A DNA stretch of 64,000 nt from the NCBI GenBank assembly GCA_023261645.1, contig JAHFOO010000005.1, positions 1,565 to 65,564 on the forward strand, read 5' to 3'. A model generated the notes under the pieces. It had not been told where the DNA came from. It did no database searches and saw nothing but the letters and a program-made list of their open reading frames with translations. The position numbers and the translations under genes are program-made. The stretch is from Candidatus Moraniibacteriota bacterium (GTDB taxonomy: Bacteria; Patescibacteriota; Minisyncoccia; Moranbacterales; UBA1568). Of this stretch, positions 1 to 64,000 are shown one piece after another (the stretch's first letter is position 1; each line of letters opens with the position of its first letter).

Positions 1-770
1 GCGATAGTGATATTATATGTCGCTTCGGCGCCATGATAGATCGCCAGGTACCACGGATAGGAGACAATGGCTGTTTCAGAGAAAGAAATACCGAGACTCC
101 CTTCAGTCGGAGGATACTCTGTGCGAGGTGTTCCCGAAAGCGTCATCTCTTTGCCGAGACGGTCAATTTTCATTTCGAGGATCTTCCCTTTGTTCGCGAG
201 AATCGTGTCTGTCACTTGTTTGAGCGAAGTGATTTTCTCTCCGGCTATCGAGACCACTTCATCCCCCAATTGGAGTCCCATTTTCTCTGCCGGTGTTCCC
301 TTCTTCACTTCGAGAATCTGAATCTTGGCGTTCGGATACTCTGCTCGCTGTCCCGGATCGATCGGCTGTGGCAACCCCAGAGTAAACACGATCGATATGA
401 GCACCCATGCCAAAACGAAGTTCATAAAGACTCCTGCTCCAAGCACCTTCACACGAATCCAAGCCGATTTTCCGCCGAAACTGTCCGAATCGTGGTTCTG
501 ACCATCTTCCCCTTTGATCTTCACGAAACCACCGAGAGGCAACCAATTGAAAGAATACACCGTCTCCGGACTCTCCACCTCTTTACTTCCCCAAATGATC
601 TTGTACCGCCCAGTGGCATCATCTTTCACCACACCGAACATTCGTGGCGGAAAACCGAAACCAAACTCGTCTACTTTGATACCGTTTCGACGAGCTACCA
701 AGAAATGTCCCAATTCGTGAACAAGAACGAGAAGTCCGAGGAGAATAAGAAAAATAAGAACAGTCAGCAT
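1..770 (-). CDS. rseP: RIP metalloprotease RseP (site-2 protease, peptidase M50), C-terminal part cut by window start
   Basis: Reverse translation from ATG (complement of 768-770) gives MLTVLIFLILLGLLVLVHELGHFLVARRNGIKVDEFGFGFPPRMFGVV... with HExxH (HELGH) in the first hydrophobic helix and a PDZ-like segment (GTPAEKMGLQLGDEVVSIAGEKI). The frame stays open to position 1. It is absent from the ORF track because it runs off the window. Confidence 0.8.
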   Translation of the reverse strand, partial: MLTVLIFLILLGLLVLVHELGHFLVARRNGIKVDEFGFGFPPRMFGVVKDDATGRYKIIWGSKEVESPETVYSFNWLPLGGFVKIKGEDGQNHDSDSFGGKSAWIRVKVLGAGVFMNFVLAWVLISIVFTLGLPQPIDPGQRAEYPNAKIQILEVKKGTPAEKMGLQLGDEVVSIAGEKITSLKQVTDTILANKGKILEMKIDRLGKEMTLSGTPRTEYPPTEGSLGISFSETAIVSYPWYLAIYHGAEATYNITI

Positions 771-780
771 AAGGGTAATT

Positions 781-857
781 TCTAAATTATAATTTCTAAT
801 TCCTAATGACTTTGAGAAATTAGATATTAGGTATTGGATATTAGATATTCCGTTTTC
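781..857. promoter_or_regulatory. AT-rich intergenic module with the repeated motifs AATTTCTAATTCCTAAT and ATTAGATATTAGGTATT; candidate promoter or MITE-like element
   Basis: Seen in the sequence between the frr stop and the rseP start. The same motif family recurs at 28861-28986 and 51125-51232. A CCGTTT-tctt-AAACGG hairpin is adjacent at 846-861. Confidence 0.4.
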
Positions 858-1415
858 TTAAACGGTGAGTATTTCTTCTTCTTTCTTCTCGCGTATTGTC
901 TCAAGTTTTTTATTATATTCATCCACCACTTTCTGCAGTTCATCCTTGCCTTGAAATTTGTCGTCTTCTGAAATCTCACCTGCGTGCTCTTTCTCCTGAA
1001 TATCTTTCCAGAGGACTTCTCGAACCGTACGGATAGCGATACGACTTTCTTCGGCCTTGCTATTGAGGGTTTTCACCAAATCATGGCGACGATCCTCGGT
1101 CAATGCCGGCAATGTGATTCGCAAAGCCAAACCATCATTCCCAGGATTCAGGCCCAGGTCAGACTCCCGGAGAGCCGCTTCAATCAAGACGAGACTCCCC
1201 TTGTCCCATGGTTGTATGAGAATCTGACGCGCTTCTGGTATCATGATATTGGCTATCTGCCGGAGCGGTGTCTTGGTGCCATAATAATCCACCATCAGTC
1301 CCTCTACGAGTCCTGGGTTGGCCCTTCCCGTCCGGATCTTCGCCGCTTCAGAAGAAAAATGCTCGACAGCATTCTCGAAACTCGGTATCTTTTCGGCAAT
1401 CAATGCTTTCATCAT
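858..1415 (-). CDS. frr: ribosome recycling factor
   Basis: 185-aa ORF with a typical RRF length and sequence (MMKALIAEK...GLNPGNDG...RITLPALTEDRR...). Confidence 0.9.
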   Translation of the reverse strand: MMKALIAEKIPSFENAVEHFSSEAAKIRTGRANPGLVEGLMVDYYGTKTPLRQIANIMIPEARQILIQPWDKGSLVLIEAALRESDLGLNPGNDGLALRITLPALTEDRRHDLVKTLNSKAEESRIAIRTVREVLWKDIQEKEHAGEISEDDKFQGKDELQKVVDEYNKKLETIREKKEEEILTV

Positions 1416-1447
1416 ATATTTGCAACTAATGATATTACAAGAGAAAA

Positions 1448-2665
1448 TTATTTGAAATTCCGTAATCCGATAAATAGGTACTTCGGATCAAATGGATCAT
1501 AGGTGACAAATGACACGCCTCTATCCACATTCAATCCCGCCGTCATCCACGTAGCACCTCCATCAATCGATTTGTAAAATGCTTTCCCTGCGACGAATAC
1601 TATTTCATTCGAATTCTGCGGGTTAATAGCTATCGAACGGATGGGAAATTTCTTCGCACTCTCGATGATGTTTATCTCCTCCCAATATTTCCCGAAGTCC
1701 GCACTACGGAAGAGTCCGGCATTCGTTCCTGCATAGAGAACACCTGACTCACTCGGATCGCTTGCGATGGACACTATGCCTCGTGGCATCATATTCTCTT
1801 GACTGCGTTTGCTCAGATCGGTCGCTTGATTTTGAAGATTCTCTCCTTCATTCTTATTTTCTTTGGAAAACGCCCGAGATGCTCTGTCTTGGAGATCGGC
1901 TATTTCTTTTTGTTTCTGTACTTCCCAATCGATCCATTGTACGCCTCCGTCCGAAGAATAGTATACCTTCTGACCGAATACGAGCAAATACGTCACAAGA
2001 CTCTTCGAGGAATCAAAAGTGATATCCGATACAGTACCATTGATTTTGTTTCCGACATTTGCCCATGTCTCTCCGCTATCGATACTCTTCACGACCGTCC
2101 CCCCTGCCGTCCCTGCGAAAATGATATTCCTCTCTCGAAAATGTTGTGCCAGTGCCGTGATAGGTATCTTCTGTCCCGGTTCAGTATATACATCTCTCCA
2201 GGTTGCGCCTCCATCATCAGTACGAAATATCTTGCCCCATTCGCCTACCATACCGGAAGCGAACATACGATTATCCGGATCATTCTTATCAAGAATGAAA
2301 CTATAGATCCGCTTCGGAGGGAAAACGATCGGTGTCCACTGGTCCCCTCCGTTTTCTGTTTTGAAAATCCCGCTGTCAACCGTGCCGACATATATCGTCC
2401 CTGATTTCGTCGGATGATACGCGATGGAAAGTATATCCGCTTTGGTGATGCTGGATTTCGCATCGATCTGTGACTTCACTGCGAATGTCTTCCCGCTATC
2501 ATCCGTTTTCCAGAGACTCCCTGGTGTCGATTTGGTCGCGAAAGCATCTGTTTCCGATGATGTCGTAGTATTCTGATTGCCAGTCAGTGATACGGGAACA
2601 CCTCCCAAGGAACAACCAGAAAGAAGGAGAGAGCCAACCATCACCCCAAGAAATTGTTTTTTCAT
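1448..2665 (-). CDS. secreted lipoprotein with BNR/Asp-box repeats (Ycf48/sortilin-like beta-propeller)
   Basis: Start chosen at MKKQFLGVMVGSLLLSGCS (signal peptide plus lipobox LSGC). There are repeated S-x-D-x-G-x-T/W motifs (TDDGGATW, SDGGVQW, IDGGATW, TENGGDQW). Confidence 0.6.
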   Translation of the reverse strand: MKKQFLGVMVGSLLLSGCSLGGVPVSLTGNQNTTTSSETDAFATKSTPGSLWKTDDSGKTFAVKSQIDAKSSITKADILSIAYHPTKSGTIYVGTVDSGIFKTENGGDQWTPIVFPPKRIYSFILDKNDPDNRMFASGMVGEWGKIFRTDDGGATWRDVYTEPGQKIPITALAQHFRERNIIFAGTAGGTVVKSIDSGETWANVGNKINGTVSDITFDSSKSLVTYLLVFGQKVYYSSDGGVQWIDWEVQKQKEIADLQDRASRAFSKENKNEGENLQNQATDLSKRSQENMMPRGIVSIASDPSESGVLYAGTNAGLFRSADFGKYWEEINIIESAKKFPIRSIAINPQNSNEIVFVAGKAFYKSIDGGATWMTAGLNVDRGVSFVTYDPFDPKYLFIGLRNFK

Positions 2666-2768
2666 AGTATATATAAAGCTATAACTTTCCTCTATTGTAT
2701 CATATTTCCGTAAAAGTGTATTCTTGTATGAAAACAAAAAACTCCCAAAAGGAGTCTCTTGTTTTTTA

Positions 2769-2844
2769 TGGTGGGTGCGGGGGGAATCGAACCCTCGACC
2801 GTTGGCTTAAAAGGCCACTGCTCTACCGACTGAGCTACGCACCC
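2769..2844 (-). tRNA. tRNA-Lys(UUU)
   Basis: The reverse complement reads GGGTGCGTAGCTCAGTCGGTAGAGCAGTGGCCTTTTAAGCCAACGGTCGAGGGTTCGATTCCCCCCGCACCCACCA. The acceptor stem GGGTGCG/CGCACCC is a perfect 7-bp pair. The anticodon loop is CTTTTAA (UUU). The T-loop is TTCGATT and CCA is encoded. Confidence 0.85.
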
Positions 2845-2950
2845 ATTGAAAATGAAAAGATAACAAAGAAAAAAGCGTTCTTGTACATTCAAAACGCACT
2901 GTGATTGTAACAAGAAAACTTTCTACCGTCAACAAAGGAGGAAACTCGCA

Positions 2951-4276
2951 CTATTTCTTCACTGCTATCAGATCCTTGCCCACGAATGGACGGAGTACTT
3001 CCGGCACGACCACGCTCCCATCGGACTGCTGATAATTTTCGAGGATGGCGATGAGAACACGTGGACTCGGCAGAGCCGTGTTGTTGAGCATATACGCATA
3101 TTTTTTCTCACCCGTCTTCCCGTCTTTATATTTCACATTCAAACGACGCGACTGCCAATCGAGAAAATTCGAAGATGATCCCGTTTCACCATATCGGTTC
3201 ATTCCCGGCATCCACGCTTCCAAATCGAACGCTCTGTATTTACCCGCGCTCATATCACCGCTACAGATCTGCAATTTCCGATATGGAAGTCCGAGCTCGC
3301 GATGCATCTCTTCGGAGAGAGCAAGCATATCATCTTGAATCGTATTCACGGATTCGATATCGGCAGTGGTGATGATGACTTGTTCCACCTTCATAAATTC
3401 ATGCACCCTATACATTCCTTTGGTATCTTTCCCATAGGAACCGATTTCGCTTCGATAACACTGACTGAATCCAGCAAGCTTGAGTGGCAGATTTCTCTCT
3501 TCCAATACCTCTCCCGAATAATATGCAAGGAGCGATGGTTCGGATGTACCGACCAGAAATTTTTCCTCTTTGGCAAGGCTTCCGTCCGCTTCCTTATCTG
3601 AGGTAGCGACCTGATAGATTTCATCGATATTCCCGTCATATTCTGTACCCTTGAAATATCCGCTCCCAAAAAGAGGGAAACCTTTGACGAGAGTCGGCGG
3701 AATCATCGGAGTATATCCTTTGGCTGCCAATTTCTGTATGGCATACATCATCAATCCCATCACGAGGAGTGTCCCTTCATTTTTCAGATAATATCCGCGA
3801 TAGCCGGACACTTTCGTTCCCCGTTCCAGATCCAAAATATCAAGCATCTTCCCGAGTTCGATATGTGTCCGCGGGGGAAATGCGAATGTCGGCACCGCCC
3901 CGGAATTGAACACTTCGACATTCTCCGCATCGCTCTTACCGAGAGGGGTATCGGGCGAAACGATGTTCGGCACATTGGCCATCAGGACATCGAATTCGGT
4001 CTGTATCGCTTCGAGAAACGGCTCTCGCTCATCAAGCTTCATTTTGATCTCTTTTCCTTTGGCAATGATTTCCGCCCGCGCTTCTTCCGTCTCTGCTTGG
4101 TGTATCAGATCATTGATATCATTTTTCAGCGATTTCAGCTCTTCAATTTCCTGAAGGATGCTCCGTCTTTCCCCATCTTTTTTCAGAAGCATTTCGAGAT
4201 CCAAATCTATATGTTTGTTCGCGATAGCACCTGCTAGAGCATCTTTGTTGTCTCGGATGAACTGGATATCTAACAT
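2951..4276 (-). CDS. serS: seryl-tRNA synthetase
   Basis: 441 aa with an N-terminal coiled-coil arm plus a class II core (…FSQCYRSEIGSYGKDTKGMYRVHEF…GSSSNFLDWQSRRL…). Confidence 0.95.
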   Translation of the reverse strand: MLDIQFIRDNKDALAGAIANKHIDLDLEMLLKKDGERRSILQEIEELKSLKNDINDLIHQAETEEARAEIIAKGKEIKMKLDEREPFLEAIQTEFDVLMANVPNIVSPDTPLGKSDAENVEVFNSGAVPTFAFPPRTHIELGKMLDILDLERGTKVSGYRGYYLKNEGTLLVMGLMMYAIQKLAAKGYTPMIPPTLVKGFPLFGSGYFKGTEYDGNIDEIYQVATSDKEADGSLAKEEKFLVGTSEPSLLAYYSGEVLEERNLPLKLAGFSQCYRSEIGSYGKDTKGMYRVHEFMKVEQVIITTADIESVNTIQDDMLALSEEMHRELGLPYRKLQICSGDMSAGKYRAFDLEAWMPGMNRYGETGSSSNFLDWQSRRLNVKYKDGKTGEKKYAYMLNNTALPSPRVLIAILENYQQSDGSVVVPEVLRPFVGKDLIAVKK

Positions 4277-4310
4277 ACTCTTAGCTTTTTAGGCCTTTTT
4301 AATTAATATG

Positions 4311-4338
4311 TGGTCGCTAGTGGATTCGAACCAGTGAC
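4311..4338 (-). pseudogene. degenerate duplicate of the tRNA-Val 3' half (T-arm plus acceptor 3' strand)
   Basis: The minus strand reads GTCACTGGTTCGAATCCACTAGCGACCA, about 80 percent identical to the tRNA-Val 3' end GTCCCTGGTTCGAGTCCAGGTGCGACCA. It abuts the intact tRNA. Confidence 0.45.
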
Positions 4339-4341
4339 TAG

Positions 4342-4415
4342 TGGTCGCACCTGGACTCGAACCAGGGACCTTTCGAATGTGAATCGAACGCTCTAACCAA
4401 CTGAGCTATGCGACC
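4342..4415 (-). tRNA. tRNA-Val(CAC)
   Basis: The reverse complement reads GGTCGCATAGCTCAGTTGGTTAGAGCGTTCGATTCACATTCGAAAGGTCCCTGGTTCGAGTCCAGGTGCGACCA. This is a 74-nt cloverleaf with an anticodon loop TTCACAT (CAC), a T-arm CCTGG-TTCGAGT-CCAGG and an acceptor stem GGTCGCA/TGCGACC. The 3' CCA is not encoded. Confidence 0.85.
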
Positions 4416-4423
4416 AATGATTG

Positions 4424-4521
4424 TAATTATACCTTACCCAGCAACCTGCCTACGGCAGGCAGGCATGAATTGCAGTGTTCTAACCTTTATCCGCCTTAGG
4501 CGGGAACTGAGCTAAGCGACC
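4424..4521 (-). pseudogene. tRNA-like degenerate element: tRNA-Val 5' half interrupted by a hairpin, then a second hairpin
   Basis: The minus strand reads GGTCGCTTAGCTCAGTT[CCCGCCTAAGGCGGATAAA]GGTTAGAAC... This matches the tRNA-Val acceptor 5' strand plus D-arm, with a 19-nt hairpin inserted in the D-loop. It is followed by CCTGCC-GTA-GGCAGG. No anticodon arm or T-arm can be folded. Confidence 0.35.
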
Positions 4522-4539
4522 AAAAAGTATCTTGACTAT

Positions 4540-6003
4540 TTATTCTTCTTTCGCTCTCACTGATGGAAAAATAACCGTTTCTCGGACAAACCGATTCATC
4601 AGGATGGCAAAGAGGCGTTCACTCAGACCGAACCCGCACGCCGGAGGCATACCATATTCGAGCGCTTGCAAGAAATCTTCATCAATCATCATCCCTTCGG
4701 CGTCCCCTGCGGCGCGGAGCTTCATCTGCTCTTCGAAACGCTCACGCTGATCAATCGGATCATTCAATTCCGAAAATCCGTTACCGAGTTCACTCTTTGC
4801 GGCAATCGGCTGGAAACGCAGTGTCTTGCGAGGGTTATTCGGATCGAGTTTAGCAAGCGGTGAAACTTCTATCGGATGACCAATCAGGAAACAAGGTTGG
4901 ATCAGCTTTTGACGCACCGTTTTCTTATACAGAGTATCGATCATACGACCCTTGCCATAATTCTTTTCGTATTTGATACCGAGTTCATCCGCTTTCTTTT
5001 TCAATTCCGGAATACCGACATCGGAAGACAGGTCGATACCTGTCTCTTTCTTGAATTCCGTGAAATAATCCACCTGTAAAAACGGACTGTTCCAATCGAT
5101 GATATTTTCCTCATATTGTGACAGCATTGTATCACCAAGAATCGCACGGGCTACATTCTTGTACAATTTCTCTGTCAACGCCATACCCTGTTCCATATTC
5201 ATATATGCGGCATAGAATTCCATATGATCGAATTCCTGCAAATGTTCCCGATCGATGCCTTCATTACGGAAAACGCGCCCGATCTCAAACACGCGCTCAT
5301 AGCCACCGACGAGCAGACGCTTGAGAGAAAGTTCCAGTGAAATACGCAGATAAAAATCCTGATCCAGTGCATTATGGTGCGTCACGAACGGCTCAGCCTC
5401 CGCTCCTCCGGGAGTGTGTTCGAGCACCGGTGTCTGTACCTCGAGAAAATTTTCTCCCACAAGTGTGGCCCGTATCGTCTGCCAAAAAATATTTTTCTTT
5501 ACAAAGAGTTCTCGTATTTCCGGATTGATGAGGAGATCGAGGTACCGACGACGAAGAAGTTCTTCTTCATCTTTCAATCCATAAAATTCTGTCGGTATCG
5601 GCCGGAGAGATTTCGAAAGCATTTGCCACTTTTCGACACGTACGCTTTTTTCATCCTGTTTTGTCAAAAATACCAGACCGGTCAGAGAAAGGAAATCACC
5701 GAGATCAACCGTTTCCTTGAACAGAAGGAATGCTTCATCGCCCAGCGTTTCCAAAGAGAAAAATCCCTGAAGCTTGCCGGATCCATCCTCGAGATGACAA
5801 AAGGCGATTTTACCCATCACGCGGAGCGACCGGACACGACCAACAACAGACACTTTTTCATCAGTACCGCTCAAACGATCAAACTGATCGAGCACATCCT
5901 TATTCGTGTGCGTCCGAACAACTGATTCCGGATAAGCCGTACCGAATGCTGTCGTCAATTTGGTAAGTTTATCTTTTTTTATCGAAATAATATCTTCACG
6001 CAT
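4540..6003 (-). CDS. lysS: lysyl-tRNA synthetase, class II
   Basis: 487 aa with an OB anticodon-binding N-terminus and class II motifs (…FRNEGIDREHLQEFDHMEFY…GFGLSERLFAIL…). Confidence 0.95.
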   Translation of the reverse strand: MREDIISIKKDKLTKLTTAFGTAYPESVVRTHTNKDVLDQFDRLSGTDEKVSVVGRVRSLRVMGKIAFCHLEDGSGKLQGFFSLETLGDEAFLLFKETVDLGDFLSLTGLVFLTKQDEKSVRVEKWQMLSKSLRPIPTEFYGLKDEEELLRRRYLDLLINPEIRELFVKKNIFWQTIRATLVGENFLEVQTPVLEHTPGGAEAEPFVTHHNALDQDFYLRISLELSLKRLLVGGYERVFEIGRVFRNEGIDREHLQEFDHMEFYAAYMNMEQGMALTEKLYKNVARAILGDTMLSQYEENIIDWNSPFLQVDYFTEFKKETGIDLSSDVGIPELKKKADELGIKYEKNYGKGRMIDTLYKKTVRQKLIQPCFLIGHPIEVSPLAKLDPNNPRKTLRFQPIAAKSELGNGFSELNDPIDQRERFEEQMKLRAAGDAEGMMIDEDFLQALEYGMPPACGFGLSERLFAILMNRFVRETVIFPSVRAKEE

Positions 6004-6155
6004 ATTTTTTCATTGAAAACCTCGCCCATACAAGCGTATTGTACCCTATCTTAGTGAAAATACAAGTTTCAGAGAAAGAGAGGAGAATATCTTCATTTCA
6101 AAAATCCCGAGCTTTCGCCCGGGATAGTTATGAAGAAACACTACATCATCAAACA

Positions 6156-6611
6156 CTACTCGATCGAAACGATTTTATACTTGATGACGCCTGCCGGAAC
6201 ATTCACTTCTACCGTATCGCCCTTGCCCTTGCCGATAAACTCTTTTCCGAGAGGAGACTCATTGGAAATCTTGCCCGAAGCCGGATCCACTTCATTGGAA
6301 CCGACAATCTCGAAGTGAAGCTCTTTGTTGTTCACCTTGACCACAATCTTCGAGCCGATGCCGATCATCGAAGAACTTTTCTGTTTGGTAGCGACGACAG
6401 AATCTTTCAACATATCTTCGAGTTCTGCAATGCGGGATTCATTCTCGTTCTGATGGTGTTTGGCCTCGCTGTATTCCGCATTCTCGGAGAGGTCGCCTTG
6501 TTCCTTCGCTTCCTTGATGGCAGAAGCGATTTCATGACGAATTTTCATCCTGCGTTCATCCAGCTCGGCATTCAATTTTTTCAAACCCTCCTCAGTAAAA
6601 ATTCTCGACAT
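6156..6611 (-). CDS. greA: transcription elongation factor GreA
   Basis: 151 aa with an N-terminal coiled coil carrying acidic residues (…DLSENAEYSEAK…) plus an FKBP-like C-terminal domain. Confidence 0.9.
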   Translation of the reverse strand: MSRIFTEEGLKKLNAELDERRMKIRHEIASAIKEAKEQGDLSENAEYSEAKHHQNENESRIAELEDMLKDSVVATKQKSSSMIGIGSKIVVKVNNKELHFEIVGSNEVDPASGKISNESPLGKEFIGKGKGDTVEVNVPAGVIKYKIVSIE

Positions 6612-6796
6612 GATATTGCATTCATTTTATTTATTAAACAAAATCTTCTTTCCTAAGGGAGAGAAGATACTACAAAGTCCATCCATAGTACCAAAAATAG
6701 GGCAAATGTCAATACCTTCTTTCTCTTCAAAGAATAATGCTCATTTCAGCCATTTAATCGGTATAATTACTACTCAATCTTTCTCTCTTCTGCTCA

Positions 6797-8698
6797 TCAT
6801 TTTTGAGAAATGTCTGCTTGAGAGAAATACCAATCATAGACATCTCGTGTGACGGGCACCGTATTATATCCTTCCGTTCCCTGCCCTTCTACAAGCACAA
6901 TCATAGCCAGACTGGGATTCTCAAAAGGCGCGAAAGAAACGAACCAACCATGCGTCTTGTTGTTATTGCCGAATTGCGCCGTACCTGTCTTTCCGGCGAC
7001 TGCCACCGAAAGGGTTTTCAAAGATTGAGCAGTTCCCTCTGTCACCGTTTCTCTCATCCCTTCGCGTACGGTGCGGAGGATATCTTCGCTGATAAAATCT
7101 TTCCTCAGAATTTCTGTAGGAACCTTCGTCACCACACCGCCTGCAGAACGTATCTGAGAAACGACCTTCGGAACATACAGTGTTCCTCCATTGGCGATAG
7201 CTGAAACGGAGTTGAGTATCTGAAGAGGTGTCGCTGTGAGAAATCCTTGTCCGATGGCTGCATGATAATTATCACCGATATACCACCGCTCTCCGACAGT
7301 ATTCTTCTTCCACTCCGGATCGGGAATGAAACCATTTGCTTCTCCCGGCATATCGATATTCGTCTTGCTCCCATACCCGAAAAGATTCTCATATTTCTTC
7401 ATACGATCCATACCGAGTCCTGTGATACCGCCATATCCCCCACCGATCGTATAAAAGAAGATGTCATTGCTCTGCGCGATCGCCTGACGGACAGTGCTCG
7501 GCTCGTGAGCTGTCCAATCACGGAAACTGAAATTACCTATCCGAAGCACGCCACCCAAACCATTGATGACAGTGGCGGGAGTGATGACACCCTCCGCAAG
7601 TGCTGCAGATGCAAGAACTGGTTTGATCGTCGATCCCGGTGGATATTCTCCGGAGAGCGCACGATTGAAAAGAGGAAGCGATGGATCATCGATGAGAGAT
7701 TGATACTCCTTCGAGGAGATTCCTGTGGCAAAGAGATTGTTGTCAAAACTCGGCAAACTGACTATGGCACGCACAGCCCCGTTCCTCGGATCTATCGCTA
7801 TCGCTGCCGCTTGCTTCAGATTCTCTTTCTCAAGAAGTGCTTGCAGACTATCAGAAATCTTTTTTTGCAGATCAGCATCGATATTGAGTATCAGATCGCT
7901 CCCAGGAACAGGAGCTACGATACCGAGCTCTTTCTTCACATGCCCGAGAGAATCCACTTCCGCCTGCTGAAAACCGTGTGTCCCTCGAAGTGATGATTCG
8001 TAGCTTTTTTCTATTCCCTGTTTGCCGATGGAATCAGTCAGTAGATAATCAGGATGAGAGATAAGTTCTTCTTTGCGGATTTTCCCTTCATACCCAAGAA
8101 GATGAGAAAATATGAGGCTATCGGCATAATGACGCTGTGTCGTTTTGTAGAGACTCACTCCTGGTAATTCCAGACTTCTGCTCAGGAAGAGAAGCGTCTC
8201 TTCTTGGCTCACCTGTGCCTTAAGAAGGATTGGTTGGAGCGAACGCTGATCCATCTTCTGGAAAATATCATCAAGCATTCCTTCATCCAATGAGAAAGTT
8301 TGGGTGAGGAGGCGAGCCATTTCATCCTGTTTTTCTTTTTCTTTCGGGATATCGATCGGCACGATAATCGCGTCCATACTCGGCGTATTGGAAACCAATT
8401 GTTTGCCAAAACGGTCATAGATGATACCGCGCGGAGCCGGAATAACGATGGCACGGAGACTGTTACGTTCGGCTATCTCTTGATATTCCGCTCCCTTGAA
8501 AACATTCAGATAGACGACACGTGAGAAAAGTATACAGAACACCATGATCATAAACCACCAGAAGAAATTTATAAAAAAACGATTGAGTGGCCACTCGATT
8601 TTGTCGGCATCAGCCTCAGACATCGTCAACACGGCATCTTCGATTTCCATACCGCGTCTCTCCAGCTCATATTTATTTTTTTTGACGAAAAGTGACAT
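6797..8698 (-). CDS. mrdA: penicillin-binding protein 2 (elongasome transpeptidase)
   Basis: 633 aa with an N-terminal TM helix, a PBP dimerisation domain and a transpeptidase domain (STIKP … KTGTAQ). It lies in the mreBCD-pbp2 arrangement. Confidence 0.85.
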   Translation of the reverse strand: MSLFVKKNKYELERRGMEIEDAVLTMSEADADKIEWPLNRFFINFFWWFMIMVFCILFSRVVYLNVFKGAEYQEIAERNSLRAIVIPAPRGIIYDRFGKQLVSNTPSMDAIIVPIDIPKEKEKQDEMARLLTQTFSLDEGMLDDIFQKMDQRSLQPILLKAQVSQEETLLFLSRSLELPGVSLYKTTQRHYADSLIFSHLLGYEGKIRKEELISHPDYLLTDSIGKQGIEKSYESSLRGTHGFQQAEVDSLGHVKKELGIVAPVPGSDLILNIDADLQKKISDSLQALLEKENLKQAAAIAIDPRNGAVRAIVSLPSFDNNLFATGISSKEYQSLIDDPSLPLFNRALSGEYPPGSTIKPVLASAALAEGVITPATVINGLGGVLRIGNFSFRDWTAHEPSTVRQAIAQSNDIFFYTIGGGYGGITGLGMDRMKKYENLFGYGSKTNIDMPGEANGFIPDPEWKKNTVGERWYIGDNYHAAIGQGFLTATPLQILNSVSAIANGGTLYVPKVVSQIRSAGGVVTKVPTEILRKDFISEDILRTVREGMRETVTEGTAQSLKTLSVAVAGKTGTAQFGNNNKTHGWFVSFAPFENPSLAMIVLVEGQGTEGYNTVPVTRDVYDWYFSQADISQK

Positions 8699-8719
8699 TG
8701 CAGATAGTGCTCAAGTGAA

Positions 8720-9271
8720 TTATTTCATCCGGAGAGTTTCTCCTTGGGCGATAAAGTCCATATATTTCTCAAACCGCCTGATGAGGAAGTATACACAAAC
8801 GAAAAGCGGGATGCAAAGAAGCATCGAGAGAAAAACATCCCGAAAAGGCACAAGAAAGAAAAGGGTGGCGACTATCTCCTTCGTCCACAAGAATGGATTT
8901 CCTCTGGAGAAAATAAATTCAAAAAACGTAAATCCCAGAACACCGAGAGAAGCAAACAAAGCATATAGGGCCATATTGATGCCACGGTATTCGAGCAAAA
9001 GTCGCCGAGAGAGAAAACTCAACACATACACGAGGAGTACAGCGTACAAAGTGAACATCCCCTGCGTTTCGGAAGCGACGATATCAAAAAAAGCTGTGAG
9101 CGGAATGGTCATAAAAAGCACGCGCGGAAAACTGACAAGGAGTGCCCATGCTACGACCGAATCGATAAGGACAATCGGAGCAGAAATCCATGGGAAAAGG
9201 ACGTCCAAGAAAGAGAATTCAAAGAAAACAAGTACCAGGATGAAAAATAAACGAAAAAAAAATACTTTCAT
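8720..9271 (-). CDS. mreD: rod shape-determining protein MreD
   Basis: 183-aa polytopic membrane protein directly downstream of mreC in the conserved order. Confidence 0.7.
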   Translation of the reverse strand: MKVFFFRLFFILVLVFFEFSFLDVLFPWISAPIVLIDSVVAWALLVSFPRVLFMTIPLTAFFDIVASETQGMFTLYAVLLVYVLSFLSRRLLLEYRGINMALYALFASLGVLGFTFFEFIFSRGNPFLWTKEIVATLFFLVPFRDVFLSMLLCIPLFVCVYFLIRRFEKYMDFIAQGETLRMK

Positions 9272-9276
9272 ATTAT

Positions 9277-10101
9277 TTAGAGCGTGTTTTGTATAACAAA
9301 AACATAACGGATATGATCGAACCGTACAGGAGAGACAATGGTCGCCTGTTGAAAAAGCCGATCACCAGATAGATGGGTATCCTGCAGAGTTCCGATGAGC
9401 AACCCTTTCGGTACGTCACCGCCAAATCCCGATGTCACTACCGAATCTCCGACCTTCAGCGTATCTGTCTGAAGCACCATATCAAAAAGAAGTCCCAGAC
9501 CATATTCCCCTTTGACGATTCCGGTCGCTTCCGTATCGAGAGCTGTACCACTGATAAGACTCTCCGGATTGGAAAGGAGCATCACCCGAGATGTCAAAGG
9601 GAAAACTTCTGCTATCTTCCCGATGAGCACGCCTTTATCGACGATCACCGACATTCCCTTTTTCATTCCTGCGAATGATCCTTGGTCAATAGAAATCCAG
9701 TTCCCCAGACCGGATACATCCCGACCGATAATAGTAGCCGATTTGAGCGTAAAAGTATCTCTCGGCAATAATCCTATTTCTCTCCGGAGTTCCTCATTTT
9801 CTCTGCTCACATCAGCAAGTCGGGCATTCTCGATGAGCAAGCGCAAGCGCTCTTTTTCCAATCGCTCGTTGTCACTCTTGATTTCGCCGATAGATGTGAA
9901 AAAATGATAGGTATCACTCACTTCAAATGCTACTACCGAAAAAAGTTTTTGGAGCGGAGCTGTGACCGTCATCACGGCCGTACGCACAGGTGCGAGCATC
10001 CATACCGGACCGAACGAAAGAACAATCCACAATACACAAAAAACAATAAGCGCTCGGAAAAATTTTGTTTGAGTGAATGTTCTGCGGACAGCCATAAACA
10101 A
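9277..10101 (-). CDS. mreC: rod shape-determining protein MreC
   Basis: 274 aa with an N-terminal TM helix, a coiled coil (ERLEKERLRLLIENARL) and beta-rich C-terminal domains. The start may be the second Met, 6 nt downstream. Confidence 0.85.
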   Translation of the reverse strand: MFMAVRRTFTQTKFFRALIVFCVLWIVLSFGPVWMLAPVRTAVMTVTAPLQKLFSVVAFEVSDTYHFFTSIGEIKSDNERLEKERLRLLIENARLADVSRENEELRREIGLLPRDTFTLKSATIIGRDVSGLGNWISIDQGSFAGMKKGMSVIVDKGVLIGKIAEVFPLTSRVMLLSNPESLISGTALDTEATGIVKGEYGLGLLFDMVLQTDTLKVGDSVVTSGFGGDVPKGLLIGTLQDTHLSGDRLFQQATIVSPVRFDHIRYVFVIQNTL

Positions 10102-10115
10102 AGCAACCTATTGAA

Positions 10116-11210
10116 TTACCCAAGCGGTCTGTTGATTTCTTCTCCGATGAGGACTTCTTTCAGATGTTCCATATCATCGAGAACGATGCCGGTGCCACGC
10201 ACGACAGCCGTGAGAGGATCCTCCATCAAACGGACAGGGATACTCGTCTGATTGGCGATCAGCTTGTCCAAACCTCTGATGAGACTGCCACCACCGGCCA
10301 AGATGATACCTCGGTGCATAATATCTGCCAAAAGTTCCGGCGGAGTTTCTTCCACAATCGTTTTGATACTATTGACGATGATACGTGTCGATCGCGAAAG
10401 CGCTTCACGAATATGTTCATCCGTAGCGATGACTTCTTTGGGCAGACCGGAGACGAGGTCGCGTCCACGCAGAGGAAATGTCAGTCGTTCACGCTGAGGA
10501 TACGCGCTTCCGATGGCGATTTTCGCTTCTTCCGCCGTTCTCTCACCGATCAGGATATTGAATTCATCACGACTATATCTGACGATATCCTCATTCATCT
10601 CATCTCCTGCGATACGCAGACTCCGCGAGAGGACGACTCCCCCGAGAGAAATGACAGCGATTTCCGTCGTTCCTCCGCCGATATCGACGACCATATTGCC
10701 CGTCGCATCGATGACTGGCAAACGCGCACCGATAGCCGCCGCCATCGGTTCATCGATGAGGAATACCTGGCGCGCTCCGGCATTGAGTGTCGCTTCGATT
10801 ACGGCACGCTTCTCCACTTCGGTGACACCGGATGGGATGCCGATCAGCACCCGCGGACGACGTAAAAAAGAAAAATTATCCTTGGTCACTTTGTTAATGA
10901 AATAGCGGAGCATCTGCTGTGTCACCTCGAAATCGCTCACGACACCATCGACGAGTGGACGGGTCGCAACGATATGACCGGGAGTCTTACCGACCATTTT
11001 TTTGGCCTCACGTCCGATAGCCAAAATCTGACCTGTCCGTTGATTGACAGCCACGACAGAAGGCTCATTGATAACGATACCCTTGCCACGCACGTAGACG
11101 AGGATGTTGGCCGTGCCGAGGTCAATACCGATATCTTGAGTCAGATTCCTGAAAAACCGCTCAATGATGCCTTTTTGGAATTTCTTGAAAAAACGTTCAA
11201 ATTGGGACAT
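10116..11210 (-). CDS. mreB: rod shape-determining protein MreB (actin homologue)
   Basis: Contains the phosphate-1 motif IGIDLGTANILVYV and the rest of the actin/Hsp70 fold. The start was moved to MSQFERFF, which is more plausible than the upstream Met. Confidence 0.9.
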   Translation of the reverse strand: MSQFERFFKKFQKGIIERFFRNLTQDIGIDLGTANILVYVRGKGIVINEPSVVAVNQRTGQILAIGREAKKMVGKTPGHIVATRPLVDGVVSDFEVTQQMLRYFINKVTKDNFSFLRRPRVLIGIPSGVTEVEKRAVIEATLNAGARQVFLIDEPMAAAIGARLPVIDATGNMVVDIGGGTTEIAVISLGGVVLSRSLRIAGDEMNEDIVRYSRDEFNILIGERTAEEAKIAIGSAYPQRERLTFPLRGRDLVSGLPKEVIATDEHIREALSRSTRIIVNSIKTIVEETPPELLADIMHRGIILAGGGSLIRGLDKLIANQTSIPVRLMEDPLTAVVRGTGIVLDDMEHLKEVLIGEEINRPLG

Positions 11211-11293
11211 AGAAGAAAAAACAAACAAAAAAAACAGGACATCCCTCATTCTATCTCATTTCTTCAAAATACTCCAGGAAAGGCTGTAATTCC

Positions 11294-11701
11294 TTACTGT
11301 AATCGTCGAATCTGTTCAATCACTTTCGGAAGATAATCGACTGTTTCAATCGTGTGAATTCGTTCCAGACCTATCCATTGATAATCTTGATGTTCATTTG
11401 GGTCTAGTATCACTGTGCCTTCTCCATATGAAGCCATAAAAATAAGTCTGATAAATTGCGTATCTTTTGACACATCAACATTTGATGTATAGGAAAGAAG
11501 ATCCAGATCATCGACAATCAATCCGGTTTCTTCTTGTACTTCTCTTCGCGCACCAACCATCGGATCTTCTCCATCTTCCAATGTTCCACCAGGAGTATCC
11601 CACATACTTGGATACATACTTTCTTCAACTGATCTTTTCAGAACTAGGGCTTCTTTTTTATCATTCAAAATAAGTGTGTGGACAATCAGACCTTTTTTCA
11701 T
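11294..11701 (-). CDS. NUDIX hydrolase
   Basis: Nudix box GGTLEDGEDPMVGARREVQEETGL. Confidence 0.75.
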   Translation of the reverse strand: MKKGLIVHTLILNDKKEALVLKRSVEESMYPSMWDTPGGTLEDGEDPMVGARREVQEETGLIVDDLDLLSYTSNVDVSKDTQFIRLIFMASYGEGTVILDPNEHQDYQWIGLERIHTIETVDYLPKVIEQIRRLQ

Positions 11702-11712
11702 AGTATAAAATT

Positions 11713-12249
11713 TTATTCTATAATTTTTAGTAGATCACTTACTTCTTCGATACTTTGTAAATCAAATGGCACTACTTCAGGCATTGTAGAAACTGTATTT
11801 TCAATGAAGAGCGCATCTATTCCAATATTTTTTGCAGCAAGGTAATCATAATAGTAACTATCACCGACCATCAGGGCATCTTCCTTTTTAAGATTAAGCT
11901 CTTCCAAGATTTCCAGAATAATACTTGATTTCCCTTCTGGATCATCTCCTGCCGAAACCCTAGATGTATAAAATAGTTTTTCTATACCAAAATATTCCAA
12001 TTTTTCCTTCATCTCTTTCAAAGCCACCTCTTCTGACTCAGGATTTGCTGAAATTACCACAAGATAAATACCCTTATTACTAAATACCTCAAGTGTCTCT
12101 TGAACTTTTGGTGTAAGTTCCAAATGTTCTAAGTAGTTATCTCTTGTTATAATGTCATTATATATCCAATGCGGTTTTTGAGTTCGTTTGGTTGCCTTTG
12201 GATACCAAATGGTTCCATCTCCATCAAAAAAAATTATTTTCTTTTTCAT
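11713..12249 (-). CDS. HAD-superfamily phosphatase
   Basis: N-terminal DxDGT motif (FFDGDGTIW) and a downstream GDS..D motif (MVGDSYYYD). Confidence 0.65.
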   Translation of the reverse strand: MKKKIIFFDGDGTIWYPKATKRTQKPHWIYNDIITRDNYLEHLELTPKVQETLEVFSNKGIYLVVISANPESEEVALKEMKEKLEYFGIEKLFYTSRVSAGDDPEGKSSIILEILEELNLKKEDALMVGDSYYYDYLAAKNIGIDALFIENTVSTMPEVVPFDLQSIEEVSDLLKIIE

Positions 12250-12319
12250 ACTGTATTAAGATATCTGAGATGTCGCTTCGTATTCGATGTTCATATCGTT
12301 ACTCTCTTTTCAAGAAACT

Positions 12320-13309
12320 TCAATGTTTGAGTATTTCTATTTTGGTCTCTCCTTCATTTGCAGAAAAAGAAACTTCTCCGCCTATAGGAAAAGTAATCAT
12401 CGACTGCGTATGACCGAAATCGATATTGGCAATAACAGGAATATTATCTAATTCTCTTTTTGTTTTGATAATTTTCATAAGATTATCCTTCGAAACAGCG
12501 CTCTCTCGTTGAAATCTCCCTATCACTAATCCCTTCACACCAGCAAATCCTGGCTGATGAATGAGTGATTGTAAATCCCTCTCGAAGAGAACTGCACGAG
12601 TGTCTTCATCATCCTCGAGAAAGAGAATAGAATTATTGAGATCAGGAAAATATTCCGTACCCTGAAGCAGATTGAGTGTGCACAGATTCGCTCCGATGAG
12701 GGTACCGCGAGCAGACCCTTCATTGATAATCCAAGGCCCCTCATTTTTGATAAACTTTCGATTCTCTTGATCCTTATACCAACCATCATCGCTCCATTCT
12801 TTTGATGGCATTATTTCATATGGATTTTCTGAAAAAAGGCATTTTTTGAAATATTCTAAAGTATAATCGAAACCTTTTTTCTCTCCGAATGAAGCATATG
12901 CTGGTCCGGAATAACTTATGAGTCCCGTCTTGGCGTAGAGAGCGTTATTTAGTGCGGTAATATCAGAATAACCACAAAAAATCTTCGGATTATTTCTAAC
13001 TAATTCCCAATCGATGTATTGAAGCAACTGATTACTATTAAATCCACCGATCACAGCCAGAATAGCATTCACCTCAGGATCTTGAAAAGCATCATGAATA
13101 TCTTTCACACGTGATTCGATACTCGAAGAACGAAATTCATCTATTTCTTCAGCGTGTTTACCAAAACTCAATCGAAGTCCCAATTCTTCGAATCGCCCAT
13201 TCGCAATGCGTCTATTTTCTTCAGAAATAATAGCCAACGAGCTCGCTGGTGCGATAACACGAATGAGATCTCCTTTTTCTAATTTTTTAGGAAATATTTT
13301 TTGCATCAA
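12320..13309 (-). CDS. ldcA: LD-carboxypeptidase (peptidase S66, muramoyltetrapeptide carboxypeptidase)
   Basis: 329 aa with GYSDITAL around the catalytic Ser and an overall LdcA layout. Confidence 0.8.
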   Translation of the reverse strand: MMQKIFPKKLEKGDLIRVIAPASSLAIISEENRRIANGRFEELGLRLSFGKHAEEIDEFRSSSIESRVKDIHDAFQDPEVNAILAVIGGFNSNQLLQYIDWELVRNNPKIFCGYSDITALNNALYAKTGLISYSGPAYASFGEKKGFDYTLEYFKKCLFSENPYEIMPSKEWSDDGWYKDQENRKFIKNEGPWIINEGSARGTLIGANLCTLNLLQGTEYFPDLNNSILFLEDDEDTRAVLFERDLQSLIHQPGFAGVKGLVIGRFQRESAVSKDNLMKIIKTKRELDNIPVIANIDFGHTQSMITFPIGGEVSFSANEGETKIEILKH

Positions 13310-13330
13310 AGTCCTATTCGGTTTAAAATA

Positions 13331-13786
13331 TTACGAAGTTATTTTCTTCGCCAGATTATCTAATTTTTCATCATCTGCTCGTTTGTAATCATGAGAAGAA
13401 ATATAACCTTCATATGTATTGAAATATTTATCTACTTTTGACTCAATGGGTTTCCATTCTGCCATATGTGCCGTTCCGTGCATCGGAAAAAGCTTGGCAT
13501 GTATGTGATCAACACCAAATCCTTCAAATACCATCGCAGTCCTCCCTACATCTTCTAATTTTTCATCCAAAAGTTTCGCGACCTTTTTCGTTGCTAATAT
13601 AAGTCCGGTTATCACGTCATCAGGTAGATCAAAAATATAACTTGTATAATGCAGTTTCGGAATAACTACCGTCACTCCCTCAGTATTCGGAAAGATAGAA
13701 AGAAAAGCTAAATGACTCTCATCCTCCCAGATTTTATGCGAAGACACCTCATCTCTTACAATTCTACAGAATATACACTCTACCAT
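13331..13786 (-). CDS. HIT-family nucleotide hydrolase
   Basis: Histidine triad VDHIHAKLFPMHG plus an N-terminal Cys motif (CIFCRI). Confidence 0.75.
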   Translation of the reverse strand: MVECIFCRIVRDEVSSHKIWEDESHLAFLSIFPNTEGVTVVIPKLHYTSYIFDLPDDVITGLILATKKVAKLLDEKLEDVGRTAMVFEGFGVDHIHAKLFPMHGTAHMAEWKPIESKVDKYFNTYEGYISSHDYKRADDEKLDNLAKKITS

Positions 13787-13800
13787 AGCAAAGTATTTTC

Positions 13801-15228
13801 TTAATTATCCTGCTTTTCCTTTTTGTCTTCCACTGTGACACGAATACCAAGATCAACGAGCTGTTTGGTGAATCCCGAAGATGGAGCATTCGTCATCAAA
13901 TCACGGCCTTCACCTGTCTTCGGGAAAGCGATGACTTCACGGATGTTCGGCTCATTCTGGAGGAGCATCACGATACGATCGATGCCAGGAGCGAACCCTC
14001 CGTGAGGAGGAGCCCCAAATGTGAAAGCTTCCAACATATGGCCAAATTTCTCTTTCTGTTCTTCTTCAGAAATGTTGAGCAATTTGAAAACTTGTTTCTG
14101 TATCTCCCGCTTGTGGATACGGATACTGCCCGAACTGAGTTCATAGCCATTCAGTACGAGATCATACGAATTTGCTCGGATGTTGAACAAATCTTCTCCC
14201 TGCATAAATTTTTCGACATCTTCTTCCTTGATAGAACAAAATGGATGGTGAGCAGCCTGAATAGAACCATCGTCCATCTTCTCAAACATCGGGAAATCCA
14301 CTATCCACGCAAAAGCCAATTCATTCGGATCGTTTTTATCTCTCCGCATATCCGGTTTATCATTGCCATATTTCTCCATCGATTCTTTGTACGTGATACG
14401 TGGGAATGGTGTTTGTGAAATATGTTTATCGGGAAAAAGTTTCTGCACCATCTCAAGAAACATCTTTTCAGTGAACTGCAGGATATCTTCCTGTGTCACA
14501 AAAGACATCTCATAATCGAGCTGTGTGAATTCCGGCTGACGGTCGCCTCGCAAATCTTCATCACGCATACAACGAGCTATCTGAAAATATTTTTCGAATC
14601 CTGCCACCATACACAATTGTTTGTACTGTTGTGGTGATTGTGGCAATGCGTAAAACTTCCCTTTTTCCAAGCGAGATGGCACGAGATATTCTCGCGATCC
14701 CTCCGGCGTACCTTTCATCAACATCGGTGTTTCGATTTCTACGAAATTTTCACGATGCATATACTCTCGAAAGAAAGTGATCACTTTGTCTCGCATCCGG
14801 ATATTCTTTTGCATCCGCGGACGGCGCAAATCGAGATAACGGTATTTGAGACGGAGTTCTTCCCCGATTTCCTTGCCATCGGAAGAAATATCAAATGGTG
14901 GGGTTTCCGCTTCATTGAGTACAGCGATAGACAGCACTTCTATTTCGATAGCGCCATTCTCTTGTTCGCTATTTACGAGTTTCTCAGGACGAGGATTGAC
15001 ATTACCGATAATTTCAACCACCCATTCCGAACGGAGGGTCTGTGCAACCGCTATTGCCTCTGGATGATTCGGGAGCACGACCATCTGCACTTTGCCACTC
15101 ATATCACGCAAATCGAGGAAGATGAGTTTTCCATGATCACGTCTGACATCTATCCAACCGGCCAGTTTCATCTCTTTTCCGAGGTGTTTCGATGTTTCCG
15201 AAATGAGAATACGCTTCAATGCTTCCAT
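13801..15228 (-). CDS. aspS: aspartyl-tRNA synthetase, bacterial type but without the GAD insertion domain
   Basis: 475 aa. Motif 2 FQIARCMRDEDLRGDRQPEFTQLDYEMSF is bacterial-type. The segment between ...YGNDKPDMRRDKNDPNELAFAWIVDFPMFE... is contiguous, so the roughly 130-aa GAD domain is absent. Confidence 0.9.
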   Translation of the reverse strand: MEALKRILISETSKHLGKEMKLAGWIDVRRDHGKLIFLDLRDMSGKVQMVVLPNHPEAIAVAQTLRSEWVVEIIGNVNPRPEKLVNSEQENGAIEIEVLSIAVLNEAETPPFDISSDGKEIGEELRLKYRYLDLRRPRMQKNIRMRDKVITFFREYMHRENFVEIETPMLMKGTPEGSREYLVPSRLEKGKFYALPQSPQQYKQLCMVAGFEKYFQIARCMRDEDLRGDRQPEFTQLDYEMSFVTQEDILQFTEKMFLEMVQKLFPDKHISQTPFPRITYKESMEKYGNDKPDMRRDKNDPNELAFAWIVDFPMFEKMDDGSIQAAHHPFCSIKEEDVEKFMQGEDLFNIRANSYDLVLNGYELSSGSIRIHKREIQKQVFKLLNISEEEQKEKFGHMLEAFTFGAPPHGGFAPGIDRIVMLLQNEPNIREVIAFPKTGEGRDLMTNAPSSGFTKQLVDLGIRVTVEDKKEKQDN

Positions 15229-15482
15229 AGATGTTATGACAATGGCTTATATGAATGGTTTCATCATAGCAAAAAGGAGTGTCTGAAACAAGTCTCGAAA
15301 AATATCAACTCGCTTCTTATTCGATAATGGCCTGGAGTTTCTTTGATGCCGAGACGAATATGAAGATGCTCGTGAAAAGCGGTTTCACGATATTGAAGAC
15401 GGCCAACGAGAAAGACTTTGGCAGCGCCGAAAGCCACCTCTGGGTTCTCGCTCGGAAAGATTGAACTTTGAAAGAAGCATTG

Positions 15483-16079
15483 CTACGTCCTTGCTTCTTT
15501 TTTCTTTGTAAGAACCTGCCATTTTTTGATGAGTCTTGCTACCCCTTCATGATGGACTACCTGGATCATTGCCACTGCCTCTTCTGGTGTTGCCCAGCGC
15601 ATTTCCTTACACTTCTCCGGTTCCATTATTTTCGGTTCTTGTCCATCTGGCAGAAAGGCAAGAAAACAAAGATTGTAAATACTTTTCCGATAACCGAAGA
15701 TTTCAGGCGGATAGTCAAAACGATAGATATCCAAAGGAACAGAACTTACCAGTTGAGTACCTACAATACCTGTTTCTTCTTCGAGCTCTTTAAGAGCTAC
15801 ACTCTCTAAATCAGGATTGCCATCAGCATGACCACCAGGCTGAGTCCACTTGCCTATCTTTGTGTGCCACAAAAAAAGCGCCTCCTTGAAATCTCGTGTG
15901 ATAAGTAAGACCGAGGCAGCAATATGCTTGGCATCATCCATAGGTTTTCGTTCGAAACAGTCTTGATTCTCTAAAACATACTGCATAAATTCTGAAACAA
16001 CTTCTTTCTCATCAGAAAGAACTGTTTGCTCATATCTTTTCAGAAGTTGCAACAAAGACTGTCTATGAATAGACATAGA
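15483..16079 (-). CDS. NUDIX hydrolase (second copy)
   Basis: Nudix box GGHADGNPDLESVALKELEEETGI. The start was set at the internal Met (MSIHRQ) to avoid overlap with the response-regulator gene. Confidence 0.7.
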   Translation of the reverse strand, partial: SMSIHRQSLLQLLKRYEQTVLSDEKEVVSEFMQYVLENQDCFERKPMDDAKHIAASVLLITRDFKEALFLWHTKIGKWTQPGGHADGNPDLESVALKELEEETGIVGTQLVSSVPLDIYRFDYPPEIFGYRKSIYNLCFLAFLPDGQEPKIMEPEKCKEMRWATPEEAVAMIQVVHHEGVARLIKKWQVLTKKKEART

Positions 16080-16098
16080 GTTTTTATCATCAAATGTC

Positions 16099-16911
16099 TT
16101 ACACCTCCTGACTTTTAAAGAAATCATTGACAGCGTAGGTGAGCTCACTGGGAGTGATCTGTGTTTTGAGAAAGACTCTTTCTGCGATCTTGGAATCGAT
16201 GAGAGCTTGCACATCCCTATCATCGAGGGATGCGGAGAAAAGGAATATCGGCGTATTGTTTTCCGATTCTGCCTCTTTGAGTTTCATCACCAGTTCTCGT
16301 CCATCCATTCCCGGCATCATCACATCAGATATGACAAGATCGAACGTACCGTCCAGAGCTGCATGAAGTCCGGACACTCCATCATGACAAGCTGTTACCT
16401 CGTATCCTTCATCTCTCAGTCGTTTGCCGAACATATCGATGAATATCGCTTCGTCTTCGATGAACAGGATTCGTTTGCCATTTTTTATCTGATCTTCCGG
16501 CGCTTTTTCCTGACGAAGAGAGTTCTTTCCTTGTTCACTGAACTGATTGATGAAACGGTTCACTTCTCCCACAACTTCCGAAGGAGAAAATTCTGTTTTG
16601 GAAATGAAACCATTGGCACCAAGCTTCAGGCATTCTTCACGGTCTTCTTCGGAACTCAGATTGCTGAACACGACGATTTTTATCTCTGGATCATAAGCCG
16701 AGTTGGTACGCAGTTCACGGAGCACTTCCGTACCGCTCAGCTCCGGAATAACCAAATCGAGTAAGATCAAATCAAATTTCTGTTCAAGAGCTTCTTTCAG
16801 TACTGCTCTCCCCGTAGTCACGTTCAATACATCAAAGCCGGAGCTTTCAAACTTCTTTTTATAAATTTCCGCAATAAACGGATCATCTTCAACAAAAAGC
16901 ACTTTCGGCAT
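16099..16911 (-). CDS. response regulator with two tandem receiver (REC) domains and no output domain
   Basis: The first REC carries VLFVEDDPFIAE...DLILLDLVIPELSG. The second REC carries ILFIEDEAIFID...DLVISDVMMPGMDG. No DNA-binding or enzymatic output is present. Confidence 0.8.
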   Translation of the reverse strand: MPKVLFVEDDPFIAEIYKKKFESSGFDVLNVTTGRAVLKEALEQKFDLILLDLVIPELSGTEVLRELRTNSAYDPEIKIVVFSNLSSEEDREECLKLGANGFISKTEFSPSEVVGEVNRFINQFSEQGKNSLRQEKAPEDQIKNGKRILFIEDEAIFIDMFGKRLRDEGYEVTACHDGVSGLHAALDGTFDLVISDVMMPGMDGRELVMKLKEAESENNTPIFLFSASLDDRDVQALIDSKIAERVFLKTQITPSELTYAVNDFFKSQEV

Positions 16912-17073
16912 ATTTTTTTAGTGACTATTCAATATCTTCTCTAAAACAAGGCGGTGAGATGTTGAATAGTTACTTATTACATATCTATTAAGTATCTTAC
17001 TCTAAAAGAGCCGAAAAAACAAATCTGCCAGGAATAGTAGAGAATATTTCGGGCAGGAATTTTGTCATGAGAG

Positions 17074-17169
17074 CTAAGCTTTTTCGACAGAAGTCGGTTG
17101 ATCGGACGTACCGGTGTGGATTTTTGGATTGATGAGTGGGAGTTCGATGATGAAACGGGAGCCTTTGTC
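17074..17169 (-). pseudogene. displaced 3'-end fragment A of the sensor histidine kinase gene
   Basis: It is about 88 percent identical to 20938-21038. Read in the kinase frame it encodes DKGSRFIIELPLINPKIHTGTSDQPTSVEKA-stop, against the genuine DKGSRFIIELPIINPKIHIGTSDQPTTAERV-stop. The changes are conservative and the stop codon is retained at the same position. Confidence 0.7.
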
Positions 17170-17195
17170 AATTATAAGAAGAATTCTCCCTATCC

Positions 17196-18026
17196 TTAAT
17201 TCAATGTTTTCTTTTTTTGCGAAATCTTCAAATAATTTTTTCTTGAAACAATCCTACTCCCTGATTCAAGTTCAAGTTTTTTCCTGGCATCACCAGCTAT
17301 TTTTCCACCTTTTCTTGCTGCGACTTTATTCTCTACAAATCCTTTTGCATCCTTGCTTCTCGCTATCTTTGTAGTCGAAGCCTCTCCAAGCATAGAAAAG
17401 ATCAACTCCAAATCATCCATATGATCCCGCAGATTTTCTCGTTTGAGTCCTTTGAATTTCTTATACTGGCTTGGTGTCATTCCAAAAGCAGCCTTGGATA
17501 TCTCAGCAGTCAGAATTGCAAATTCTCTATCTTCCTTCACTCCACGATTTTTCCATTCATCCGTCAATTCCTCTCTGATAGCAATTCCTCTCATCCTCTT
17601 CTCAATCCACCCATCAGAGTACCCCTTCAACTTGTAAAGCGTTCGTGTTCTTTTTGTTGCTAGCTCCGGATCTTCAATTTCTTGAATTCTTTCATAACCT
17701 ACTTTAGCAAGCCACCGCTTGAATGGTTCGGCTTTGGGACTCGGAATAGATTGAATGATACGAAAAATACCTTCGGTATCAGCACAGTCTGTCTCATATT
17801 TCTTCCCGTCAGCTGATTCCAATTTCAGTTGTCGACAAATTGTCGATAACTCAATTCCATCATCATTTTTCACTCTAACTTTCATTCTATACCAATAATC
17901 CCGAGCATCAGCGCTATCAGTCAATATTCTAACTACATCCACAACCGAAAACCACCACTCTTTCTCATGAATGATTCTCCGTACTTCTTTCCCTTTAAAT
18001 ATTGCTATGTGTGGCGTTGTTTCCAT
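17196..18026 (-). CDS. Bro-N / DinD-like (DNA-damage-inducible protein D, antirepressor-like) protein
   Basis: Start at METTPHIAIFKGKEVRRIIHEKEWWFSVVDVVRILT. This is the Bro-N signature F..G..VR....E.WF...DV..IL. The C-terminal region is DinD-like. Confidence 0.6.
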   Translation of the reverse strand: METTPHIAIFKGKEVRRIIHEKEWWFSVVDVVRILTDSADARDYWYRMKVRVKNDDGIELSTICRQLKLESADGKKYETDCADTEGIFRIIQSIPSPKAEPFKRWLAKVGYERIQEIEDPELATKRTRTLYKLKGYSDGWIEKRMRGIAIREELTDEWKNRGVKEDREFAILTAEISKAAFGMTPSQYKKFKGLKRENLRDHMDDLELIFSMLGEASTTKIARSKDAKGFVENKVAARKGGKIAGDARKKLELESGSRIVSRKNYLKISQKKKTLN

Positions 18027-18182
18027 GGTGTATTTGTGTTTATATAACTTACATATAAAATTATACAACAAATAAAAGGAAGTCGTCAACAATTTCCTAT
18101 CCTCCCATTTGGAAGGAAAAGTGTCCACGATGTATCTCGTCTTATTCACTCGTCAACAAGGCTAAGGAAAATTCGATTCTGA

Positions 18183-18345
18183 CTACCTCTTCTCCGAATG
18201 GGAAGGTTCATCAGAAGTGCCGATGTGGATTTTTGTGTTTTTAAGTGGAAGTTCGATGATGAATCTCGAACCTTTGTCAGGACCATCACCCTCCATAGGC
18301 GGGCAGGGATTCTTAGCCCAGATTTTGCTATTATGCACTTCGATG
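18183..18345 (-). pseudogene. displaced 3'-end fragment B of the sensor histidine kinase gene
   Basis: Homologous to 20938-21085. In the kinase frame it reads FIEVHNSKIWAKNPCPPMEGDGPDKGSRFIIELPLKNTKIHIGTSDEPSHSEKR-stop, against the genuine FIEAHNGKIWAESDGPDKGSRFIIELPIINPKIHIGTSDQPTTAERV-stop. The frame and stop are preserved. There is a 19-bp identical core GTGCCGATGTGGATTTTTG. Confidence 0.7.
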
Positions 18346-18361
18346 AATAAAGACAAATTTT

Positions 18362-19096
18362 TTATTTCTTTACGAGAGATTCTGCAGTTCTCACGAGATC
18401 ATCTATGAATACTTCACGATTAGTTGCATTCACTAATTGATACTTGCTCCGAAGTTTACGCAGCGACTTTTCATGTATTGGATAATCCATAGGAACAGCT
18501 CCGAATATTCGACGCCAACACGGAGTCGTCTGAACCACTGAATTGAAAAGTTCGGTCACATGCCAACAGAGAAACTGGTTGGATTGCTTTTTGAGTTCGG
18601 GCCGGGTCCGGAACAGATGATGATAGCAGATAAAATGAAGCATTTCATGAGCAATTACGACAGGAATGAGTTTTTTCCGTCGAAAGCGAACAGGAATCTG
18701 AAAAGTCTTGTCATCCAGATAGCGTGGAAACATGCCCCACACTGTCGGATAGGCGATATATTTCCCCTTCGGCCAAAGAAATGTTTCAAAAATTTCATCC
18801 GTTAGCTGAAAAAAAGTCGAAGCTAATTTCTGCCACACATATTTAGCAATACGCATGTCATACTCGATTGACTGACTGTTTTCTTTATATAAATGTCGAA
18901 TCTGTTGCTGTACAATCAAGGGAATAGATTGTCCTACCTTCCAATCACTAAGAGTAGTACGCAATTGTGGCATAACCGAAAAAACCGCTTCCTCAAGAGC
19001 TGAACCACCATCGAAACGCGCGTCACAAAGAAACCCGCTCACAGCGACAATGTCCTTCCTATAACTCCTCGAAAAACGTACACTCGGATGTTTCAT
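18362..19096 (-). CDS. HExxH-motif protein, putative zinc metallopeptidase (candidate leader peptidase)
   Basis: Contains VIAHEMLHFICYHH (HExxHxxCxxH). No other recognisable family signature is visible by eye. The start may be upstream at 19174, overlapping the radical SAM gene by about 20 nt. Confidence 0.45.
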   Translation of the reverse strand: MKHPSVRFSRSYRKDIVAVSGFLCDARFDGGSALEEAVFSVMPQLRTTLSDWKVGQSIPLIVQQQIRHLYKENSQSIEYDMRIAKYVWQKLASTFFQLTDEIFETFLWPKGKYIAYPTVWGMFPRYLDDKTFQIPVRFRRKKLIPVVIAHEMLHFICYHHLFRTRPELKKQSNQFLCWHVTELFNSVVQTTPCWRRIFGAVPMDYPIHEKSLRKLRSKYQLVNATNREVFIDDLVRTAESLVKK

Positions 19097-19154
19097 AAAA
19101 AAATGTGGCGAAGAGAATTCTCTCTTCGCCACTAGTATACAAGAAACCTCGTAT

Positions 19155-20522
19155 TCAAACAACTGTAGTCGCATATGTCTCCCAAATCAACCATTCGAGT
19201 GATTTACGACTGTGCGGACAAATACGACGATCAATATTCCAACGATTGCCAGTACTCAATTCGACGCTTGCTGGACAACCGCCACCACAGATGGCAATGG
19301 CTGGGCAAGACTGACACCCATCTATATAGAATGGGGAACGTGTTCGCCATTCAGCGTGCAATCCAGAAGCAATCGGGTCACCTTTATCATGCACTGACCC
19401 GTGGAAATAGGTTCGTGGCTTCACAAAGTCCTGACAGACACCAATAGCGCCATCCGGGGCAACAATAATTTGGTTGCCACTTACGCCACAATCGACAAAA
19501 ATCGGATCTTGATCCGCGAAAGACTGAACTTTTCGCATCATCCGTTCTTCATAGATTCCGAGATCACGGAAACGTTCGAAAGCCAGGAGAATGCAATCAG
19601 CTGCCCGATCATAGTACTCGTCATCCACAGGAGCCGCTGGCGAAAAGTGTAGGATGTTGAAATTGATCCCGCTTTCCACTCGAAGGTCATTGATGAAAAA
19701 ATCAAGTACTTCATCAAAATGAGCAACAACATCTGGCGTGAGCGTGGCCGAAAGACCAACTTCGATACCAGCCGCCCGAGCAATCTCATAGGCTCGCCGC
19801 GCACCCACAAACGTATCCACACCTTTCTTCTTCGCGATGCGATAGGTATTCGTGTATAGTGCCGGCCCATCGAGAGATATTCCAAGTGCCACCTTTTCCG
19901 TTGCAAGATACTGAGCGAATTCCTCGTCAAGAAGGAGGCCATTGGTGAGGATAACCAGCTTGGTCTCGGATGACAAATCACCACTCTCCTTCCGTTCCGC
20001 TAGTCGGCGAACCGCCCGACGAATTGCTTTCTTGTTCATCAGTGGCTCACCGCCGTAAAGCTGGATAAGCTTCTCGGGATTGACACTGCCATATTGTCCG
20101 GTCAGCCGAGCGAAGGTATCAATTGCTGCATCTACCGTCGACTCGTCCATCTGACGTGCCCGGAACTTCGGGGCACCAGGCGACTCTTCGAAACAGTATG
20201 TACAACGTAAGTTGCACCCGTCCGTCACTAGAAGGTACATGACATCAAGCGGCTGATTGGCTGCGAGCGCGACACGTTGACTTTCCAGTTCGGAATAATC
20301 ATGATTATCTGGCGCAACAAGAAATCGCTTCTCGATGAGATATGGCAACGCTTCGCCAACCTCTTCGCTCCAGATGTCTAATGAACAAACATCTCGTCCT
20401 CCGTGAAGAATGGCTTCTCCTGATGCGCGAGGAAGGTATACAACCTCCATTGTTAAAGCGTGATACAGTGCAGCCACGTTTTCTCGAAAGAAGCAGTGAC
20501 TCCATGTTGATAAACGATACAT
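19155..20522 (-). CDS. radical SAM / SPASM-domain peptide-modifying enzyme (sactisynthase or ranthipeptide-maturase-like)
   Basis: Start at MYRLSTW, with AAGGAG 8 nt upstream. The CxxxCxxC motif is DGCNLRCTYCFE. A roughly 100-aa N-terminal extension precedes the core and may be a peptide-recognition region. The C-terminal auxiliary-cluster Cys motifs are CGVSGNQ...VC... and CQSCPAIAICGGGCP (SPASM-like). Confidence 0.75.
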   Translation of the reverse strand: MYRLSTWSHCFFRENVAALYHALTMEVVYLPRASGEAILHGGRDVCSLDIWSEEVGEALPYLIEKRFLVAPDNHDYSELESQRVALAANQPLDVMYLLVTDGCNLRCTYCFEESPGAPKFRARQMDESTVDAAIDTFARLTGQYGSVNPEKLIQLYGGEPLMNKKAIRRAVRRLAERKESGDLSSETKLVILTNGLLLDEEFAQYLATEKVALGISLDGPALYTNTYRIAKKKGVDTFVGARRAYEIARAAGIEVGLSATLTPDVVAHFDEVLDFFINDLRVESGINFNILHFSPAAPVDDEYYDRAADCILLAFERFRDLGIYEERMMRKVQSFADQDPIFVDCGVSGNQIIVAPDGAIGVCQDFVKPRTYFHGSVHDKGDPIASGLHAEWRTRSPFYIDGCQSCPAIAICGGGCPASVELSTGNRWNIDRRICPHSRKSLEWLIWETYATTVV

Positions 20523-20602
20523 AGTTGTCTCCTTGATGTGAAAAGAGACGGCTCTGGCTCGTTCGCCCACCGTCTCTTTGTTTTTGACCCATCACTAAGT
20601 GA

Positions 20603-20767
20603 TCAGACGACTTGCACCTGGATGGCTGTGGACGACTTGGCATTCGTGCTCCGGCAACGCATGCAAGAGGTATAGCAGCACTTGGGGCCACCGTAGGTAT
20701 CGCTCGAGAGCTTGCGGGAAACCGCAAGTCGCTGTTGCGACGTGGGCACCATGAACTTCTCATTCAT
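20603..20767 (-). CDS. candidate RiPP precursor peptide (54 aa, Cys-rich core)
   Basis: Translates as MNEKFMVPTSQQRLAVSRKLSSDTYGGPKCCYTSCMRCRSTNAKSSTAIQVQVV. The RBS AAAGG lies 8 nt upstream. A GG motif precedes a core with 4 Cys in 9 residues. The gene sits immediately upstream of the radical SAM gene on the same strand. Confidence 0.6.
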   Translation of the reverse strand: MNEKFMVPTSQQRLAVSRKLSSDTYGGPKCCYTSCMRCRSTNAKSSTAIQVQVV

Positions 20768-20937
20768 AATAAACCTTTCAATTGGTAAAAAACACAGGGA
20801 ATTTCCTGCGACCCCATTCAACTACGTTTTTTTCCTTTTGTCAATAATATATCTTTCTTAAAATAAATCATTGTTCGTAAACAGTGTGCCTCATCTCAAT
20901 AGAAAAATATGTTGGAATAAGAAAAAATATTTCACAA

Positions 20938-22677
20938 TCAAACTCTTTCCGCAGTAGTCGGTTGATCGGACGTGCCGATGTGGATTTTTGGATTGATGAT
21001 CGGAAGTTCGATGATGAAACGGGAGCCTTTGTCCGGGCCATCTGATTCGGCCCAGATTTTGCCATTATGCGCCTCGATGAAACTCTTGCCGACATAGAGA
21101 CCGAGGCCCGCACCAGACACCACCATTCTTGTCGTTTCCTTGCTCCGGAGAAATTTCTGGAAGAGATTCTTCTTGTCTTCTTCGTGGATGCCGATGCCGG
21201 TATCAGAGACGATGATACGTGCCATATCAGTCGTGCTTTCGAGCGACACCGTCACACCACCCTCTTTGGTGTATTTCACCGCATTGTCAATCAAATTGGA
21301 CACCACTTCTTTGATTTTGTTCGGATCGATGGTGATGAGAGGGAGAGGAGTTTTCTGGAGTTTCATCGTCAGTGTCAGATTTTTCTCTTTAGCCGATGGC
21401 TTGAACATATCCACAAGTTCCGCAATAATCGGCTCGAGCTGTGTCGGCGCGAAACTGTGCTGGATGCGTCCTGCCTCGATACGGGAGACATTGAGCAGAT
21501 CCTCGACGAGATGCACGAGACGGCTGTTCACCGAGTAAAGTTTGTTCAAAACATCGAGAACCGGAGCAGAGATGGTGCCGTACGAACCTTCGAGAAGGAG
21601 GGAGATATATCCTTTGATGGCGGTCAGCGGTGTGCGGAGCTGATGCGATGCGATAGAAATAAACTCCGACTTGGTCAGATCCAATTCCTTCAACCGCTGA
21701 TTGGCGATGACCAAAGCATCAGATATTTTCTGAAGCTGTTCCTTCCGTTCAATTTCTTTCTTCACGGATTTTATAAGAAACCATCCGGCACCAGATGTAA
21801 TCACAAGTGTTATTACTGTCAAAATCTGATTTGTCAGATTCTTGGAAAAAAAGAGCATCGAACCAATAAGAACAAACTGTGCCACTACCAACGCCTGTGC
21901 TCCAATGAGCTTTATATCAAAGGCTTTAAATTTCACAATGAGATATCCCAAAAACCCAATAAACACTGGCATCCCGAAAAGACCATACTGCGCCATTGTC
22001 CAATCTTCAGTAAAACTCCCAACAATATTGCCCCAAGAAAATGCAAACAAAAATAAAACCATACCGATTCCGAAAAATTTTATTCTTTTCCTGTCAATAA
22101 CGTCTTGCGAAGTTTTATATGCCTTAACACAAAGAGCTATTATCCATAATGTAAGTAGTGTTTCTACAATGTAACTATAGTAAATAATAACAAGGCCCTC
22201 GTTTGCATCACATATCATTAGATTAATCCCGCTTAGACTGTATTTTGTTGGGATTAACATGACGAACGGGACAATCGACAAGATAGATATTATGTTGGTT
22301 TTAAATGAAATATTTTTGTAACCCACGAAAAAATACATCAGATATAGACTACAAAAGAATATAAATGGCTCTATCAAAATTTGAAGCGACCAAAGAAAAA
22401 GAACTACATCACCCCTATTACTTGCCCAAACCACCAAATCGAATACTGCATATAAGGAAAAAAGAATAACCAGCGATAGCAAAGTTTTCGTAGCTGATGT
22501 TTTCTTATTTAAAAATATGAACACCCCTAGCAACAAAGCTACTAAAACAGCAGGAATATGCGAATAGTAAAGAATGTCTGGAACATTACTAGAAAAAATT
22601 AGATAACTAGGATCTTCCCAAGGACAAGTTAACATAATCGTTGTATATTTATTGCTTGATAAAGAACTACCAAACAA
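20938..22677 (-). CDS. sensor histidine kinase with a multi-pass N-terminal membrane sensor domain
   Basis: 579 aa with roughly 8-9 predicted TM helices. It has HisKA (ISIASHQLRTPLTAIKGY) and HATPase_c (NLIDNAVKYT...DTGIGI...GAGLGL) domains. Confidence 0.85.
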   Translation of the reverse strand: MFGSSLSSNKYTTIMLTCPWEDPSYLIFSSNVPDILYYSHIPAVLVALLLGVFIFLNKKTSATKTLLSLVILFSLYAVFDLVVWASNRGDVVLFLWSLQILIEPFIFFCSLYLMYFFVGYKNISFKTNIISILSIVPFVMLIPTKYSLSGINLMICDANEGLVIIYYSYIVETLLTLWIIALCVKAYKTSQDVIDRKRIKFFGIGMVLFLFAFSWGNIVGSFTEDWTMAQYGLFGMPVFIGFLGYLIVKFKAFDIKLIGAQALVVAQFVLIGSMLFFSKNLTNQILTVITLVITSGAGWFLIKSVKKEIERKEQLQKISDALVIANQRLKELDLTKSEFISIASHQLRTPLTAIKGYISLLLEGSYGTISAPVLDVLNKLYSVNSRLVHLVEDLLNVSRIEAGRIQHSFAPTQLEPIIAELVDMFKPSAKEKNLTLTMKLQKTPLPLITIDPNKIKEVVSNLIDNAVKYTKEGGVTVSLESTTDMARIIVSDTGIGIHEEDKKNLFQKFLRSKETTRMVVSGAGLGLYVGKSFIEAHNGKIWAESDGPDKGSRFIIELPIINPKIHIGTSDQPTTAERV

Positions 22678-22692
22678 TTTTGTTTTTACTTA

Positions 22693-23547
22693 TTATTTTT
22701 TTATGCTATATTTCAAAGTCTTAAATCCGCTACACAAAGTATAAGAAATACTTACAACAAACTCATCACCGTTTTTAACCTTGATGTCGTCGATAGGCAA
22801 AATTATTGGAAAACTATACGCGACAGAATAATCAAAATCTGAACCATCGCAGAAAAACGTTTTTCCCGTTATTCTTATTCCGTTAATAATTCCGTCCTTA
22901 TGGACAACAAGCCTGATTTTCTCACTGATTTTTTTATCCTTATTAAAAACTGAGAAATTAATTTTTGAGTAAGCTATTTTGTCAGAAAAAGCTATTGATT
23001 TTGAGCCAGCTATTCCTGGAATTTCGTATCTTACCATCTTAAATTTATGGCCATACAAATAATCCCTATGACTGACTAAATCAACACAACTCTCGTACTC
23101 TTTAAGTACGACTTTCGCATCTTTTTTAGCATATTTTAAAATATTGTTCATCGCAGGAACCTGTAATTCCTCTATCAATCCAGTAGCAATCATTTCACCA
23201 ATTACAACATCAACCTTTTCTGGTAATTTAATTTTAGTTACATCACCTTCTAAAATTACAATTTTATCTTGATATCCGTTAATTTTAAATATTTCATCAA
23301 GTGTTTTTATATTATTTCTATCAAGCTCAACCGCGTAAACCCTTTCCGCACCGGCTTCCACTGCAAACATCGCGAGAACACCTGACCCTGTTCCCATGTC
23401 AACAACAATGTCACCCTTCTTCACGGTATTTTTTATAGCCGATCTAAAAGCCTTTGTTCTTTTTTGATCGAAAAGACAATAAAAAACCGACTCAGTCATT
23501 GCCCAATAACCCTCTTCATCTATTTTCTTTTCCATAAAAGACTGCAT
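22693..23547 (-). CDS. class I SAM-dependent methyltransferase with protein arginine methyltransferase (PRMT)-like motifs
   Basis: Motif I VVDMGTGSGVLAMFAVEAGA resembles PRMT VLDVGSGTGILxMFAAKAGA. The post-I motif is VYAVELD. A motif II / double-E-like segment is VDVVIGEMIATGLIEEL. Confidence 0.55.
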   Translation of the reverse strand: MQSFMEKKIDEEGYWAMTESVFYCLFDQKRTKAFRSAIKNTVKKGDIVVDMGTGSGVLAMFAVEAGAERVYAVELDRNNIKTLDEIFKINGYQDKIVILEGDVTKIKLPEKVDVVIGEMIATGLIEELQVPAMNNILKYAKKDAKVVLKEYESCVDLVSHRDYLYGHKFKMVRYEIPGIAGSKSIAFSDKIAYSKINFSVFNKDKKISEKIRLVVHKDGIINGIRITGKTFFCDGSDFDYSVAYSFPIILPIDDIKVKNGDEFVVSISYTLCSGFKTLKYSIKK

Positions 23548-23564
23548 TTTTATATATTTTGACG

Positions 23565-24584
23565 CTATTTTTCAAAAATCTTACTCAATCGTCGCAGCTC
23601 TCTCTCTTTCCACAAACCAGTGTGATAGGCATGACTCATCATAAGAGGCAATACTGACGTTGCTTCAGCATATACCATCTGTTCATTGGCAAGATTGATT
23701 TTCCCCCATGACGCTGCTTCTTTGAATGTCGAACTTGAGCACGCGCCATCGCGAACATCGGCAACAGTGATCTGAACTCCATATTTATGCATCGGAACAT
23801 CTTTTCCAAGACCATTTGCACACGTAACAGAATCTTGAATAAAATTCTTCGGCGTACCACCTCCTATTACAAAGATGCCTGTTTCCTTTGCTAACATTTT
23901 TATCTTCGTCAGCTCTCTGAAATCCTTTACAGAATCAATTGAAACGTGACTCTCCGGATGTGCTACCTGATGCCAAACCAAGCCATAGCCTGCACTCGAA
24001 TCAGAAAATGCCGGGCAAAAAATAGGAATATCATTTTCATAAGCGACTTGTATAAGAGAATCTTTTTTCTTTGAATGTTCTACAAGATATTTCCCCATTT
24101 CTCGTATAAACTCGCGTGAGGAATAAACTCCCGGGGCCATCTGATCTGCAACGAGTTGTACTGTTTTGTCACATGCGGTGACTTCCTCTTCATCAATCAA
24201 AGTATCATACACTCTATCGATCAGAAGGCTGCGAAGTTCTTGATTGTCAGCTTCAGGACTTCCTTGATAATGTTTAAACCCGAGAGCCTCAAAAAAATCC
24301 ATATCAACAATAGTCGCGCCTGTTGCAACCACAACATCAACCATCTTATTCTTTACCATATCCACATATACCTGCATACACCCAGCAGCACTTGTGCTTC
24401 CTGCAACGGCCAAGACAACGGTACAATCCTTGTCTCCCAACATTTTATTGAAAATATTTGTCGCTCTGGCGGTGTCGCGTGCGGTAAAGGACATTCCATT
24501 CATCGCATCAATAATCGGACGAGTATCAATAGCTTTTATATCAAAATGTTCTACTTCTTTCTTCAAATAGTCCTTTTTCTGCAT
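23565..24584 (-). CDS. deoxyhypusine synthase-like protein (DHS / homospermidine synthase family)
   Basis: The N-terminal MNGMSFTARDTARATNIFNKM resembles the DHS QGFQA.NLG motif. There is a GGGTPKNF motif (GGG.PKH in DHS). Length is 339 aa. Confidence 0.6.
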   Translation of the reverse strand: MQKKDYLKKEVEHFDIKAIDTRPIIDAMNGMSFTARDTARATNIFNKMLGDKDCTVVLAVAGSTSAAGCMQVYVDMVKNKMVDVVVATGATIVDMDFFEALGFKHYQGSPEADNQELRSLLIDRVYDTLIDEEEVTACDKTVQLVADQMAPGVYSSREFIREMGKYLVEHSKKKDSLIQVAYENDIPIFCPAFSDSSAGYGLVWHQVAHPESHVSIDSVKDFRELTKIKMLAKETGIFVIGGGTPKNFIQDSVTCANGLGKDVPMHKYGVQITVADVRDGACSSSTFKEAASWGKINLANEQMVYAEATSVLPLMMSHAYHTGLWKERELRRLSKIFEK

Positions 24585-24613
24585 AGACGTATGATTTAAA
24601 AAAATTATCTCGT

Positions 24614-25009
24614 TTAATTTTTTGTAAGAGTTTCAAGCGATAAATATTTCAATCCTCTTTTCACAAAGTTCTTCTCAATTTCCGTAATACCGAAGGCTTC
24701 TTTGAAATAATTGATGATGAATTCTGTGTCGAGACCATTGATACAGGTATAGGCATCAATACTGACAAAGCCTTTGGCAGGAAAGGTATGGATGCTGATA
24801 TGACTCTCGGCTATCACCACGAAACCGCTCCACCCACCAGGGTCCTTTTTTCCATTTCCTGGGGCAAAATAAATCTCTGGTTTAGACAATTTTTTCATTC
24901 CCAATTTCTCTGGAAGCTCATCAAGACAACGCAAAACAAGCTTCTCATCATTGAGCTTATCATAATCTCCCCCATACCCATCAATCATCAGATGTTCTCC
25001 AAAGTGCAT
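24614..25009 (-). CDS. speH: S-adenosylmethionine decarboxylase proenzyme (pyruvoyl-dependent, class 1b SpeH type)
   Basis: 131 aa with the self-cleavage motif VVIAESHISIHTFPAKG (ES/S). Confidence 0.75.
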   Translation of the reverse strand: MHFGEHLMIDGYGGDYDKLNDEKLVLRCLDELPEKLGMKKLSKPEIYFAPGNGKKDPGGWSGFVVIAESHISIHTFPAKGFVSIDAYTCINGLDTEFIINYFKEAFGITEIEKNFVKRGLKYLSLETLTKN

Positions 25010-25115
25010 AATAAAAAAATAAGACGAGTCAAATCCATCTACATTCTACCCCAAATCCCCATTTTTTGCAAAAAAAAGAGGGGTCTTCGAAACGTGTTCG
25101 AAAACCCCCTTTTGC

Positions 25116-25682
25116 TTATGCTAACCACTTCACGAAATCGTACCCGGATCGGTATATGAACATCCAAACAATCGTCTGAATGGCAGTCAGAAACAGCATA
25201 ACCATCACCATCCGAAACGTATTGCCAATCTCCTTTTTGAAGAAGATTATGATTTGTTCCGGTCCAGACCACACTGATGCCTGAATAATTATCCCAAGCA
25301 TCGAAAGCCGACCGGCAATCAGTGATTTCTTGTGAATAGCATCGACGCCTCTGCGCAGATCTTCGCCAAGCGATACATCATGCCCAGTCTTGAAATAAAT
25401 CATCATAAATATTCCAGCGACCAGGATGTTGATAATCCACATTGCTATGAAAGCATATAGAAGAGGAATTCCAAGTGCCTTCAGCGCAACGTTCGCGGAG
25501 AAAATAAAAATCTCGACGCCATAATCAGCGAACCCGTAAATAATCCGCCGAGTAACTGTACTGGCGACCTTCTTGCTTTTCTCTTGTATATTTTCTCCCT
25601 CTTTGAGATTGAAAAAAGCATCCGAAATATCCTTCAGCAGGGCCACGATCTTCGCAGCCAATCTCTTGACTGTTTTGAGCAT
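25116..25682 (-). CDS. hypothetical polytopic membrane protein
   Basis: 188-aa ORF with 3-4 hydrophobic helices and no recognisable motif. Confidence 0.4.
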   Translation of the reverse strand: MLKTVKRLAAKIVALLKDISDAFFNLKEGENIQEKSKKVASTVTRRIIYGFADYGVEIFIFSANVALKALGIPLLYAFIAMWIINILVAGIFMMIYFKTGHDVSLGEDLRRGVDAIHKKSLIAGRLSMLGIIIQASVWSGPEQIIIFFKKEIGNTFRMVMVMLFLTAIQTIVWMFIYRSGYDFVKWLA

Positions 25683-25823
25683 GATACGCCCCTCCTATGG
25701 TAGTTGAAAAAGTTGTTAAGTTACGAAAATGTATTATACACCTTTTTCCACAAAAAGTCAAGAACAAAAAACACCCAGATTATCTGAGTGTTTCAATGAA
25801 AAACAGCTTTCTGCAAAAAATTA

Positions 25824-26813
25824 TCAAGGCAGTTTTGAGACGACTTCCTCTGTGCATTTTTTCACAAGATTCTGAAACTCCGGCTGGGCTGTCAAAATAG
25901 GAATATTTTTTGTTGGAAGTTCTGTTTGGACATACGCAAGAAGCGCGGGAAATGATGCTGATTCCTCTATCAGTGCCAATCTGCTCGTAGCTTCCTCAGG
26001 AACAGTCGTGGAAATCCCCTCTGTCTGGAAAACCGAAGTCTCTGCGGTGGACTTGGCATCCATATACACCTTCCCCTCATATACTGGGAGAGAGACGGCT
26101 TTCGCGCATATCTGACCCTGCACATTCGTCAAAGAAATAATTTGTGCTTCTTCAGGAGAAAATGTGGCTTCATAGTTTCCATCCGCATCAACAGGAATTT
26201 TGTTCGAAACATCGGCAGAAACGAAAATATTTCCGGCTTTACAACTCACTTCATCCAAAAGGACAAGGGATTCTCTTGTTGGAGCAATCTCTTCAGAAGC
26301 ATCTGTTTCACCACCGGTCGTGTCTCCTTCTGTATCTGCACCGCTTCCTTCTTCTATCGGATTTTCCAAAGTATAAGCAACCGGGTCGTTACAGGCTTCA
26401 CCGTCCTTGGCTGTGGCCGGATCGCAGAGGGTATATGCACAATCTGCTTCTCCTTCTCCGCACACGAGAGCCGTACAAGTTTCGTCAGCCGGATCACAGG
26501 CAGGAATATTCTTGGCATTGCGATCGATGAGTTTGTAATAGGAGGTGTCTTGTACAGGATCACCGGTACACGTTGTTTCTGTGGCAGGATCACATACGTA
26601 AACAAAACAACTTTCTGTATACGGATCACAATCAGCCTCCGCCTGGATCATATAATCACGCTGTACCATAAATCGATAGTATGTCACAGCGATCGATGAA
26701 ACAATCAACAGAAAAAATACGAGAAAAAATATTTTTGATTTCTTATCCATAAATATAGTACAAAAATACCATAAAAATGACAAAAAGGAAAGGAAAATTC
26801 CTATGAATGACAT
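25824..26813 (-). CDS. membrane-anchored Cys-rich acidic surface protein with CDPA.ETC repeats
   Basis: Start placed at MSFIGIF, with AAGGAG 9 nt upstream. There are two N-terminal hydrophobic segments. Repeated CDPYTESC, CDPATETTCTGDP, CDPADETCTALVCGEGEADCAYTLCDPATAKDGEACNDP motifs are followed by an acidic Thr/Gly-rich tract. Confidence 0.5.
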   Translation of the reverse strand: MSFIGIFLSFLSFLWYFCTIFMDKKSKIFFLVFFLLIVSSIAVTYYRFMVQRDYMIQAEADCDPYTESCFVYVCDPATETTCTGDPVQDTSYYKLIDRNAKNIPACDPADETCTALVCGEGEADCAYTLCDPATAKDGEACNDPVAYTLENPIEEGSGADTEGDTTGGETDASEEIAPTRESLVLLDEVSCKAGNIFVSADVSNKIPVDADGNYEATFSPEEAQIISLTNVQGQICAKAVSLPVYEGKVYMDAKSTAETSVFQTEGISTTVPEEATSRLALIEESASFPALLAYVQTELPTKNIPILTAQPEFQNLVKKCTEEVVSKLP

Positions 26814-27007
26814 ATAGTTTCGCTCCTTCACTGTGAAGGACTGTCGCACGGTCACAGGAGTCTTCCCGATATCATAATCCAGGGCTGAATCAGAGTGTCG
26901 GCACAAGTATTCATCGTGATACCGTGAGTATTGAAATCATCACAATAAACTTTCGCTTCACTTGTTTCCTTGTCTGCCCCACCAATACCCTCTTAATTCA
27001 ACCATTT

Positions 27008-28159
27008 TCAGATCAGAGAATGGAAAAGACTGATCGTTTCTTGCACGGTTTTTTCCCATCGGAAATTTTTCGCTCGCACTTGGCTCTTCTTACGAAGGGT
27101 ATCGGTGAGTACAGGGTCAAGCAGTGTCTGTTTCAAAGCTTGGAAAAGTTCATCGGGCTGATACGGATCGATGAGGATACCGGCATCCCCCATTATTTCC
27201 GGGAGCGATGAGGAATGAGAGGCGATAACCGGCACACCACAAGCCATCGCCTCAAGCGGTGGAAATCCGAACCCTTCGTAGAAAGATGGGTAGACGAAGA
27301 TACTGGCGAGATTGTACAAAGCAGTCTTGTCTTCATCCGCAATGAACCCGGGCAGAATGATTTTGTCTTTATACGGAGAATGAGCGATGGCTGCAAAGGT
27401 TTCTTCGTACTTCCATCCACGAGTGCCAGCAATGACAAGCGAATATTTACTCAGCGTCGGGTGACCCTGCGCCTGGAGGGCATCATAGGCAGAGATGAGA
27501 GCGGGAATATTCTTACGTGGTTCAAGTGTCGCCAAAGACAGAATGAACCTGTATGGCAGATGGTATTTTTCTTGTACTCGGATGAGGTCCGTATCATTGT
27601 GACTCATCGTATGAAACTGTTCTCCTATGCCACTATAGATGACAGTTATCTTCTCCTTCGGAACACCATAGTAATCGATGAGATCGTTTTTGGTCGATTC
27701 TGATACGGCCATCACTCTATCAGCGGACAAAACAAGCCTTTTGAAATGGATGAAAAAGTGCCAGATTCTTCTTTTGAGTGAAAAAGTGTCCGGGAAAAGT
27801 TCAAATGAGAGATCGTGAGCCGTTACCACCAGTTTCGTTTTATGTGAAACAGCAGCAAAATTCAGGTTGGGAAGAAAGAAAATATCCGTACCTCCGACGA
27901 GCGTGTCGAGTTTCGGGAAACGGAGATACCACAGCGAAAAATTGAGGAGTTTGTTCGGAAAATGAAACATCTTCACTGTGACATTCGGGTATTTCGTCGC
28001 CCAGGAGAAATCAGGAGTCTTCTTCCATGCATTGAAAAAGAGAATGTATTCATTCTCAGGACATCGCTTGAAAAGACCGGACAGGAGAGCCAATGTATAT
28101 TCTTCTACTCCGGTACGTTTCCCTTCTGCCAAACACCGTATATCAATCCCTATCCGCAT
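27008..28159 (-). CDS. glycosyltransferase family 4
   Basis: Motif EGFGFPPLEAMACGVPVIAS (GT4 E-x7-E region). Confidence 0.8.
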   Translation of the reverse strand: MRIGIDIRCLAEGKRTGVEEYTLALLSGLFKRCPENEYILFFNAWKKTPDFSWATKYPNVTVKMFHFPNKLLNFSLWYLRFPKLDTLVGGTDIFFLPNLNFAAVSHKTKLVVTAHDLSFELFPDTFSLKRRIWHFFIHFKRLVLSADRVMAVSESTKNDLIDYYGVPKEKITVIYSGIGEQFHTMSHNDTDLIRVQEKYHLPYRFILSLATLEPRKNIPALISAYDALQAQGHPTLSKYSLVIAGTRGWKYEETFAAIAHSPYKDKIILPGFIADEDKTALYNLASIFVYPSFYEGFGFPPLEAMACGVPVIASHSSSLPEIMGDAGILIDPYQPDELFQALKQTLLDPVLTDTLRKKSQVRAKNFRWEKTVQETISLFHSLI

Positions 28160-28233
28160 ATAAGTCAGTCAACAGTAAAACAATTAACAATCAACCATTA
28201 CCGAGCTTTTATCTTTTTTCCCACTGTTTCTTG

Positions 28234-28860
28234 TTATCTGTTTTGTTGTTTGTTGTCTGTAAAATAGTGTTTTACAAGAGCCACCCAAAAACCGATGAAT
28301 ACTCCTAGTAAGAGTCCGATAGTGAGAGCGAAAGGAAAGGTGACACGCACGTCGCGAATCACCGGGTCACTCCCTATCACGACGAACCAATTCGACTCCT
28401 TACTCTCTTTGTTCAGACTGTCCGTATATCGATTGAGAGTGATAATAGTCGCTTCGGAGATTTTCTGTAACACTTTTTCATCTGCATTACTATAAGTCAC
28501 TTCTATCATCTGTGAAGAGAGCCGTTTAGCTCCGAAAGTACTGCTGAGTGTTCGCGTACTCAGAGCTTTCGAATCAATGCCGACAGCAGTGTAGATATCC
28601 TCTACCACACGTGGGGAACTGAGCCAGCGTACGACCGTATCAGAAAATCGCTCATCTGCCTGCAAACGGTAAAAACCATCAAACGTATAATCTGGCGTGT
28701 TCTGAACACCAGTACGTCCGATGTTGAGGAGCAGTGTCGCCTGAAAATTTTCAGGCTGATCCTTCTGCCATACACCGGCGATAAGAACGAACAGAAAAAT
28801 GGTCATCCAAAACCATCTGATCTGTTTTTTGAAAAAAGTGATATATTCCTTGAATTCCAT
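28234..28860 (-). CDS. Wzz / polysaccharide co-polymerase-like protein (two TM helices flanking a periplasmic domain)
   Basis: An N-terminal TM (WFWMTIFLFVLIAGVW) and a C-terminal TM (FALTIGLLLGVFIGFWVALV) flank a roughly 150-aa soluble segment. It lies in a glycosyltransferase locus. Confidence 0.4.
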   Translation of the reverse strand: MEFKEYITFFKKQIRWFWMTIFLFVLIAGVWQKDQPENFQATLLLNIGRTGVQNTPDYTFDGFYRLQADERFSDTVVRWLSSPRVVEDIYTAVGIDSKALSTRTLSSTFGAKRLSSQMIEVTYSNADEKVLQKISEATIITLNRYTDSLNKESKESNWFVVIGSDPVIRDVRVTFPFALTIGLLLGVFIGFWVALVKHYFTDNKQQNR

Positions 28861-28986
28861 ACTTGATAAATATGAATTTATAATACCTAATTCCTAATAT
28901 CTAATTTCTAAACCCCGTCTGCCGAGCGAACAGGAATTTCTAATGTCACAATTTCAAAATTAATACATTGTATCATTGTTTAGAAA
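28861..28986. promoter_or_regulatory. AT-rich intergenic module of the same family as 781-857 and 51125-51232, in inverted arrangement
   Basis: AATACCTAATTCCTAATATCTAATTTCTAA at 28881-28910 and TTAGAAATTAGGAATTAGAAATT at 28964-28986 form terminal inverted repeats around a roughly 55-bp spacer. Confidence 0.4.
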
Positions 28987-30105
28987 TTAGGAATTAGAAA
29001 TTTTCTTCATTTCCAAATGCTTTTCCATAGCATTGGTTATGTAGTTCTTCATTGTAGCCTTAAATCGTTCTTTGTCAAAAGGGACGGCTTTGCTTCTGAT
29101 ATAGAGAGAGTCATAATCATCGTCACGGAAACTCTCCACGGCACGGATGATGGCCTCTGGTGTCTGCTCATCAAAAAATACTCCCATCTTTCCTTCTTCC
29201 AGATGTTCGACGATATCTCCCGCCCGATACGCGATGAGCGGTCGTCCGGATGCCATCGCCTCGATAGCCACGATGCCGAAATCTTCTTCCTGGGGGAAAA
29301 CAAATCCGCGACACTTGGCATAATACTCCGGCAGGTCTTCTTCTGGTACTCGACCGAGAAATTCTATCGTCGGACCGGCCATTTTCCGTAAACGTTCGAG
29401 TTCCGGTCCACGCCCGATGATCTTGAGCGGAAGTTTCAGACGATTGAAAGCTTCTATAGCAATGTCGTGTCGTTTGTAAGCGATAAGACGGCCGACAATG
29501 AGGAAATAATCTTCTTGTTGTTCCGAAACAAAAAAACGATCGATATTCACCGGCGGATGGATGACTTGAGCATTTTTGTGATAATATTTTTTGATACGCT
29601 TCGCGACGAAATGTGAATTCGTCAGGAAATGATCGATGCGATCCGCCGATGCTCTGTCCCAAAGACGGATCGAACTCATAAAAAACGGCACAAGTCGTTT
29701 GATGAACCGAGGAAAACCAAAGTCTTTGGTGTATTTCTGACAATCGTCCCAAGCATACCGCATCGGCGTGTGCATATAGCAGATATGGAGCGTCTCGGGA
29801 CGAGTAATGATGCCCTTGGCATAACTCGATGAATCCGACAATACGATATCATATTTGCTGAAATCAAATTGCTCGATGGCAAGAGGCATCAGCGGTGGGA
29901 AGAAACGATGACGTTTGCGCGAGAATGGCAAGTTTTGGAGAAACGATGTGTAGATTCGTTTATCTTTGAATACTCCGTGCATCGCCTCTTTATCATAAAT
30001 CAAGGTATAAATCGGCGCATACGGAAAAAGCTCGGTGAACGCTTCGAGTACACGTTCCGCTCCACCGTACTGCACCAAATAATCATGCACCAGCGCTATT
30101 TTCAT
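28987..30105 (-). CDS. glycosyltransferase family 4
   Basis: N-terminal MKIALVHDYLVQYGGAERV and C-terminal FPQEEDFGIVAIEAMASGRPLIAY. Confidence 0.8.
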   Translation of the reverse strand: MKIALVHDYLVQYGGAERVLEAFTELFPYAPIYTLIYDKEAMHGVFKDKRIYTSFLQNLPFSRKRHRFFPPLMPLAIEQFDFSKYDIVLSDSSSYAKGIITRPETLHICYMHTPMRYAWDDCQKYTKDFGFPRFIKRLVPFFMSSIRLWDRASADRIDHFLTNSHFVAKRIKKYYHKNAQVIHPPVNIDRFFVSEQQEDYFLIVGRLIAYKRHDIAIEAFNRLKLPLKIIGRGPELERLRKMAGPTIEFLGRVPEEDLPEYYAKCRGFVFPQEEDFGIVAIEAMASGRPLIAYRAGDIVEHLEEGKMGVFFDEQTPEAIIRAVESFRDDDYDSLYIRSKAVPFDKERFKATMKNYITNAMEKHLEMKKISNS

Positions 30106-30128
30106 ACTACAAGAGCGATATCGGTATC

Positions 30129-31160
30129 TTACAATCCGTGCAGAGTCCTATTTTTCAGATGTTCCTCGAAGGTTGTAGCATAAAACGTTTCTCCTGTATT
30201 GATATCGACGAGGAAATAATAGTAGGGATTGCTCTTTGGAAACAAGGCTGCATGCAAGGAGACGAGGCCCGGATTACTGATCGGTCCCGGTGGCAGACCT
30301 TTGTTCTGATACGTGTTATAAGGCGAAACTATCTCCGTGTCTTTGAGTGTCGGTTGAAGGCGTGTCGTACCAAGAATATAATTGACGGTAGCATCACTCT
30401 GAAGCGGTTGACCGAGAACGATCCGTTTCCGAAAAATATCACTGATCATATCGCGTTCCTCTTTCGTCCGACCCTCTTCTTCGATGATACTCGCGAGTGT
30501 CACCACAGAATGGATACGCTTCGGATCAAACGCCCCACCATTCTCATTTGATTGTTTGGCGATACTTTCCCATTTCTTCCCGAAATTCGTAAGCAGAGCA
30601 GTGATGATATTTTCCGCAGTCGCCTCAGGAGCGAAAAAATACGTATCAGGGAACAAGTACCCTTCAAGAGAAGTCCCGGCAGGCAAACTCGCCAAAAAAT
30701 CGAATTGTGCTCTCCATTCTGGAAGCGGTTTTTCTGCCTGTGCAAGAAATTCTTTCCCCGGCAAACCATTGGCTGTCAAACGTTCTGCCATCTTGCTCAG
30801 AGTCCAGCCTTCCGGAAAAGTGATTTTTATATCACGAGGGATCACTTTGCCTTCGGTAATCATAAAAGCGATTTCCGTAACGGTCAGACTGCCATTCAGA
30901 CTATATGTTCCGGCAACAAGAAAATGAGTCTTCCCTGTACGAGCGAGATACCACATAAAAGTGAAACGTGAAGCGATGAGACCGGAATTTTCCAAACGTT
31001 GTGACAAGCTGAAAATATTTTCCCCCTGATTCACTTCGAAACGTTGATCATCCTTTCTCGCCCCATAAGAATGCCCTTCCGAGTAAGAAAGGTAAAAAAA
31101 TGCCCCGACAGTGAGAAGCGAAAGTGTCAAAGCGATGATGAGGAATGTGCGCACACGCAA
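30129..31160 (-). CDS. mltG: endolytic murein transglycosylase MltG (YceG family)
   Basis: 343 aa with an N-terminal TM helix and a YceG-like domain (…LASIIEEEG…NTYQNKGLPPGPISNPG…). Confidence 0.8.
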   Translation of the reverse strand: MRVRTFLIIALTLSLLTVGAFFYLSYSEGHSYGARKDDQRFEVNQGENIFSLSQRLENSGLIASRFTFMWYLARTGKTHFLVAGTYSLNGSLTVTEIAFMITEGKVIPRDIKITFPEGWTLSKMAERLTANGLPGKEFLAQAEKPLPEWRAQFDFLASLPAGTSLEGYLFPDTYFFAPEATAENIITALLTNFGKKWESIAKQSNENGGAFDPKRIHSVVTLASIIEEEGRTKEERDMISDIFRKRIVLGQPLQSDATVNYILGTTRLQPTLKDTEIVSPYNTYQNKGLPPGPISNPGLVSLHAALFPKSNPYYYFLVDINTGETFYATTFEEHLKNRTLHGL

Positions 31161-31165
31161 AAGAA

Positions 31166-31792
31166 TTAAAATGACTTCTGAATAAGAGGAACGAAAGCAA
31201 ACCCAGGAAATGCTTCTTTATAAAAATCGTTTTCTCCGCGCTTCTCAAGATATACAAGATGATTGTGGATGGGAATGACTATCTTTCCTCCGATCTTCAA
31301 TTGTTTTTTGAATGCCTCAGGAACTTCGTCGGCACTGGCGGAGACAAGAATACGATCATACGGCTGTAACGGTTCATATCCTTCATTCCCATCGCCCAAA
31401 ATACACTTCACGAGACCGGAACGTACAAAATTGAATTTTTCCACATTACACTGAGTCATAGCATGCAACTCCGGAAGGATTTCAACAGCGACGACTTTGC
31501 CACTGCCACCGGTAATATGCGCCAAGAGCGCACTCGTCCATCCTGAACCGCTACCGATATCCAGTATCCGCTGTCCTGACTTGGGATCGAGCAGTTCGAA
31601 CATAATCGCAACCGTCGATGGTTGGCTGATTGTCTGTCCGAAGCCGATAGGAAGTGCTATATCCGCTCCTGCTTGTTCCTCAAACTCTGACGGCACGAAA
31701 TCCGCACGAGTGATTTCGTTGAACGCCCGGATAATCGGTTCTGACTTGAGATACCCATTGCGAGTAAGAATTTCGATAAGTCCGCTCTCCAT
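31166..31792 (-). CDS. pcm: protein-L-isoaspartate O-methyltransferase
   Basis: QTISQPSTVAIMFELL and ILDIGSGSGWTSALLA motifs. Confidence 0.85.
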   Translation of the reverse strand: MESGLIEILTRNGYLKSEPIIRAFNEITRADFVPSEFEEQAGADIALPIGFGQTISQPSTVAIMFELLDPKSGQRILDIGSGSGWTSALLAHITGGSGKVVAVEILPELHAMTQCNVEKFNFVRSGLVKCILGDGNEGYEPLQPYDRILVSASADEVPEAFKKQLKIGGKIVIPIHNHLVYLEKRGENDFYKEAFPGFAFVPLIQKSF

Positions 31793-31805
31793 AAATACTG
31801 GAAAC

Positions 31806-32285
31806 TTATAGTCCGATTACCTGAATAAAGATGTCTCGCTTACGGGAACCATCGAACTCTACGGCAAAAATACTCTGTCGCTCTGTCAGGAACAATTTTC
31901 CCTTTTCCACAGGAACGGTCTCGCTGTTGCCGAGAAGGATGGCTTTACAATGAGAATGACCATTACTCCGTCCGTCTGAAGTGGATTCACGACGAAGTTC
32001 GAAAAGGTCATGAGAATAATGATCATCGACAGGAACAGCTTTGTACAGAATACGCATAAAATCCTGGATAAGCATCGATTCGTTGTGATTGATGGCAACA
32101 CCCATAGTGGTATGTGGCACAAACACGAGCACCTGTCCTTCTCGTATGCCCGAACGATCGACGATCTCCTGCACTTGATCGGTGATATCCATAAACTCGA
32201 TTTGGGTTTTGCTTTCCAAATCAATTTTTTCTTTATGAATTTTCATTATATTTGTTTTTAATGACGAACCATAGAAATTGTCCAC
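31806..32285 (-). CDS. yjbQ: YjbQ/UPF0047 family protein
   Basis: HTTMGVAINHNES ... NGHSHCKAILLG motifs. The start is probably the internal MKIHKEK. Confidence 0.7.
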   Translation of the reverse strand: MDNFYGSSLKTNIMKIHKEKIDLESKTQIEFMDITDQVQEIVDRSGIREGQVLVFVPHTTMGVAINHNESMLIQDFMRILYKAVPVDDHYSHDLFELRRESTSDGRSNGHSHCKAILLGNSETVPVEKGKLFLTERQSIFAVEFDGSRKRDIFIQVIGL

Positions 32286-32597
32286 TTAGAGACTTTCTAT
32301 TTCATTCTTCAGTTTATCTTTTGCCTGCACACCGACAAACTCCTTGACTATCTGACCACCTTTGAATAATTTGATCGCCGGAATAGACATAATGCCATAC
32401 GTTTGTGCGATTTCAGGGTGTTCATCGACGTTCAACTTGCCGATCTTGGCCGTCGTCATTTCGACAGAGAGCTCTTCGATGACCGGACCCATCATCTGGC
32501 AAGGTCCACACCACGGTGCCCAAAAATCGACAAGAACCGTCTTGTCACTCTTCAAAACTTCTGCTTCAAAATTCTCTTTCGTAAATTCTACCGCCAT
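32286..32597 (-). CDS. trxA: thioredoxin
   Basis: WCGPC active site (FWAPWCGPCQMM). The start was reset to MAVEFTKENFE, giving 104 aa. Confidence 0.9.
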   Translation of the reverse strand: MAVEFTKENFEAEVLKSDKTVLVDFWAPWCGPCQMMGPVIEELSVEMTTAKIGKLNVDEHPEIAQTYGIMSIPAIKLFKGGQIVKEFVGVQAKDKLKNEIESL

Positions 32598-32664
32598 AGC
32601 ATTATTTGTAAAACATATTACGCTTCCATTATACCTACAATCGTCATAAAGAGCAAAATCAGAA

Positions 32665-34482
32665 TTATTTCTTGAGGACGGCGAGAAAAGCACTGCTTGG
32701 GATAGATACTTTGCCGATATCACGCATTTTTTTCTTCCCTTTCTTCTGTTTTTCAAGGAGTTTTTTCTTACGTGAAAAATCTCCACCGTAGAGACCTCCT
32801 GTCACATCCTTACGGAAGGCGGCGATAGTTTCGCGAGCGATAACCTTGCCACCGATGGCAGCCTGTATAGCCACGGCGAAATTCTGTTTCGGAATGACTT
32901 CTTTCAATTTCTCTACCACTCTCTTTCCTTCACCGTAGGCATCACGACGAGGTATCATCCGCGCAAAGGCATCGATATGCTCATTGGCGACGAGGATTTC
33001 CAATTTCACTACATCGCTTACACGATATCCTACCGGCTCATAGTTCATCGAAGCATATCCCGAAGAAGCGCTCTTCAGTTCATCATGAAAATTCACAATC
33101 ACATCCATCAGTGGTGCTTCAAAAGAAAGAAGGACTCGTTCTTCGTCGATGTATTCAGTATTCTTGTACTCCGCACGAATCGATTGGGTCAGACTGAGAA
33201 CGTTCCCGAGGTATTCGCTCGGCGTCACGATAGACAATGCGACATACGGTTCATATATCTTCTCAATACTCGTCGGATCAGGCAGGTTGGTCGGTGAATA
33301 GAGCGAGATACGCTTCGGGTCACCATGAAGCTCGATCTCATACACGACTGATGGCGTCGTGATCGTCGGACTGAGATCAAATTCACGTTCGAGCCGAGCC
33401 TGGATGATTTCCAAATGAAGCAATCCCAAGAAACCGCAGCGAAAACCTCTTCCCAATGCTTGATTGCTTTCCGGTTCGAACGTGAAAGCGGCATCATTCA
33501 GTTTCAATTTATCGAGTGCGTCTCGCATCAATGTATAATCATCACCATCAACAGGATAGAAACTCGCATATACCGCCGGTTTTATTTCTTTGTACCCAGG
33601 AAGACGTTCGACAAGGATCTTTTCCCGCTCTTTGGGTTTCCATGTCACCGTATCCCCTACTCTGCAGTGACCGACTTCTTTCAGTCCCGTGGCGATGTAG
33701 CCGATATCTCCCGCACGAAGTATGTCTGTCGGGACAAGATTGGGATGAAACAATCCAACCTCCACGGTCACTCCATCTTTTTCCGTACCGAGCATATGGA
33801 GCATATCGTCACGCTTCACGGATCCGTCAACCACCTTCACATACGCCACTACTCCTTTGTATGTATTGTAAACGGAATCGAAAATGAGGGCACGAAGGGG
33901 TTTCTCTTCATCTCCACTCGGTGCCGGGACAAGATCGATCACCCGCTCCAAAACAGCTTGCACGCCGATGCCCGTCTTGCCGGAAGCAAGGAGGATATCT
34001 TCTTCTTTACAGCCAAGAATGTGCACGATTTCTTTTTTTGTTTTCTCCACTTCTGCATTCGGTAGATCGATTTTGTTGATAACAGGAATAATTTCCAGTC
34101 CTTGCTCGACTGCAAGATACAAATTGGCGAGCGTCTGCGCCTGCACCCCTTTGGTAGCATCAACAAGCAAAACCGCCCCCTCGACAGCGGCCAATGAACG
34201 TGATACTTCATAGTGAAAGTCCACATGTCCCGGCGTATCGATCAGATTCAGATTGTACTTTACTCCCTTATAATCATAATGCATCTGCACCGGCTGAAGC
34301 TTGATCGTGATACCGCGTTCACGCTCGAGATCCATCTGATCGAGCAATTGCTCTTTCATCTTGCGTACTTCCACCGTTTTGGTCAGTTCGAGAAGACGGT
34401 CGGCAAGCGTAGACTTACCGTGATCGATGTGGGCGATAATGCAAAAATTCCGGATATTTTGTTGTCGTATATTTTCACTCAT
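32665..34482 (-). CDS. lepA: elongation factor 4 (LepA)
   Basis: G1 motif IRNFCIIAHIDHGKSTLADRLL plus the LepA-specific C-terminal domain. The start was reset to MSENIRQ. Confidence 0.95.
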   Translation of the reverse strand: MSENIRQQNIRNFCIIAHIDHGKSTLADRLLELTKTVEVRKMKEQLLDQMDLERERGITIKLQPVQMHYDYKGVKYNLNLIDTPGHVDFHYEVSRSLAAVEGAVLLVDATKGVQAQTLANLYLAVEQGLEIIPVINKIDLPNAEVEKTKKEIVHILGCKEEDILLASGKTGIGVQAVLERVIDLVPAPSGDEEKPLRALIFDSVYNTYKGVVAYVKVVDGSVKRDDMLHMLGTEKDGVTVEVGLFHPNLVPTDILRAGDIGYIATGLKEVGHCRVGDTVTWKPKEREKILVERLPGYKEIKPAVYASFYPVDGDDYTLMRDALDKLKLNDAAFTFEPESNQALGRGFRCGFLGLLHLEIIQARLEREFDLSPTITTPSVVYEIELHGDPKRISLYSPTNLPDPTSIEKIYEPYVALSIVTPSEYLGNVLSLTQSIRAEYKNTEYIDEERVLLSFEAPLMDVIVNFHDELKSASSGYASMNYEPVGYRVSDVVKLEILVANEHIDAFARMIPRRDAYGEGKRVVEKLKEVIPKQNFAVAIQAAIGGKVIARETIAAFRKDVTGGLYGGDFSRKKKLLEKQKKGKKKMRDIGKVSIPSSAFLAVLKK

Positions 34483-34703
34483 TTCGTAAGAGTAAAGCAA
34501 AAACGCCTCAAAAGCAAGCTCGATTACACAAAAAACAAGGAGGAATATTCTCCATTTAAAATTATTGGAGCTTAAGATTTTTTTGAGCATGGTTCCTGAT
34601 TCTTATCAGGATCAAGAAAATCTTATGAGAAAAATCTTCGCTGGAAGATTTTATGTATCCAATAATTTTAGAATGGATGAGTATTCCTCAATTCATACAA
34701 TTT

Positions 34704-36359
34704 TTACCAATCCCCGCGTTCCGGATGGTCTTCGGCGAGAGCGGCTGTTTCCGGCTGACGCAAAATCTTGTATAAAAGGAAACGCTTCACCATCGTGAGT
34801 TCATCCACTTTAAGCCAATGACAGATGGCGACAAATGATACACCACCTATGACCAATCCTGTCATAAGTTGTAAGAACACTTTGGCGAATGTATCCAGTT
34901 CGTTGATTGTCAGCGCAAAAATCGATTTGGAAACCTGCGCGATAAGAGCGGAACAGAGTGTAGCAAAAAGGATTTTCAGTATAGGAATGAGAAACTCTTG
35001 ATCGTTCCACGATGCCAATCTTTTACGCAAAGTGATATAGAGGAGTACGAAATTCAAGATACTGCCCACTGAAAAAGCAATAGCCAAACCGAGCACAGAG
35101 TACTTTGGCAACAAGAAAGGAATGAGAATGATTTGCACTAGTGCACTCCACAGAGCGATATAAAACGGCGTCTTGGTGTTCTGCAAAGCGAAAAATGCCC
35201 GTGCAAAGAGAGGTATCAAGCTCTGAGCGAAAAGGCTGATGGCGAGAAACTTCAAAACTTCAAAAGTGAGAATCGTATCTTCCCAGTCGAAATTCCCCGC
35301 ACCGAGAATGACACGTACGAATTGAGCGCGGAATATGATTATAAAAAGTGAGAGAGGCAGAACGAAAAAGAGAATGCGCCGTGATGTCTCTGTCAATATC
35401 ATAAAAAAATCTTCCTCTCTCTTCTTGGCTGCGAAAAAGCTGAGGGACGGAAAAACCGCTACGGAAAATGCGATGCCGAACAATCCCAGAGGTACGCTCT
35501 GTATATTGTTCGCCAAAGTGAATACCGCCAGACTCCCGGAAGCGAGAGTGGAAGCGAATACCGTCACCGCAAGGAGGCTTATCTGGTTGACTGCCAAACC
35601 GAGCGAACGAGGAATCATAAGTCTGATGACTTTACGTACGGTAGTATCTTTCCAGATGTCTATGGAATGAAGTTTGAAATGGAATCCTGATCGACGAAGT
35701 GATGGATACTGAGTCATCATATGGAGGAATGAACCAAATACGACACCCCATGCCAAACCGACCGGCCCGATGAATGGAACAAAAAAAAGTACACCACAGA
35801 TGATACCCACATTGTAGAAAATAGGAGCCAATGAATAAGCAGCGAATTGCTTGAAAGAAATGAGTACGCCTCCGAATACGGCACTGACAGCAAGAAAAAT
35901 CGGAGAGAGGAGCATCACTCTCGTGAGCGTCACAACCGTATTCATTTTTTCCGGAGAGAATCCTGGAGCGATAAGATCGGTCAGCCACGGAGCGAACACG
36001 ATACCAAGAAATGAAAGTCCTCCGAGAAAGAGAAGTAGAAGATACAATGTTCCAGACGTTAATTTCCATGCCTCTTCTTCTTTCTTCTCGGCAAGGAACT
36101 CGGTGAAAATCGGGACGAAAGCAGCACTGAGTGCTCCTAATACCAAAAGGCTATAGAGTAAGTCCGGGATACGAAAAGCGGCATAATAGGCATCAAGTGT
36201 ATCACCTGCTCCGAACTGAGAAGCGAGGATACGATCACGTAAGAATCCGAGGAAACGACTGGCTACGGAAGCAACAGCAATAAGAAGGGCGGCACTTCCG
36301 ACCGTTTTGCTCGGAGTGCTCGTCCACAAAGAGAAATTGTTGAACCATCGTTTTACCAT
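34704..36359 (-). CDS. murJ: lipid II flippase MurJ (MviN)
   Basis: 551 aa with 14 TM helices. The N-terminal FLGFLRDRILASQFGAGDTLDAYYAAFRIPDLL is the MurJ signature. Confidence 0.9.
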   Translation of the reverse strand: MVKRWFNNFSLWTSTPSKTVGSAALLIAVASVASRFLGFLRDRILASQFGAGDTLDAYYAAFRIPDLLYSLLVLGALSAAFVPIFTEFLAEKKEEEAWKLTSGTLYLLLLFLGGLSFLGIVFAPWLTDLIAPGFSPEKMNTVVTLTRVMLLSPIFLAVSAVFGGVLISFKQFAAYSLAPIFYNVGIICGVLFFVPFIGPVGLAWGVVFGSFLHMMTQYPSLRRSGFHFKLHSIDIWKDTTVRKVIRLMIPRSLGLAVNQISLLAVTVFASTLASGSLAVFTLANNIQSVPLGLFGIAFSVAVFPSLSFFAAKKREEDFFMILTETSRRILFFVLPLSLFIIIFRAQFVRVILGAGNFDWEDTILTFEVLKFLAISLFAQSLIPLFARAFFALQNTKTPFYIALWSALVQIILIPFLLPKYSVLGLAIAFSVGSILNFVLLYITLRKRLASWNDQEFLIPILKILFATLCSALIAQVSKSIFALTINELDTFAKVFLQLMTGLVIGGVSFVAICHWLKVDELTMVKRFLLYKILRQPETAALAEDHPERGDW

Positions 36360-36428
36360 ACCTTTTCAATCACTTTATTTCTGCCTATACGAAGATGGTA
36401 CGATGAAATTCGTCTCACTTACCTCCTG

Positions 36429-38609
36429 TTACTTGGCAGTACCGAAAACCATTCCGGCAAATACGTCGGTTTTCAGATCGGTTTCAAGTTTCCACTGTCG
36501 ACTGTACGGTATCAGATTTCCGCTCGTCTGCCAAACCGGCTCAATTCCGTACGGAAACAATACAGACGAGGAGAGTTTGCTCCCCAATGATCCTGATTGC
36601 TTCTGATACAGTATCGCGTAGGAATCAGCTCCGCCTTGGCGAATCTGATTCATATCGATAGTAAACGGCAATCGGTAGCGATACTCGACTGTGACAGATT
36701 CTTGCGGACTGACATACACCCACGCTCCGAAAACAGTTTTCCCTGCATCTTGATACACACGTGTTCCACTCTTTTCATCGATAGAGAGAGAATTTTCTTC
36801 ACGCTCCACGTCGGCATCCCGTTTGAAACCAAGTGCCTGATAATCAAGTGGCGCTTCCGGGAATTCCCACGTAGCTCCCTGTGCCGATAAAAGTTTGGAA
36901 CCTTCCGGAACATAGACACGCATATAATCAGCGTTTACTTTGTTCCACCATATGTACGGAGTGTTGCCACCGCGATGTGTACGTGTGATAGCGACCGTAT
37001 CTATGATAGAACCATCCGTACCGATCTCAGCCGTATGTTTGATCGTCTCATCTATCACGCCGTCCGTTTTGTATCCATTGATATTGGTATTGATGACGGA
37101 AAGATAATCTTTGGACGTAGGGAGTACTCGTCCAGACCAACCCGCTTCATCGATCAATGCCTCTGTCTCCGGGTGACGCATATAAAGAAGCATCTGTTTT
37201 TCATTCAGACCTTTCACAAGTGCGTTCGCTATCCTGTACAGAGTCACCTTGTCTTGTGATGCGAACACTTTCTCGATCAAAAGAGTCGTCAAATCAGCAA
37301 GTACTTTCTTTGGTTGATTCTCCTCTTTATCATATTTCGTCTCCACCTGCTCTTGGATGATCGGAATGAAATTATCGGCATCCACCGTAAGACCATATTG
37401 AGGGAGCGTAATCGGTCCGGTCACAGAAAGCAATTGTTGCATCACTGTCGGCGTCAGTGTGATCACACCATCGACTGTCGGCCCCCCTGTCTTCTCATAG
37501 AAGAAAATCGCTTTTTCGGCAGACATCGGGAAATCCGGAAACCAATTGCTATCATGCAGACTCCAGGCAGCACTCACCTTCTGTATGGCTTTTGGTGGAA
37601 CGATGTTTTCTTTCAATTGACCGTCAGGGTTGAAAATCCCATCGACGAAAAAGCGACGGACAACACCATCATTCACATCCATCAGCGCATATGTACCGAT
37701 GAAGCCACCTGTAGCACGCATTTCCTGATTATTCTGCAGAAGGAAAAGATATTTTCGAGGACCATTCCCGCCGAGAAGTTCTTCGAAAAGCGCTTCATGT
37801 TGATTGAAATTCCCGATGAGACCGATGAGCGTGGGAAGACTTTTGCGAACCAGTAGGAACTTCTCCTGCTTGTCTTCCGGAACACTTTTTATATCGACTC
37901 CTTTCAGCGCTTGGTTCCCCGCCTCAAGTTCCGTAAGCGTCTCTTTTAAAGGCGTTTTGACTCGAGACAAAAAATCAAGGAGCGAAATCATATTTCCTTG
38001 CGCGTAGGCTTCTTTGGAGAGTGTAAAATCCGCCGTAATTTTATTGAGAGAAATCCCTGCCAAGGCAAAATGTTTTCCTGCTTCCAAAGCAGATTTTCCG
38101 GAAGCTATCTTGGAGAGTCCTGGCACGAATCGCGTGAGAGTAAGCATTGGCCCTCCCCAAGAAGAAAGACTCTCCGTGCCGTGTGAAAATGATTGGTAGG
38201 CATCATTGAATTGAGACAGCGACTCGCTCCATTGCTCGGATCGGATGCTCTCTACAGCCGAGGCAAGGTCTTCATATCCTTGTTCGCCATCTGCGAGTAC
38301 CACATTCTTCACATTCTGAGCCCTATATATCATGAATGCTATGCCTATCCCCGCACAAAGGAACAAAAGAAACACAAGAAAAATATGTTTCTTCATCATC
38401 GATGGAAATGATCGCTTCTTCATCGAGCGTTGCAAAGACCACTTCAAATGCTCCGGCTCAAATCGTGGCATAGGTGCTCCGAAGAAAAGAGGAGCGGACT
38501 GAGTATTTGTCTGCTTGTATTCCATTTTTGGTCGCACAGAAACCTCCGGACGAGGAACGAATCGGATATCGGAAAGCTGTGAGGATTGCCGTTTGAAAGG
38601 AGAAGGCAT
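36429..38609 (-). CDS. DUF4012 domain-containing membrane-anchored protein
   Basis: 726 aa with one TM helix and an MRATGGFIGTYA motif typical of DUF4012. Confidence 0.6.
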   Translation of the reverse strand: MPSPFKRQSSQLSDIRFVPRPEVSVRPKMEYKQTNTQSAPLFFGAPMPRFEPEHLKWSLQRSMKKRSFPSMMKKHIFLVFLLFLCAGIGIAFMIYRAQNVKNVVLADGEQGYEDLASAVESIRSEQWSESLSQFNDAYQSFSHGTESLSSWGGPMLTLTRFVPGLSKIASGKSALEAGKHFALAGISLNKITADFTLSKEAYAQGNMISLLDFLSRVKTPLKETLTELEAGNQALKGVDIKSVPEDKQEKFLLVRKSLPTLIGLIGNFNQHEALFEELLGGNGPRKYLFLLQNNQEMRATGGFIGTYALMDVNDGVVRRFFVDGIFNPDGQLKENIVPPKAIQKVSAAWSLHDSNWFPDFPMSAEKAIFFYEKTGGPTVDGVITLTPTVMQQLLSVTGPITLPQYGLTVDADNFIPIIQEQVETKYDKEENQPKKVLADLTTLLIEKVFASQDKVTLYRIANALVKGLNEKQMLLYMRHPETEALIDEAGWSGRVLPTSKDYLSVINTNINGYKTDGVIDETIKHTAEIGTDGSIIDTVAITRTHRGGNTPYIWWNKVNADYMRVYVPEGSKLLSAQGATWEFPEAPLDYQALGFKRDADVEREENSLSIDEKSGTRVYQDAGKTVFGAWVYVSPQESVTVEYRYRLPFTIDMNQIRQGGADSYAILYQKQSGSLGSKLSSSVLFPYGIEPVWQTSGNLIPYSRQWKLETDLKTDVFAGMVFGTAK

Positions 38610-38616
38610 ATTGTTT

Positions 38617-39795
38617 TTACTCTTTGTTTTTGATGCTCTGTGTGTAGATTCTCAATGTTTCCTCTGCCATACGCTCAAAACTGTATATACGGGTTCGGAT
38701 ATACCCGCGCTGTATGCACTGCTTTCGTACCGTTTCTGAGTAAAGCACTTCGGTCAGCCTCTCTTCCAACGATTTCTCTTTATGAGGGTCGAAATAGAGA
38801 GCGGCTTGACCGAGGATTTCCGGGAGCGAACCGGCTGAGGAGGCGAGTACAGGGATCCCTCGTGTCATCGCTTCGAGTGGTGGCAACCCGAATCCCTCAT
38901 AGAACGATGGGAAGATATAACATACGGCAAAACGATAGAGAGAACTCAATTCGGAATCATCGACAAATCCTGTAAAAATAATATTCCGTATCTTCTGTTC
39001 CTCCGCCATTTTCTTCAAACGAGCATAGAAATAGTCTTCTTTGCCGACCAAGACGAATTCATACAGAGGAAATTTCGGAGCTATTTTCAAAAGAGCTTCC
39101 AGATTCTTGTGCGGATACGCATTGCCAACATACAAGAGATACGGCTTCAGTATATCACGCACTCCTTCTTTCTTTGTATCGGACGACGACACTTGTGATA
39201 ATCCGAATCTATCGAAAAGTAGCTTCTCTTTCTCCGGAGGCAAAAATTGACACCAAGGATCGGCCGCCTCATATGTCACTGATATTTTTCCTCGAGCGCG
39301 AGGGTACTCTGTGAGAATATCCTCCGCTGTAAACTGCGATACAGTGATGATGTGTTCGGCACGATAGATGGCACAAGCGATGATGAAACGATAAGCGAAA
39401 AACTTCATCCTGTAGAAAGTCCCTGAATGCGTGGTATTTTGAAGTGTCGGATAATGGAGCAATATCAGATCATGAATGGTAACCACGAATTTCTTCGGGT
39501 ACAGAAACGGAACATTGAAGTGAGGAAAGTGAACCAGATCCAATCGAAAGGAAAGGAGTTGGAGCGGGAAAAAAATCTGTTCCGAAAAGCTGTACCACGG
39601 ATATTCTGCCAAAACTTTCTTGAAATGTCCATTCCTCGGTACATAGTCATCAAAATTCTCCCGTAATAGAAAAATGATGTACTCATTCTCCGTATCCAGA
39701 GTTTCCAGACGCTCGATAAGTTTCTCAGTATAACGACCGAGTCCCTTGCCGATCGAACCATAAAATCGGGCATCGATACCTATTCGCATATTCAA
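38617..39795 (-). CDS. glycosyltransferase family 4
   Basis: Motif EGFGLPPLEAMTRGIPVLAS. Confidence 0.8.
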   Translation of the reverse strand: MNMRIGIDARFYGSIGKGLGRYTEKLIERLETLDTENEYIIFLLRENFDDYVPRNGHFKKVLAEYPWYSFSEQIFFPLQLLSFRLDLVHFPHFNVPFLYPKKFVVTIHDLILLHYPTLQNTTHSGTFYRMKFFAYRFIIACAIYRAEHIITVSQFTAEDILTEYPRARGKISVTYEAADPWCQFLPPEKEKLLFDRFGLSQVSSSDTKKEGVRDILKPYLLYVGNAYPHKNLEALLKIAPKFPLYEFVLVGKEDYFYARLKKMAEEQKIRNIIFTGFVDDSELSSLYRFAVCYIFPSFYEGFGLPPLEAMTRGIPVLASSAGSLPEILGQAALYFDPHKEKSLEERLTEVLYSETVRKQCIQRGYIRTRIYSFERMAEETLRIYTQSIKNKE

Positions 39796-39854
39796 GTGAA
39801 CATCATTTAATCTTTGTCTCTCTCAAAAGAATGGCGTCTCCAAACTGAAACATA

Positions 39855-40520
39855 TCAATCGATGCAGTACAAAAGAAGTGCTTGTGAAGCGAGGATCTTG
39901 AACATTTCCACATCCTCTATCTGATTTGTCGCTTTGGGAAAGATAATATACACGGCTATATTCTTCGCTTTTCGAGGAGAACGTACGACCGCACAGTCGG
40001 TATTTTCCCAAAATATCTTTTTGGATACCAAAAGTTTCTTCGCATCAAAAAAATCGAACTTTTCAGAAGACCCTCTCTCTATTATTTTCTCCAATTGCGC
40101 TGTTTTCGTATTGACGAAACGGAGCGAAACCGATTCTCCTTTAGAAAGAAGCTGTATCGCCTGAATGATGGACTGGAACATCTCCGGCTCTTTCTTGGCC
40201 AATGCATCGGAAGTATCTTCCGGAAGACGAAAGATGAGGTTTTTTACGATATCGAACTTACGATTCATCCCGCCGATATACGAATATGAATCTGACAAAT
40301 CTTTCGTGATATCGTTGGTTTTTCTCTGAAGGTGAAGCTTTTCTCGGAAAACTTTCAACAATGCTTTCTCTTTCGCCAAATACAAAATAAAGGCGAGGAT
40401 ACCGAAAAAAAGTATGATGAGTGATTCCACATCTTCTTCACGAAGAAAAAGGAACCCATCCTGAATGATTTTCGGTGTGAAGACGATAAAAACGAAGAGA
40501 GCGAGATAAATCCAATACAT
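39855..40520 (-). CDS. hypothetical membrane protein (two N-terminal TM helices)
   Basis: 221-aa ORF with no recognisable motif. Confidence 0.4.
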   Translation of the reverse strand: MYWIYLALFVFIVFTPKIIQDGFLFLREEDVESLIILFFGILAFILYLAKEKALLKVFREKLHLQRKTNDITKDLSDSYSYIGGMNRKFDIVKNLIFRLPEDTSDALAKKEPEMFQSIIQAIQLLSKGESVSLRFVNTKTAQLEKIIERGSSEKFDFFDAKKLLVSKKIFWENTDCAVVRSPRKAKNIAVYIIFPKATNQIEDVEMFKILASQALLLYCID

Positions 40521-40576
40521 AGCATCAATGAGTCAGAGAATTACCAAGAAAAAACTTTTCAGATGAATCTTTTAAA

Positions 40577-41464
40577 CTAGAGCGAAAGTCCTTTCAAATA
40601 CGCACGGAATTTTTCTCCTATTTCCGGGTGCTTCAATCCGAAATGAATTGTTGTCTTCAGGAAATTGAACTTGTCTCCCGTATCGAGCCATTCCCCTTCC
40701 AGTGTCCGTCCGTGTATCGGCAGTCCTTTCTCGAGCATATTATCAAAGGCGTCTGCGAGACGGATTTCGCCGGATTTCCCTGATTCCATTCCTGCAAGTA
40801 CTTTGAACACATCGTTGGTGATGATATATTTTCCTACAGCTACCGATCGGCTCGGAGCATCCTCTGGTTTCGGCTTCTCCACTATGCGCGTCACCTTCCA
40901 ATCACTCTCACTGACCTTCTCACCGGCGACGACACCGAATTTCGATACGTCTTCCAGAGCTACTTCGGAAAGTCCGATAATCGGTGTCTGATATTTCTCA
41001 TACGCCTCGATCAACTGACGCGAGGCAGGAACTTCGCTATCATAGATACAGTCACCGAAAATCACCAACACGGACTCGTCGTCGTCAATCAAATGTGCTG
41101 CCTGCAAAAGAGCATGTCCATCTCCCAAAGGGATAGGCTGACGCACATAAGAAAACTTTGCAAGCGTCGATATTTTTTGGACGACCTCGAGGAGATCCTG
41201 CTTGTTCTTTTCTACAAGAGTATCTTCCAATTCATAAGAAACATCAAAATGGTCTTCTATAGCCCGCTTACCTCGACCCGTCACGAAGATGATTTCTTCG
41301 ATACCGGAAGCTACTGCTTCTTCCACGAGATACTGTACGACCGGCTTATCGACGACAGGAAGCATTTCTTTCGGTTGAGCTTTGGTGGCCGGCAAGAAAC
41401 GTGTTCCGAAACCGGCGACCGGCAGAATGGCTTTTTTGATTTTTCGCTGTGGTATACCATGCAT
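40577..41464 (-). CDS. galU: UTP--glucose-1-phosphate uridylyltransferase
   Basis: Motif AILPVAGFGTRFLPATKAQPKEMLPVVDKPVVQY. Confidence 0.85.
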   Translation of the reverse strand: MHGIPQRKIKKAILPVAGFGTRFLPATKAQPKEMLPVVDKPVVQYLVEEAVASGIEEIIFVTGRGKRAIEDHFDVSYELEDTLVEKNKQDLLEVVQKISTLAKFSYVRQPIPLGDGHALLQAAHLIDDDESVLVIFGDCIYDSEVPASRQLIEAYEKYQTPIIGLSEVALEDVSKFGVVAGEKVSESDWKVTRIVEKPKPEDAPSRSVAVGKYIITNDVFKVLAGMESGKSGEIRLADAFDNMLEKGLPIHGRTLEGEWLDTGDKFNFLKTTIHFGLKHPEIGEKFRAYLKGLSL

Positions 41465-41481
41465 AATACGTGAAAAAAAAA

Positions 41482-42276
41482 TTATTTTTTAAGAGAAACT
41501 ACTTTCTTGAACTCTGTATTGAACTCGGCAATGGCTTCGTTGACCATCGGATGAAACCGGCTATGGAAGTCATGATCTCTTGCATACGAACCGGCCATAA
41601 ACAATGATTCATGCGTTCCGGTATCGAAATACGCTCCATCTATCACTCGTACATCGAGCATCTTCTTCTTCAAATAGTGCTTATGCAAATCAGTGATTTC
41701 CAATTCGCCTCGCTTTGATGGCTTGAGTTTTTTTGCCACCTCCACGACATCCTTATCAAAAATATAGATTCCCGGGATAGCGAACTGACTTTTCGGCACA
41801 ACTGGTTTTTCTTCGATAGAAATGACTTCGTAGTTTTTATTGAATTCCACTACTCCGAAACGCTCGGGGTCCGGCACCTCCTTGGCAAAAATACGTCCCC
41901 CCGATTCGAATGTCTGAATCGCTTCACTGAAATCATCCTCAAAAATATTGTCTCCCAAAACAAGCACTGTGGATTCATTGTCAATGAAGTCTTCGGCAAG
42001 AACAAAGGCATCAGCGATCCCACGTGGCTGTTTCTGTACTACAAAAGAAATATTCACTCCGAATTTGCGGAACATCGAGCCGAGAAGGTTCAAAAAATGC
42101 CCGGAATGATCAGGTGCGACAATGATGAGAATGTCTCTGATACCGGCCTTGATGAGCGTGTTGAGCGGATAAAAGATCATTGGCCGATCATACACCGGCA
42201 AAAGTTGTTTCGAGGTAATGGCGGTCAATGGCAACAGCCGTGTTCCTGTTCCACCGGCAAGAAGAATACCTTTCAT
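41482..42276 (-). CDS. rmlA: glucose-1-phosphate thymidylyltransferase (short form)
   Basis: Motif MKGILLAGGTGTRLLPLTAITSKQLLPVYDRPMIFY. Confidence 0.8.
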   Translation of the reverse strand: MKGILLAGGTGTRLLPLTAITSKQLLPVYDRPMIFYPLNTLIKAGIRDILIIVAPDHSGHFLNLLGSMFRKFGVNISFVVQKQPRGIADAFVLAEDFIDNESTVLVLGDNIFEDDFSEAIQTFESGGRIFAKEVPDPERFGVVEFNKNYEVISIEEKPVVPKSQFAIPGIYIFDKDVVEVAKKLKPSKRGELEITDLHKHYLKKKMLDVRVIDGAYFDTGTHESLFMAGSYARDHDFHSRFHPMVNEAIAEFNTEFKKVVSLKK

Positions 42277-42293
42277 AATGGTTCGTAAGGAAA

Positions 42294-43556
42294 TTATTTT
42301 TTATACGCAGGGAAAGCATGACAGAGCTTCCTTACGACAATCTTCACAGCCTTCAATATCTTGGTATCACCACCCGAGGAAAGTGTCATATGAATACAGT
42401 CAGCTATCACTTTGACTTCCTTCTCTCGGAGTCCTCGTGTCGTGATGGCCGGTACGCCGATCCGTACACCGCTCGGATCCATCGGTCCACGCGGATCATC
42501 AGGAATGACATTCTTGTTCACCGTAATACCGACAGTATCCAGCAATTTCTCAGCAACTTTGCCGGAAATACCGTAGCTTTCCACAACATCGAGCATAATC
42601 ATATGATTATCCGTACCGCCGAAAAGCGGTTCTGCTCCGTACTTACGCATTTCCTTTTCGAGCATTTTCGCATTCTTCAAAACTTGTTTGGCATACTTTT
42701 TGAATTCCGGCTGAAGCGCCTCTCCGAAAGCCACTGCCTTGGCAGCGATCGTGTTCATCAGCGGTCCACCCTGAATCCCTGGGAATACGGCTCTGTCTAC
42801 CGCCTTGGCTAATTCTTTTTTGCACAGAATCATACCACCACGAGGACCACGAAGCGTCTTGTGTGTTGTTGTCGTGACGATATCGAAATATGGCACGGGG
42901 CTGGGCACGGATTTCCCTGCCACAAGTCCTGCGATATGTGCCATATCCATCATACAATAAGCACCGACTTTTTTTGCGATGGCGGCGAATTTCGCATAAT
43001 CCAGTTGCCGTGTATATGAGGAAAATCCAGCCAAAATCAATCGTGGCTTTTCCTTCAGTGCCTGCACTTCCAATTTTTTGTAATCGATAGTTCCATCCGG
43101 TTCCGTCTTGTACCCTACGAAATGATAGATCTGTGCCGGCAGAGTGAGAGGATGTCCGTGCGTCAGGTGTCCTCCGTGAGAAAGATCCATACCAAGGACC
43201 GTATCACCCGGTTTGAGTATCGCAGCGTATGCTGCCAGATTCGCCGGAGCTCCTGCGTGTGGTTGTACATTCGCATGTTCTGCTCCAAAAAGTTTCTTGG
43301 CCCGGTCGATAGCCAGTGTTTCTACAATATCGGTAAACTCCTGTCCGCCATAATAACGCCGACCAGGGTATCCTTCAGAATATTTATTGATAAAAACTGT
43401 TCCGAGCGCCTCGAGCACCGCGATAGACACATAGTTCTCTGATGCGATCATCTCAAATCCCTCTTCTTGTCTTTTCATTTCTCCTTTCAGCGCACCGTAT
43501 ACCTGTTTATCTCTCTTTTTGATAGACTCATATTTCATCATAATGTTTTTGTACAA
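42294..43556 (-). CDS. glyA: serine hydroxymethyltransferase
   Basis: 420 aa with the PLP-lysine region TTTTHKTLRGPRGG. Confidence 0.95.
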   Translation of the reverse strand: MYKNIMMKYESIKKRDKQVYGALKGEMKRQEEGFEMIASENYVSIAVLEALGTVFINKYSEGYPGRRYYGGQEFTDIVETLAIDRAKKLFGAEHANVQPHAGAPANLAAYAAILKPGDTVLGMDLSHGGHLTHGHPLTLPAQIYHFVGYKTEPDGTIDYKKLEVQALKEKPRLILAGFSSYTRQLDYAKFAAIAKKVGAYCMMDMAHIAGLVAGKSVPSPVPYFDIVTTTTHKTLRGPRGGMILCKKELAKAVDRAVFPGIQGGPLMNTIAAKAVAFGEALQPEFKKYAKQVLKNAKMLEKEMRKYGAEPLFGGTDNHMIMLDVVESYGISGKVAEKLLDTVGITVNKNVIPDDPRGPMDPSGVRIGVPAITTRGLREKEVKVIADCIHMTLSSGGDTKILKAVKIVVRKLCHAFPAYKK

Positions 43557-43595
43557 TTTCCAATTTATCCCATCAAACTCAACATCGAGAAAAAA

Positions 43596-44495
43596 TTATT
43601 CCATATGTGCGAGATATTCTTTGAGTGCTTCTTGATACCTTCGGAGGATCGGACGCTTCGTATTGAGAAGTACTGAACAATGAGGACGCTTAGCGGAACG
43701 AGGGAAAACATCACTTCCCACAGATTGTATTGTAGCTCCAATTTCGGCCTGTGTATAGAGCTCTTGCAGTGCTTCGTACCAGGTCGCGCTACCGCTATTC
43801 GGGAGATGATACACCCCGTAAGGAGCCTCGTCTTCTATGAGTGCTTTCGTCGCCTCTGCCAAATCGGGAGCGTAGGTGAAGCAACTTTTTTCATCGTCCA
43901 CCGCTTGCACGGACTCCTTGGTTTTCGCAATCATCAGCATCATATCAAAAAAGCTTTTTTTTGCGATAGCACTCATCGCCGGCTTACCGAACAGTTTCGA
44001 AAGTCGGATGATGTAACTTCTTCCGGCTTCTGCAAGGATATTTTTCTCTCCTGCCCACTTGCTTTCTCCATAACACGAAAGCGGTCTCGGCTCCGCATCT
44101 TCGGCATAACCCGATTCATTCGTTCCATCAAAAACATAGTCCGTCGAATAATGAACAAATATTCTGTCCGTTTTTTTGGCAAGATGTGCAAGAAATCCCG
44201 GAACTTCGGCATTGAGCACCATTGCCTTTCGATATTCTTCATCACTTTCCTCACATCTATCCACGGCATTGTAGGCGATGGCATTGATGATACTGTCTGG
44301 GGAAAGAATTCGAATCTTTTTCTCTGCCACAACAAAATCAGTCACATCGACGTCGTCAACGTCCCAGGCTGTTACAGTGTATTCTCCATCACGAGAAAAT
44401 GCTTGGACCAATTCCTGTCCCAACATTCCCTTTGCCCCGAGAATCAGAACTTTTTTATTTGCCATACTGTTTTTTGTAATATTCCTGATAATCAC
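43596..44495 (-). CDS. rmlD: dTDP-4-dehydrorhamnose reductase
   Basis: Rossmann motif KVLILGAKGMLGQEL with RmlD length. Confidence 0.8.
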   Translation of the reverse strand: MIIRNITKNSMANKKVLILGAKGMLGQELVQAFSRDGEYTVTAWDVDDVDVTDFVVAEKKIRILSPDSIINAIAYNAVDRCEESDEEYRKAMVLNAEVPGFLAHLAKKTDRIFVHYSTDYVFDGTNESGYAEDAEPRPLSCYGESKWAGEKNILAEAGRSYIIRLSKLFGKPAMSAIAKKSFFDMMLMIAKTKESVQAVDDEKSCFTYAPDLAEATKALIEDEAPYGVYHLPNSGSATWYEALQELYTQAEIGATIQSVGSDVFPRSAKRPHCSVLLNTKRPILRRYQEALKEYLAHME

Positions 44496-45459
44496 CGGAC
44501 TTCACGTTCTTCCACCATGACTCATTTTCTTGAAACCATACTACCGTTTTTTTGAGACCCTCTTCAAGCGTCACTTCCGGATGCCAACCGAGTTCATGTT
44601 CTATTTTCGAATAATCAATCGCGTAACGACGATCATGACCGGCTCGATCCTTCACGTATTCGATCATACTTTCATCTTTTCCAAGAAGTTCGAGAATTTT
44701 TTTCACAATCCATATATTTTCTCGTTCACTCTTTCCACCGATGCAGTATGTCTCCCCGATCACACCCGTATGAATAATGAGATCAATAGCCTTGCAGTGA
44801 TCCTCGACGTAGAGCCAATCACGCACCTGCAGCCCGTCACCATACACCGGAATCTGTTCACCACCTTCAAGAAGATTCGTGATAACAAGTGATATGAATT
44901 TCTCCGGATGTGCGAATGGCCCGTAATTATTGGAACAATTGGAAAGAGTGATCGGGAGAGCATACGTATGAAAGTATGAACGAACAAGATGATCGGAAGA
45001 TGCTTTGGAAGCGCTGTACGGACTCCGAGGGTCATATTTGGTATTCTCATCGAACGGGGCATCTTTCGGTCCCAAGGTACCAAATACCTCGTCTGTGGAG
45101 ATATGATGGAAACGTTTATTATACTTACGAGCCGCTTCAAGGAGCACGAATGTTCCCTTGATATTCGTATCAATAAAAACGTATGGGTTTGCGATGGAAC
45201 GATCGACATGTGATTCTGCGGCAAAATGCACCACGACATCAGACTCTGCCACGAGAGAATCGACGACGACACTGTCCGTTATGTCCCCCTTCACAAAACG
45301 ATACCGGGCATCATTCTCCCATATTCTGAGATTCTCCAAATTACCTGCGTACGTCAGAATATCCACATTGATTATTTGGTACTCCGGGTACTTTTTCAAA
45401 ATATGATGGATGAAATTCGATCCTATGAATCCGGCTCCTCCAGTAATAAGTAGCTTCAT
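44455..45459 (-). CDS. rmlB: dTDP-glucose 4,6-dehydratase
   Basis: MKLLITGGAGFIGSNF and a YxxxK SDR catalytic motif (YSASKAS). Confidence 0.9.
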   Translation of the reverse strand: MKLLITGGAGFIGSNFIHHILKKYPEYQIINVDILTYAGNLENLRIWENDARYRFVKGDITDSVVVDSLVAESDVVVHFAAESHVDRSIANPYVFIDTNIKGTFVLLEAARKYNKRFHHISTDEVFGTLGPKDAPFDENTKYDPRSPYSASKASSDHLVRSYFHTYALPITLSNCSNNYGPFAHPEKFISLVITNLLEGGEQIPVYGDGLQVRDWLYVEDHCKAIDLIIHTGVIGETYCIGGKSERENIWIVKKILELLGKDESMIEYVKDRAGHDRRYAIDYSKIEHELGWHPEVTLEEGLKKTVVWFQENESWWKNVKSGDYQEYYKKQYGK

Positions 45460-45473
45460 AACTTACAGTTTCA

Positions 45474-46040
45474 TTAGCTTATTAGCTTCTCAAAGAAATA
45501 TTCTCCTGGGATATCTTTCAGCAATGGATGTTCTCGATCTTTATCGGAGACCATCGGGCTCTCAATCCCCCACTGGATTTCCAGTGCCGGGTCGTTCCAT
45601 ATGACCCCACGCTCGTGTTCCTTGGAATAGATATTCGTACATTTATATTGAAAAAGTATGTCGTCTTCAAGCGCCAAAAATCCATGGGCGAATCCCTCCG
45701 GAATGAAAAATTGTCGATGATTCTCTCCGGAAAGTTCCACCGCCACTGATTTCCCGAATGTCGGTGATCCGTAGCGGATATCGAGAGCGATATCGAGCAC
45801 TTTTCCTCGGAGCACCTGCAGAAGTTTCGCCTGACCGAATGGCGGTACTTGATAATGCAGTCCACGAAGTACGCCTTTCTTGGAAGAAGAGAAATTGTCC
45901 TGTACGAAACGGGTATTGGTACCCAGGATTTCCTGATAACGTTTCTCTTGGAACGTTTCCACGAAGAAACCGCGCTCATCTGCAAACACATCCGGTTCGA
46001 TGATCATCACTCCCTCTAAAAATGTTTTTTCCATCTTCAT
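45474..46040 (-). CDS. rmlC: dTDP-4-dehydrorhamnose 3,5-epimerase
   Basis: Cupin fold with RGLHYQ...FVQDN. The start was reset to MKMEKT to clear the upstream terminator hairpin. Confidence 0.85.
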   Translation of the reverse strand: MKMEKTFLEGVMIIEPDVFADERGFFVETFQEKRYQEILGTNTRFVQDNFSSSKKGVLRGLHYQVPPFGQAKLLQVLRGKVLDIALDIRYGSPTFGKSVAVELSGENHRQFFIPEGFAHGFLALEDDILFQYKCTNIYSKEHERGVIWNDPALEIQWGIESPMVSDKDREHPLLKDIPGEYFFEKLIS

Positions 46041-46070
46041 ATCTCTATTATAAAATATCCTCTCAGTAAA

Positions 46071-46098
46071 AGCAAAAACCACCCGTTACGGGTGGTTT
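46071..46098 (-). terminator. Rho-independent terminator downstream of khpA
   Basis: Perfect hairpin AAACCACCCG-tta-CGGGTGGTTT, followed on the minus strand by a T-run (GGGTGGTTTTTGC). Confidence 0.7.
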
Positions 46099-46112
46099 GC
46101 GAAATATTTCTA

Positions 46113-46502
46113 CTAGATTTGAATATCGTTCATCACATCATCAAGCGTCTTCTTTTCTTCTACGGGCTTCGGCGCTTCAGCAGTTACAGGAGATGCGAAG
46201 GAAGTATTTTCACGAGCTTCGCGAGGTTCTCTCGGCGGTCGTTCGGATCCTTCCGGTTCATTGATCTTCAAATTCACACGAGCATTGTTACGAGCTCCTA
46301 TCACACGGAGAAGTGTCCGCAATGCTTTGGCAGTCATACCTTCACGGCCGATGACCATCCCCATATCCTTCGGGTTGACGTCGAGTGTTATGAGTACTCC
46401 CATTTCATCGATCTTCCTTTCCACCTTCACATCATCTGGATTATCCACGAGCATCTTCACTGCATACTCGATGAAATCCTTGTCCTTCACATTATCTGTC
46501 AT
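46113..46502 (-). CDS. khpA: KH-domain RNA-binding protein KhpA with a C-terminal extension
   Basis: FIEYAVKMLVDNPDDVKVE...MGMVIGREGMTAKALRTLL (KH GxxG loop), followed by a charged, Pro-rich tail. Confidence 0.65.
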   Translation of the reverse strand: MTDNVKDKDFIEYAVKMLVDNPDDVKVERKIDEMGVLITLDVNPKDMGMVIGREGMTAKALRTLLRVIGARNNARVNLKINEPEGSERPPREPREARENTSFASPVTAEAPKPVEEKKTLDDVMNDIQI

Positions 46503-46600
46503 AAGACTTGATAGTACGGATTAAACATTACCGAAGAAGACTCACTATCTGCTTCTTGAATATACTATAACTTTTTTTCCTTGAGCATGCAAGTCTCACG

Positions 46601-47917
46601 TCACACATTCTCCCATTCTGCCGGCTCGATGAATGGACGACGTCGCCATTCCTCTGATTGACAACAAAGGAGCTTCTCTCTCGCACTGGGATCCATCAGG
46701 AGTGCTTCGGTGATTTTTTCCATCCGCATACCTCTCGAACCCTTGATGAGAATCAGATCTTCGGAACGGACGATACTTGGCAGACTCTCAAGTATTGAGG
46801 ACGGGGAAGGAAACCAGTATGCCTGACGACTTGGGAAGCCCGATGAAAGCAAAGCATCATACAAGGATCGCATATGCTTCCCGACAGTCACAACAATCTG
46901 CGCGCCTGAAGCCACGATATCTGTCACGAGTATCGTATGTTCTTGTGTTGCATCCGCACCGAGTTCCAACATATCACCCAGAATCACTACTTTCCGCGGT
47001 GCCATAAATTCTCCCAATGTCTCCAGTGCCGCTCTCGTTGAAACCGGAGAAGCATTGTACGTATCATCGAGAAGTATCATCCCATTCTTCCCAGGAAGAA
47101 GACAGAGCCGTCCAGGCAATGGTTCGAAATTTTCGAGAGCTTCTGCGATTTCCACTAAATTCATTTTCAGTGCCACTCCGACTGCTGCCGCTGCCAAAGC
47201 TCCTGGAATATGATGTCTGGCGATGATTTTTGGCAAACGCACAGGGATTGTTTTCCCTTCATAGTTCAACTTGAAACTGAATCCTTCCACTCGCTTCACA
47301 TCACGATGAAACAAAAGATTATCGGCACGGAGCATTGCATCCAGACCGAAACCGTAGGTGAGAGCCTTGGCCCTCGTTTTCTCTTGCATCTTTACAACAT
47401 TCTTATCATCAGAATTGAGAATGGCGAAACCATCCGGAGGAAGAGCTGAAAGCAGTTTGCTTTTCTCTTTCGCGATATTCCCAATCGATCCGAAGAAAGC
47501 GATATGGCTGGAAGAAATCTGTGTCACCACTCCGATTTTCACCGGAACAAAACTGAGGAGATATTCCATATCCAAAGGACGATCGATCCCCATTTCAAGA
47601 ACGAGCACTTCCGGATAACGCACGGGGAAAATCACCATCCATAGCCACTTGCAAACTATCTTTCCCCAAGCAAAAAGGGATGACTTTCCGCTCTTCGTAC
47701 CTATGATAGTGAGTGGTATGCCGATTTCATTGTTATAATTTCCTTCCGCTTTGCGTATGAAATACGTCCGCGACACGATCAGCGCTATCGCCTCCTTGGT
47801 CGAACTTTTGCCTACTGATCCGGTGATACCGATGATAATCGGATGATATTTCCGGAGTACCACACGCGCCATAAAACGCAAAGCTCTTTCAAGTAATTTC
47901 TTTTTGTTCACATTCAT
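46601..47917 (-). CDS. murF: UDP-N-acetylmuramoyl-tripeptide--D-alanyl-D-alanine ligase
   Basis: Mur ligase P-loop GITGSVGKSSTKE and an overall three-domain layout. Confidence 0.85.
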   Translation of the reverse strand: MNVNKKKLLERALRFMARVVLRKYHPIIIGITGSVGKSSTKEAIALIVSRTYFIRKAEGNYNNEIGIPLTIIGTKSGKSSLFAWGKIVCKWLWMVIFPVRYPEVLVLEMGIDRPLDMEYLLSFVPVKIGVVTQISSSHIAFFGSIGNIAKEKSKLLSALPPDGFAILNSDDKNVVKMQEKTRAKALTYGFGLDAMLRADNLLFHRDVKRVEGFSFKLNYEGKTIPVRLPKIIARHHIPGALAAAAVGVALKMNLVEIAEALENFEPLPGRLCLLPGKNGMILLDDTYNASPVSTRAALETLGEFMAPRKVVILGDMLELGADATQEHTILVTDIVASGAQIVVTVGKHMRSLYDALLSSGFPSRQAYWFPSPSSILESLPSIVRSEDLILIKGSRGMRMEKITEALLMDPSAREKLLCCQSEEWRRRPFIEPAEWENV

Positions 47918-47926
47918 AAAAGGGTA

Positions 47927-49702
47927 TTACATCTTTACCGGCACTTCTTCTGTCGGTTTGATCTTGGCATACTCTAACAGAAATTTCATAATCTGACTAA
48001 ATGTCGGCGCAGCGCTTGATTCTGCCCATTCCACATTTTTTGGATTATCCAGTTTCACCAATACGACGAAGCGTGGATCATCAAGTGGCGCATATCCGAC
48101 GAAGGAACCGATACTCAAGCCGTCCTCATATCCTTTCGCACCGCTCTTGACCACTTGAGCGGTACCCGTTTTCCCGACGACTTGATAGCCGGGAACATCT
48201 GCTCGTTTCCCGTGTCCATTGACAACGACGCTTCGTAACATCGTACCGATAGTGCGGCTCGTCTCTTCGCTCAGGACTCGACGGATTACTTCCGGTTGTA
48301 TCTTCTCTTCCTGACCATCAGGATGAATGATGCGATCTATGATGTTCGGTTTGATGAGTTTGCCTCCGTTGGCGAACACCGCATAGGCATCAAGCATCTG
48401 AAGCGGTGTCGTCGTCACCCCCTGACCGAACGATGCCGTGAAAAAACTGATACTGGAACGAGTGTTATCCAGATTCCTTGTACTCCCCGCAAGTTCTGCC
48501 GGCAAGTCTATATCCGTCCGTTTCCCAAAACCGAATCGTGTGAAATAATCACTGAACGTCTGATTTCCGATAAGTTTTTCGACGTAAATCACGCCCGTAT
48601 TGATAGACTGATCCAATACTTTCGTCATCGTACTTCTCCCATATACCTTGTCCTCCGAATTGTGAATCACATACCCGGCGATACTTTCTGATCCGGTATC
48701 AACGAATTCCGTCGTCGGCGATACCTTCCCTTCTTCGATACCCATAGCCATAGTGACAGGCTTCATCACCGATCCCGGTTCGTACGTCATACTGACAGCC
48801 GGATTGAGAAATACCGAGTAATCTTTTTCTTCCGAGTAATTGTTCGGATCGAACTGTGGAAATGATGCCATAGAGAGAATATTCCCTGTTTTCGGATCCA
48901 TCACGATTGCACTGGCGCTATCCGCCGCATATCTCTCGACAGAATCCTTGAGGATTTTCTCGGTCTCATACTGGATGACACGATCGATAGTAAGTAGCAG
49001 GCTGTCACCATCTTTCGGAGATACGATCAGCCGATCAGAAAGAGGGAGCCATCTTCCGGCAGCATCTTTCTCTTGTGAAACGGTACCTGTCTCGCCTCGC
49101 AAAATACTATCCTTCGATGATTCTATGCCATAACCACCTCCTCCGCCACTCTCTCCCAAACCCGTAAATCCGATCACTTGTGAAGCCAATTCTCCTGCCG
49201 GATAATAACGATATTTTTCCGGAAGAAAGGCTATCCCCTTCAGGTTCAATTCATTAATACGCGCTATCTCATCATCATTCAAACGTTTCTTGATGATTTC
49301 AAAAGGATCATTCGGACGATCGAGTTTGTCCTTGATCGCACCCGCATCCAATCCCAAGATACGCGAGAGTTCCAAAGCGGTTCGATCTTTTTCCACGACA
49401 TCTTTCGGCGATGCATAAACCATCTGATACTCACGATTCACCGCCAAAGGATAACGATCTTCACCATCATGAATATACACTTCTCCGCGATCAGCAGAGA
49501 GTTCCTGGGAAGCATTGTGCTGATTCTCAGCAATCGCCACCCATTTATCATGACTAACTACCTGAATGAAATAAAGACGTACTATCAAAAATGCACCGAC
49601 AAGAAATATTCCTCCCATAATAACGCCAACACGATCAAATTTTTCTCTCGGACTGGCCTCTCTCTTTGCTCTTTTCAATTGCACATTTCCGGGACGTTGC
49701 AT
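47927..49702 (-). CDS. ftsI: peptidoglycan D,D-transpeptidase FtsI (PBP3-like)
   Basis: TM helix plus a transpeptidase domain (SVMKPV ... KTGTAQ). It lies in the dcw cluster. Confidence 0.85.
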   Translation of the reverse strand: MQRPGNVQLKRAKREASPREKFDRVGVIMGGIFLVGAFLIVRLYFIQVVSHDKWVAIAENQHNASQELSADRGEVYIHDGEDRYPLAVNREYQMVYASPKDVVEKDRTALELSRILGLDAGAIKDKLDRPNDPFEIIKKRLNDDEIARINELNLKGIAFLPEKYRYYPAGELASQVIGFTGLGESGGGGGYGIESSKDSILRGETGTVSQEKDAAGRWLPLSDRLIVSPKDGDSLLLTIDRVIQYETEKILKDSVERYAADSASAIVMDPKTGNILSMASFPQFDPNNYSEEKDYSVFLNPAVSMTYEPGSVMKPVTMAMGIEEGKVSPTTEFVDTGSESIAGYVIHNSEDKVYGRSTMTKVLDQSINTGVIYVEKLIGNQTFSDYFTRFGFGKRTDIDLPAELAGSTRNLDNTRSSISFFTASFGQGVTTTPLQMLDAYAVFANGGKLIKPNIIDRIIHPDGQEEKIQPEVIRRVLSEETSRTIGTMLRSVVVNGHGKRADVPGYQVVGKTGTAQVVKSGAKGYEDGLSIGSFVGYAPLDDPRFVVLVKLDNPKNVEWAESSAAPTFSQIMKFLLEYAKIKPTEEVPVKM

Positions 49703-49748
49703 ATGTCTTTTCTTCTACGAATCATCAATCTCCAGAAAGTCCCCACGG

Positions 49749-50090
49749 TTATTTCAAGGCAACCGGTCCTCGTTCTTCAAGATAGACAGCAGTATCCACT
49801 TTTTCCATTTTGAGATCTCCTTCCGCCGTCTCGATACGATAAAGTGATCGCAAATCCGCTTCGGAAATCTTGAGGTTTGCATTGTCTTGTTTGAGCTTGC
49901 TTATTTCTTTCTCCAGCGTTCTCATATGATATCCCTGCACCGCACTCTGATTCACAGAATAGAGATAGCCCCCGCCGATGACGAAAATAACCAGGAGCAC
50001 ACCAAGCATCATTATGTGCACTGAACCAGGAAGTTCGCCAGTGAGCTTTCCTCTTTTTGCGTGTGTTGTCTCACGACAATGTATTTGCAT
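49749..50090 (-). CDS. ftsL: cell division protein FtsL-like (single TM plus coiled coil)
   Basis: 113 aa with a TM helix MMLGVLLVIFVIGGGYL, then a leucine-zipper-like LEKEISKLKQDNANLKI. It sits between rsmH and ftsI. Confidence 0.6.
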   Translation of the reverse strand: MQIHCRETTHAKRGKLTGELPGSVHIMMLGVLLVIFVIGGGYLYSVNQSAVQGYHMRTLEKEISKLKQDNANLKISEADLRSLYRIETAEGDLKMEKVDTAVYLEERGPVALK

Positions 50091-50104
50091 ATAATTTTAT
50101 TTTT

Positions 50105-50126
50105 ACCTGCCTGCCGGCAGGCAGGT
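50105..50126. repeat. perfect 22-bp palindrome flanked by homopolymer tracts
   Basis: ACCTGCCTGCCGGCAGGCAGGT with TTTTT on one side and TTTTTTT on the other, on the plus strand. On the coding (minus) strand it reads as an A-tract, a hairpin, then an A-tract. Confidence 0.6.
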
Positions 50127-50164
50127 TTTTTTCTGAGACCAGGGAAAGAATTTTATTCCCCTGA

Positions 50165-51124
50165 TCAGAGCTTTTCCGCTATCCTCAATTTGGCACTGCG
50201 GGCTCGCGGATTATTTTTCACTTCTTCATCTGTCGGTATGATCGGTTTTTTCGTAAGTATCTTTATTTTCGGTTCATTCCCGCAACGACAGACAGGGAAC
50301 CCCGGCGGACAAACGCACCCCATCGCTTGCTTTTTGAAAAACTGTTTTACGATTCGATCCTCTCCGGAGTGGAACGTGATCACGGCGACTCTCCCACCCG
50401 TCTTCAATCGTTCTACCGCCTGCCTGAGGAACTGCTCCAAATGCTCCGGTTCTTGATTGACTGCTATACGAAGAGCTTGGAACGTCTGTGTGGCCGGATG
50501 AATCTTCATCCTTTGTCTCTTCCCTTTGGGATAAACTTTCTCGATACTCTCTCGCAATTCATCGGTCGTCGTGAATGGTTTTTCTCCTCTCACACTGACG
50601 ATTGCTGATGCGATGCGCCTACTCTCGCTCTCATCTCCATATTCACGGAGAATGCTTGCGATTTTCTCAAGAGAAAATGTATTGATGATCTCTCCTGCCG
50701 TAAGCTTTGTTTCCTGATTCAACCGCATATCGAGTGGTCCACTCTGTGAGAAGCTGAATCCTCGATCACCAGCTTCTATCTGATCCGAAGAGAAACCCAG
50801 GTCGGCGAGGATAGCATCGACCGATTCGATACTTTCGTTTTCAAGAACCTCTCCGAGACAAGAGTAATTCTTGTGTACGAGCACAAGTGCCTTTTCTCGA
50901 AGTGCCTGACAAAACAGATCATCTGTCTGTGCCAGCGTACGGAAAGACTCGAGCGAGGAGAGATCGGCATCGATGGCGATGACCGTACCCCCCGGTAACA
51001 CGCGTTTCAATATTTCTCGCGTATGACCGCCGCCGCCGAGCGTCGCATCTACGACGACAGCTCCTTTCTTAAGGTACAAACCTTCCATAACCTCTCTGAG
51101 CAATACCGGAATATGTCTTGTCAT
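50165..51124 (-). CDS. rsmH: 16S rRNA (cytosine1402-N4)-methyltransferase
   Basis: The N-terminal HIPVLLREV is the RsmH/MraW signature. The start was reset to MTRHIPV. Confidence 0.9.
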   Translation of the reverse strand: MTRHIPVLLREVMEGLYLKKGAVVVDATLGGGGHTREILKRVLPGGTVIAIDADLSSLESFRTLAQTDDLFCQALREKALVLVHKNYSCLGEVLENESIESVDAILADLGFSSDQIEAGDRGFSFSQSGPLDMRLNQETKLTAGEIINTFSLEKIASILREYGDESESRRIASAIVSVRGEKPFTTTDELRESIEKVYPKGKRQRMKIHPATQTFQALRIAVNQEPEHLEQFLRQAVERLKTGGRVAVITFHSGEDRIVKQFFKKQAMGCVCPPGFPVCRCGNEPKIKILTKKPIIPTDEEVKNNPRARSAKLRIAEKL

Positions 51125-51232
51125 AATTTCTAATTCCCAATTTCTAATTTCTAATAAATTCTTAAATTTCAAATTAAGATTTTTTGTTTTTATTAGGTAT
51201 TAGATATTAGGTATTAGATATTAGATATTCAT
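51125..51232. promoter_or_regulatory. AT-rich intergenic module (same family as 781-857 and 28861-28986) with a tandem 14-bp repeat
   Basis: AATTTCTAATTCCCAATTTCTAATTTCTAAT at 51125-51155. ATTAGGTATTAGAT x2.5 at 51190-51228. Lies between the mraZ stop and the rsmH start. Confidence 0.4.
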
Positions 51233-51667
51233 TTAATAGATTCCCAATTTACCCAAATCTTCCGCGATTTTGCCGGTATTCTTCTCTGCCTGACCCTTGT
51301 ATTTATTCCATCTCGTTGTGTCCCAGATTTCCAATCGGTTGAAGAGTCCGACAATCGTCACGTCTTTTTTCAAACCACCATCCTTTTTCAAATATTCAGG
51401 GAGGAGAATTCTTCCTTGGTTATCAAGCTCTACGTCCGTCGCTCCGGCAAGCATCACACGAATGAAACTCCGTGTGCCCGCTTCACCGACCGGCAATGTA
51501 CCGAGTTTCGATGCCAATTCTTCCCACACTTTCATCGGATATACGAAGAGACAATTATCGAGTCCACGTGTCACGACTACTTTGCTTCCGAGTTCCAAAC
51601 GAAACTTCGAAGGAAGCGCCAGACGCTTCTTTGGATCTATGGTATGTGAATATTCTCCGATAAACAT
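51233..51667 (-). CDS. mraZ: transcriptional regulator MraZ
   Basis: 144 aa starting MFIGEYSHTIDPKKRLALPSKFR, with two SpoVT/AbrB-like repeats. Confidence 0.9.
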   Translation of the reverse strand: MFIGEYSHTIDPKKRLALPSKFRLELGSKVVVTRGLDNCLFVYPMKVWEELASKLGTLPVGEAGTRSFIRVMLAGATDVELDNQGRILLPEYLKKDGGLKKDVTIVGLFNRLEIWDTTRWNKYKGQAEKNTGKIAEDLGKLGIY

Positions 51668-51767
51668 ATCTCTGCATTTTCTATTATTTTCCCCACTTCA
51701 ACCCACATTGATTCAACATGTCCCCATTTTACGCCACCCTATGGGAACCGTCAACATACAAGTTATG

Positions 51768-51798
51768 CACCAAAAAAATGGCTGTTTTTAGCCATTTT
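51768..51798 (-). terminator. Rho-independent terminator downstream of the EEP-family gene and upstream of mraZ
   Basis: Hairpin AAAATGGCT-gttttt-AGCCATTTT. On the minus strand it is followed by TTTTTTTGG. Confidence 0.7.
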
Positions 51799-51836
51799 AT
51801 AAATACCTGGTGCACAAAAAATAATCTATCCTATTA

Positions 51837-52556
51837 TTACCGAACGAGTGCCTGTAAAATCGGGTGAATATCCGTTATTTCCAAGATAAGTGGCAGATGA
51901 TCAGAAACTTCATTATCAATGACAGAAAAATTCTCCACCTGTACATCCTGACTGACAAAAACATAATCTGCATAGTATTGTCTCTTTCCCTGAAACCGAT
52001 CCCAGACGAGATGATTCCTCGTCATTTTTATATCAAAATCCTCAATAAGATTCCTATACCCGAACTCTTCGAACATTTTCACGCTTCTCGTATTTGGTAA
52101 CAGATTGAAATCTCCGCCGATAATCTTGGGACCGTTCTTCTCTCTCATAAAGTCGATCAACCTCTCTGATTGTTTCAATCTGTTCGGAGTGTCGAGCTTA
52201 TCACCGGGAAATGCTACACCATGAAAATTACAGATATGCAAAATTTTTCCCTTATACTCCATTTCCAAATATATTCCCAGTCCGCAACCTTTCTCTCTGT
52301 CAAAAAGAGTCTGGGAAGAAAGTACTTTCATATCTCCACGAATATATATCGATTGTGCAAAATCCTCATCAGAAACAATACACTTATCGGCCGTAATATT
52401 TCTATGATTCACAAATGTGCTTTGCCACAGAGAAACGGAATCACGATATGTTTCTTGCAGACAAAAAATATCTGTGTCTGACAGCTGTTCTCTCAGAAAC
52501 TCGGTCAGATTTTCCTTCATTTTTCCGTCCCAAGCATTCAAAAAAATAATCTTCAT
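51837..52556 (-). CDS. endonuclease/exonuclease/phosphatase (EEP) family protein
   Basis: IGGDFN and SDHLPL motifs. Confidence 0.6.
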   Translation of the reverse strand: MKIIFLNAWDGKMKENLTEFLREQLSDTDIFCLQETYRDSVSLWQSTFVNHRNITADKCIVSDEDFAQSIYIRGDMKVLSSQTLFDREKGCGLGIYLEMEYKGKILHICNFHGVAFPGDKLDTPNRLKQSERLIDFMREKNGPKIIGGDFNLLPNTRSVKMFEEFGYRNLIEDFDIKMTRNHLVWDRFQGKRQYYADYVFVSQDVQVENFSVIDNEVSDHLPLILEITDIHPILQALVR

Positions 52557-52584
52557 AGAAATTTTTTGAAGAGACTGATACGAA

Positions 52585-53985
52585 TTAAAATTTTTCGAGT
52601 AATTTCACAAGCAAACGAACCGGAGCCCCGGCAGATCCTTTGGAGAGAAATTCATCGGGCAGTGTCGTCATCCGTGGTGCAATATCGAGATGCACCCATG
52701 GATACGCTTTGTCGACAAATTGTTTGAGAAATACGGCTGCCGTAATCGCTCCGCCCCAGCGTGTCTTTCCGAGATTGGCGACATCACCAAATGTGCCTTT
52801 GATTTCTTGATCGTATTCATCCCACAGCGGGAGTGGCCACACATAATCACCACTCTCTTCGCCGAGATGACGGAAGAGTTGTTCCAACTTTTCATCTTGT
52901 GTAAAAAGCGCAGAAGCTCGTTCACCCAAAGCAACAAGAGCCGCCCCAGTGAGTGTCGCCACATCGATGACCAAAGATGGGTCATATTTTTTCGCATAAA
53001 TGAGAGCATCAGCCAAGATAATTCTCCCTTCAGCATCCGTATTCAATACTTCGATGGTTTTTCCCGACATCGAACGGAGGATATCGCCAGGGCGATAACT
53101 TGAGCCCGATGCCATATTTTCCACGGCAGGAACAAGCGCCACAACATTCTTCTTCAGTTTCAATCGCGCGACAGCAGCCATCGTATGGATCACCGATGCT
53201 CCTCCTGACATATCCATATTCATACCGAGAATAGAATCACTCGGCTTCAAATTGATACCGCCGGTATCAAAAGTCACACCTTTGCCGACCAGGACAACTG
53301 GTTTATTTTTTCTACCAGAGACAGGCCTACCCGCTCCCCAATACTCCAAAATAATAAAACACGGTTTCGCTTCCGAGCCCATACCGACTCCCAATATCCC
53401 TCCCATCTCCCGTAGTGCCATTTGTTTCTCATCAAGGACAGTCACTTTCACTGACAGACCTTTGACCGAGGTCCTGGCATGACGAGCCAATATTTCCGGA
53501 GTCATCACTCCTCCAGGCATCGTTGCGATATGGCGGGAACGATTGACTTCTTTGCCGATAATCATTCCTCTTGCCACACCTTCCTTGATATCTTTTGAAG
53601 AAACATCAGTAAGGAAGATCGTTCGTATCTTCGGAAAACCATCTTTCGGTTCCGTCAGGAATTCCTGAAAAGAGAATCCTGCCATCAAGAAATTCATCAC
53701 GAGTAATTCTGCCACATCAGAAGCGTGCATTTCCAGATGTGTGAAGTGAAATTGTCTGAAATCGAGGACTATCTCGATATATTTTTTCGCCAGAGCTTCA
53801 CGTACCACTTTACGTGCCAAAAGAATGAGCGTGCGCCTGGTCATCATTTTTCGCTCGCCTATGACAAGTATCAGTGTTTCTCTTCCTTCTTCTCTCTCTA
53901 TCACACCATCCCTCCCTTCTTCTTCCAACCGAACGATCAATACTCCTCTCTTTGGCCTACCTGCTTCTCCGATCTTGATATTCAT
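52585..53985 (-). CDS. pepA: leucyl aminopeptidase (peptidase M17)
   Basis: NTDAEGRIILADAL signature. The start was placed at MNIKIGEAG, with GGAG upstream. Confidence 0.85.
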   Translation of the reverse strand: MNIKIGEAGRPKRGVLIVRLEEEGRDGVIEREEGRETLILVIGERKMMTRRTLILLARKVVREALAKKYIEIVLDFRQFHFTHLEMHASDVAELLVMNFLMAGFSFQEFLTEPKDGFPKIRTIFLTDVSSKDIKEGVARGMIIGKEVNRSRHIATMPGGVMTPEILARHARTSVKGLSVKVTVLDEKQMALREMGGILGVGMGSEAKPCFIILEYWGAGRPVSGRKNKPVVLVGKGVTFDTGGINLKPSDSILGMNMDMSGGASVIHTMAAVARLKLKKNVVALVPAVENMASGSSYRPGDILRSMSGKTIEVLNTDAEGRIILADALIYAKKYDPSLVIDVATLTGAALVALGERASALFTQDEKLEQLFRHLGEESGDYVWPLPLWDEYDQEIKGTFGDVANLGKTRWGGAITAAVFLKQFVDKAYPWVHLDIAPRMTTLPDEFLSKGSAGAPVRLLVKLLEKF

Positions 53986-54061
53986 AGTCTGTTTCTCCGA
54001 TAGAAAAATTATACGATACGCCGAAAAATATATTTTTGAAAGCAAAGTCCCAAAAAATTCC

Positions 54062-54550
54062 TTATTCCTTATTCATCTCTCGTATATCACGCAATATTTC
54101 CTCCGCGTGCCCATCAGGTTTCACATCCTCGTATACTTTCACGATCATTCCGGAAGGATCGATAAGAAATGACGTTCGGAGAATTCCCATATATTCCCGT
54201 CCCATAAATTTCTTTTTGGCCCAGACACCATAGAGATTCACCACCTTTTTTTCTTCATCTGAGAGAAGCGTGAACGGGAGGTCATATTTGGTGACGAACT
54301 TGGTGTGTTTTTTCACCGAATCGACACTCACTCCCAACACCACTGTCTGAGAGCGTTTGAATCTCGGGAAATTATCACGGAATTGACAGGCTTCAACGGT
54401 ACACCCCGGAGTATCGTCTTTGGGATAGAAATACAATACCACCCACTTGCCCGCATATTCATCGAGTGAATGCATAATTCCTTCTTGGTCCGGCAGACTG
54501 AAATTCTTGGCCTTAGTCCTTTTTTTCAAAAACATAGGTGTGTGTATCAA
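54062..54550 (-). CDS. bcp: thiol peroxidase Bcp / PrxQ-type peroxiredoxin
   Basis: PKDDTPGCTVEACQFRD with the peroxidatic Cys in a TPGC context. Confidence 0.8.
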   Translation of the reverse strand: MIHTPMFLKKRTKAKNFSLPDQEGIMHSLDEYAGKWVVLYFYPKDDTPGCTVEACQFRDNFPRFKRSQTVVLGVSVDSVKKHTKFVTKYDLPFTLLSDEEKKVVNLYGVWAKKKFMGREYMGILRTSFLIDPSGMIVKVYEDVKPDGHAEEILRDIREMNKE

Positions 54551-54615
54551 ATGATGTCGTATTGTAACACAAAATGAAAACCCCCGCCACGAACGATGTC
54601 ATAGCGGAGGTTTTT

Positions 54616-54906
54616 TCATATTGAAGCGTACACGAGTTGTTCAACTCTTCCGAATGATTTCGGCAGAGGCACGCCCCGCTCATTCCTCATCACCTTGATG
54701 AGACAGAGCGCCGAGATGGTTTTCCTTTCTTCCAAAAAGCCGATGACTCGAAGCAACATCGGATGCTCTTCAAAAAGGAAAACCTTCGTCGTCGAGAGGA
54801 ACGCTTCCAACACCTCGGGATAAAACCCTTCTGGGTTCATCTCTTTTTTCGATTCTACTTTCAAAACTACTCCTCTTTTAACTTCAAAAAATAAAGAAAC
54901 TCCCAT
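54616..54906 (-). CDS. hypothetical small protein
   Basis: 96-aa ORF with no recognisable motif. It is preceded by a roughly 370-nt non-coding leader. Confidence 0.3.
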   Translation of the reverse strand: MGVSLFFEVKRGVVLKVESKKEMNPEGFYPEVLEAFLSTTKVFLFEEHPMLLRVIGFLEERKTISALCLIKVMRNERGVPLPKSFGRVEQLVYASI

Positions 54907-55273
54907 TATTTTGGGGTTCCACTTCTATACCTGACGTATTCAGGCTTTAAACACGATAACACGAAAATAAGAGGGTGTCAACCCCACCCGCTTAAATCCT
55001 ATTCTGAATAGCAATTGGAGAGTGACCAAAAGCAATCTTTTGTCTCTGCTCCAGACTCAAAAGCTGTTCTTTGTATACGAAAAATATTCCCTCACTCTAC
55101 GGCATCCCCGCCCGCAACGCATTCGCGTAGCGATTCGGGCAGGCATAAGAAATTTTTCGAACAAAGAAAGCCGTCTCAGACAAGTGGAGCAACCAACAAA
55201 AAATTCTTTTGGTTACTCTCCTCTACAAGATTGGAGGGATTGCTATTCAAGGTAGAATGTAGACTATCTGTGA

Positions 55274-56515
55274 TCATTCTTTCTCCTGAATATTCAGGTA
55301 TTTCCGCCCCTTCAGTTTCTCGGGGAGATATTCCTGCTTCGCCTCTTCTTCATTCTTGAAATCCGGCGTATATTTGTAACCTTTGCCATAATCAAGATTC
55401 TTCATAAGCGTGGTCGGGGCGTTCCTCAAATGAAGAGGCACCGGTTCGTTCGGGAAATGCGCCACATCGTCTTTGACTTTTCCATACGCGCTATAGAGAG
55501 CGTTTGATTTCTTCGATTTCGCAAGATAGACCACCGCTTGTGCAAGATGGATTTCGCATTCCGGCATCCCGAGCATCTGGCAGGCCTGAAAAACCGCCAC
55601 TGCCTGCGGTAACGCGAATGAATTCGCCAACCCAACGTCTTCCGAAGCGAACCGCACCAATCTCCGTGCCACATAGAGAGGGTCTTCTCCTGCCTCAAGC
55701 ATCCGTCCAAGCCAATACAAGCCAGCGTCCGCATCGCTCCCGCGCATCGACTTATGGAGTGCTGAAATGATATTGTAATGCTGTTCACCGCCTTTGTCAT
55801 AGAGGATGTGCGAGCGCTCGACTATTTTTTCCACCAACTCCGGCGTAATATTCTTCGCACGTATCGCACAGGCCTCGAGAATATTGAGTGCCTGCCTGCC
55901 ATCACCGCCTGACACTTCTGCAATGAAGGCGAGCGTACTTTCTCCTGCTGAAATCTTCTTCTTCGCAAGCTCTGTATCGCTCGTCACTGCCCGTCTCAAA
56001 AGAAGTACCAATGTTTCAATGGTATGCCTCTCCAAAACGAGCACGCGTGTCCTCGAGAGGAGCGCAGCATTTACCTCGAAACTGGGGTTCTCTGTCGTAG
56101 CGCCGATGAGTGTCAATATGCCTGATTCTACGAAAGGAAGAAGAGCATCTTGCTGTGCCTTGTTCCAGCGATGTATTTCATCAAGAAACAGAATCGTTTG
56201 TTTGCCCTTTTTGTGATTCTCTTCTGCCTGAAGGAGTACCGACTGCAAGTCTTTCTTGCCACTGCTCACTGCAGAGAGAACGATGAATTCTGCCTGAAGG
56301 GCATGCGATAAAATTCTGGCCAATGTCGTTTTCCCGCTTCCCGGCGGTCCCCACAGAATAAGCGATGGCACCTGATTGTGCTTTATGGCATCACGAAGAA
56401 ACGAGCCCTCGCCGAAAACTTTTTCTTGACCGAGAAACTCCTCTATCGTTTTCGGACGCATCCGTTCTGCTAGTGGAATAGTGCTCATATGGCAATCGTA
56501 ATTCCGACGGGACAA
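55274..56515 (-). CDS. rarA: replication-associated recombination protein A (AAA+ ATPase RarA/MgsA)
   Basis: Walker [19 protein letters not shown] and Walker [17 protein letters not shown], plus the MgsA-type C-terminal domain. At about 413 aa it is too long for RuvB. Confidence 0.85.
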
Positions 56516-57297
56516 TGATCCGAACCTATCACCTCTGGTAGAATAAAAGCATCATGAATCCTCGGTGCAAGTGACTTGCTGGCAAGAAAATAATCGATCC
56601 GCCAACCGACATTGCGAACTCGGGCATTGGCGAAATATGACCACCAACTATAAAACCCATTGCCTTGGTGGAATATACGGAACGTGTCAACGAAGCCGGC
56701 CGTGATAAAATTCGAAAAACCTGACCGCTCTTCATCGGTGAAGCCGTGCTTCCCGACATTCTCTTTCGGATTGGCCAGATCATCTTCAGTGTGAGCGACA
56801 TTGAGATCGCCACAGAAAAGAACCGGTTTTTTCTTTTCCAATTTTTTGCAGAAAGCGAGGAAGGCGGGATCCCACTGTTTATGCCGAAGAGCAAGACGAC
56901 TCAAGTCTTCTTTGGCATTGGGAGTATAAACCGTCACGATAAAAAAATCAGAATATTCCGCTGTGATCACTCGACCCTCCCCAGAAGGATCACCATAGCC
57001 ATCATCTGCCAGATGAAATTTTTCTGCTATTTCCGGAAAAATGCCATTGATGACGGAGAGCGGTTTTTGTTTGGTAAAAATAGCCGTACCGGAATACCCT
57101 TTTCTCTCCGCCGAATTCCAGTATTCCTCATAGTCCGGCAAATCGATTTCTGCTTGACCTTGAAGGGCCTTCGTCTCCTGCACGCACAAGATATCCGGCT
57201 GATATTTCTCGATGAACGGCAAAAAAAGATCCTTCTTGTGCACGGCACGGATGCCGTTCACATTCCAAGAGATGATTGTCAGCATTTTTTGGGACAT
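56485..57297 (-). CDS. xthA: exodeoxyribonuclease III
   Basis: MLTIISWNVNGIRA with EEP-fold motifs (GDLNVAH, SDHCPV). The start is at MSQKMLTI, or 12 nt downstream. Confidence 0.85.
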   Translation of the reverse strand: MSQKMLTIISWNVNGIRAVHKKDLFLPFIEKYQPDILCVQETKALQGQAEIDLPDYEEYWNSAERKGYSGTAIFTKQKPLSVINGIFPEIAEKFHLADDGYGDPSGEGRVITAEYSDFFIVTVYTPNAKEDLSRLALRHKQWDPAFLAFCKKLEKKKPVLFCGDLNVAHTEDDLANPKENVGKHGFTDEERSGFSNFITAGFVDTFRIFHQGNGFYSWWSYFANARVRNVGWRIDYFLASKSLAPRIHDAFILPEVIGSDHCPVGITIAI

Positions 57298-57355
57298 AGA
57301 TACGGGTGATATGAGAACTCTTCCATAGTAGCACTTCTCATCATCCACCGACAAG

Positions 57356-57395
57356 ACAAATAAAAAGCCGCTTCGAAATGATATTCAAAGCGGCT
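57356..57395 (-). terminator. Rho-independent terminator after the small peptide gene
   Basis: Hairpin AGCCGCTT-(15 nt)-AAGCGGCT, followed on the minus strand by TTTTTATTTG. Confidence 0.55.
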
Positions 57396-57412
57396 GGATG
57401 GCAGGAAAGATA

Positions 57413-57511
57413 TCAATCGTCCCACCCTTCCCGAGGATTAATCCTGAAAATGATCAGGATCAACGTCGTGACAACCAACGAAGCAATGGCATAATAGGCC
57501 AAAAGGGTCAT
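57413..57511 (-). CDS. putative 32-aa hydrophobic small membrane peptide
   Basis: MTLLAYYAIASLVVTTLILIIFRINPREGWDD. The RBS AGGAG lies 7 nt upstream of ATG. A terminator follows immediately. It is below the ORF-track size cutoff. Confidence 0.4.
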   Translation of the reverse strand: MTLLAYYAIASLVVTTLILIIFRINPREGWDD

Positions 57512-57650
57512 GATAACTCTCCTAAAAAGAAAAAATAAGGTACTTGTCACCATCTATATTAGCACACTCTTTATGGTAACAGTCTATTATACACCAAAAT
57601 ACTCTTTTCGTCAATACTGCAAAAAGCTTTCAGTACGAATAATGACTTTT

Positions 57651-58799
57651 TCAGGCCTTATTCCCTTTGAAGGCAATGACATCCAATTCGTGGAAACGAC
57701 GCTGTTTCTCTTCGATGAGAATATCGTCTTCCAACCCTTTCGTAGCGGATGTCCCGGGACGCGGTGAATACCAGGCTATGAATGTCTTGGTGAAACCGAC
57801 TCGTTTTACCAGATCGATGCTCTCTTCGAATTGCGCCCGTGTTTCTCCCGGGAACCCGACGATGATATCTGTCGTGAAAGCAATCTCCGGAATCCTGGCG
57901 CGGATACGGTCAATCAGATCAAGATACTCGGCGCGAGTGTACCAGCGATTCATCCGTTTGAGCACTGCGTCGCTCCCTGACTGCACCGGCAGATGAAGCA
58001 TTCGATCGATATTCTGATGACGCGCCAGGACGGCGATCAATGCGTCGGAAAAATCCCACGGATTCGAAGAAATGAACGTGACCTTTTTCAGTCCGGAAAT
58101 TTCTGCGATACTCTCGAGGAGATACGGGAAAAGTGTCGGGATACGATGACGATTCAGATGTTTCACCATTACGGGCTCCACCTTCCTGCCATCGGGCAAT
58201 TCATATGCTTCCCCTTCTTTTATTTTCTCTTGCAGAAAATCCGCCCCGTACGAGTTGACATTCTGTCCCAAAAGTACGACTTCCTCATACCCGTCTGCCA
58301 CAGCCTTCTTTGTTTCATCGAGGATTTCTTCGAATGGTCGCGATCGTTCCTTCCCGCGTGAAAACGGTACGATGCAAAATGCGCAAAAATTATTACAACC
58401 GTTGGAAATGATGATGGATGCCATTTTCCCTTTGGCGCGCACCGGAAGATACTCGAAACCGACTTCCTCCATCGGAAGGAATTCCGCATCAGGTAAACGC
58501 GATGTGAGTCGCTTCATCATCTTCCCCGAAGGTTCGCGGGCTGCTGCTCCTACGAGACAACCGGTAACGACAATATGTGGCGTCTTTGTTCCGAGACGAT
58601 CAGTCAAACTGCGTACCATACCATAGACGCGTTCCTCCGCCTTATCACGGATAACGCAGGTGTTGAGTACCAGGATATCCGCTTCCTCCAAGACTTCGGC
58701 ACGCGAAAAACCACGGGAGAGATACAAACTCTCGATACGTTCCGAATCAGCAATATTCTGCTGACAACCGAAAGTTTTGATGAAAAATGTCTGTGCCAT
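57651..58799 (-). CDS. radical SAM methylthiotransferase (MiaB/RimO/MtaB family)
   Basis: N-terminal MTTase domain (FFIKTFGCQQNIADSE) and a radical SAM core (NGCNNFCAFC). At 382 aa it is shorter than canonical MiaB. Confidence 0.7.
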   Translation of the reverse strand: MAQTFFIKTFGCQQNIADSERIESLYLSRGFSRAEVLEEADILVLNTCVIRDKAEERVYGMVRSLTDRLGTKTPHIVVTGCLVGAAAREPSGKMMKRLTSRLPDAEFLPMEEVGFEYLPVRAKGKMASIIISNGCNNFCAFCIVPFSRGKERSRPFEEILDETKKAVADGYEEVVLLGQNVNSYGADFLQEKIKEGEAYELPDGRKVEPVMVKHLNRHRIPTLFPYLLESIAEISGLKKVTFISSNPWDFSDALIAVLARHQNIDRMLHLPVQSGSDAVLKRMNRWYTRAEYLDLIDRIRARIPEIAFTTDIIVGFPGETRAQFEESIDLVKRVGFTKTFIAWYSPRPGTSATKGLEDDILIEEKQRRFHELDVIAFKGNKA

Positions 58800-58803
58800 A
58801 GTT

Positions 58804-59934
58804 TTATAGTGAAATGGAGTCTTTCTCTACGATGAGTTGTCCACAAGCAGCGGAGATATCGTCTCCCATCGTTTTCCGACGTGTCACGACGACACCGGCA
58901 TCTTCCAACTGTTTTTGGAAACGATCAAAGTCACCAGGCAAGCTGTCCCGATACACGCTTCCCGTGAAATTATATGGAATGAGATTGATGCGAGCGTTAC
59001 CGACTCGGCCGGCGAATCTGATCAACGCTTCGGCGTGCATCTGTGTATCATTGACCTGCGAAAGCATCACATACTCGAACGTCAGATGTCGGCGCCTGCT
59101 CTCAAACTTCCGGAAATATGCTTCGGTCCACTCCACCAAACTATCGAGAAACCCATCGTACGAACTCGGCATCATCTGCTTGCGAGTATCCCCGTCCGCA
59201 CTATGAAGCGACACTGCCAGACGGACAGCCGGCCACGACGAATCATCAAGTAGTTTCTTCAGCATCGGGAGGAGTCCGACGGTCGATACCGTGATACGCG
59301 TCATTCCGATATCCGTATATGTGAGAAGGAGATGCAGTGCCTCCTTGACATTATCATAATTGGCCAGAGGCTCGCCCATCCCCATAAATACGACATTCGA
59401 AATCCGAGACTCCTCACTATACGGTTCACCATTCGGATTCTTCAGCGTGGATTTCTTTTCAAGAAAATACATCCAAAAACGCACTTGATCGACGATTTCA
59501 TCAGAGGTGAGATTGCGAGTGAATCCCATCGTACCAGTAGCACAGAAAGTACAGGCCATCGCACACCCGACCTGCGAAGAGACACACACCGTCCATTGTT
59601 TTCGGGCGTTCCGCATCAGTACCGTCTCTACCCGTTTGCCTCCTCCTATTTCCACGACCGCCTTGAAAGTATCTTTCTTCACGCTTTCAAACACTCGTAC
59701 TTCCTGTACGGAAAGCCACGGTATTTCTTCTGCAAGAGTCTCACGCATCGCAAGTGGCATATTCGAAATATCAGAAACAGACTTCAAGACAACATCAAAA
59801 AGAGCCTCCTCAAATTGACGGAAACGGAATGCCGGTGCCCTAGGAAACAATGTATCAAATTTTTCTTTACGAGAAAGAGGTGACATATTTTTACTACAAA
59901 AATCTCCTGCTTGAGAGAAGCAGACAGTATACAT
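58804..59934 (-). CDS. rlmN: 23S rRNA / tRNA adenine-C2 methyltransferase RlmN (radical SAM)
   Basis: CxxxCxxC motif VGCAMACTFCATG with an RlmN/Cfr family layout. Confidence 0.75.
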   Translation of the reverse strand: MYTVCFSQAGDFCSKNMSPLSRKEKFDTLFPRAPAFRFRQFEEALFDVVLKSVSDISNMPLAMRETLAEEIPWLSVQEVRVFESVKKDTFKAVVEIGGGKRVETVLMRNARKQWTVCVSSQVGCAMACTFCATGTMGFTRNLTSDEIVDQVRFWMYFLEKKSTLKNPNGEPYSEESRISNVVFMGMGEPLANYDNVKEALHLLLTYTDIGMTRITVSTVGLLPMLKKLLDDSSWPAVRLAVSLHSADGDTRKQMMPSSYDGFLDSLVEWTEAYFRKFESRRRHLTFEYVMLSQVNDTQMHAEALIRFAGRVGNARINLIPYNFTGSVYRDSLPGDFDRFQKQLEDAGVVVTRRKTMGDDISAACGQLIVEKDSISL

Positions 59935-59996
59935 CAGAAAAATGACACCGTCAATATCATTTCACAACAAAAAAGATCTCTTCTGGGGCAAAAGAT

Positions 59997-60341
59997 TCAA
60001 TTTTTCGGTGAGGTTCCATCTCCTCCGAAAATATTGCGTTTGATATCAGGCGTCTCTTCATGCATACGCGCCCGCGCTCTCAGACTGTCCACCACCTCAT
60101 TGAATCGAGCTTCTTTGAATGTCGTTTCTTTGAAATATGAGTCCACATATTGTTTTCTTTCTTCATCACTGAAACGATATCGATACACGCTGTAATAATA
60201 GTTCCATCCGCCGAATGAAAGAACCAAAAAGAAACCGATAAAAACCAGCATTTTATAATAACGGTACCACAGAACAAGCGTGTTTCCGAGAGAGAAACGA
60301 TCTTTTACTTTTATGAAAAATGAAGAAAAAGGGATTTTCAT
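59997..60341 (-). CDS. hypothetical small membrane protein downstream of pilO
   Basis: One TM helix (MLVFIGFFLVLSFGGW). No recognisable motif. Confidence 0.35.
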   Translation of the reverse strand: MKIPFSSFFIKVKDRFSLGNTLVLWYRYYKMLVFIGFFLVLSFGGWNYYYSVYRYRFSDEERKQYVDSYFKETTFKEARFNEVVDSLRARARMHEETPDIKRNIFGGDGTSPKN

Positions 60342-60344
60342 AGG

Positions 60345-61109
60345 TTACTTTTTTTTATTCACATACACGAGCATATCAAACGTCGCTTCCAAGGGAGCTT
60401 GCGTCACCGTCGGTGCCGTCTCATTTGGAATAATATTCCCATCACCAAGAAGAGAGAAAGGATTGCTCCTTGTTTCAGGAGTATTTTTCATAGCAGATTC
60501 ATCCACTCTCTTTATTTCAACCCCTATGACGTCCAACCCGACTGGCAAGGTCTCCATCTTTTGCAAAAAGAAAATGATGTTCTCATACGACCCTTCAGCT
60601 TTGATACTGAGGCGCAGATACCGATCGAACGGCGCATTGTCTACCATACTTGTCACTTTTGATTTCGTATCATTGGCATCCGTTTTGACGTCTACCTCCC
60701 CGTCTTTCGGAGGAACAGCCTTCGCCGGTACTTTTTCGATAATCTGTCCGTTTTCTTTGGAAGTGATGGTCATCTGTATATGCGTATCATTTGCCAGATT
60801 TTCGAGCGTCTTGATGAAATCAACTATCTGATCTTCAGTGATGATGATATCGAGTGTTTGTTCGTTTCCTCTGATGGCATCGTACTGATCTTTCAATTCC
60901 GGCAACTGCCCGACTTGTTTCTGTTGATTTTCCTGATCGGCATAATATTCCTGGATACCGCGCATCTTCGTATCGAGAGATCGTTTGAGTGGCAGAATAC
61001 CGAACCAAACGATACTCCCCATCGCAACGAACAGTACAAACAGGGCGATCAATGACGAGTGTCTCTTGTATGAGGGTGTGGAAAGAATCATAAGCTTTTT
61101 TTCAAACAT
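60345..61109 (-). CDS. pilO: type IV pilus assembly protein PilO-like
   Basis: An N-terminal TM helix, a coiled coil and a ferredoxin-like periplasmic domain. It follows pilM-pilN. Confidence 0.5.
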   Translation of the reverse strand: MFEKKLMILSTPSYKRHSSLIALFVLFVAMGSIVWFGILPLKRSLDTKMRGIQEYYADQENQQKQVGQLPELKDQYDAIRGNEQTLDIIITEDQIVDFIKTLENLANDTHIQMTITSKENGQIIEKVPAKAVPPKDGEVDVKTDANDTKSKVTSMVDNAPFDRYLRLSIKAEGSYENIIFFLQKMETLPVGLDVIGVEIKRVDESAMKNTPETRSNPFSLLGDGNIIPNETAPTVTQAPLEATFDMLVYVNKKK

Positions 61110-61714
61110 TCTTCTTTTATTCCGAAATCAATCTGGAAGTCTATGTTGTCTTGGGAAAACAAGTTCGAGATTGGCACATTGATATTCTCTACGCAGAGAG
61201 ATTCTTTCAGGCGAGCATCAAAGGTGAGCAAATCATCCCGTTTCGTCGCCTTACCGGTCAGAAGTACCGTGTAATCCTTGGTAGTCAAGTGGTCAACGAC
61301 GATTCCTTCCGGTAACAACTCATCCAAAAGAGAGAATACTTGCGTGAAAAAAAGATGGTTCTTCTCAATTCTTCCGACCACTTCAGTGGATGTATTCGTA
61401 TCTTTGAATTTCTGCTGATACAAAGAAAGCGTTGTCTGCTCTCCGCGCACTTTTTCGTCCTGTTGCTTCATATTCTTCAGACTCTGCAACTGGGAATCGA
61501 GGACGACATACGTACCGACCAATATGCCCATATACAGCACTTCAAGAGCAAAGAGGAGGAAAATCTGCCACAGAAAAAAACGGAAGTGAAGCTTACGCTG
61601 GATATCTTTTTTATTTTCCTCCGGAAGGAGGTTAAGCAAAGTCTTCATATTCATCGAGGCCTCGAAGAGCCAGGCCGATAGCTGTTGAATACTGTACGGA
61701 GTGATTGCGATCAA
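61088..61714 (-). CDS. pilN: type IV pilus assembly protein PilN-like
   Basis: Single TM (FLWQIFLLFALEVLYMGILVGTYVV), then a coiled coil. It sits immediately after pilM with overlapping stop and start. Confidence 0.55.
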   Translation of the reverse strand: MIAITPYSIQQLSAWLFEASMNMKTLLNLLPEENKKDIQRKLHFRFFLWQIFLLFALEVLYMGILVGTYVVLDSQLQSLKNMKQQDEKVRGEQTTLSLYQQKFKDTNTSTEVVGRIEKNHLFFTQVFSLLDELLPEGIVVDHLTTKDYTVLLTGKATKRDDLLTFDARLKESLCVENINVPISNLFSQDNIDFQIDFGIKEECLKKSL

Positions 61715-62726
61715 TAAGCGGTAATTGTTTGCCCAGCCTGATATTCACCCACGGATTACCGAATTCGACCGGGCGACCGAGTCTGCGAGCAAAAAAAGGG
61801 AGGAGTCCTTGCATATTCGATCCTCCGCCACAAAGGACAATGGCATCAATATTTTTGGAATACTGCAAATTGTTCAGATAAAAATCAATAGATTTCTCGA
61901 TTTCCACAGCGATGTTTTCAAGTACCGGAAGAGCTGCCTTCAAAACCGGACTTTGCAGAGCAAGCGAACCCAATCCCTGTTTGATTTTTATCTCCTCCGC
62001 CTCTTCGAAAGGAATATGCAGTGATTTAGAAATAGCATCTGTGATCATCTGCGAAGAAAGAGGCACACTGGATGTAAAACAGGGCGTACTGCCGATGGCG
62101 ATAAGAAAACTTGAACGCCGGTCACCGATGTCGACGATAAGCGTCGTCCGTTCTTCGTTTTCTTCAGCAAGCAAACTGCGTGCTTGAGCGATGGATTCCG
62201 TTTCAAGACCGACGACTTCCAATCCAGCCGCGCTGAGCACCGTCTGAAACTGATCCACGACACTGCGAGCCACCGCCACCACGAGCACGCTCATCTTCCC
62301 TTTTTCTTGCGTGAAGTTCTTATCAAGAACCTGCCAATCATAATACACTTGATCGAGTGTCAACGGAATGTTCGCTTCGATTTCCCATTTGATAGCTTCT
62401 CGAACCTCATTCTTTTCCATTTCTGGAAGTGAAATGATACGGAGAAATGCCTTTGTTTCAGGCAACGAACAGATCACTTTTCGTGTTTTGAGTTTCTTTG
62501 GTCCGACTATCTGGATCAAACTTGTGATAGCTCTCTCGACAGCCTCTCTATCTATGATTTCACCATCAACCACGCTTCCAACAGGAAGAGGTACTGATCC
62601 GAAGCTAACGATGGAGTCCAAATCCCCTGTTCGATTGAGCCACAAAGCCTTTATGGAAAGGTCGCTCAAATCAAGTCCGAATGCGCTCGGAAAAAGATCA
62701 AAAATTTTTTTCTGCAGAATGCTCAT
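61632..62726 (-). CDS. pilM: type IV pilus assembly ATPase-fold protein PilM
   Basis: Start at MSILQKKIFDLFPSAFGLDLSDLSIKAL. It has an actin-like fold with ALPVLENIAVEIEKSIDFY and VLCGGGSNMQGL. Confidence 0.8.
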   Translation of the reverse strand: MSILQKKIFDLFPSAFGLDLSDLSIKALWLNRTGDLDSIVSFGSVPLPVGSVVDGEIIDREAVERAITSLIQIVGPKKLKTRKVICSLPETKAFLRIISLPEMEKNEVREAIKWEIEANIPLTLDQVYYDWQVLDKNFTQEKGKMSVLVVAVARSVVDQFQTVLSAAGLEVVGLETESIAQARSLLAEENEERTTLIVDIGDRRSSFLIAIGSTPCFTSSVPLSSQMITDAISKSLHIPFEEAEEIKIKQGLGSLALQSPVLKAALPVLENIAVEIEKSIDFYLNNLQYSKNIDAIVLCGGGSNMQGLLPFFARRLGRPVEFGNPWVNIRLGKQLPLIDRNHSVQYSTAIGLALRGLDEYEDFA

Positions 62727-62830
62727 TGTATCTCTGTTTTTATTTTCTCTATCACTCTTGCTATTATAGCACAGCTTCTTCCCCTTCTCTTCTTGTTTTT
62801 TGTTCCTCACTCTGTTCCCGACCACTTGCT

Positions 62831-64000
62831 CTACTGCTCTTCCCAGAGATCCATCTGATATTGTGTGCCCGTCGGAAAATATGGTGGCGGATAATAGAGG
62901 AGATTGTTGTCATAATAGAGATTACGTGTCGTGTATCCCGTACCATCAGTATAAGCGAAACCGTAACGGATATTCGTTGCCAGGGCACCATATATTGTAA
63001 TAGTGGATTTGATCCGACCATCATAATATTCCCGACCGACACGTCCCTGCTGGGAGAGAAGTGCCCCATCGATGCGGAGAACATTGCTACTATCACGTGG
63101 AATCTCGATATTTTTCTGCCCGATGACTCCGAGAATATCACTTCCATTATAATTGGTATAGACGAGGTTGCTCGGAATATAGACGGAAGGAGCAGGTCCC
63201 CCGATCAGATCGGCTGCGACGACAGAGATCCTTTTCGTGTTGATTTTTCCGCTCAGCCATATGTTGTCCTCCACGAAGATGACACCGTTATCCACGATTG
63301 GATAATTCGTTTTGCTCACACATTTTCCCCTGGCTGATTTATTCGATTGGATGAGAGCGCAGGAGCTCGAAGCACAGCAGGCACTCGTGATACAAGCGGA
63401 ACCGTTCGTTCCATTATAACTTCCTGATGCCCCGGAAACCACTCCCTGATAATCTGAAATAGCGTTCGTATGCGTGCTGTCGTAATAACTCGTATATGCA
63501 CTGAATGAATTTGCCGTACAAACATCGAATGTTCCATCGACGAGAAGCGTAATCTGTCGACCGACACCACTGTTATCGAAATATTTCCCCCGTCCTGCTT
63601 GAGCTTCCGATTTCATAAAACTCAAATCTCCGAGCACACCATTGAAATCTACCATCGCTACAGGAAATGATCGCCCCGCTTCGAAAACATCCGTTCGCGC
63701 AGGCACGGCTGCGGGAGGAAGAGGATCTGTCGGCGCCAAATGCGTATGTACACCGAACTCGCTTCCTCCGCCATGATCCGGATCATCATAGGTAGCAACA
63801 GCGCTTGAAATCACATTATGAGACAACCCATCGAAACGGATGCCTTTGTTGGACATTATTTTTCCAAAGACTTCCGTTCCTTCACCGAAACGCATAAAAT
63901 CATTGGCCAGCACCGCATTCTCGCTCCACGATGGACGACGGAGGCGTACGACAAGTGTCCTCACGTCAGCCGAATTGCGATAGGTCCACCCTTCTGATCG
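62831..64000 (-). CDS. large Gly/Ser/Thr/Tyr/Asn-rich secreted or surface protein, N-terminus outside the window
   Basis: The open frame continues past the listed GTG at 63964 to the window end. The composition is low-complexity (GTNGSACITSACCASSSCAL, YYDNNLLYYPPPYFPTGTQY). It lies upstream of pilM on the same strand. Confidence 0.4.
   Translation of the reverse strand, partial: RSEGWTYRNSADVRTLVVRLRRPSWSENAVLANDFMRFGEGTEVFGKIMSNKGIRFDGLSHNVISSAVATYDDPDHGGGSEFGVHTHLAPTDPLPPAAVPARTDVFEAGRSFPVAMVDFNGVLGDLSFMKSEAQAGRGKYFDNSGVGRQITLLVDGTFDVCTANSFSAYTSYYDSTHTNAISDYQGVVSGASGSYNGTNGSACITSACCASSSCALIQSNKSARGKCVSKTNYPIVDNGVIFVEDNIWLSGKINTKRISVVAADLIGGPAPSVYIPSNLVYTNYNGSDILGVIGQKNIEIPRDSSNVLRIDGALLSQQGRVGREYYDGRIKSTITIYGALATNIRYGFAYTDGTGYTTRNLYYDNNLLYYPPPYFPTGTQYQMDLWEEQ

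Follow-up and report, generated by a model that had tools for sequence, protein, structure and literature searches.

What does a compact run of three genes make in a Candidatus Moraniibacteriota bacterium, and do the genes belong together? The window analysed here, a 64,000-nucleotide stretch of contig JAHFOO010000005.1 (assembly GCA_023261645.1), carries on its minus strand a 54-aa precursor (20767-20603), a 455-aa radical SAM/SPASM enzyme (20522-19155) and a 244-aa HExxH protein (18362-19096). All sequence features reported in the initial annotation were found at their positions on the minus strand, except that the maturase has 455 residues rather than 456. Our preferred reading, with a rough probability of 0.6, is a RiPP operon that is complete in itself and moves horizontally, a new variety among the thioether (ranthi/sacti-like) systems that has its own leader peptidase. 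The genes and the core of the precursor are as follows.

20603..20767, minus strand: precursor peptide gene, 54 aa, MNEKFMVPTSQQRLAVSRKLSSDTYGGPKCCYTSCMRCRSTNAKSSTAIQVQVV; an ORF with homologues in 70/75 related loci.
20654..20680, minus strand: core CCYTSCMRC; family consensus C-C-x-T-x-C-x-R-C.
19155..20522, minus strand: radical SAM/SPASM peptide maturase, 455 aa; Pfam Radical_SAM 3.4e-16, TIGR04136 241 bits.
18362..19096, minus strand: HExxH zincin-like protein, 244 aa; start conserved among homologues.

In the conservation analysis, a homologous small ORF preceded the maturase gene in 70 of the 75 related loci that offer 260 nt or more of upstream sequence, and an HExxH gene followed it in 82 of the 83 that offer 900 nt or more downstream. 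The leader and core of the precursor are under purifying selection, with dN/dS values of 0.05-0.14 in comparisons with the two closest relatives (L001 and L026). These results exclude a chance arrangement and bear out the earlier description of a compact RiPP-type cluster with a real precursor. The conserved trio was found at 67 unique loci, and nearly all named records with a related trio were Patescibacteria. The trio is a real, self-contained three-gene unit that recurs almost unchanged across many genomes of the candidate phyla radiation (Patescibacteria); it is a widespread family and no one-off oddity of the source genome. No further conserved genes were found beyond the trio in the related loci. 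As had been remarked of the window, its neighbourhood holds no transporter or immunity gene, and neither these nor an exporter appeared in any related locus examined; a sulfatase was absent within 10 kb of the trio and from 22 related loci. Because the unit recurs, matches no curated family (the maturase stays under every NCBIfam cut-off) and has no published description in our literature searches (FibroRumin; Patescibacteria/CPR with radical SAM, RiPP, SPASM or ranthipeptide), we regard it as a promising candidate for a new family of modified peptides.

The precursor gene, with GAAAGG 7 nt 5' of its ATG, encodes a leader (about residues 1-29), a core (30-38) and a follower tail (39-54), and the precursors had no match in NCBIfam or Pfam. 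Alignment of 30 diverse precursors revealed a leader motif, (V/I)x(P/L)xxxxRxK(V/I)LG, with an invariant Arg. Within the core of the same set, C31, C35, R37 and C38 were invariant and C30 and T33 were at least 90% conserved; core positions 3 (Y/F/W/H/Q/N), 5 and 7 vary in the family, and 25 core variants were listed among 54 unique precursors. The core forms the extreme C-terminus in 43 of these 54, and the 16-aa C-terminal tail and the GG ahead of the core are specific to the window's clade. The initial annotation had taken this GG as the end of the leader, a proposal that we abandon: most of the 54 unique precursors have no GG before the core, and no C39-domain transporter or other double-glycine processing machinery was found in any related locus examined. 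Since the leader-core junction is not conserved across precursors, no cleavage site can be named.

The maturase gene starts with AAGGAG and an ATG after an 80-nt gap from the precursor gene. Its product has more than 649 homologues and scored 60.3 bits against PF04055 (cut-off 29.5). Three regions of the protein were delineated.

20259..20522, minus strand: N-terminal RRE-like domain, residues 1-88, from AF2 secondary structure and alignments to CteB and TigE.
20193..20216, minus strand: CX3CX2C cluster motif CNLRCTYC, residues 103-110, invariant in 30/30 homologues.
19218..19490, minus strand: SPASM domain with invariant Cys, C345-x12-G358-x4-C363 ... C403-x2-C406-x5-C412-x3-C416 ... C435.

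The SPASM region contains exactly seven invariant Cys in the pattern CX9-15GX4C ... CX2CX5CX3C ... C, with CQSCPAIAICGGGC at residues 403-416, and together with the cluster motif it confirms the earlier identification of a radical SAM enzyme with SPASM motifs. Pfam SPASM (PF13186) gave no match to the window maturase at E <= 0.01 and was recorded for three homologues. Judged by this seven-Cys pattern, auxiliary cluster I (Aux I) would have three Cys from the protein, like its counterparts in CteB and SuiB (PMC10878394).

An AF2 model of the maturase, predicted from an alignment of database homologues, had a pLDDT of 93, with values of at least 90 over residues 1-100. The N-terminus is predicted to form strands at residues 2-4, 8-13, 16-21 and 27-31, followed by helices at 32-41, 48-64 and 75-88, so that the N-terminal domain of about 90 aa appears to follow the strand-strand-strand-helix-helix-helix order typical of an RRE, a winged helix-turn-helix. 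No sequence-profile RRE match was obtained on the maturase. The N-termini of CteB and TigE are RREs (PMC10878394), and the whole model superimposes on CteB with a TM-score of 0.77; the full-length alignments to both proteins take in the N-terminal domain. The earlier proposal of an RRE-type extension thus agrees with the fold order of the model. Leader binding by this domain is a prediction for which the conserved leader motif with its invariant Arg speaks indirectly.

The best NCBIfam match by far was the FibroRumin maturase (TIGR04136; 241.1 bits, against 117 for the next, PapB), ahead of the SCIFF maturase (TIGR03974; 88.7) and the anaerobic sulfatase maturase (TIGR03942; 79.6); the top curated matches are all maturases of Cys-rich or crosslinked peptides. 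The FibroRumin model aligned end to end (maturase residues 5-450 with positions 2-454 of the 458 in the model) and so covers the N-terminal domain as well; however, the window maturase falls short of the 400-bit equivalog cut-off, and the precursors of the window family have no NCBIfam model. The FibroRumin name we take to refer to rumen Fibrobacter/Ruminococcus hosts, whereas the window family occurs in Patescibacteria with a dedicated HExxH partner. A literature search found no paper on the FibroRumin system.

The SCIFF system CteA-CteB (PDB 5WGG) shares the combination of RRE, radical SAM domain and seven-Cys SPASM domain, and CteB gave the best TM-score for the whole model (TMq 0.77). SCIFF precursors are small, Cys-rich and strongly conserved over a large clade, without a dedicated exporter, and the thioether acceptor in CteA is Thr. 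However, identity to CteB is 18%, the TIGR03974 score lies far from its cut-off of 425, and no SCIFF precursor match was obtained. SCIFF peptides have six Cys in about 45 residues, whereas the core of the window family has four in nine, and only the window family has an HExxH partner gene. PapB, a freyrasin-type ranthipeptide maturase and the second NCBIfam match, belongs to the SPASM thioether maturases that act on Cys-containing repeats; its score is under the cut-off of 340, and the alignment begins at residue 95 and leaves the N-terminal domain uncovered. PapB acceptors are Asp/Glu in CX3D/E repeats, which are absent from the core of the window family.

One alternative reads the maturase as an anaerobic sulfatase-maturating enzyme (anSME) and the small ORF as fortuitous. 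Structures of anSMEs are indeed among the Foldseek matches (the leading ones being TigE, CteB, anSME, ChlB and SuiB), and TIGR03942 scored 79.6 bits. This score is far under the cut-off of 349 and below those of ten peptide-maturase models, and the anSME structures align over about 380-390 columns of the 455-aa model, against 453-490 for CteB and TigE. To our knowledge, anSMEs lack an N-terminal RRE domain. The initial annotation had named clustering with anSMEs together with a nearby sulfatase bearing a C/S-x-P-x-R motif, or an unconserved small ORF, as grounds for giving up its reading; the score, the alignment span, the missing sulfatase and the conserved, selected small ORF leave this identity with practically no probability.

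A more serious alternative keeps the RiPP operon and changes the reaction, to a C-C or C-O crosslink, epimerisation, or Cys oxidation or dehydrogenation, with the four Cys serving later as metal ligands or in disulfides. Among solved structures, the best sequence and Foldseek E-values (6e-21) belong to TigE/TvgB (PDB 8VPO), which has the same three-domain layout including an RRE (PMC10878394). Because sequence identity does not exceed about 18-19% with any solved relative and the best E-value falls on a cyclopropylglycine synthase (TigE), the chemistry of the maturase is not transferable by homology; that no NCBIfam cut-off is reached also leaves room for another reaction, and the CCx3Cx2C spacing of the core resembles a cluster or metal-binding motif. 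In the cyclopropyl synthases TvgB/TigE, however, a GYW motif is strictly conserved, its Tyr being a ligand to Aux I (PMC10878394), and this motif was absent from all 30 maturase sequences of the window family. The precursors of the family also lack the repeated Val/Ile motif, and the core has neither a conserved Val/Ile nor a strictly conserved aromatic residue; Cys are its sole invariant residues besides Arg. For Cys-rich cores paired with seven-Cys SPASM enzymes, thioethers have been the usual product so far. What argues for a sacti (Cys S to C-alpha) or ranthi (Cys S to C-beta/gamma) thioether is the Cys-rich core and the type of enzyme. We regard another reaction as unlikely, though it deserves more weight than the other alternatives considered here, and thioether formation as somewhat better than an even bet. 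Other points also speak against the thioether reading: core positions 3, 5 and 7 vary, the only invariant non-Cys residue of the core is Arg (Thr is about 90% conserved), and we know of no report of Arg as a thioether acceptor; and the C-x3-C-x2-C spacing also suits metal or Fe-S binding. Against the operon reading as a whole stand the missing exporter, the variable leader-core junction and the fact that no curated cut-off is reached.

The third gene was described at the outset as encoding an HExxH protein, and the zincin-like fold, HEMLH and E182 agree with this.

18649-18635, minus strand: HEMLH, residues 150-154, the HExxH motif.
18553-18551, minus strand: candidate third ligand E182, an invariant Glu on the following helix.

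The ORF (19174-18362) could encode 270 aa; the start conserved among homologues (MKHPSVRF, at 19096) gives 244 aa. No Shine-Dalgarno sequence precedes the gene. The protein shows the marks of a gluzincin, namely HExxH, a Glu ligand in the helix that comes next and a zincin-like fold. It also begins with a helical domain of about 100 aa and carries invariant Arg125 and His208. The family comprises 729 clusters at 50% identity and is nameless in Pfam and NCBIfam. The window protein had no match in Pfam, NCBIfam or PDB sequences, no NCBIfam model matched at E <= 1 in 36 members, and the best Foldseek match of the model, at E 0.4, was not significant; a sequence link to any solved structure or curated family was accordingly rejected. 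This sets the protein apart from the known gluzincins (M1 aminopeptidases, thermolysin, BoNT light chains) and from the minimal zincins Wss1/SprT, as does the extra helical domain. Since the distant family members checked have no radical SAM partner, the wider family offers no functional clue.

We consider it fairly probable that the protein is a leader peptidase. It might instead be an HExxH oxygenase that depends on alpha-ketoglutarate and Fe(II), or some other tailoring enzyme, and act by hydroxylating the peptide or trimming it oxidatively. HExxH oxygenases (ChlH, BpmH, PflC; family IPR026337) occur beside radical SAM maturases and can strip C-terminal residues oxidatively (PMC12636437). 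[quoted passage not shown] However, the model of this family, in NCBIfam presumably TIGR04267, had no match, the weak profile matches all fell to peptidase families, and an invariant Glu in the next helix is what classically serves gluzincins as third ligand. The HExxH gene in the window is, moreover, separate and not fused to the maturase. The partner radical SAM enzyme is oxygen-sensitive, and Patescibacteria are mostly anaerobic fermenters. An oxygenase is thus improbable, the least likely of the alternatives apart from the anSME.

The following expression signals were located on the minus strand.

20816..20844, minus strand: sigma-70-like promoter, TTGACA at 20844-20839, 17-nt spacer, TTGAAT at 20821-20816; conserved in L001 and L026.
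20793..20810, minus strand: terminator-like 5'-UTR hairpin CGCAGGAAATTCCCTGTG, then a T-run.
20542..20579, minus strand: precursor-maturase hairpin AAAGAGACGG...CCGTCTCTTT, then UUUC; from folding energy and recurrence.
19097..19132, minus strand: terminator-like maturase-HExxH hairpin, 12 bp (7 GC) with a T7 run, abutting the HExxH start codon.

The promoter is nearly unchanged at the base level in L001 and L026, although all DNA further upstream is unrelated. The stem of the 5'-UTR hairpin (CGCAGG...CCCTGT) is likewise kept in both, with differing loop and inner bases. The gap between precursor and maturase genes folds with -31 kcal/mol over a 101-nt region (z = -2.7), and 87% of 53 unique loci have a hairpin at the equivalent position (median z -3.4), their sequences being unrelated; the hairpin in this gap is likely a read-through attenuator. 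For the maturase-HExxH hairpin, z was -9.3 in the window, and 83% of 47 loci have an equivalent.

The borders of the module were examined in its genomic setting.

20938-22677, minus strand: intact histidine kinase gene (Pfam HisKA + HATPase_c); its 3' end, 20940..21081, is the upstream insertion boundary.
18185..18347, minus strand: displaced copy B of the histidine kinase 3' end, directly after the HExxH stop codon.

The closest relatives resemble the window only over the stretch from the module's own promoter to the HExxH stop codon, and copy B shares 66% amino-acid identity with the final 53 residues of the intact kinase. As a module, the trio moves independently. The earlier view of an acquired cassette therefore holds as regards these borders and the duplicated kinase 3' ends that flank the trio. 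Its GC argument is weak, because the trio has a GC content of 0.47-0.53 and the neighbouring kinase half reaches 0.49. Flanking direct repeats were rejected as an insertion signature: repeats spanning the trio occur in 12 of 47 unique loci, are heterogeneous (promoter/terminator units, rRNA spacer, gene 3' ends), and are matched in frequency by non-spanning ones (17 versus 18 pairs). Only the triplication of the kinase 3' end in the window is convincing among them. A functional tie between the trio and the histidine kinase and response regulator next to it was rejected as a conserved association because kinase density near the trios is no higher than in the window (kinase genes at about 7-8 unique loci, roughly one per 90 kb of locus DNA, versus one per 64 kb). 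Phage carriage was also rejected; IMG/VR yielded no close relative, the best match being 25% identical.

A further alternative concerns the product, which may be an intracellular small cofactor or a metal- or Fe-S-binding molecule cut from the precursor C-terminus in the manner of PQQ or mycofactocin, rather than a secreted bioactive compound. The location of the core at the extreme C-terminus in most precursors, a core that stays nearly invariant while the maturase diverges down to 44% identity, and the lack of an exporter or immunity gene in all loci are consistent with this, and the architecture of RRE, radical SAM/SPASM enzyme and peptidase fits PQQ and mycofactocin logic. No extra gene for a tailoring or redox partner, comparable to PqqB/C or MftD, was found, however, and the module is patchy and mobile, outside the core metabolic set. 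SCIFF-type peptides are equally conserved and exporter-less and are not known to be cofactors. Such a product is doubtful, a little less so than an oxygenase. We give similarly low odds to a near-invariant nine-residue tetra-Cys core at the C-terminus (CCx3Cx2C, the spacing of the radical SAM cluster motif) that yields, with no exporter involved, an intracellular metal/Fe-S-binding or redox-active small molecule or signal in place of another antimicrobial-type thioether peptide, a PQQ- or mycofactocin-like cofactor specific to the ultra-small Patescibacteria and spread among them by the cassette with its own promoter. Along similar lines, the invariant Arg might take part in a crosslink of a new type.

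Under the preferred thioether reading, the module would be transcribed from its own promoter, and the hairpins after the precursor and maturase genes would probably grade its output in the order precursor > maturase > HExxH protein. The precursor leader (..VP.sqqR.aV.rKL..) would bind the N-terminal RRE-like domain of the maturase, and SAM would be cleaved at the CX3CX2C cluster, the resulting 5'-deoxyadenosyl radical taking a hydrogen from a core residue, the strongest acceptor candidates being the Thr and Arg conserved in C-C-x-T-x-C-x-R-C. A core Cys, probably bound at the open iron site of Aux I, would then form an intramolecular thioether, and one to several such crosslinks would give a very small knotted peptide. 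The HExxH protein would cut off the leader, and possibly also the variable C-terminal tail in the window's clade.

If the thioethers do run to Thr and Arg, the product would be among the smallest ranthipeptide-like scaffolds known to us; if the crosslinks are not thioethers, the maturase would perform a new reaction for a SPASM enzyme. Since the module is small (about 2.5 kb, with its own promoter), it can be synthesised and expressed directly, and its chemistry is immediately testable. In Patescibacteria, whose genomes are tiny, little secondary metabolism is known. Since many of their lineages retain a three-gene module whose core hardly varies, the module must be useful to its hosts, and whichever chemistry holds, it offers a first handle on the role of such peptides in episymbiotic bacteria.

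The trio of precursor peptide, radical SAM/SPASM maturase and HExxH protein genes occupies the minus strand of the window. Re-reading of the ORFs showed that the initial annotation had described it correctly to within one residue. The genes and their predicted expression signals are as follows.

20844-20816, minus strand: promoter TTGACA-17 nt-TTGAAT, upstream of the precursor
20793-20810, minus strand: 5'-UTR hairpin, right after the predicted transcription start
20767-20603, minus strand: precursor ORF, 54 aa, MNEKFMVPTSQQRLAVSRKLSSDTYGGPKCCYTSCMRCRSTNAKSSTAIQVQVV
20579-20542, minus strand: precursor-maturase hairpin
20522-19155, minus strand: radical SAM protein (maturase), 455 aa, with CNLRCTYC at residues 103-110 and CQSCPAIAICGGGC at residues 403-416
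19132-19097, minus strand: terminator-like maturase-HExxH hairpin with a U-run (z = -9.3), abutting the HExxH start codon
19096 (start), minus strand: HExxH protein, 244 aa, beginning MKHPSVRF

The precursor-maturase gap is 80 nt and carries an AAGGAG ribosome-binding site, and the maturase-HExxH gap is 58 nt. The mechanical ORF of the HExxH protein begins at 19174 (270 aa); because every homologue starts at the equivalent of MKHPSVRF, the 244-aa form was adopted. Neighboring genes encode a kinase, a Bro-N protein, a response regulator, NUDIX, AspRS, a methyltransferase, deoxyhypusine synthase and SAM decarboxylase.

More than 649 maturase homologues were found at E <= 1e-5, and the named records among them were nearly all from Patescibacteria (Paceibacterota, Moraniibacteriota, Portnoybacteria, Azambacteria, Liptonbacteria, and others). 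Four trio contigs (L002, L005, L018, and L024), from automatically binned TPA assemblies, are labelled "uncultured Gammaproteobacteria," probably through mislabelling or a binning artefact; all other named trio records are Patescibacteria. In a set of 25 genome loci, 80 metagenome loci, and two contigs of the closest relatives, both enzymes were present in 86 loci (67 unique). Of the 75 loci with a maturase at least 40% identical and enough upstream DNA, 70 carry a small ORF that shares the core of the precursor, and the five misses include at least one locus, L082, whose variant core lay outside the search pattern. The HExxH gene lies directly 3' of the maturase in 82/83 loci with enough downstream DNA. 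The trio is thus a conserved unit rather than a chance neighborhood, and we put the probability that it is a genuine RiPP operon at roughly 90%. All-against-all ORF clustering of 22 loci revealed no further shared gene family of functional interest, and no transporter, immunity protein, or sulfatase was found in them; a rival view is that the product is intracellular and cofactor-like.

In the distant relative L098 (maturase 33% identical), a different Cys-rich precursor (...CACHCQCVCNCPSTCANCK...) is found at about 3600-3876, and the HExxH homologue (820-1551) lies 3 kb upstream, not downstream. At L021, 2173-3666, and L022, 2526-3794, an unrelated HExxH protein of ~420-500 aa (motif SHEIAGHAVQ) precedes maturase relatives that are ~30% identical, in Bryobacteraceae and Nonomuraea, which suggests that the pairing of radical SAM and HExxH proteins arose more than once.

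The 54 unique precursors are 37-71 aa long and share the core consensus C-C-x-T-x-C-x-R-C, most commonly as CCYTSCTRC. Among 30 diverse precursors, Cys 2, 3, and 4 and the Arg were invariant, and Cys 1 and the Thr were at least 90% conserved. Position 3 is Y/F/W/H/Q/N, and in the variants CKCYTSCTRC and CPCYTSCTRC, Cys 1 is displaced by one residue. The peptide ends 0-1 residue past the core in 43/54 precursors; in the window and its three closest relatives (L001, L026, and L027), the core is instead followed by 12-16 aa that are poorly conserved. The initial annotation had placed the end of the leader at a GG motif, but GG was found in a minority of the 54 precursors, and the 10-15 residues preceding the core vary among them. 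Conservation in the leader lies in a hydrophobic-basic stretch, (V/I)x(P/L)xxxxRxK(V/I)LG, the kind of segment that a leader-binding RRE domain would be expected to bind. For leader and core, dN/dS was 0.05-0.14 (dS 0.6-1.2) when the window was compared with L001 and L026 and these with each other, indicating clear purifying selection. No NCBIfam or Pfam model matched the precursors, and the 49 database proteins retrieved by the precursor profile were all unnamed or "hypothetical protein."

L001 and L026 match the promoter almost nucleotide for nucleotide and keep the 5'-UTR hairpin, a candidate element for attenuation or mRNA stability, with altered loop and inner bases; beyond the promoter, the three sequences are unrelated. 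A TTG that would lengthen the precursor to 72 aa coincides with the -10 element, which leaves the ATG at 20767 as the earliest usable start codon. Precursor and maturase genes are 47-125 nt apart in every locus but one (median about 80), and 87% of 53 unique loci have a hairpin there (median z -3.4 versus shuffled) with unrelated stem sequences. In 83% of 47 loci, a second, often stronger hairpin with a U-run occupies the gap between maturase and HExxH genes and adjoins the HExxH start codon, again with structure but not sequence kept, and no Shine-Dalgarno sequence precedes the HExxH gene. Both gap hairpins may act as read-through terminators that grade expression.

The maturase matched only Radical_SAM and Fer4_12 in Pfam. 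Its top NCBIfam match was the FibroRumin-system maturase TIGR04136 (241 bits, end-to-end alignment, cut-off of 400 bits missed), followed by PapB (117 bits), nif11-type, QhpD, DynA, and SCIFF maturase (89 bits) models. A sulfatase-maturase reading was excluded, since the anaerobic sulfatase maturase model scored 79.6 bits against a cut-off of 349 and no sulfatase emerged from the locus clustering. In the alignment of 30 homologues, exactly ten Cys are invariant, namely the CX3CX2C triad and a seven-Cys SPASM pattern (C345-x12-G-x4-C363 / C403-x2-C-x5-C-x3-C416 / C435). With seven Cys to coordinate two [4Fe-4S] clusters, three protein ligands remain for auxiliary cluster I; enzymes of this type draw the fourth from a further Cys or from the substrate (PMC10878394). 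In the confident AlphaFold model (pLDDT 93), residues 1-88 form four short strands and then three helices, the predicted order being that expected of an RRE winged helix.

Foldseek aligned the whole model, at 14-19% identity in every case, with the radical SAM enzymes TigE (8VPO, E 6e-22), CteB (5WGG, TMq 0.77), anSME, ChlB, and SuiB. A GYW motif defines the family of TigE, a cyclopropylglycine synthase (PMC10878394), but this motif was present in 0/30 maturase homologues. Given such low identities and the missing GYW, the maturase chemistry cannot be assigned by homology, and a rival reading is that the radical chemistry is other than thioether formation, with the core Cys serving as metal ligands. 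Thioether formation is favored because the core is dominated by Cys, the enzyme is of the SPASM type, and the nearest curated families act mostly on Cys-rich peptides. In the most likely scheme, the leader would guide the enzyme to the precursor, at least one intramolecular thioether would join a core Cys to the conserved Thr and/or Arg, and the zincin-like HExxH protein would then remove the leader.

A word-index search returned 211 homologues of the HExxH protein, and an exhaustive profile search returned 729 clusters at 50% identity (383 at E <= 1e-10), named nothing past "hypothetical" save for one automatic "SprT family" label. H150, E151, H154, E182, N185, H208, R125, Q133, and several aromatics are invariant. 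In the AF2 model (pLDDT 94), helix 141-164 carries HExxH; a small sheet comes next and then another long helix that bears E182, a predicted gluzincin arrangement, with a ~100-aa helical domain N-terminal to it. Foldseek gave no significant match to this model, and profile searches of PDB, Pfam, and NCBIfam gave weak matches at most, to SprT, DUF3267, and DUF5700, all putative peptidases. That the protein is an oxygenase rather than a peptidase is retained as an alternative because ChlH-type alpha-ketoglutarate/Fe oxygenases share the zincin-like fold and occur in radical SAM RiPP clusters (PMC12636437); however, their defining family model matched 0/36 family members. Distant members of the wider family have no adjoining radical SAM genes, and two such loci (L108, 948-2573; L110, 1334-2110) contain no radical SAM gene at all. 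One of these two proteins has 541 aa and a second HExxH-containing half (LVHELIHK); a gene whose product, judged by eye, is ribonucleotide reductase-like precedes the other.

When L001, L026, and L027 were compared with the whole window by tblastx, similarity was confined to about 18366-20790, and nucleotide alignment carried it outward to the promoter. The three genes and their promoter move as one between unrelated surroundings. Here the trio and a second cassette, the Bro-N gene at 17196-18149, lie between a histidine kinase and its response regulator (16099-16911, beyond the third 3'-end copy) and are bounded by three copies of the kinase 3' end.

20940-21081: intact kinase 3' end (gene 20938-22677)
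18185-18347: displaced, diverged copy on the other side of the trio
17076-17169: third copy, past the Bro-N cassette

The displaced copies are 89% and about 70% identical to the intact end at the nucleotide level. These copies support the earlier proposal of an acquired cassette. No integrase was found near the window cassettes, and no phage-borne copy of the module was found. An association with kinases was rejected, kinase genes near the trio being no commoner than expected, as were flanking direct repeats as a trio signature, which are heterogeneous in other loci and equally common elsewhere. In several Patescibacteria loci, repeated promoter/terminator units of 70-140 nt lie between the trio and its neighbors in a cassette-array-like manner that is not trio-specific (L016, 3528-3622, 6261-6354, and 8116-8214; L061, 5660-5792, 8166-8292, and 11311-11388; the same kind in L008 and L017).

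An RRE, a radical SAM/SPASM enzyme, and a Cys-rich precursor make up a well-known kind of system. The curated libraries lack this family of precursors and the nine-residue core, the dedicated HExxH family, the operon layout with two hairpins, and the distribution across Patescibacteria, and we found no paper on any of them.

What the first reader, a model, noticed from the sequence alone, without database searches (positions are those of the whole stretch)
22693..25009. Operon-like trio: SAM decarboxylase, deoxyhypusine-synthase-like enzyme and PRMT-like methyltransferase
Three same-strand genes are separated by only 30 and 18 bp. The first is a pyruvoyl AdoMetDC (ESHISIHTFP self-cleavage motif). 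The second is a deoxyhypusine synthase / homospermidine synthase family protein (MSFTARD..., GGGTPK). The third is a methyltransferase whose motifs follow protein arginine methyltransferases (VVDMGTGSGVLAMFAVEAGA, VDVVIGEMIATGL) rather than spermidine synthases, which would have GGGDGG. DHS and PRMT are characteristically eukaryotic or archaeal protein-modification enzymes. Together with a dcSAM source they suggest either an unusual polyamine pathway (homospermidine, or a methyltransferase-fold aminopropyltransferase) or a hypusine-like or arginine-methyl translation-factor modification system in a bacterium.
Basis: partly seen in the sequence, partly recalled or inferred. Interest (0 to 1): 0.7.

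Follow-up and report, generated by a model that had tools for sequence, protein, structure and literature searches.

The report
Agmatine-polyamine operon with PRMT-like methyltransferase
A candidate-phyla-radiation bacterium carries, in what looks like one operon, genes that probably turn arginine into the guanidino-polyamine "diagmatine", an uncharacterised bacterial cousin of protein arginine methyltransferases and a membrane sensor kinase; the combination recurs across phyla and points to methylated agmatine-type compounds that have not been described.

Summary
The three genes are real, on the minus strand, 29 and 17 nt apart. They appear to be the first three genes of a four-gene unit that ends with a membrane histidine kinase.

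- **Gene 2** is not a protein-modifying deoxyhypusine synthase. It is SpeY, the agmatine-coupling enzyme, and it passes NCBI's SpeY equivalog cut-off.
- **Gene 1** belongs to the AdoMetDC family, but it is probably an arginine decarboxylase rather than a dcSAM source. SpeY needs agmatine, its clade has lost the ribose-binding Glu, no spermidine synthase was seen nearby, and an unrelated pyruvoyl arginine decarboxylase takes its place in related loci.
- **Gene 3** has a PRMT fold, with an invariant double-E loop and the SAM-carboxylate Arg, but no THW loop. It is not an aminopropyltransferase.

In 22 loci (CPR, Beta- and Gammaproteobacteria), gene 3's family sits next to SpeD-type decarboxylases. 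In 19 of them it also sits beside exactly one of SpeY, a PurD-like ATP-grasp ligase or an MprF-C-like aminoacyl transferase. Natural fusions join it to PvlArgDC, SET, MprF-C-like and NNMT-like domains.

My best reading is arginine → agmatine → diagmatine, with guanidino N-methylation. This is a new variant of the known SpeDA–SpeY pathway. The chemistry is inferred, not shown.

The parts
25043..25071 (-). Promoter-like site (TTGCAA-17-TAGAAT) about 35 nt upstream of the SpeD-type gene
   Evidence: Consensus scan. A consensus match only, not evidence of function.
25079..25109 (-). Terminator-like hairpin (13-bp stem followed by a T-run) that ends the upstream 188-aa membrane-protein gene. It marks the 5' boundary of the unit.
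24614..25009 (-). SpeD-type pyruvoyl decarboxylase (AdoMetDC class 1b fold), called SpeD* here. Predicted to be an arginine decarboxylase (SpeDA-like) that makes agmatine.
   Evidence: PF02675 at 2e-25; TIGR03330 at 80.7 bits against a cut-off of 75.65. Glu68-Ser69, His74 and Cys89 are present. Ala78 sits where T. maritima Glu72 / human Glu247 binds the ribose. Context evidence.
23565..24584 (-). SpeY / CdmS: an NAD-dependent agmatine homocoupling enzyme (N1,N9-bis(guanidino)homospermidine, 'diagmatine', synthase). It is a DHS homolog.
   Evidence: NF002699 at 543.5 bits, above the 500 cut-off, while the DHS equivalogs fall below their cut-offs. Lys295 (= human K329), Glu289, Tyr200 and Cys282 are present. 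[quoted passage not shown]
22693..23547 (-). PRMT-fold SAM-dependent methyltransferase of an uncharacterised family. Predicted to be a guanidino N-methyltransferase acting on agmatine-type small molecules.
   Evidence: The top PDB sequence hits are PRMT6, PRMT7, CARM1, PRMT3 and PRMT1, from 7e-19. The AF2 model has pLDDT 90.7, and the top 50 Foldseek hits are all PRMT cores at TM 0.71-0.80. Arg30, Asp46, Glu74, Glu118 and Glu126/127 are invariant, and there is no THW loop. Neighbourhoods and fusions. Its GC is 0.332 against 0.444 for the window.
20938..22677 (-). Membrane sensor histidine kinase with a multi-pass N-terminal region plus HisKA and HATPase_c domains. It is the fourth gene of the unit and lies directly downstream of the methyltransferase in all 16 CPR loci.
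   Evidence: Pfam hits HisKA and HATPase_c; the HisKA_7TM match is weak. The gap after the MT gene is 15 nt. Adjacency across loci.
20793..20810 (-). Terminator-like hairpin downstream of the kinase gene, marking the 3' boundary of the unit.
   Evidence: A consensus match only.
16099..16911 (-). Response regulator with two receiver domains, the likely partner of the kinase. Here it is separated from the kinase by about 4 kb that holds a radical-SAM gene, a gene of unknown function and a Bro-N gene.
   Evidence: Pfam Response_reg matched in two stretches. Homologs lie downstream of the kinase in L008, L012, L013, L014 and L025.

Best explanation
This looks like a four-gene operon for an agmatine-derived guanidino-polyamine, in a Moranbacteria-like CPR bacterium.

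1. The SpeD-type proenzyme cleaves itself at Glu68-Ser69 to form a pyruvoyl cofactor. It then decarboxylates L-arginine to agmatine, rather than S-adenosylmethionine. This substrate is inferred.
2. SpeY uses NAD+ and catalytic Lys295 to couple two agmatines into N1,N9-bis(guanidino)homospermidine (G44G, caldomycin, 'diagmatine'). The family assignment is shown, and the chemistry is taken from characterised homologs.
3. The PRMT-fold enzyme uses SAM. Its PRMT-type double-E loop (Glu118, Glu127) would hold a guanidinium while a guanidino nitrogen is methylated. The substrate could be agmatine, G44G, or arginine before decarboxylation; the order is unresolved. This step is inferred.
4. No ureohydrolase or iminohydrolase is in the cluster. 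The end product may therefore be a (methyl)guanidino-polyamine rather than homospermidine. This is inferred.
5. The co-transcribed membrane kinase probably ties the pathway to a two-component signal. Its role is unknown.

The methyltransferase is an accessory, horizontally moving part of a wider modular system. That system combines an arginine decarboxylase, one 'coupling' enzyme (SpeY, a PurD-like ATP-grasp ligase or an MprF-C-like aminoacyl transferase), an N-methyltransferase (PRMT-like or SET), an EamA transporter and the kinase.
For: **SpeY identity**
- It passes the NF002699 equivalog cut-off (543.5 bits against 500), and the DHS models are all below their cut-offs.
- Lys295 and Glu289 are conserved, and Tyr200/Cys282 sit at the two positions that distinguish CdmS from human DHS.
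- It is 70% identical to homologs in PvlArgDC-Arginase-DS clusters.
- All tested SpeY enzymes make G44G and require agmatine (PMC13625781; PMC10981699).

**Gene 1 as an arginine decarboxylase**
- SpeD homologs next to speY have repeatedly proved to be arginine decarboxylases (PMC10407285).
- In the 120 closest homologs, the residue aligned with the ribose-binding Glu (human E247 / T. maritima E72; PMC1282579) is Ala in 85, Lys in 13, Gly in 9 and Glu in only 4.
- The clade has a 7-residue insertion just before the cleavage site.
- No Spermine_synth gene appears in any Pfam-annotated related locus.
- In L010, a non-homologous PvlArgDC (PF01862, 1.3e-26) sits upstream of the MT-MT-kinase genes, the position SpeD* holds in other loci.

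**PRMT-like methyltransferase**
- PDB sequence and fold hits are all PRMTs.
- The double-E loop, the SAM-carboxylate Arg30, motif I and the ribose-binding Glu74 are invariant.

**Link to Arg/agmatine metabolism**
- Of 22 distinct family loci, 10 carry SpeD* and 1 carries PvlArgDC.
- 19 carry exactly one of DS (7), ATP-grasp (7) or LPG_synthase_C (5), and never two.
- 12 carry an EamA transporter.
- SpeD*-MT adjacency also occurs in Nitrotoga (L019) and on a 1-Mb contig (L005).
- Natural fusions exist: PvlArgDC+MT (P0463, in an operon with LPG_synthase_C and a GNAT), SET+MT, MT+LPG_synthase_C-like, and MT+NNMT/PNMT-type small-molecule amine methyltransferase.
- As a precedent, N-methylagmatine units in saskemycin are attributed to an SznE-like arginine methyltransferase (PMC12637814).

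**Operon structure**
- Gaps are 29, 17 and 15 nt, with a promoter-like site and flanking terminator-like hairpins.
Against: - No enzyme here was assayed, and no methylated agmatine or G44G from such a cluster was found in the literature searched.
- Gene 1 passes NCBI's AdoMetDC equivalog cut-off, narrowly (80.7 against 75.65). It keeps the Pro residues, and loss of one of them was the only published SpeD-versus-SpeDA discriminator. I could not obtain characterised SpeDA sequences to place it in a tree.
- The methyltransferase's tightest partner in CPR is the kinase (16 of 16 loci), not SpeD or SpeY.
- Two MT loci (L008, L027) show neither a decarboxylase nor a coupling enzyme in the sequence held.
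- A close relative (L109, whose SpeY is 88% identical) has SpeD*-EamA-SpeY-kinase with no methyltransferase, so the methyltransferase is dispensable for the core pathway.
- All characterised enzymes with this fold and loop methylate protein arginine.
- A ureohydrolase could lie elsewhere in the genome. Only 64 kb was available, and only about 30 ORFs were scanned.
Confidence: 0.55

Rival explanations
1. The operon is an ordinary SpeDA-SpeY homospermidine pathway, with a diagmatine ureohydrolase or iminohydrolase encoded elsewhere. The PRMT-like gene is a passenger. It would be a genuine protein arginine methyltransferase whose real partner is the adjacent histidine kinase or another protein.
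For: The MT-kinase pair is the invariant core in 16 of 16 CPR loci, often with gaps of 0-15 nt or overlapping. The MT is missing from the syntenic locus L109 and has aberrant GC (0.332), suggesting insertion. Every solved structure it resembles is a protein arginine methyltransferase. L095 shows a canonical PRMT, with a THW loop and a PRMT_C domain, next to a DHS-like gene.
Against: Fusions to PvlArgDC, to an MprF-C-like aminoacyl transferase and to NNMT/PNMT-type small-molecule methyltransferases point to metabolite substrates. In Proteobacteria the family occurs without the kinase but with SpeD*, DS-like, SET and EamA genes. The THW loop is absent, and the model shows no helical dimerisation arm of the kind used by protein PRMTs. 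No arginase-like ORF was detected in any MT-family locus.
Confidence: 0.22
2. The methyltransferase acts on arginine- or agmatine-derived groups that are not polyamines, for example arginyl or agmatinyl head groups on lipids or envelope polymers made by the MprF-C-like or ATP-grasp partners. In this window it only shares regulation with SpeY.
For: LPG_synthase_C (the MprF C-terminal domain family) and EamA membrane proteins are frequent partners, and one MT+LPG_synthase_C-like fusion exists. A membrane kinase is always adjacent in CPR.
Against: In the window, L017, L025 and L029 the only candidate coupling enzyme nearby is SpeY, with operon-like spacing. DS, ATP-grasp and LPG_synthase_C never co-occur. 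That pattern fits interchangeable steps acting on one shared intermediate better than unrelated pathways do.
Confidence: 0.12
3. Gene 1 is a true AdoMetDC that supplies dcSAM, and the PRMT-fold protein is a non-canonical aminopropyltransferase replacing SpeE.
For: Gene 1 passes the TIGR03330 cut-off and keeps all processing residues. SpeD* and the MT occur together without SpeE. Aminopropyltransferases also have the class-I methyltransferase fold (established knowledge).
Against: Arg30, the counterpart of the PRMT1 Arg54 that binds the SAM carboxylate (my own knowledge of PRMT1 structures, aligned), is invariant. There is no GGGDGG-type acidic gatekeeper and no PF01564 hit. The SpeD* clade has lost the ribose-binding Glu. 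PvlArgDC replaces SpeD* or is fused to the MT, which makes no sense for a dcSAM pathway. SpeY needs agmatine.
Confidence: 0.06
4. The genes form a hypusine-like or arginine-methyl modification system for a translation factor such as EF-P.
For: DHS and PRMT homologs are protein modifiers in eukaryotes. A DHS-like gene and a canonical PRMT lie 5 nt apart in L095.
Against: The window protein is a SpeY equivalog, with the acidic spermidine-binding residues of DHS replaced. No translation-factor gene is in the unit. Partners are transporters, ligases and decarboxylases.
Confidence: 0.03

Closest known systems
speDA-speY-speB (or aguA/aguB) homospermidine gene clusters (Li et al., JBC 2023, PMC10407285; JBC 2026, PMC13625781)
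   Same: A SpeD-fold pyruvoyl decarboxylase sits directly upstream of a SpeY-type DHS homolog on the same strand. SpeY passes the curated equivalog. The logic is the same: arginine to agmatine to G44G.
   Different: No ureohydrolase (DUH) or iminohydrolase (DIH) is in the cluster. The downstream slot holds a PRMT-fold methyltransferase followed by a histidine kinase. The 2026 paper does not mention a methyltransferase (0 occurrences), and it expects speY to travel with duh or dih.
Thermus thermophilus caldomycin synthase CdmS (Kobayashi et al. 2024, PMC10981699)
   Same: Same NCBIfam equivalog. The catalytic Lys and the guanidyl-binding Glu are kept, and the residues at the human DHS Asp243/Asp316 positions are non-acidic.
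   Different: In Thermus, agmatine comes from a PLP-dependent arginine decarboxylase and G44G is hydrolysed to homospermidine by SpeB. Here the decarboxylase is SpeD-type and no hydrolase is linked.
Eukaryotic type I-III protein arginine methyltransferases (PRMT1, PRMT3, PRMT6, CARM1, PRMT7)
   Same: Two-domain fold (Rossmann plus beta-barrel) at TM 0.71-0.80. It shares the N-terminal D-x-x-R-T helix, motif I, the ribose-binding Glu and the double-E loop.
   Different: It is only about 280 aa. It has no THW loop, carrying AYS[YF]P instead, and no helical dimerisation arm in the model. It is bacterial, lies in metabolic gene clusters, and is fused in nature to arginine decarboxylase and small-molecule methyltransferase domains.
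SznE-type free-arginine N-methyltransferases of natural-product pathways (streptozotocin; proposed for the N-methylagmatine units of saskemycin, PMC12637814)
   Same: The same proposed chemistry: methylation of a guanidino nitrogen on a free metabolite, giving N-methylarginine or N-methylagmatine units.
   Different: Homology to SznE was not tested, because no sequence was available. Those enzymes sit in actinomycete antibiotic clusters, not in polyamine operons of CPR bacteria.
Spermidine synthase SpeE and other aminopropyltransferases
   Same: Class-I methyltransferase Rossmann fold, and genomic pairing with a SpeD-family gene.
   Different: There is no PF01564 match and no GGGDGG motif. The SAM-carboxylate-binding Arg is retained, and the C-terminal domain is a PRMT-type beta-barrel.

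Membership tests
[quoted passage not shown] | Scores above the curated equivalog cut-off of NCBIfam NF002699 and below the DHS equivalogs | tested here: met
   543.5 bits against a cut-off of 500. The DHS models score 276/434, 214/364 and 213/304. The 'homospermidine biosynthesis protein' model scores 175/450.
[quoted passage not shown] | Catalytic Lys (human K329 / CdmS K299) and guanidyl-binding Glu (CdmS E293), with non-acidic residues at human Asp243 and Asp316 (CdmS Phe204, Leu286) | tested here: met
   Lys295, Glu289, Tyr200 and Cys282, read from the alignment to human DHS. The criteria come from PMC10981699.
[quoted passage not shown] | Forms G44G from two agmatines | not testable with these tools
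   Needs expression in E. coli ΔspeB with LC-MS, as in PMC13625781.
Deoxyhypusine synthase proper (protein-modifying) | Passes a DHS equivalog, has the acidic spermidine-binding Asp243/Asp316, and has an eIF5A-type substrate | tested here: not met
   All five DHS equivalogs are below cut-off. The two Asp are replaced by Tyr and Cys. No IF5A or EF-P gene is in the unit.
AdoMetDC class 1b fold (SpeD family) | Pfam/TIGRFAM match and the self-processing residues Ser, His and Cys | tested here: met
   PF02675 at 89.5 bits; TIGR03330 at 80.7 against 75.65. Ser69, His74 and Cys89 align with T. maritima S63, H68 and C83.
Bona fide S-adenosylmethionine decarboxylase (function) | Ribose-binding Glu after the H-x-x-P motif (human E247), and an aminopropyltransferase partner | tested here: not met
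   Ala78 sits at that position, and only 4 of the 120 closest homologs keep Glu. No Spermine_synth gene is in the scanned window ORFs or in any Pfam-annotated related locus. The genome outside these stretches was not seen.
SpeDA (SpeD-derived arginine decarboxylase) | Clustered with speY or agmatine-using genes, lacks AdoMetDC activity and decarboxylates L-arginine | tested here: inconclusive
   The context criterion is met, and PvlArgDC substitutes for it in L010. The published sequence discriminator, loss of a conserved Pro, is not seen: both candidate Pro residues are kept. Activity is not testable here.
SpeDC (SpeD-derived ornithine decarboxylase) | Diagnostic Gln, Thr, Phe and Tyr around the cleavage site (Q..ETS..GHF) | tested here: not met
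   The window protein has AESHISIHTFP. Compare the ODC half of the fusion protein in the supplement.
Protein arginine methyltransferase (PRMT) family | Rossmann plus beta-barrel two-domain fold, with motif I and the SAM-binding residues | tested here: met
   AF2 pLDDT is 90.7. The 50 best Foldseek PDB hits are all PRMT cores. Asp27, Arg30, Asp46, Gly52/54/56 and Glu74 are invariant.
Protein arginine methyltransferase (PRMT) family | Double-E loop (PRMT1 E144/E153) | tested here: met
   Glu118 and Glu127 are invariant in 28 of 28 sequences and align with the PRMT6 SEW...HES glutamates.
Protein arginine methyltransferase (PRMT) family | THW loop | tested here: not met
   No THW in any of the 28 family members; the conserved AYS[YF]P..LP is there instead. 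The canonical PRMT in L095 does have PPTHWQQ.
Protein arginine methyltransferase (PRMT) family | Helical dimerisation arm, and activity on protein arginine | tested here: inconclusive
   The model shows only short strands and coil between residues 160 and 190. PF22528 PRMT_C is not hit by the window protein but is hit by the L095 protein. Activity is not testable here.
Spermidine synthase / aminopropyltransferase | PF01564 match, the GGGDGG dcSAM gatekeeper Asp, and no carboxylate-binding Arg | tested here: not met
   No PF01564 hit at E<=0.01. Motif I is VVDMGTGSG and Arg30 is invariant.

The most novel reading that the evidence does not exclude
CPR bacteria, together with scattered Beta- and Gammaproteobacteria and a high-GC lineage, share a mix-and-match pathway for N-methylated, agmatine-derived polycations such as methyl-diagmatine or aminoacyl- and acyl-methylagmatines. 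The parts are an arginine decarboxylase (SpeD-derived or PvlArgDC); one of three interchangeable coupling enzymes (SpeY, a PurD-like ATP-grasp ligase or an MprF-C-like aminoacyl-tRNA transferase); a PRMT-fold guanidino methyltransferase and/or a SET-domain amine methyltransferase; and an EamA exporter. In CPR there is also a dedicated multi-pass membrane histidine kinase that would sense or regulate the product. On this reading, both hallmark 'protein-modifying' folds (PRMT and SET) serve here as small-molecule methyltransferases, and the products could act as envelope-charge modifiers or as signals between symbiont and host.
Probability: 0.3. Interest if true: 0.8.

Novelty: new variant of a known kind. 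Interest (0 to 1): 0.62.

Why it matters
SpeY's chemistry (agmatine to diagmatine) was worked out only in 2024-2026, and the current picture is that speY travels with a dedicated hydrolase to give homospermidine. Here, and in related loci, the hydrolase slot is taken by a PRMT-fold methyltransferase.

If that enzyme methylates guanidino groups of agmatine or diagmatine, three things follow:
- A new class of bacterial guanidino-polyamines would be defined.
- It would be, as far as my searches show, the first PRMT-fold enzyme assigned to polyamine metabolism.
- A gene set that is very common in the poorly understood, host-dependent CPR bacteria would gain a function.

The prediction can be tested directly with three small soluble proteins and LC-MS. 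Even the conservative part has practical value: many CPR 'adenosylmethionine decarboxylase', 'deoxyhypusine synthase' and 'L11 methyltransferase' annotations are probably wrong.

Tried and rejected
- **Aminopropyltransferase reading of the MT.** Rejected: no PF01564 hit, the carboxylate-binding Arg is invariant, and the family is linked or fused to arginine decarboxylases.
- **True DHS or hypusine system.** Rejected on the NCBIfam cut-offs and the active-site residues.
- **SpeDC/ODC identity for gene 1.** Rejected from the motif.
- **Placing gene 1 among characterised SpeDA enzymes.** This did not work. The supplement holds accession numbers but no sequences. The homolog search returned only close CPR relatives without those accessions. 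The published 'gamma-Pro' discriminator could not be applied with confidence because the figure is not held.
- **Metagenome scan with the MT profile.** It gave mostly distant PRMT-like proteins at 24-45% identity. Only L025-L032 belong to the family.
- **Foldseek against afdb50.** Unavailable.
- **Literature searches.** I searched for a described PRMT-like enzyme in CPR, for agmatine guanidino methyltransferases, and for aminopropyltransferases of the methyltransferase type in CPR. Nothing relevant turned up apart from the saskemycin/SznE precedent.
- **SpeB/SpeE/AguA search in the window.** About 30 ORFs were scanned with Pfam, plus phmmer with two arginase seeds over all loci. Nothing was found, but the scan is incomplete and the rest of the genome is unseen.
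- **PurD identity of the ATP-grasp partner.** Rejected: 120 bits against a cut-off of 288.

Full report
**Observation.** The three ORFs exist as described, all on the minus strand: 24614..25009 (131 aa), 23565..24584 (339 aa) and 22693..23547 (284 aa). Public gene callers start the third ORF four codons later. The gaps are 29 and 17 nt. Pfam assigns gene 1 to AdoMet_dc (2e-25), gene 2 to DS (7e-92) and gene 3 to generic class-I methyltransferase models led by PrmA, TRM5/TYW2 and PRMT5.

Fifteen nucleotides after gene 3, a fourth gene starts on the same strand: a 579-aa membrane histidine kinase at 20938..22677. A terminator-like hairpin (25109-25079) and a promoter-like site (25071-25043) precede gene 1, and the next terminator-like hairpin follows the kinase (20810-20793). 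These are consensus matches only. The unit therefore looks like four genes. The window is part of a 67,473-bp contig of an NCBI MAG, and proteins in the same 90% clusters are labelled Candidatus Moranbacteria.

[quoted passage not shown] It fails all deoxyhypusine synthase equivalogs and the 'homospermidine biosynthesis protein' model. This family was characterised recently:
- The Thermus enzyme CdmS couples two agmatines into a bis-guanidino homospermidine, caldomycin or G44G (PMC10981699).
- SpeY homologs from diverse phyla all do the same, need agmatine, and are normally followed by a G44G-specific ureohydrolase or iminohydrolase (PMC13625781).

In the alignment to human DHS, the window protein keeps the catalytic Lys (Lys295 = K329) and the Glu that CdmS is modelled to use for the guanidyl group (Glu289). 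It has Tyr200 and Cys282 at the two positions (human Asp243, Asp316) where CdmS differs from DHS. It is 68-93% identical to at least 120 proteins from CPR, DPANN archaea, Syntrophales and Bacteroidales. In two Nanoarchaeota loci, the 70%-identical homolog lies in a textbook PvlArgDC-arginase-DS cluster.

**Gene 1 belongs to the AdoMetDC family but is probably not an AdoMet decarboxylase.** It has the processing residues (Glu68-Ser69, His74, Cys89) and just passes the TIGR03330 cut-off (80.7 against 75.65). It is not the ornithine-decarboxylase type. Four observations argue for arginine decarboxylase:
1. SpeY needs agmatine, and SpeD homologs clustered with speY have repeatedly turned out to be arginine decarboxylases with no AdoMetDC activity (PMC10407285).
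2. The Glu that binds the ribose hydroxyls of AdoMet is human E247 in H-I-T-P-E, aligned with T. maritima H-T-W-P-E (PMC1282579). Here it is Ala78. Among the 120 closest homologs it is Ala in 85, Lys in 13, Gly in 9 and Glu in 4. The clade also carries a 7-residue insertion (KDPGGWSG) just before the cleavage site, in the subunit that determines specificity in the Sulfolobus paralogs. That last point is from my own recollection of Giles and Graham 2008 and was not checked here.
3. I saw no spermidine synthase near any member.
4. In locus L010, a non-homologous pyruvoyl arginine decarboxylase (PF01862, 1.3e-26) lies upstream of the MT-MT-kinase genes, where SpeD* lies in other loci.

Against this, the one published SpeD-versus-SpeDA discriminator (loss of a conserved Pro) is not seen. 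I also could not obtain characterised SpeDA sequences for a tree.

**Gene 3 is a PRMT-fold methyltransferase of an uncharacterised family.**
- All 60 listed PDB sequence matches are arginine methyltransferases (PRMT1-9, CARM1, yeast Hmt1, Hsl7), from 7e-19.
- An AlphaFold model built on 28 homologs is confident (pLDDT 90.7). Its 50 best Foldseek matches are all PRMT cores over the full length, at TM 0.71-0.80.
- Invariant in the family alignment are the PRMT N-terminal D-x-x-R-T (Asp27, Arg30), motif I (Asp46, Gly52/54/56), the ribose Glu74, and the double-E loop in GEMIATGLIEELQ (Glu118, Glu126/127). Arg30 aligns with the Arg that binds the SAM carboxylate in PRMT1, which is my own knowledge of the structures.
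- The THW loop is absent, and the model shows no helical dimerisation arm.
- There is no spermidine-synthase signal.

The retained carboxylate-binding Arg argues that the cofactor is SAM, not dcSAM. Public annotations for the family ('50S ribosomal protein L11 methyltransferase', 'predicted RNA methylase') are almost certainly wrong, since the prmA equivalog scores 42.8 against a cut-off of 183.

**Comparative context.** I collected 22 distinct loci that carry a family member with 47-83% identity. They come from Moran-, Pacei-, Parcu-, Sacchari- and Campbellbacteria, Sulfuritalea, Rhodocyclaceae, Nitrotoga, Haliea and unnamed contigs.

| Neighbour | Loci (of 22) |
|---|---|
| Membrane kinase directly downstream of the MT | 16, all the CPR loci |
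| SpeD* decarboxylase | 10 |
| PvlArgDC | 1 |
| EamA-type membrane protein | 12 |
| DS homolog | 7 |
| PurD-like ATP-grasp ligase (120 bits against the purD cut-off of 288) | 7 |
| Stand-alone LPG_synthase_C (MprF C-domain, aminoacyl-tRNA transferase family) | 5 |
| SET-domain protein | 4, all Betaproteobacteria |

The last-but-one three rows (DS, ATP-grasp, LPG_synthase_C) together cover 19 loci, and no locus has two of them. Loci found through SpeD* or SpeY show the same parts list even where the PRMT-like gene is missing:
- L105: SpeD*-EamA-LPG_synthase_C-kinase.
- L106: SpeD* with the ATP-grasp gene.
- L107: SpeD*-SET-kinase.
- L109: SpeD*-EamA-SpeY-kinase. This locus is syntenic with the window, and its SpeY is 88% identical.

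The methyltransferase is therefore an accessory, mobile part. That fits its GC of 0.332 against 0.39-0.41 for its operon neighbours. The trio itself recurs in L029 (SpeD*-DS-MT), L025 (DS-MT-kinase) and L017 (SpeD*-DS-EamA-EamA-MT-kinase). In Proteobacteria, SpeD* and the MT are adjacent without the kinase (L019 in Nitrotoga, and L005).

**Fusions.** A profile search of 1.84 billion representatives finds 248 clusters at E<=1e-30. The best 150 include these natural fusions:
- P0463: PvlArgDC (residues 24-183, 8e-24) joined to the methyltransferase (205-478), with the double-E loop intact. Its gene heads an operon with LPG_synthase_C and a GNAT (L113).
- P0433: SET plus MT.
- P0434: MT plus an LPG_synthase_C-like domain.
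- P0494, P0502 and P0518: MT plus an NNMT/PNMT/TEMT-type small-molecule amine methyltransferase.

A fusion to an arginine decarboxylase is the strongest single argument that this family handles free arginine or agmatine rather than proteins.

**Most likely mechanism.** Arginine is decarboxylated by the SpeD-type enzyme to agmatine. SpeY couples two agmatines to G44G. The PRMT-fold enzyme methylates a guanidino nitrogen of agmatine, of G44G, or of arginine before decarboxylation. No hydrolase is linked, so the product may stay guanidinylated. The kinase couples the unit to a two-component signal, with a two-receiver response regulator 4 kb downstream that recurs in five other loci.

What is shown: gene order, family memberships, conserved residues, and the neighbourhood and fusion patterns. 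What is inferred: the substrate of gene 1, the substrate and product of gene 3, the absence of a hydrolase elsewhere in the genome, and any role of the kinase. N-methylagmatine units in an actinomycete antibiotic, attributed to an SznE-like arginine methyltransferase, are a chemical precedent (PMC12637814).

**Rivals.**
- The main rival is that the methyltransferase is a true protein arginine methyltransferase paired with the kinase, and only a passenger in a standard SpeDA-SpeY pathway. The invariant MT-kinase adjacency and the MT-less locus L109 favour this. The fusions and the kinase-free proteobacterial clusters count against it.
- A second rival places the methyltransferase on lipid- or envelope-bound arginyl or agmatinyl groups.
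- The dcSAM/aminopropyltransferase reading and the hypusine-like reading are unlikely, for the reasons given above.

**Known versus new.** The SpeD-type decarboxylase plus SpeY pair is a known kind of cluster (2023-2026 literature). A PRMT-fold partner in place of the hydrolase, the family itself, its fusions, and the three-way interchange of coupling enzymes were not found in any paper I could search. I rate this a new variant of a known kind. It has a moderately high chance of leading to new chemistry.

**Limits.**
- Only 64 kb of the genome was visible, and only about 30 of its ORFs were scanned against Pfam.
- Loci are phylogenetically related, so the counts are not independent events.
- No biochemical test was possible.

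Noticed in passing
window 17196-20821 (minus strand): About 4 kb lies between the kinase and its likely response regulator. It holds a radical-SAM peptide-maturase-like gene (19155-20570; TIGR04136 FibroRumin maturase at 241 bits, below the 400 cut-off; PapB/SCIFF-type hits), preceded by a 54-aa Cys-rich ORF (20603-20767, ...GGPKCCYTSCMRCRS...) that could be a RiPP precursor. Also present are a 270-aa protein with no family match (18362-19174) and a Bro-N domain protein (17196-18149). It may be an inserted RiPP or mobile island.
   Followed up: partly
window 22693-23547, compared with L109: The methyltransferase gene has a much lower GC (0.332) than its operon neighbours (0.39-0.41) and the window (0.444). 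It is absent from the otherwise syntenic Moraniibacteriota locus L109, which has an EamA gene instead. This suggests recent insertion or exchange.
   Followed up: partly
L095 5-1670: On a metagenome contig, a DHS-like gene fragment is followed 5 nt later by a canonical 366-aa PRMT. The fragment's best model is the DHS equivalog NF002006, not SpeY. The PRMT has a PRMT_C domain, a THW loop (PPTHWQQ) and a double-E loop, and is 31% identical to the window MT. This is an independent DS-PRMT adjacency of a different flavour.
   Followed up: partly
L113 6001-9242; protein P0463: A natural fusion of pyruvoyl arginine decarboxylase (PvlArgDC) with the PRMT-fold methyltransferase, in an apparent operon with an LPG_synthase_C-family gene and a GNAT acetyltransferase, on a high-GC contig. 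L010 (Paceibacterota) has the same four functions as separate genes, plus NUDIX, a second MT paralog and the kinase.
   Followed up: partly
L019 9519-14113 (Nitrotoga MAG); L011, L015, L018 (Rhodocyclaceae, Sulfuritalea): Betaproteobacterial versions of the module. L019 has SpeD*-MT-SET-(206 aa)-divergent DS-like-SET-membrane protein, where the DS-like protein fits no NCBIfam equivalog (about 100 bits against cut-offs of 350-500). The other three loci have LPG_synthase_C-SET-MT-EamA. By eye, a downstream L019 ORF (14700-15587) looks like an MTA phosphorylase; this was not tested.
   Followed up: partly
proteins P0494, P0502, P0518, P0433, P0434, P0400 (one search hits): Other domain fusions of the family: with NNMT/PNMT/TEMT-type small-molecule amine N-methyltransferase domains, with SET, with an LPG_synthase_C-like domain, and a tandem MT-MT. 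About ten more distant members carry an N-terminal extension of roughly 100-150 aa, which by eye looks like a winged-helix domain; this was not tested.
   Followed up: partly
L110 2386-6020 (Syntrophales MAG): Two DS paralogs lie side by side. One is SpeY-type. The other passes the 'homospermidine biosynthesis protein' equivalog NF001980 (454 against 450) and sits next to a PLP-dependent Orn/Arg decarboxylase.
   Followed up: no
window 25116-25682 and 25824-26906 (minus strand): Two proteins with no family match lie directly upstream of the operon: a 188-aa membrane protein and a 360-aa Cys-rich protein with an N-terminal membrane anchor. Homologs of the 360-aa protein recur near the module in several other CPR loci (L012, L013, L014, L021, L109).
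   Followed up: partly
public annotation of relatives: Source names look systematically misleading. The PRMT-fold family is labelled '50S ribosomal protein L11 methyltransferase' or 'predicted RNA methylase'. SpeY homologs are mostly labelled 'deoxyhypusine synthase'. The SpeD* clade is labelled 'adenosylmethionine decarboxylase'.
   Followed up: yes
window 2769-2844 and 4341-4415: tRNA-Lys(UUU) and tRNA-Val(CAC) genes on the minus strand. The ORFs scanned elsewhere in the window are housekeeping (PBP2, MreC, MurJ, LepA, a class II D/K/N-type tRNA synthetase, glycosyltransferases). The rest look housekeeping by eye but were not scanned.
   Followed up: no
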